The position numbers were made by a program, and so were the translations under genes. Shown piece by piece: positions 1-18,456 of a stretch of 18,456 nucleotides of DNA (within the stretch, counting starts at the first letter, position 1; every line of letters begins with the position of its first letter). The notes below the pieces were generated by a model, which made no database searches, was not told the origin of the DNA, and worked only from the letters and a program-made list of their open reading frames with translations. Source of the DNA: an uncultured Candidatus Actinomarina sp. (GTDB taxonomy: Bacteria > Actinomycetota > Acidimicrobiia > Actinomarinales > Actinomarinaceae); the NCBI GenBank assembly GCA_902634185.1, contig CACPJC010000008.1, forward strand, positions 1 to 18,456. The letters are read 5' to 3'.

Positions 1-419
1 CCGATTGTGATAAATGAATCTGCAAGATTAAAAGAAGGTATAAACAAAAGTTCTATAAAGTCTGTGACTTTCCCATTGTTTCCATTTAGTAAATTAACAA
101 ATCTTTCACCCAAATTTCCTAAAGCACCACCAAGAACAAACATGAAAGCATATTCTTCTATTTTGTTTGCAAATGTATTTTTAAATTGAAAAATTAGCCA
201 AATTAATACCAACGAGGATAAAAGAAATGTAAACTCAGCTTTACCCTTTAATAATCCAAATGCGATTCCAGTATTGAAATTTAGATCTATTTCTAATATA
301 TTTTCTAGGATTACAAAATCTTCATAATTTTGTGAACGAATATGTGATTTTAATACATTATCCAAAATGCCTAAGCATATAGAGAGAATTAAGGGTTTTC
401 TATTTTGTTTAAGAGTCAA
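1..419 (-). CDS. lspA: Lipoprotein signal peptidase (signal peptidase II), 3' end runs off the window
   Basis: Not in the ORF track; translated by hand from TTG at 419-417, open to the edge: MTLKQNRKPLILSICLGILDNVLK...NFNTGIAFG...VLGGALGNLGERF...GKVTDFIELLFIPSFNLADSFITIG. Has the LspA motifs NxGxAFG, GGAxGN, VxDF and FNxAD. Overlaps the dksA stop by 11 nt; exact start inferred. Confidence 0.95.
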   Translation of the reverse strand, partial: MTLKQNRKPLILSICLGILDNVLKSHIRSQNYEDFVILENILEIDLNFNTGIAFGLLKGKAEFTFLLSSLVLIWLIFQFKNTFANKIEEYAFMFVLGGALGNLGERFVNLLNGNNGKVTDFIELLFIPSFNLADSFITI

Positions 420-786
420 GTAATTCTGCACACTCTTTACGCAAGGTTGCATAAGGCAAAGCCTCAAGTCTTGCTAATGGAATAGGTTCACCACAATTTT
501 CGCAGTTTCCGTACTTTTTTTTCTTAATAAGGACCAATGCGTGATCAATTTGATTAAGTAAGTGTTTAGTATTTTCATCAAGTGTGAGTTCTTTTTCAAG
601 CTCAAATGCCATAGAACCGCCATCAGCAGAAGTAGGATCAGGACTTCTTTCAGCCGATGCTTCCGAAATTCTTAGATTTTCTCTTTCTTGTTGGTGTTGT
701 TCCAACATAGAAACAAGCTGTTCGCGCTCTGCCAATAGCTTTTTTTTGAGCTTATTAATAGTATTTGGTGATAATTTTCTTGGCAT
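409..786 (-). CDS. dksA: TraR/DksA-family transcription factor (coiled coil plus degenerate C4 zinc finger)
   Basis: N-terminal helical hairpin with an acidic tip (PDPTSADGGS), then IDHAL..I....YGNCENCGEPIPLARLEALPYATLRKEC, the family C-terminal motif. Lies next to ileS and lspA as in actinobacteria. Confidence 0.9.
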   Translation of the reverse strand: MPRKLSPNTINKLKKKLLAEREQLVSMLEQHQQERENLRISEASAERSPDPTSADGGSMAFELEKELTLDENTKHLLNQIDHALVLIKKKKYGNCENCGEPIPLARLEALPYATLRKECAELLDS

Positions 787-897
787 AATTTTTTATTATT
801 GAACGTATATTAGTAAAAAATAAATTAAAGCAAAGAGATTTTAAATAATTTAAAAATAAAAAGTCTTTACACAAATAATCATTAAAATTCTAAGGAT
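787..897. promoter_or_regulatory. Divergent promoter region between dksA-lspA and ileS
   Basis: 111-bp, very AT-rich gap between head-to-head starts (786 minus, 898 plus), so it should hold both promoters. Candidate -10 TAAAAT at 883-888 for ileS; central palindrome TTTTAAAT-A-ATTTAAAA at 839-855. Individual elements are uncertain. Confidence 0.6.
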
Positions 898-3800
898 ATG
901 TTCAAAAGAATTGAAAATAATATAGATTTTGCTGAAAATGAAGATAAGATATCGAATTATTGGAATGATATTGATGCTTTTCAAAAATCACTAGATATAA
1001 GAAAAGAATCTAAAATATTTAGATTTTATGATGGTCCCCCATTTCCAACAGGAAGTCCACATTATGGAAACTTACTTGCAGGCGTAATTAAGGATATTGT
1101 TCCTAGATATTGGACTATGAGAGGATACTTTGTAGAAAGAAGATTTGGTTGGGATGTCCACGGATTACCAATTGAAATGGAAGTACAAAAAGAACTTGGA
1201 TTAGAAGACCCTCAAGATATTGATGATTATGGTATTGATAAATTTAATGAGGCTTGTAGAAGTCAGGTACAAACGAATACAGAAAACTGGGAAAAAATTA
1301 CTCGTAAAATTGGAAGATGGGTCGATTTTGAAAATGATTATAAAACTATGGATGTTGGTTTTATGGAGAGTGTCTGGTGGGTTTTCAAAGAATTATTTGA
1401 TAAAAATTTAATTTATAAAGATTATAAAGTATTACCTTATTCTTGGGCAGCATCAACTCCTTTGTCAAATTTTGAAGCAAACATGGACTATCGGGATGTA
1501 GAAGATCCGTCAATATATTTTAAGCTAAAAGCAAGAAAAGACTTCAATAAGGTGTCGAAAGATGATTACTTTCTAGTTTGGACAACTACTCCATGGTGTA
1601 TACCTGGCAACTTAGCTATTGCTGTTGGTAAAGATATTGAATATTCAAGAGTTGAGATTGAAAATGAATTTTACTGGATCGCAACAGAGAGACTACATGA
1701 ACTTGATGAATTTGACATTAAAGAGATAGAAACTTCAATTGGAAAAGATTTAATTGGTGCAGAATATGTACCTGCTTATTCAGAATTTGAAGATGAAAAT
1801 TTAGGGAAAGCATTTAAATTAATTCATAGTGATGAAACAAATACTGCATCTGGGTCAGGATTAGTATCTCAAGCTCCTGCTTATGGAGAAAGTGATTTTT
1901 ACTCACTCAAAAATGCTGGTATTTCTGTAATTGTTGATCCAGTAACGTTAGCTGGAAAGTTTGATACAACCGTAAAAGGTTTAGAAGATATGTATGTTAA
2001 AGATGCTGATGTAAAAATAATTGAACAATTAGACGAACGTGGATTACTTTTTTCTTCAAAAAGAGAAATACATTCCTATCCTTTCTGTTGGAGAACTGGA
2101 ACACCACTTATATATAAGGCGATACCAACCTGGTTTGTGAATGTTGAAAAAATTAGTGAAAGAATGGTTGAACTAAATTCTCAAACTCATTGGGTTCCTG
2201 GTTTTATAGGTGAAAAACGCTTTTCAAATTGGTTGGCCGATGCAAGAGATTGGGCAATAAGCAGAAATAGATATTGGGGAAGCTGTATACCTATTTGGAT
2301 AAATGATGATGACCCTGAAGATATAATTTGTGTCGGCTCAATTGAAGAGCTTAAAGATTTATCTGGTGTTGAAGTAACTGATCTTCATAAACATTTTTTA
2401 GATGAAATCAAGATAAACATCAACGGTAAAACATATACCAGAACTCCCGAAGTTCTTGATTGCTGGTTTGAATCAGGCTCAATGCCTTACGGTCAACAAC
2501 ATTACCCATTTGAAAATGCTGATGAATTTATGGATGGTTTCCCAGCAGATTTCATAGCAGAAGGTTTAGACCAAACAAGAGGATGGTTTTATACATTAAC
2601 TGTTTTGGCAGTTGCATTATTTGATTCTGTCGCTTTCAAGAATTGCATTACAACTGGAATGATTCTTGCAGAGGATGGTAGAAAAATGAGTAAAAGCCTT
2701 AAAAACTATCCTGACCCTGAAGACTTACTTAACAAGTATGGTGGTGATAGCCTAAGAGCTTATTTAATCAACTCTCCAGTTGTTAGGGGTGAGCCTCTTA
2801 AATTTTCAGAAGAAGGGGTAAAACTTGTTACAAGAAACGTAATACTACCCCTTTGGAATAGTTTTTCTTTCTTTTCAAATTATGCCAACGCTGACAACAT
2901 TACGAATGAAGAATTAGCAAAGGCTTCACCTGTAAACGAAAGATCTCTCATGGATCAGTGGATTGTATCAAGTCTTCAATCTTTAATAAAGACAGTAAAC
3001 GATAAAATGGAAAACTATTACCTTTATGAGGTTATTCCTCCATTAATTGACTTTATTGATGAATTAACTAATTGGTATGTTCGAACTAACCGTAAAAGAT
3101 TTTGGAAAGAAAAAGATACTAATGATATTGATAAATTAAACGCATTCAAGACACTTCACGAGGTTCTACTTGAATTTTCAAAAACAATGGCGCCTGTGTT
3201 GCCATTTATATGTGAAGAGATATATCAGGGTTTAACGAATGAGGACAATAAAAGTATTCATTTAGAAAATTATCCAGAAGCAAATATAGATGTAATTAAC
3301 CAAGAACTTGAGAGGCAAGTTAAGATAGCTAAAAACATTATCAGAACTGCTAGAAATGTTCGATTGAATTTGAATTTACCAAATAAACAACCTTTACAGA
3401 AAATATCAATTATTTCAAATAGCAAATCTATTAAAAATGATATTGAAGCAGTTAAAAACATAATACTTGACGAACTAAACATAAAAGATATTGAGTACAT
3501 CAATAAGGTTGAAGAATGGTACAAGTATGAATGTAAACCAGACTTCTCAAAATTAGGCCCAAAGATGGGTAAAGGTATTGGAAAATTTTCGACTTACTTG
3601 GAAAAACTTTCACAAAAAGAAATTAAAACCTTAATTGAAAAACAAACTTTGATATTTGAAGAATATGAAGTCTCTTTATCAGAACTAGATTTAAGAATTG
3701 TGCGTGAAAATACATCAGATAGTCATGAAATTGTCAATGATTATAGTATTAATTTAGATACTGAAATCAATGATGAGTTATATTTTGAAAGGATATCGAG

Positions 3801-4041
3801 AGAAATTGTTTCTGTTGTTCAAAATCAAAGGAAAGAACTAGGATTCGACATTACAGATAGAATTAAATTAGAAATAATCTCAGATGATAACAAAGCTCTT
3901 CAGGGTGTTGAAATGTTCCAAGATTACATTTGTAAAGAAACTTTAACCAAAGAATTTAATATTACTCAAAAAAAAGGTAAAAACACACTTCTTGATTTTA
4001 ACTTAGACACGAATATTAAAAAATTAACAAACAAATCTTAA
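898..4041 (+). CDS. ileS: Isoleucine--tRNA ligase, type 2 (IleRS2, eukaryote/archaea-like)
   Basis: 1047 aa. FYDGPPFPTGSPHYGN (HIGH motif, 1060-1071), GWDVHGLP, WTTTPW editing motif, DWAISRNRYWG, EGLDQTRGWF, KMSKS (2683-2697). Long C-terminal extension (REIVSVVQNQRKELGFDITDRI) with no C-terminal Zn finger indicates type 2. Confidence 0.98.
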   Translation: MFKRIENNIDFAENEDKISNYWNDIDAFQKSLDIRKESKIFRFYDGPPFPTGSPHYGNLLAGVIKDIVPRYWTMRGYFVERRFGWDVHGLPIEMEVQKELGLEDPQDIDDYGIDKFNEACRSQVQTNTENWEKITRKIGRWVDFENDYKTMDVGFMESVWWVFKELFDKNLIYKDYKVLPYSWAASTPLSNFEANMDYRDVEDPSIYFKLKARKDFNKVSKDDYFLVWTTTPWCIPGNLAIAVGKDIEYSRVEIENEFYWIATERLHELDEFDIKEIETSIGKDLIGAEYVPAYSEFEDENLGKAFKLIHSDETNTASGSGLVSQAPAYGESDFYSLKNAGISVIVDPVTLAGKFDTTVKGLEDMYVKDADVKIIEQLDERGLLFSSKREIHSYPFCWRTGTPLIYKAIPTWFVNVEKISERMVELNSQTHWVPGFIGEKRFSNWLADARDWAISRNRYWGSCIPIWINDDDPEDIICVGSIEELKDLSGVEVTDLHKHFLDEIKININGKTYTRTPEVLDCWFESGSMPYGQQHYPFENADEFMDGFPADFIAEGLDQTRGWFYTLTVLAVALFDSVAFKNCITTGMILAEDGRKMSKSLKNYPDPEDLLNKYGGDSLRAYLINSPVVRGEPLKFSEEGVKLVTRNVILPLWNSFSFFSNYANADNITNEELAKASPVNERSLMDQWIVSSLQSLIKTVNDKMENYYLYEVIPPLIDFIDELTNWYVRTNRKRFWKEKDTNDIDKLNAFKTLHEVLLEFSKTMAPVLPFICEEIYQGLTNEDNKSIHLENYPEANIDVINQELERQVKIAKNIIRTARNVRLNLNLPNKQPLQKISIISNSKSIKNDIEAVKNIILDELNIKDIEYINKVEEWYKYECKPDFSKLGPKMGKGIGKFSTYLEKLSQKEIKTLIEKQTLIFEEYEVSLSELDLRIVRENTSDSHEIVNDYSINLDTEINDELYFERISREIVSVVQNQRKELGFDITDRIKLEIISDDNKALQGVEMFQDYICKETLTKEFNITQKKGKNTLLDFNLDTNIKKLTNKS

Positions 4042-4290
4042 GATAATTGGTTGTAAAAAGTTTATACCTAATATCAAAACGATTGGTGATAAATCAATAC
4101 CTGCCATTCCAATCCTCAATGGACCAATTCTAGATCTTATTGGCTCAAGAAGCCTTCCATAGAATCTGTCTAATATCATTTTCACCTGACCGATTGGATG
4201 ATCATTAGAAACTTGAATCCAACTTAGAATTATCCATAAAAACAAGGAGTAGCTTAACAATCTGAAACCGAGTAAAAATAAGCTACACAT
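4024..4290 (-). CDS. yggT: YggT/YlmG (SepG) family membrane protein
   Basis: 88 aa, two hydrophobic segments, IILSW...LLEPIR..I...GIDLSPIV motif; directly downstream of sepF. Confidence 0.92.
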   Translation of the reverse strand: MCSLFLLGFRLLSYSLFLWIILSWIQVSNDHPIGQVKMILDRFYGRLLEPIRSRIGPLRIGMAGIDLSPIVLILGINFLQPIILRFVC

Positions 4291-4720
4291 TTATTTTGTA
4301 TAAGCCAAGAGATTGTAATCTCTCTCTTTCACTTGACGGTAGTGACATGTTTGAAGGAATTATCAAATAAACTCCATCCTTATGAATTATTCGCATTTTT
4401 GCATCACTTATAAATGCAATACCAGTTATAAAATCCACAATTCTTTGTCTAATGTTTTGATCAGTAATATCTCTGATATCTACAGCAACAATAAACCCTT
4501 CTTTAATCGGCGATCCAATAAGATGACTGTCGCTAAAAGACCTTAGTACTTTAATTTCAACCTCATCTTTTGGTTGATGAATCTTTAAATCTCCCGTATA
4601 GTCTTCATTCGAGAACCTATTTTCAGACGAAGGTCTTACAGTACGAGTGTTTTCAGGAATAACTTCTTCAACATATTCTGGTTGTTTAAGACCAATTGAA
4701 ATTAAGAATTTTTCTAACAT
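4283..4720 (-). CDS. sepF: Cell division protein SepF (FtsZ membrane anchor)
   Basis: N-terminal amphipathic helix MLEKFLISIGL, linker, core SFSD...IG..IKEG..V.VD...RIVDFITG; canonical position after yggS/ylmE. Confidence 0.88.
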   Translation of the reverse strand: MLEKFLISIGLKQPEYVEEVIPENTRTVRPSSENRFSNEDYTGDLKIHQPKDEVEIKVLRSFSDSHLIGSPIKEGFIVAVDIRDITDQNIRQRIVDFITGIAFISDAKMRIIHKDGVYLIIPSNMSLPSSERERLQSLGLYKINV

Positions 4721-5334
4721 TATTTAAAAATTTTACTACCTACGCGTATTATTGTAGCACCATAATCTAGTGCAATTTTATAGTCAGCAGACATTCCCAT
4801 AGATAGTTCTCCACTGTATTGTTTGTAATTATCTAAAAGTTTTTGATTTATATCATTCATATTTTTAAAGGATTCTCTTGGGTCACTATTGATATCTGGA
4901 ATACACATTATTCCATTTGGAAAAAAACTATAATTCTCAAATTTTTCAAAAAACTTTTGAACATCATTTGGGTTGATCCCGCTTTTTTTTGGATCATTAT
5001 CAATATTTATCTGAACAAATATTTCATGGTTTTTGTAAAGTAAATCAATTTTTTCTACTTCTTTTAGTCTTGAAACTGTGTGTACACTTTTAGAATTTTC
5101 TAAAATTTCAGGAATTTTTCTCGATTGGAGTGGCGCAATAAAATGAAAATGGCAATCTTTAAAATTAATCTTGTGATCTAATAATTCTTCCAATCTATTT
5201 TCACCAAATTCTCTAAATCCTTCATTATATACTTTTGAAATTTCCTCAGTCTTTCGGCCTTTAATTACTGGTAAAAGTCTTGCATTATATTTTTTAACTT
5301 CATCGCTTATTTCATTTAACATAGCTACATCCAT
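4720..5334 (-). CDS. yggS: PLP homeostasis protein YggS/YlmE family
   Basis: PVIK (PLP lysine), FGENR, HFIAPLQSRK, VQIN, LSMGMSADY..A...GAT.IRVGS.IF. The start could be the second Met four codons in. Confidence 0.95.
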   Translation of the reverse strand: MDVAMLNEISDEVKKYNARLLPVIKGRKTEEISKVYNEGFREFGENRLEELLDHKINFKDCHFHFIAPLQSRKIPEILENSKSVHTVSRLKEVEKIDLLYKNHEIFVQINIDNDPKKSGINPNDVQKFFEKFENYSFFPNGIMCIPDINSDPRESFKNMNDINQKLLDNYKQYSGELSMGMSADYKIALDYGATIIRVGSKIFK

Positions 5335-5897
5335 ACAGTGCTCTCTTGTCTCAGTGAAGTTTTGTCTCTCCTGTATGAATGAAACATTTTATCTCCTATT
5401 GTGCACTCATTAGCTATTTCTAACTCAATATTGTTTTTTTTACAGAACAAAATTATGTCTCCACTTAAATTTAAAAATTTTTTTTCTTCTCTTTCAATAG
5501 TGTAATCTTGAAACTTTTGGCTCAAATCATCTTGAATTTCATAGCAACATGATTTTGCATGAGGTCCAATCGATACTTTCAACTTATCTTTATCAAAATC
5601 TTTGATTGCATTGTAAAATATTTTATTTTCTACACCTTTCCATCCAGCATGAATAATTCCTATTCTTTTATTGTCTGATATAACAACAGGCATGCAATCT
5701 GCTGTTGAAACAACTAGTAATAGATTCTTTTTTGTTGTAATTAAAGCATCAGCATCATAAACACCACTTCGTTCAATTTCTAAAACTACGTTGCTATGAG
5801 TTTGGTTCATTGAAGCAACTTCAGTAAAGCTGGCTATGTCTTTATTGCCTGATTTGTTATAAAAAGTTGCTTTAGATATTAATTTAGACTTAATCAT
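5325..5897 (-). CDS. pgeF: Peptidoglycan editing factor PgeF/YlmD (YfiH/DUF152 laccase-like purine nucleoside enzyme)
   Basis: QTHS, DALIT, TADCMPV, HAGWKG, IGP....CCYE, CT....FHSYRR motifs; immediately after ftsZ with ATGA overlap. Confidence 0.93.
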
Positions 5898-7039
5898 CCT
5901 CTGATGAAATCAGGGAGATTATCTCCTCCGTTTTCATCAAAGTCAGATGACACTCTTCTGTTTGGTCTTTGCCCAAATCCTGCTGCAACAACTGTTACTT
6001 CTACAGCATCACCTAAAGAATCGTCAACAAGATGTCCGAATATAATTTCTGCATTATCATCTGCTCTTTCGGTAATTACTCTTGCTGCTTCATTTACTTC
6101 TTGAAGTTTTAGATCCTCAGATCCAGCAATTGTTATAAGAACACCCTCAGCTCCGTCCATATTTGCTTCTAATAATGGTGAAGAAATAGCTGCTTGTGCG
6201 GCATTAGGAGCTCTTTGTTCTCCTGTAGACCTTCCAATTCCAAGTACGGCATTACCAGCATCTTTTAATATTGTTTTTACGTCAGCAAAGTCAACATTTA
6301 TTACTCCAGGGTTTGTTATTAAACCTGTAATACCTCTTACACCATTTGCAAGTATCTCATCAGATTTGAGATAAGCTTCACTTATTTTGATATCTTTATC
6401 ACTAATTTGTAAAAGTCGATCATTAGGAATAACAATTAATGTATCAACTACATCTCTAAGTGCTTGTATTCCTTCTTCAGCTTGAACTGATCTTCTTCTA
6501 CCTTCAAAGCCAAATGGTCTTGTAACAACACCTACAGTTAAAGCTCCCATCTCATGAGCTATGTTGGCTAATATAGGTGATGCACCTGTTCCAGTTCCAC
6601 CACCTTCACCTGCAGCGATGAATACCATGTCTGCGCCTTTTAAAGCTTCGTTAATAAGTTCTTCAGAATCTACTGCTGCTTGTCTTCCTACTTCTGGATT
6701 TGCACCAGCACCTAGACCTCTTGTTGATTTTCGACCGAGATCTAATTTTAAGTCGGCTTTTGAACCAAGTAAGCTTTGGGCGTCTGTATTACAAGCTACA
6801 AAATCAACACCTTTTATACCCATTTTTATCATTCTGTTAACAGCGTTGGTTCCACCGCCACCAACTCCAACAACTTTTATAACTGCTGCATAATTTCTAG
6901 GTCTCATATTTAAGTTAACTCCTTTTTGCTTAGAACTTCTTTTGACTGCAGTTTTTTTAGACTTAGTTTTAGCCACAGTCTTTTTTGCCTTGGGTTTAGT
7001 TGCCCTAGCTTTAGATTTTGTTTGTTTTTTTGTTGCCAT
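5894..7039 (-). CDS. ftsZ: Cell division protein FtsZ with N-terminal Lys-rich extension
   Basis: [27 protein letters not shown] tubulin signature, [16 protein letters not shown]7 loop, C-terminal peptide LPDFIR. AAGGA lies 6 nt before ATG 7039; alternative ATG at 6907. Confidence 0.99.
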
Positions 7040-7130
7040 AATTTTTCCTTACATTGTAGATTATCAATAATTTAAGTATATCCAAAACTTTTTTTTAATT
7101 TTATCTAGATGTAAAGTATAGATATAGATT
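7040..7130 (-). promoter_or_regulatory. Probable internal ftsZ promoter and ribosome-binding site in the ftsQ-ftsZ gap
   Basis: The only sizeable gap (91 bp) in a ~14 kb run of abutting genes. Minus strand has -10-like TATACT and GATAAT hexamers and SD AAGGA (7050-7046). ftsQ-ftsZ promoters are well known in actinobacteria. Confidence 0.5.
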
Positions 7131-7829
7131 TTAGCAGCTAAGTATAGTTTCAATATTTTCACTGTTTGAGTCGATGACGGTCACTTCTCCATCGCAATTG
7201 CCCTCTTCTAGTATGTATCCGACAACGGATCCTTTTTTTGAAAGGTCAACTGGCCGACCAATATTTAGTGTGGTATTTTTGTACGATCCAGTAAGCTCAA
7301 TTCCATCATATAGTATCTTTAAATCTTGGATAGATATTTCGTACTTGTTTACTGTTAAGATTAGAGAAATTATTTCACTATAAAATCCTTCTGGTACAGG
7401 TCCATTTGTAATTGTTAAACGTGGCAATCTGTTATTTGATTCTGCGAGTTCGGTATATAAATTTTTATATAAGATGACTTCTTTTGGGTTCGTATCTCTT
7501 AGATCGCTTATTACGATAATTTTTTCATGAATAACAATATCTATAAATATAAGATTCGGTAGTTGTTTGCTTATTACTAAGCTTTCAACACTTAAATTGT
7601 CTTCATAAAATTGACCAAAATCAGATTCATCAATGAACCAAATTGATTTACCTTGAACGATGCCAAAAGAGCTGTAATTTAAGTCAATATTTTTTTCATA
7701 ATTAATATCGGTAACTGTATATTTTGAGGAAAACATTGATAAAAATGTAATGAAAGTTAAAAGAGAAAAAAACGAAAATATTGAGAAAGTCTTAAATGTT
7801 CTTTGTTCTAAATTTAGTAACTCATTCAT
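7131..7829 (-). CDS. ftsQ: Cell division protein FtsQ/DivIB (divergent)
   Basis: Single N-terminal TM helix, then POTRA-like segment ending VESLVISKQLPNLIFIDIVIHE; lies between murB and ftsZ. Confidence 0.8.
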   Translation of the reverse strand: MNELLNLEQRTFKTFSIFSFFSLLTFITFLSMFSSKYTVTDINYEKNIDLNYSSFGIVQGKSIWFIDESDFGQFYEDNLSVESLVISKQLPNLIFIDIVIHEKIIVISDLRDTNPKEVILYKNLYTELAESNNRLPRLTITNGPVPEGFYSEIISLILTVNKYEISIQDLKILYDGIELTGSYKNTTLNIGRPVDLSKKGSVVGYILEEGNCDGEVTVIDSNSENIETILSC

Positions 7830-8686
7830 TTTGTAAAGTCACCAATAAAAATAATCTCCTCTTCTAAAGTAATTCCAAATTTATTTGATACTTTATCTTT
7901 TACATATTGAACAAGATTGAATAATGATATAGCTTTTGCACCCTTTTCAGCTACAAAGAAATTAGCATGCTTTTCGCTAACGCGGACACCATCAATTTCA
8001 TAGCCTTTGAGACCAGTATTATCAATTAGTTCACCTGCATAATAATCACTAGTATTTTTAAACACACTACCTGCATTGTAAATAGCTGCTGGTTGTGATT
8101 TTTTTCTCTTCTCATTAAAATCTGATAGATTTTTATTAATTATTTTTTTATCGCCTTTTTCAACTGTAAGTGTCGCACTTAAAATTATTTTATTATCAAG
8201 ATTTTTTGATTTTCTATATGAAAAGTCTAGCTCTTCCTTTTTTAAAATTTCAATTTGAAATGTTTCCAAGTCGAAACATCTTAGATCCTTTAATAACTCA
8301 GAAAATTCCCAACCATAAGCACCAGCATTCATTTTGATTGCCCCTCCAACTGTTCCTGGAATGCCAATCAAAAACTCTCCGTTAGATAGTAAATTGTCTT
8401 TAAAGAATCTTGAAAGTTTTGGTAAGAAAACTGACGAACCTACTTTTATTTCAAAATTATCTGTTAACGTCAATTCTTCAAATTTAGGAGTAAGCACATT
8501 TCCATAAAATTCTTTGTCAGAAAATGCAACATTTGATCCCTTTCCTAAGATAACATTTTGTTTGCCTTTTATAATATTCTCTAGATCAGACAGCTCATCT
8601 TCAGATTCAATATTGATAAAGTTTTTACAAAATCCACCAAATCTATAAGTGGTTACTTCTGATAAATTTACACTATTAATATTCAT
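7826..8686 (-). CDS. murB: UDP-N-acetylenolpyruvoylglucosamine reductase (short type II-like MurB)
   Basis: TTYRFGG, LGKGSN, GIPGTVGGAIKMNAGAYG, FSYRKS, QP....NAGSVFKN, KHANF, LEEE motifs. Confidence 0.97.
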   Translation of the reverse strand: MNINSVNLSEVTTYRFGGFCKNFINIESEDELSDLENIIKGKQNVILGKGSNVAFSDKEFYGNVLTPKFEELTLTDNFEIKVGSSVFLPKLSRFFKDNLLSNGEFLIGIPGTVGGAIKMNAGAYGWEFSELLKDLRCFDLETFQIEILKKEELDFSYRKSKNLDNKIILSATLTVEKGDKKIINKNLSDFNEKRKKSQPAAIYNAGSVFKNTSDYYAGELIDNTGLKGYEIDGVRVSEKHANFFVAEKGAKAISLFNLVQYVKDKVSNKFGITLEEEIIFIGDFTK

Positions 8687-9983
8687 TTAAATATTTTAAT
8701 ATTTTTGGACCAAGTAAGGTAATATCACCAGCTCCTAGTGTTAATACTATATCTCCATTTTGTACTTTTTTGGATAAATATTCAGGTACATACCTTATCG
8801 ACTTTAAATACTTTATACTTTCTTCTTCAAAGTTTTTACTAGATATTCCTGGTATTGGAGACTCTCCAGCCGGATATATATCAGTTACAATTGCAAAATC
8901 TGCTAATTTTAGTGAGTCTTTAAATGAACTAAAGTACTCCATTGTTCTTGTATACCTGTGAGGTTGAAATACAACGTAAAGTTTACTCTTAGTTTGCTGC
9001 TTTAATGCAGTTATAGTTGCTTCCATTTCTGTAGGATGATGACCATAATCATCGTAAATTAATACACCTTTAGATATACCAATAAGTTCTATTCTTCTTT
9101 TTACACCTGCAAATGATTCAATTGCATTCAAAGAATCTTTAATTTCAATACCATTTAATAAAGCTAATATAATTGCACCTAGCATATTAGCTTTAAAGTG
9201 GTCACCAATAATGTCAGACTTGATTTCATATTTGTTATTTTCATATATAAAGGTTCCAGGACTTTGTACTTTAAAGTCAGCTGCTATATCTTTGCCATAA
9301 CTTACTGGGTTTTTTAACTCCTTCATAGATTTAATATTTAGATCATCATTATTTATAACCAAATTATCTGTTACATTTTTCATGACTTTGTAGAAAGCAT
9401 CTTTATAGTTATCAAGATTTTTAAAATAGTCTAAGTGATCACTATCAACATTTAAAACTAATAAATCGGATATCTTAATTTTTTCAAAAGTGTTAAATGC
9501 CTCGTCGGTTTCTAAAATAAGTGGCTGATCAGGATCACCATAGTGTCCACCAATTCCATTAAAGGTTGTAATCCCACCATATAAGTAAGAAACGTTTACA
9601 TTATTAAAATGAAATATGTGTGAAAGCAAAGCAGTTGTGGAAGTTTTGCCATGTGTTCCTGTTATTCCTATTATCTTATGATTTTCTGATAAATTTTTTA
9701 AATACTCTGGTCTTGACAAAACGTTCTCTTTATCGTGAAAATCTTCAAATCTATCAGATTCAATTGGTATAGCACTTGAGTAAATATAAAGACTATGAGG
9801 CTTATATGTAATTTCATCTAACGTGTGTACAACTTTTATACCATCCTGATTTAACAGATTTGTTACGTATGATTTTCTTTGATCGTAGCCAATGACATTA
9901 TCACCTTTTTGTTTTAGATACTTAGCTATAGAGCTCATACCGGAACCCCCAACACCTAAAATATAAATGTTTTTATAACTCAT
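8676..9983 (-). CDS. murC: UDP-N-acetylmuramate--L-alanine ligase
   Basis: GVGGSGMS, GTHGKTSTT P-loop, ETDE, DHLDY, GVKRR, DDYGHHPTE, FQPHRYTRT, LTLGAGDI. Confidence 0.97.
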   Translation of the reverse strand: MSYKNIYILGVGGSGMSSIAKYLKQKGDNVIGYDQRKSYVTNLLNQDGIKVVHTLDEITYKPHSLYIYSSAIPIESDRFEDFHDKENVLSRPEYLKNLSENHKIIGITGTHGKTSTTALLSHIFHFNNVNVSYLYGGITTFNGIGGHYGDPDQPLILETDEAFNTFEKIKISDLLVLNVDSDHLDYFKNLDNYKDAFYKVMKNVTDNLVINNDDLNIKSMKELKNPVSYGKDIAADFKVQSPGTFIYENNKYEIKSDIIGDHFKANMLGAIILALLNGIEIKDSLNAIESFAGVKRRIELIGISKGVLIYDDYGHHPTEMEATITALKQQTKSKLYVVFQPHRYTRTMEYFSSFKDSLKLADFAIVTDIYPAGESPIPGISSKNFEEESIKYLKSIRYVPEYLSKKVQNGDIVLTLGAGDITLLGPKILKYLNEY

Positions 9984-11011
9984 TTGTTAATTTCATCAAT
10001 GATTTTATTAACAATAGAATCATTGCCTATTTTTATGACATTATTTTTAGAGAATTCTTCAAATAAACTTTTATCAAGTTGTTCAAATTTCTTAAATTCA
10101 TATTCTAAACTTTCATAATTTGCACACAATTTAGCAAATTTTGACTTAACTAAATATTCTGCGTTCATTGACTGGTGGGTAGATGTTGTGCCATGCTTGT
10201 ATGGAATAAGTAGTAAAGGAATGTTTATTAATACTGCTTCTAATACTCCTCCTCCCGCTCTAGAGATTTGAAGGTCAATTGAAGAATAAAAATCGGTCAT
10301 ATCTTGAATAAACTCTATTTGCTTATAATTTTTGAATTTTTTTGAATTATCAAGATTATTTGGACCAACGATGTGGATTATCTTTATATTTTTTAAAGTG
10401 TTGTTGCCTAAATATTTGTATATCAAAGAGTTTATTTCTTCCGACCCTTGGCTTCCACCTTGTACTCCGATTGTTATTTCTTTATTATTAATTGATTTGT
10501 TATTTTGAATTTTTTTATCAATAATTGGTCCAGTGTTGTCTAAATTTGTTTGGTTTATATTGATTGTGTTTGGATAGGAAGTAAATTTATCACTTTTAAA
10601 ATAGGAAGCAATTTTATTACCAAGTCCAGCATAAATATTTTGTTCTTGAATAAAGAATTTTATTTTATGTCTCCAGCTCAAATACCCAGCCAGAGGTGCA
10701 ATATATGATCCAGTTGTAAATAAGATTCCACAATTCTTTAAATCTATTTTCTTTTCAATAAGCCGAATAGATTTTATTATTTTTAGGATATTTAGCATAT
10801 AACCAACCATGCCTGTCTTTGATCTATATATGTCTATTGTATGAACATCTATATCTCTATCTTTAAAATATTGATATCCTCTTTTATCTGTTACTACCTC
10901 TATTTTTCTTTTTTCTATGCCTCTTTGACGTAAATCATCAATCAAATTAATAACAGGTAATACATGTCCCCCAGTGCCAACACAAAAAAAGACTATTGTA
11001 TTTTGTTTCAT
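9980..11011 (-). CDS. murG: Lipid I N-acetylglucosaminyltransferase
   Basis: GTGGHVLP, TGSY, EQN..AG..N, GGSQG, SRAGG, HQ.MNA motifs of MurG (GT28). Confidence 0.95.
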   Translation of the reverse strand: MKQNTIVFFCVGTGGHVLPVINLIDDLRQRGIEKRKIEVVTDKRGYQYFKDRDIDVHTIDIYRSKTGMVGYMLNILKIIKSIRLIEKKIDLKNCGILFTTGSYIAPLAGYLSWRHKIKFFIQEQNIYAGLGNKIASYFKSDKFTSYPNTININQTNLDNTGPIIDKKIQNNKSINNKEITIGVQGGSQGSEEINSLIYKYLGNNTLKNIKIIHIVGPNNLDNSKKFKNYKQIEFIQDMTDFYSSIDLQISRAGGGVLEAVLINIPLLLIPYKHGTTSTHQSMNAEYLVKSKFAKLCANYESLEYEFKKFEQLDKSLFEEFSKNNVIKIGNDSIVNKIIDEINK

Positions 11012-12096
11012 AATTTTGAATAACCAATTGCTAAACCGCCGAACAAAGCCACCATGGCACTACTCCCGTAAGAAATAAATGGTAAGACAATACCTGTAAT
11101 TGGTAGTAAACCAACCGCACCTCCAAGATTAATTACAACTTGTATTAAGACCCATGCTCCTAATCCAGAAAATACAAGTTTTTTAAATTCACTTTCTGTT
11201 GATATTGCCAAGCCAAACAATGAGATAATTAAAAGGCCTAGAATAATTATAAAAATTACTAATCCTACAAATCCATATTCCTCACCAATAATGGATGCAA
11301 TAAAATCTGTATGAGAATTAGGAAGCATTCCCCACCTAGCGCGAGATGTTCCAGGTCCTAAGCCAAACATCCCTCCAGAACTTATGGCTATTCTGCTTTG
11401 ATTTAATTGAAAGCAATCACCTAATAAATCTATGCCATTATCACAATCTTTATTTATCCAGGTTAAAATTCTATTCCATCGATAGTTCCCTGAAATCGCA
11501 AGAAAATATAGTGGAACTACAGATAGAGACAAAATACCGACAGGAAACTTTAAATTAATTTTTGAGAACAAAATTTGTGCTAAAACTATTCCAAATATAG
11601 TTAGTGTTGTTCCGTAATCAGGTTGAAGATAAATAAAAAGACAACACATTAAAGGTAGGAACATTGCTCTTTTTAAATAAAATAAATCACTATATTTTGA
11701 ATCAAGGTTTGATAATTGATAAGCTATCCACAAAATAATTAATGGTTTAGCTAGTTCACTTGGTTGAAAATTGATTATTCCTAAGTCAACCCATCTTCGA
11801 CTTCCTCCTCTAACAATTCCATAAGTTAAAACAAAAAAAAGTGATGTTGTTACAAATACAATTGAAAGATTTATTAATTTTTCCTGAATTGAAATATTTA
11901 TTTTTTTCCCAATATTAAATATTACAATTCCAAGTAAAACCGCAGCAATATGTCTTTTTATAAAGTAAAAATTATCGTTATATTGATTCATTCCTTGTAC
12001 AGATGAAGCTGAAATATTCACTAAAACACCGAAGGTTACGAGAAACCATATAGAGAATAGATTCAATCTTTGAAAAAATAAATAAGAAAATCTCAA
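11008..12096 (-). CDS. ftsW: SEDS-family peptidoglycan glycosyltransferase FtsW
   Basis: Polytopic; SASS, GSRRW, FQPSELAK, QPDYGT, GG.FGLGPG, HTDFI...IGEEYG, PITGIVLPFISYGSS. TTG start overlaps the murD TGA, with AAAGGTGG upstream. Confidence 0.96.
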   Translation of the reverse strand: MRFSYLFFQRLNLFSIWFLVTFGVLVNISASSVQGMNQYNDNFYFIKRHIAAVLLGIVIFNIGKKINISIQEKLINLSIVFVTTSLFFVLTYGIVRGGSRRWVDLGIINFQPSELAKPLIILWIAYQLSNLDSKYSDLFYLKRAMFLPLMCCLFIYLQPDYGTTLTIFGIVLAQILFSKINLKFPVGILSLSVVPLYFLAISGNYRWNRILTWINKDCDNGIDLLGDCFQLNQSRIAISSGGMFGLGPGTSRARWGMLPNSHTDFIASIIGEEYGFVGLVIFIIILGLLIISLFGLAISTESEFKKLVFSGLGAWVLIQVVINLGGAVGLLPITGIVLPFISYGSSAMVALFGGLAIGYSKL

Positions 12097-13304
12097 TTTT
12101 GTCCACCTTTTAAATTCTTCACTATTGATTTAAAAAATTTTCCTCTTTCAATATAATTTTCAAAATCATTAAAACTCGAACCTCCACAAGAAAATAAAAC
12201 AGTTTCAAATCTTTGAAAATCTTTTTTTAAAATATCTTCTAATTCAAAAATTGATTTAATAACTTGTACTTCACAATGAAATAAATTGTGATCCAAATTC
12301 ATATCATTGGGAATAATTATTTTTTTTATTTCATTTGATAATTGAAGTTCACTTGTAGGAATATTTTTTGTAATTCCATGCATAATAAGTAATGCGTTTT
12401 TTACTCTTTCACTTGCTGAGGATACAGAGTGAAAATTTGTAGATTTAGAGTCATTTATAAATCTTGTTCCATTGATAATTTCAACTTTTTCAAAACGATG
12501 TTCTGTATTTGACTTATTTTTCAAAAATTTATAAGCATTTTCTTTACTGAGATTTAATTTATCAATTAATTTAATAAATGCAATAGAGGTATCAATTGGA
12601 TAATTTGATAATTTGAGATCAAACTTTTTAGTTATATCTTTGTTTGATTTTTCTTCTGAGGGAATTCCTATTATATTTTCAAGTTTTACCCTAGATACTG
12701 TATTTGTTCCAATAATAAGATTATTTTTTGATTTCAAAAATGACAATAATTTCATTTTTGAACTTTTATATTCTTCAAGGTCCTTATGCCAATCAAGATG
12801 ATCGGAGTGAAAATTTAAAAATACACCAAAGTCTAATTTTAAATTTTTTGAATAAAAAAGTTGAAAACTTGAAAGTTCAACAATTGCATAAATTTTTTCA
12901 TTTGATTCAAATTCAAGTGGTGATACACCTACATTTCCGCATGCAATAGATTCAATTCCATTTTCATTTAAAAAATTTGATAATAAATTAACAAAAGTTG
13001 TTTTACCGTTTGTTCCAGTAACGCCTATAAAAGTACCTTTGAATTCATTTGAGAATAAATCAATATCAGTAATTACTTTATTTTCAGGAAATTCTTTAAG
13101 TAATTTATGATCTGGTTTTATTCCAGGAGAGACGACTATTTGATCAACTTGGTCTAAATGTGAATCTCTAAAAACTAGTTCTTCCCCAATATCTTTTAAT
13201 AAATCTAGATTGTCATCATGAATTAAATAATCTTTAGATGTAGTGTCGAAATATTTTTTGACAGATTGACCTGTATTGCCATATCCAAGAATTAAAGACT
13301 TCAC
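12093..13304 (-). CDS. murD: UDP-N-acetylmuramoyl-L-alanine--D-glutamate ligase
   Basis: LGYGNTG, SPGI, TGTNGKTT, GNVG, ELSSFQL, DHLDWH, HRFE, NDSKSTN, S...F.NY.ERG..F; GTG start abuts the mraY stop. Confidence 0.96.
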   Translation of the reverse strand: MKSLILGYGNTGQSVKKYFDTTSKDYLIHDDNLDLLKDIGEELVFRDSHLDQVDQIVVSPGIKPDHKLLKEFPENKVITDIDLFSNEFKGTFIGVTGTNGKTTFVNLLSNFLNENGIESIACGNVGVSPLEFESNEKIYAIVELSSFQLFYSKNLKLDFGVFLNFHSDHLDWHKDLEEYKSSKMKLLSFLKSKNNLIIGTNTVSRVKLENIIGIPSEEKSNKDITKKFDLKLSNYPIDTSIAFIKLIDKLNLSKENAYKFLKNKSNTEHRFEKVEIINGTRFINDSKSTNFHSVSSASERVKNALLIMHGITKNIPTSELQLSNEIKKIIIPNDMNLDHNLFHCEVQVIKSIFELEDILKKDFQRFETVLFSCGGSSFNDFENYIERGKFFKSIVKNLKGGQN

Positions 13305-14363
13305 TTAATTTCCAAACAATACCCAGTCTCCATAAAATAGACCAAGCCCCATTACGATGAAAATTCCGTTGATTATCCAAAACCTAACAATAATAGTTGT
13401 CTCTGCCCAATTACTCATTTCAAAATGATGATGAATTGGTGTCATTTTAAAAATTCTTTTTTGTTTCAATTTATAAGAAGATACCTGAAGGATGACAGAT
13501 AAGGCCTCAAATATATAAAGGAAGCAAAAAAAGAAAATTAGTCCATCTGCACCTAGCGATATTAAAATTATCGGAAACATAGCACCAATAAAATGAGACC
13601 CTACGTCGCCCATGATTATTTTTGCAGGATTTGTATTCCACCATAAAAAACCAAGAGTAGAACCAGCTAAAGCAGATATAAGTGTAGATAGCTCAAGACC
13701 AACCATTTCATTATTCATAAAATTTATGTAATAATCTGGATGCCTAAAAATCCAAAAAGCAATAATTAAAATTCCTCCAAAAGAAACCGAGGATGAACCT
13801 GCTACAAGACCATCTAAACCATCTGTAAGATTTGTTGAATTAGTAATACCTACAATTAGAAAGACTATAAGGATCCACTTTAAAAATCCAACTTCAAAAC
13901 CAAAACCGCTGAAAAAATAAAATGTTGATGAGTAATCTAGATTGTAAAAATATAAACTTACAAAAGAACCTACCAATATTTGTAAAAATATTTTATTTCT
14001 AGCTCTAAGCCCTAAATTTCTATTTTTTCTAACTTTTAAAAGATCATCAATTAATCCAACTGAAGCCATGAGTGTACCGAATAAAAGTAGATTTAAAATT
14101 ACTGGATTAATTGATATCAATTCAATCTTAAATCCCTGACCAATTGTCCAAAAATTAATATGTGATAGAACATATCCGGCATAAGTTCCTAAAATTATAA
14201 ATACACCTCCCATTGTTGGCGTACCTTTTTTATGGTCATGAAAAACCACTTCCTCCTGAATTGGTTGACCAATATTTCTAGATTTAAAATAGTTAACTCC
14301 TATGGATGTTGACAAAATTACGAATAAGAAAGAAATTGCACCAGATACAATTATTGCAATCAA
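13305..14363 (-). CDS. mraY: Phospho-N-acetylmuramoyl-pentapeptide transferase
   Basis: KKGTPTMGG, GLIDD, NSTNLTDGLDGL, N.NPAKIIMGDVGS, EALSVILQV, PIHHHFE. TTG start with GGAGG upstream (14374-14370). Confidence 0.98.
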   Translation of the reverse strand: MIAIIVSGAISFLFVILSTSIGVNYFKSRNIGQPIQEEVVFHDHKKGTPTMGGVFIILGTYAGYVLSHINFWTIGQGFKIELISINPVILNLLLFGTLMASVGLIDDLLKVRKNRNLGLRARNKIFLQILVGSFVSLYFYNLDYSSTFYFFSGFGFEVGFLKWILIVFLIVGITNSTNLTDGLDGLVAGSSSVSFGGILIIAFWIFRHPDYYINFMNNEMVGLELSTLISALAGSTLGFLWWNTNPAKIIMGDVGSHFIGAMFPIILISLGADGLIFFFCFLYIFEALSVILQVSSYKLKQKRIFKMTPIHHHFEMSNWAETTIIVRFWIINGIFIVMGLGLFYGDWVLFGN

Positions 14364-15763
14364 ATTAAGCCTCCAATGGTCTCATTAATGAAATCGTTAT
14401 CATTAAAAGGAATATGTGAATTGTTTATTTCTTGATACATTTCATGCCCTTTACCTAATACTAATAAAACTGAGTTTTCCTTGAGCTCATTTATTGCAGA
14501 AGTTATTGCTTCTTTTCTATCAAGAATTACAGTAGTTTTAGATAAATCGCATCCTTTTAAAATATCATTTGATATCTGAATAGGATCTTCATTTCTTGGA
14601 TTATCATTCGTTACTATTACACTATCTGCTAACTGGGAAGCAGTTCCCATAAGTTTTCTTTTTTCTTTATCTCTATTACCTCCAGCCCCAAACAAAACAA
14701 CAACCTTAGAAAAATAAGGATTCACATATTTAATAACTTGGGAAATTGATTCAGGAGTGTGAGCGTAATCTACAACTATTTTATTAGTTTTGAAATTAAT
14801 CAAATCAAATCTTCCTTTTGGGTTTTTCAGATTCGAAATATTTTCTATGATTTGGTCTACATTTTTTATTTTTGAATAATATGCCATAGAAAAAGCAAGT
14901 AAAAAATTTTGATAAAAATTTGGACCAACGATATCTAATTCAAAATCGTATATTTTTTTATTAATTTCTATTTTCAAACTAGTTTTTGGGTATGTCTTTT
15001 TCTCTAATATTTGTAAATCAGCTTGAGTGTCTGAGCTTATTTTAAAAGATGGCAAAGATGAATTTTGGGCAACTTTATTACCCCATTCATTATCTATATA
15101 TACATACTTATCTGATAGCTGGTTTGAGAATAACTTTAATTTTGAATTAAAGTAATTTTCAATATTTGTATGGTAATCAAAATGATCTTGAGATAGATTT
15201 GTAAAACCTGAGGTATTAAATCTAATGCCGTTAAATCTATCTTGATCTAAAGAATGTGATGAAGCTTCAAGAATTATATTGTTGTATTTTTTAAAGTCTG
15301 ACTTTCCGAGTAATTTAAGAATATTAAATAATTTAGGTGAGGTTAAGTGTTTTTCATTTGTTATTTCAGAAAATAATTCATTTTCATTAGTTCCAATAAA
15401 TAAACTTTCCGGACCAAGCAATTCTTTAAGATAAGCTCCTGTTGTTGTTTTCCCATTTGTTCCTGTAATGCCAAAGTACTTTTTTGATTCATAGTCATTA
15501 CATAGGTAATTGTATGAATCAAGAAAAACTTCACTATAATTTTTTGCTTTAATTACTTTATCATCATTCGAACTGCAATTTAAAGATGTAATGACTAGCT
15601 TCACTTTCTTCTTTAAGGACTCATCTACATATTTGTCTAACTTATCTTTATCGTCATGATTAATAAATAGTATTGACCCTTCCTCAACATCTAATGAGCT
15701 GTTAACAAAATTTTTAATATCAATTTCAGTAAATTTAAATTCTGACAAATTAAGTTCACTCAT
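14360..15763 (-). CDS. murE: UDP-MurNAc-tripeptide synthetase (probably DAP-adding)
   Basis: GITGTNGKTTT, EASSH, FTNLSQDHFDYH, GRF, VDYAHTP, FGAGGNRD, DNPR (DAP-type specificity motif), GKGHE. Confidence 0.96.
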   Translation of the reverse strand: MSELNLSEFKFTEIDIKNFVNSSLDVEEGSILFINHDDKDKLDKYVDESLKKKVKLVITSLNCSSNDDKVIKAKNYSEVFLDSYNYLCNDYESKKYFGITGTNGKTTTGAYLKELLGPESLFIGTNENELFSEITNEKHLTSPKLFNILKLLGKSDFKKYNNIILEASSHSLDQDRFNGIRFNTSGFTNLSQDHFDYHTNIENYFNSKLKLFSNQLSDKYVYIDNEWGNKVAQNSSLPSFKISSDTQADLQILEKKTYPKTSLKIEINKKIYDFELDIVGPNFYQNFLLAFSMAYYSKIKNVDQIIENISNLKNPKGRFDLINFKTNKIVVDYAHTPESISQVIKYVNPYFSKVVVLFGAGGNRDKEKRKLMGTASQLADSVIVTNDNPRNEDPIQISNDILKGCDLSKTTVILDRKEAITSAINELKENSVLLVLGKGHEMYQEINNSHIPFNDNDFINETIGGLI

Positions 15764-15764
15764 T

Positions 15765-17441
15765 TTATTTATCCGGTACTAGGTTTCTTACAATATTCTT
15801 AAATATTGGTGCAGCTGTAGAACCACCTGTTACATACTCTGAAATCGGAGAGCCTAATGCACCCCATAAAATTACTGATCCAACTATTGGTCCTTCATTA
15901 GTCTCTATAAATCCTGTGAACGATGTATTAAAGCGTTTATCAGAGTATCCAATTCCCTCCAGATATGTCCGGCTAGTTCCTGTTTTACCACCTATTACAT
16001 AACCATTCATTCTTAAAGACTTACCTGTTCCATTGTCTCCCTCAACAACGTTAATAAGTAATTTTTTCAATCTGTTGGACAAATCATTAGAAATGATTGA
16101 TTTTTGATTTACATTCTGTTCTAAATTTCTCAATAAAGATAGTTGAATATCTTTACCACCATTTGCAATTATGCTGTATCCCTTGACCATTTGATATTGA
16201 GTTGTGTTTATAGAATAACCTATTGAGAGAGAACTAAGACAGGTTTTACATGAGTTATATTCTGTAAATGATCCTTTAGATTCTCCAGATAGCTCTACAC
16301 CTGTTCTAGAACCAAACCCAAATTTTTTCAAAAATTCCTCAACATTGTCAATATTAGAATTGTTAACAATTTTTATAGTTCCTACATTCGAAGATCTTTC
16401 TATAATTTCTTCAACAGTAAGATTTAGTGGTTCATGCTTTAAAAAATCTTTGAAGCATCCTTTATATCCTTCATAATTATCATCACATGATCCATCGATA
16501 ATTTCTATCTCATCTTCAACTAAGTATGAATTATTCTCATAAACGATATCCGATTCTATTAATGATCCTATGGTAAATATTTTAAGTGCTGAACCAGGTT
16601 CGTAGTTTGCTCTTGCACTTATAAGGTCAATATCAAAATATTTATTATCTGAAGATGATGTCTCTGAAGAAATAAGTACTTCGCCTGTTAAAGAATTTGC
16701 AAAAACAACTGAACACTTAAAAGCACCTGTATCGAGTAATGCATCGTTGCAGAGATTTTCTGACAAATATTGTAATTCAGAGTCGATAGCAAGTACTAAA
16801 TCTTCTCCATGTTGTGGTTGAATTGTCTTAATTTCGCCTTGTGGAATTATTGCTCCGTTTGGTGCTGATTCATACCTTAATTCTCCATTCTGTCCTTGAA
16901 GAAAATTATCAAAATATAGTTCAAGTCCCTCTATTCCATTTCCATCTGGATCAACTAGTCCTATTAGATTGGATGTTGATTCATCATAAACATTTCTTTT
17001 ATTTGATTGCTCTAAATGTACACCTTTATAATTCCAAGATTTAATTTTTTGACCAGTTTCAAAATCAACATTACGTTTAAGATAAAAAAAGCGAGAATTT
17101 TCTGTAATTTCATTTAAAATTTTATTCTCATCAATTCCTAATATTGGGGACAATACTTTAATGACGCCTAAATCGTTTATCTCATTTGGTCTAATCGCTA
17201 CATTGTAAGATTGGATGCTACTGGCCAGTACGTTAAAATGTTTATCATATATTGTTCCCCTTTTTGCTTCTAAAACTTCTACCCTTTCCCTGTAAGATAA
17301 CGCTTGATCTTGAAAGTGTTCAGATTCGATAAATTGTAAGGAATATACTTTTTGAATAAATAGAAATGAGCCAAACAATACAAAAGAAAATATCGTTAAA
17401 AATAAAAAATTTAATTTCAGTCTATTTCTGCTAAATCTCAT
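15765..17441 (-). CDS. ftsI: Class B penicillin-binding protein FtsI/PBP3 (transpeptidase)
   Basis: N-terminal TM, RGTIYD, GIEGLE, catalytic motifs EPGSALK (SxxK), SSN (SxN) and KTGT; no PASTA domains. Confidence 0.95.
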   Translation of the reverse strand: MRFSRNRLKLNFLFLTIFSFVLFGSFLFIQKVYSLQFIESEHFQDQALSYRERVEVLEAKRGTIYDKHFNVLASSIQSYNVAIRPNEINDLGVIKVLSPILGIDENKILNEITENSRFFYLKRNVDFETGQKIKSWNYKGVHLEQSNKRNVYDESTSNLIGLVDPDGNGIEGLELYFDNFLQGQNGELRYESAPNGAIIPQGEIKTIQPQHGEDLVLAIDSELQYLSENLCNDALLDTGAFKCSVVFANSLTGEVLISSETSSSDNKYFDIDLISARANYEPGSALKIFTIGSLIESDIVYENNSYLVEDEIEIIDGSCDDNYEGYKGCFKDFLKHEPLNLTVEEIIERSSNVGTIKIVNNSNIDNVEEFLKKFGFGSRTGVELSGESKGSFTEYNSCKTCLSSLSIGYSINTTQYQMVKGYSIIANGGKDIQLSLLRNLEQNVNQKSIISNDLSNRLKKLLINVVEGDNGTGKSLRMNGYVIGGKTGTSRTYLEGIGYSDKRFNTSFTGFIETNEGPIVGSVILWGALGSPISEYVTGGSTAAPIFKNIVRNLVPDK

Positions 17442-17761
17442 CTACTAAAACCCATTACAGTAGGACTCATTTTTTCTATGTCATTAAGTTTGTATGGGGT
17501 TTCAAGATCTAGGTTCAAGTTATTAACCCTTAGCCTGACATATGAATTTAATTTGGATAAATTTTCAATATTTTCAAATGAGTATTTCTTAATGTATTCA
17601 ACATTTATATTTGCTCTAGAGCGTTCGAGTTCTAAAATTTCATTGTTAATTGATGAAAGTTCATTTGAAATTTCATTCATTTTTATATTTATAAAAAGTG
17701 AAAAAATAACAGATATTGATAAGAGTGAATATATTAAACGAAAAATATATTTTTTTCTCAT
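17438..17761 (-). CDS. ftsL: Probable cell division protein FtsL
   Basis: 107 aa: short basic N-terminus, one TM helix, heptad coiled coil; lies between rsmH and ftsI with ATGA overlaps on both sides. Called from topology and synteny. Confidence 0.72.
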   Translation of the reverse strand: MRKKYIFRLIYSLLSISVIFSLFINIKMNEISNELSSINNEILELERSRANINVEYIKKYSFENIENLSKLNSYVRLRVNNLNLDLETPYKLNDIEKMSPTVMGFSR

Positions 17762-18456
17762 AATTTAATCACGTACCTTAACGTTGCAGATTTTGCTCTT
17801 GAATTAGTTTCTATTTCTTTATTGCTGGGGTAATATTTTTTTTTGTTTGGAAATTTAAAACTTTCTACATTGTTACAAACACATATTGCAATTGAAGGAT
17901 CGCAAGTACAACCAATGGTTAACTCGTTCATAAAATTTTTAACAATTTTATCTTCAAGGGAATGATAAGAAATGCAAACTATCACTCCATTTTTTGAAAT
18001 TACATCTTTTATACTGGTTAATGAATTTCTTAACTCATCTAACTCGTCATTAACTTGAATTCTTATCGCTTGAAAAATTCTTCGAATACTTTTTTCAATA
18101 TAAATGGGATTTTGTTTTGGTAAAGCATCTTTAATTAGTTTTACCAAATCCTTTGTTTTGTAAATTGGCCGATTATCTACTATTTTTTTTGCTATTGAAC
18201 TTGAATATCTTTCCTCTCCATAATTTTGAAAAACTAGTTTTAATTCTTTATAAGAAAATGAATTCAATATATTTTCAGCAGTTAAAGATTCTTGTTGATT
18301 CATTCTCATATCTAAATCAGAATTAATTGAATATGAAAACCCTCTAGATGGTGTATCTATTTGATGACTTGAAACTCCAAGATCATAAAGAATTCCACTA
18401 ATTGGAGTAAATGAATTCTTTTCTAAATAATCTTGAATTTCTGAAAAGTTTAACTG
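17758..18456 (-). CDS. rsmH: 16S rRNA m4C1402 methyltransferase RsmH/MraW, 5' end outside the window
   Basis: Frame is open to the window edge: ...GILYDLGVSSHQIDTPSRGFSY...LDMRM, then YGEERY, FQAIRIQVNDEL, ISYHSLEDKIVK, NSRAKSATLR. The ORF-track start at 18309 is an internal Met. Confidence 0.97.
   Translation of the reverse strand, partial: QLNFSEIQDYLEKNSFTPISGILYDLGVSSHQIDTPSRGFSYSINSDLDMRMNQQESLTAENILNSFSYKELKLVFQNYGEERYSSSIAKKIVDNRPIYKTKDLVKLIKDALPKQNPIYIEKSIRRIFQAIRIQVNDELDELRNSLTSIKDVISKNGVIVCISYHSLEDKIVKNFMNELTIGCTCDPSIAICVCNNVESFKFPNKKKYYPSNKEIETNSRAKSATLRYVIKL

Follow-up and report, generated by a model that had tools for sequence, protein, structure and literature searches.

The ftsZ gene at this locus raises two linked questions: is the run of lysine-rich codons that stands in frame ahead of the FtsZ core truly part of the protein, and if so, what could such a tail be for? 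FtsZ is among the best-studied proteins of bacteria, yet its variable N-terminal peptide has received less attention than any other part of it. These N-peptides range from a few to ~200 residues, and starts of this kind are reported to be often missed in annotation (PMC6175996). The host belongs to a sub-lineage that is abundant and among the smallest known free-living cells, with a stripped-down division toolkit. The cell volume reported for the group is ~0.013 cubic micrometres (PMC3747508), and Actinomarina-type genomes are described as ~1.1 Mb in size, with ~32.5% GC and a median intergenic spacer of ~2 bp (PMC7771536). FtsZ is normally acidic; the natural FtsZ considered here has a pI of ~9 through what appears to be a selected polycationic tail. 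Our literature search, which covered subscription journals thinly, found nothing on a polycationic, H1-like N-terminal tail of FtsZ or on the FtsZ of this group, and the main genome paper of the order makes no mention of FtsZ, cell division or lysine.

The ftsZ locus

The window, that is, the whole stretch of DNA analysed, is the complete contig C8 (18,456 bases) of a 974-kb genome in 16 contigs, with ~30% G+C and a completeness of 83%. More distant protein matches carry Acidimicrobiia names, in keeping with the published picture of Actinomarina-type genomes. It carries a dcw-type cluster on the minus strand, made up of murC, murB, a 232-aa ORF, ftsZ, a Cu-oxidase_4 gene, a YggS-like gene, sepF and yggT. 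The 232-aa ORF, which occupies the ftsQ position, gave no Pfam match; ileS, on the other strand, converges on the cluster. The division genes and the two ends of FtsZ lie as follows:

5894-7039, minus strand: ftsZ, 381 codons plus stop (ORF list, translation and Pfam)
6908-7039, minus strand: FtsZ N-terminal tail, residues 1-44, with 15 K, 2 R and no D/E, net charge +17
5897-5977, minus strand: FtsZ C-terminal region, very short, with 27 residues beyond the core and the conserved peptide LPDFIRG at its end (locus tabulation)
4283-4720, minus strand: sepF (Pfam PF04472), with an amphipathic N-terminus and an acidic linker in its translation

Pfam places PF00091 at FtsZ residues 54-213 (E = 5.7e-47) and FtsZ_C (PF12327) at residues 262-355 (E = 3.4e-31), and residues 1-44 precede this fold, the GTPase domain of which begins at residue 54. 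The gene is the sole FtsZ match in the genome, and its GGGTGTG signature (G146, G147, G148, T149, G150, T151, G152) is invariant across 57 aligned FtsZ sequences. At the other end of the protein, a tabulation of 50 loci, 49 from the genus and one from the sister genus, shows 27-30 residues beyond the core in every case; the 49 genus proteins all finish with LPDFI(R/K/Q)G, and the sister-genus protein with LPGFIQG. AlphaFold2 models a short helix at residues 377-380.

Of the known membrane anchors of FtsZ, this genome yielded SepF alone. A match to the FtsA family proved to be MreB, not FtsA. No FtsA, SepH or Lsr2 was found in the genome (83% complete), DivIVA is absent from all 61 genus genomes searched, and HU is a bare 90-residue protein.

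Translation of 6908-7039 agrees with the original prediction, which had described a 44-aa in-frame tail free of acidic residues and holding 15 Lys and 2 Arg. We ranked 30-residue segments as K/R-rich and acid-poor across the genome's 1881 ORFs (60 aa or longer), and the FtsZ tail came first, which is more than chance would give.

Translation start

From 62 genomes searched, we compared the ftsZ 5' regions of 51 members of the order, 50 of which belong to the genus and one to a sister genus; the other genomes gave no match or a partial one. Counts across these relatives are not independent observations, because the relatives are kin. The elements in the window that bear on the start are:

7037-7050, minus strand: SD-like AAGGA at 7050-7046, a 6-nt spacer and the upstream ATG at 7039-7037 (window sequence)
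6890-6925, minus strand: order-wide conserved junction, residues 39-50, kept in 51/51 loci
6905-6924, minus strand: internal ATG of codon 45 at 6907-6905, a candidate second start, preceded at 11 nt by AAGGAG (6924-6919)

In 51/51 loci, an ATG lies upstream in the ftsZ frame and opens a basic leader; an SD-like 4-mer lies 4-17 nt 5' of that ATG in 50 of them, the exception being the sister genus. The AAGGA of the window, with its 6-nt spacer, is the well-spaced one that had been claimed to precede the tail ATG. All 51 leaders end in the same pattern, (K/R/T)-G-V-(N/S/T)-L-N, followed by (M/T)-(R/K)-P-(R/K)-N-Y. The codons of this GVNLN junction are mixed: Val is GTT in 17 loci, GTC in 14, GTG in 9 and GTA in 11, and Leu is TTA in 37, CTA in 6, TTG in 5 and CTT in 3. 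Because these codons vary synonymously, selection appears to act on the peptide and not merely on an SD-like RNA element.

Could FtsZ start instead at the internal ATG (6907-6905), leaving 6908-7039 as a 5' leader? Such a start would be served by the AAGGAG that lies 11 nt before it, on which the original prediction is silent; AGGA or GGAG precedes codon 45 in 46/51 loci, and the codon itself is ATG in 49/51. A weak promoter-like match also lies over the upstream ATG, but it is no evidence: the promoter/terminator scan of 6850-7250 returned 3 promoter-like matches, compared with 1.2 +/- 1.0 in shuffles, and is not informative. However, the remaining 2/51 loci, those of the sister genus and of G014 (whose FtsZ shares 97% identity with that of the window), have Thr at codon 45, as do several metagenome proteins (P0021, P0049-52 and P0054-56). 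These proteins require the upstream start, because any other start would break the first beta-strand and the G-box. The third-position excess of variable columns in the tail, its dN/dS of 0.18-0.27 and the in-frame nature of every indel also speak against a 5' leader, as does the conservation of the SD-preceded upstream ATG in 50/51 loci. Metatranscriptome contigs that span ftsQ, tail and core (X4, 6806-7156; X8, 6894-7351; seawater) add a weak point on the same side, for they carry no transcript ends, strand or translation, and RNA libraries can hold DNA; uncovered bins in metatranscriptomes X1 and X3 have no meaning. Initiation solely at 6907, which the original prediction had named among its refutations, is thus opposed by the Thr-45 loci and by the 50/51 SD-preceded upstream ATGs, and we consider it very improbable indeed. 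As judged from this comparison of loci, FtsZ here is translated from the ATG at 7039. The retention of AGGA or GGAG together with ATG at codon 45 suggests that an additional, tail-less isoform could exist through internal initiation.

Distribution, origin and selection

The leader occurs in two sizes. It is short in 37/51 species, with 13-17 residues and a net charge of +3 to +6, and long in 14/51: 12 of these have 44 residues (one of them read from an incomplete contig), G010 has 46 and G071 has 52. In G045, an extra ATG stands five codons further up but is unlikely to serve as the start. When a maximum-likelihood tree was built from the core DNA without the tail, the long-tail rows fell into one clade (SH-aLRT 99), equivalent to one change; this tree was a quick search without bootstraps on 50 rows, 13 of them long-tail, the partial L064 having been left out. 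The confinement of the long form to a single clade indicates that it was gained once. The segment that distinguishes long from short leaders is:

6932-7015, minus strand: ~28 codons (roughly residues 9-36) present in the long-tail clade only, from comparison of long with short leaders; borders inexact in this low-complexity sequence

A search with the tail alone (residues 1-44) among 5.8 billion proteins, limited to lengths of 209-667 aa, returned just same-clade FtsZ (8 passing out of 28 candidates). On this result we reject the idea that another protein donated the tail as a module; with no homologue beyond the clade it appears to be home-grown. The tail probably grew by slippage in A-rich codons, a route that we propose because the G071 tail carries a perfect tandem repeat of 12 nt x 3.6 encoding (KKTT)n. 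In the window, Tandem Repeats Finder detected no repeat in 6850-7100; its own tail no longer shows its origin.

We also surveyed other Actinomycetota ftsZ loci, 80 of which were fetched, 4 lacking the anchor motif. The remaining 76 start (V/M)AAPQNYL or MTPPHNYL, and a Lys-rich tail is present in 0/76; the sample is Streptomyces-heavy, and each start was set at the first ATG/GTG/TTG of the open frame, a rule that exaggerates extensions where GC is high. These starts align with M45-RPRNY, as expected from the claim that the tail lies ahead of the usual actinobacterial FtsZ start, and the count of 0/76 bears out the further claim that a basic tail is unusual for an actinobacterial FtsZ.

Within the two main long-tail groups, dN/dS of the tail is 0.27 and 0.18, compared with 0.03 and 0.008 for the core at similar dS, and the variable columns at codon positions 1/2/3 number 5/5/9 and 8/6/19. 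The tail lysines are fixed in position, replacements being among A/V/S/T/P/G/N and between K and R. There are no stops or frameshifts in any of the 14 long tails, all length differences are in frame, and 12/14 tails are exactly 44 residues long despite offsetting indels between the two main groups. The check proposed with the original prediction, namely whether frame and Lys bias persist across related ftsZ loci, therefore found both kept, and the assertion that these are not idle bases is sustained by a tail that is in frame, conserved and apparently selected (dN/dS 0.18-0.27). The comparative evidence supports the conclusion that the tail is a real, selected segment of FtsZ, neither idle DNA nor a mis-called start. 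Because a short basic leader occurs order-wide and the long form in one sub-clade (14/51 species), neither of which the original prediction had mentioned, the long tail looks like a modulating add-on and not a tiny-cell necessity.

Composition and physical properties of the tail

Long tails carry a charge of +16 to +19, on a core of -12 to -13 in the same species, and shift the net charge of FtsZ from about -9 to about +4. The full long-tail proteins have a net charge of +3 to +6 and a pI of 8.8-9.2; for full short-leader proteins the values are -5 to -13 and 4.7-5.4. The core charge is alike in the two groups, with means of -12.8 in long-tail and -12.4 in short-leader species, which rules out that it co-evolved with the tail. 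Pooled over the 14 species (612 residues), the long tails contain 207 K, 71 A, 71 T, 67 S and 1 D.

The tail is predicted to be disordered. In the AlphaFold2 model (57-sequence alignment), residues 1-48 have pLDDT <50 and are devoid of secondary structure, and the core is normal (mean pLDDT 71, pTM 0.70). No amphipathic helix was detected in the tail (best 18-residue hydrophobic moment 0.31, mean hydrophobicity -0.62), and residues 2-44 include one large hydrophobic residue. Pfam, run on the tail alone with E up to 10, returned only DUF6465 (E = 6.8), and no H1 or HC2 profile (e.g. PF07382) scored. As for short motifs, the 44 tail residues contain no GRP of the AT-hook core R-G-R-P, and SPKK is likewise absent. 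In the ESM Atlas, a feature search with residues 1-50 reached 0.76 at most (an archaeal cluster), below lead level. The likeness to histone H1 that had been proposed for the tail thus holds in composition (Lys/Ala/Thr/Ser/Pro, acid-poor) and fails as a family match (best Pfam E = 6.8). Because the tail has neither a Pfam family nor a predicted structure, we use "H1-like" as a composition label only.

In composition, the tail resembles the C-terminal domain of actinobacterial TopA, HupS/HupB and the H1-like domain of DdbA (PMC3643593), all from the same phylum, which are Lys/Ala/Thr/Pro-rich, acid-poor and disordered. In Streptomyces TopA, the lysine repeats are reported to stabilise the enzyme-DNA complex (PMC5714199). 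The tails of TopA, HupS/HupB and DdbA, however, sit on proteins with a DNA substrate, unlike FtsZ, a GTPase of the cytoskeleton. Within the genome, GyrA alone has a further histone-like tail (MAAKKTAAKKTAAKKPAAKK...); it yields a weak Pfam HC2 match (E = 1e-4, below the cut-off), in contrast to the FtsZ tail, which scores for neither profile type. A GyrA match was obtained in 57/61 genus genomes, and in most of them it reaches the tail, beginning within query residues 1-14. By analogy only, the presence of such a tail on a DNA enzyme hints at DNA as the target of the FtsZ tail.

Possible functions of the tail

What does a polycationic, probably disordered extension do on FtsZ? The explanation that we favor, with a probability of roughly 0.4, is that it forms an electrostatic arm whose targets would be polyanions, DNA being the likeliest, and so would serve as a nucleic-acid tether. 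On this account, the order-wide short basic leader (MATK...K-GVNLN) would have been lengthened once, by ~28 residues in one sub-clade, and the lengthened tail would then have been maintained at 44-52 residues with its lysines in place. The geometry of the filament suggests where such an arm would point. FtsZ attached through its N-terminal end reportedly bends membranes in the opposite sense to FtsZ attached through its C-terminal end (PMC9111741, citing Osawa et al.), and this opposite deformation implies that the two termini lie on opposite faces of the curved filament. If the C-terminus is tied to the membrane by SepF across a very short linker, the tails of the Z-ring should therefore face the cell interior. 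Simple arithmetic (~1-1.1 Mb of DNA in ~0.013 cubic micrometres) gives a DNA phosphate concentration of ~0.3 M, so that +17 tails would be expected to reside mostly on the chromosome or on RNA. Tails on DNA would hold the inner face of the ring to the nucleoid and, as a side effect, would screen the repulsion between acidic filaments.

Some observations count against the electrostatic arm. The long tail is dispensable for the lineage, because 37/51 species have a leader of 13-17 residues, and the tail has no DNA-binding family match, AT-hook or SPKK to recommend it as a DNA ligand. We are more doubtful still about the stronger proposal that the Z-ring is coupled to the chromosome via FtsZ itself, each subunit placing a +17 tail on the inner face that binds DNA directly. 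Were this coupling true, ring assembly, position or constriction would sense the nucleoid with no adaptor of the Noc/SlmA/Min type; a DNA-binding tail would amount to a direct ring-nucleoid link.

The tail might instead be a built-in bundling agent, its +17 charge binding the acidic core or the acidic C-terminal stretch of neighbouring subunits or filaments; lateral association would thereby be promoted, with the tail standing in for Zap-type cross-linkers. Polycations promote lateral FtsZ association in vitro, and in Bacillus subtilis FtsZ lateral association of filaments is promoted by the charge of the basic C-terminal variable region (CTV), some six residues that follow the partner-binding peptide at the end of the protein. 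The present tail resembles the CTV in being a short, basic, disordered end of FtsZ, and differs in being N-terminal and 44 residues long; cations and the CTV are both reported to stabilise lateral association of FtsZ filaments (PMC4835091). In Anabaena PCC 7120, deletion of the N-peptide (residues 2-51) altered polymerisation and polymer bundling and impaired the two-hybrid interaction with SepF (PMC6175996). That peptide is, like ours, a lineage-specific extension of ~50 residues ahead of the FtsZ core. The tail here is unlike it in being low-complexity and charged +17, and the tail-only search gave same-clade proteins only; the terms "basic" and "positively charged" are absent from the examined passages on the Anabaena peptide (PMC6175996). 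Bundling would also fit the charge balance, since a tail of +16 to +19 roughly cancels a core of -13, and the sparse toolkit, with DivIVA absent in 61/61 genus genomes and SepH and FtsA not found in this 83%-complete genome. However, the core shows no change in charge to match the tail (-12.8 vs -12.4), and nucleic-acid phosphate, which should greatly exceed the acidic groups of FtsZ, would compete for the tail. On balance, we regard bundling as an unlikely role.

A further candidate partner is anionic lipid: by binding phosphatidylglycerol, cardiolipin or phosphatidic acid, the tail would give FtsZ a second, SepF-independent hold on the membrane. The closest experimental precedent is the N-extension of mycobacterial FtsK (nFtsK), which is likewise lineage-specific, basic and disordered on an actinobacterial divisome protein; it is reported to tune division and not to be essential, to show no DNA binding in EMSA, and to bind cardiolipin and phosphatidic acid (PMC13277299). 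Because nFtsK bound lipids and not DNA, it counts against the DNA-arm reading as well. It adjoins a transmembrane domain, however, whereas the filament that carries the FtsZ tail is soluble and bears it on the side turned from the membrane. N-terminal extensions also tether OdinFtsZ1 of Odinarchaeota and some Mycoplasma FtsZs directly to membranes (PMC12583498). Those extensions carry amphipathic helices, in contrast to the tail here, which has no hydrophobic face and no predicted or modelled helix (moment 0.31, one large hydrophobic residue in 2-44). The 27-residue C-terminal region should keep the filament near the membrane, so that a flexible tail of 44 residues could reach it; against this, the N-terminus is placed across the filament from the C-terminus, the end that is tethered to the membrane (PMC9111741), and lipid contact seems to us distinctly unlikely. 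No better are the odds of a tolerated low-complexity expansion, in which slippage would have lengthened the leader and selection would just purge acidic and hydrophobic residues and stops, with no specific partner. Such an expansion would account for the perfect 12-nt tandem repeat of G071, for a tail that changes ~10-20x faster than the core at non-synonymous sites, and for its limitation to one sub-clade with no homologue outside. It sits poorly with the retention of the tail in 14/14 species of the clade, 12 of them at exactly 44 residues despite offsetting indels, with a dN/dS well below 1 and fixed Lys positions, and with the group's reported median intergenic spacer of ~2 bp (PMC7771536). 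In addition, the two tails of this kind among 1881 ORFs argue against a general drift of the proteome. Such probability as is left falls to other partners, e.g. the acidic SepF linker or polyphosphate.

If the tail bundles filaments or binds lipid, a minimal divisome would have swapped accessory proteins for a few dozen codons. The close relatives without a long tail are built-in controls for any of these roles and make the clade a natural experiment. The group is abundant in surface oceans, and one 90%-identity cluster comprises 1125 member sequences.

Ends of FtsZ

The lysine-rich tail at the N-terminus of FtsZ reaches 52 residues in G071, a species of the long-tailed sub-clade, where the tail opens with (KKTT)n, encoded by a perfect tandem repeat; this repeat is a fresh slippage expansion. 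The region that follows the globular core at the other end of the protein was also tabulated.

L040 (ftsZ locus of G071) 2619-2661: 12-nt tandem repeat, 3.6 copies
Window 5897-5977, minus strand: FtsZ region after the globular core

Each of the 50 loci tabulated, 49 from the genus plus that of the sister genus, has a post-core region of just 27-30 residues, and the C-terminal linker of FtsZ in model bacteria is much longer than such a region leaves room for. In G035 (locus L024), which is of the same class and high in GC, the frame upstream of ftsZ is open and could, judging from the reading frame, encode a putative Arg/Ser/Thr-rich leader (MPRTQRSRSRTT...) from a candidate start.

Division proteins

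The open reading frame in the ftsQ position matched no Pfam family at E ≤ 0.001 and has a hydrophobic segment at its N-terminus.

Window 7131-7829, minus strand: 232-aa open reading frame in the ftsQ position

DivIVA/Wag31 (PF05103) was found in none of the 61 genus genomes searched, 11 of which are at least 90% complete. In other actinobacteria divIVA lies downstream of yggT; here yggT (window 4024-4290) and ileS (898-4041) are convergent and directly adjoining, with no intervening gene. In G000, the window's own genome (83% complete), MreB is present, and no SepH (DUF3071), Lsr2 or FtsA was found.

Basic segments in GyrA and FtsK

G000 C2:145975-148500: gyrA (locus L065, protein P0122)
G000 C5:14170-16539: ftsK, 789 aa (locus L066)

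This GyrA begins with some 40 residues of Lys/Ala/Thr repeats, a tail built of AAKKT/AAKKP units, to which the Pfam family HC2 ('histone H1-like') gave a weak match, below the cut-off (E = 1e-4). The tail looks genus-wide from these alignments, because GyrA is matched in 57 of the 61 genus genomes and in most of them the match begins within query residues 1-14. Near residue 250 of the FtsK of G000, a nearly acid-free Lys/Ser/Pro-rich stretch follows the membrane domain and precedes the motor.
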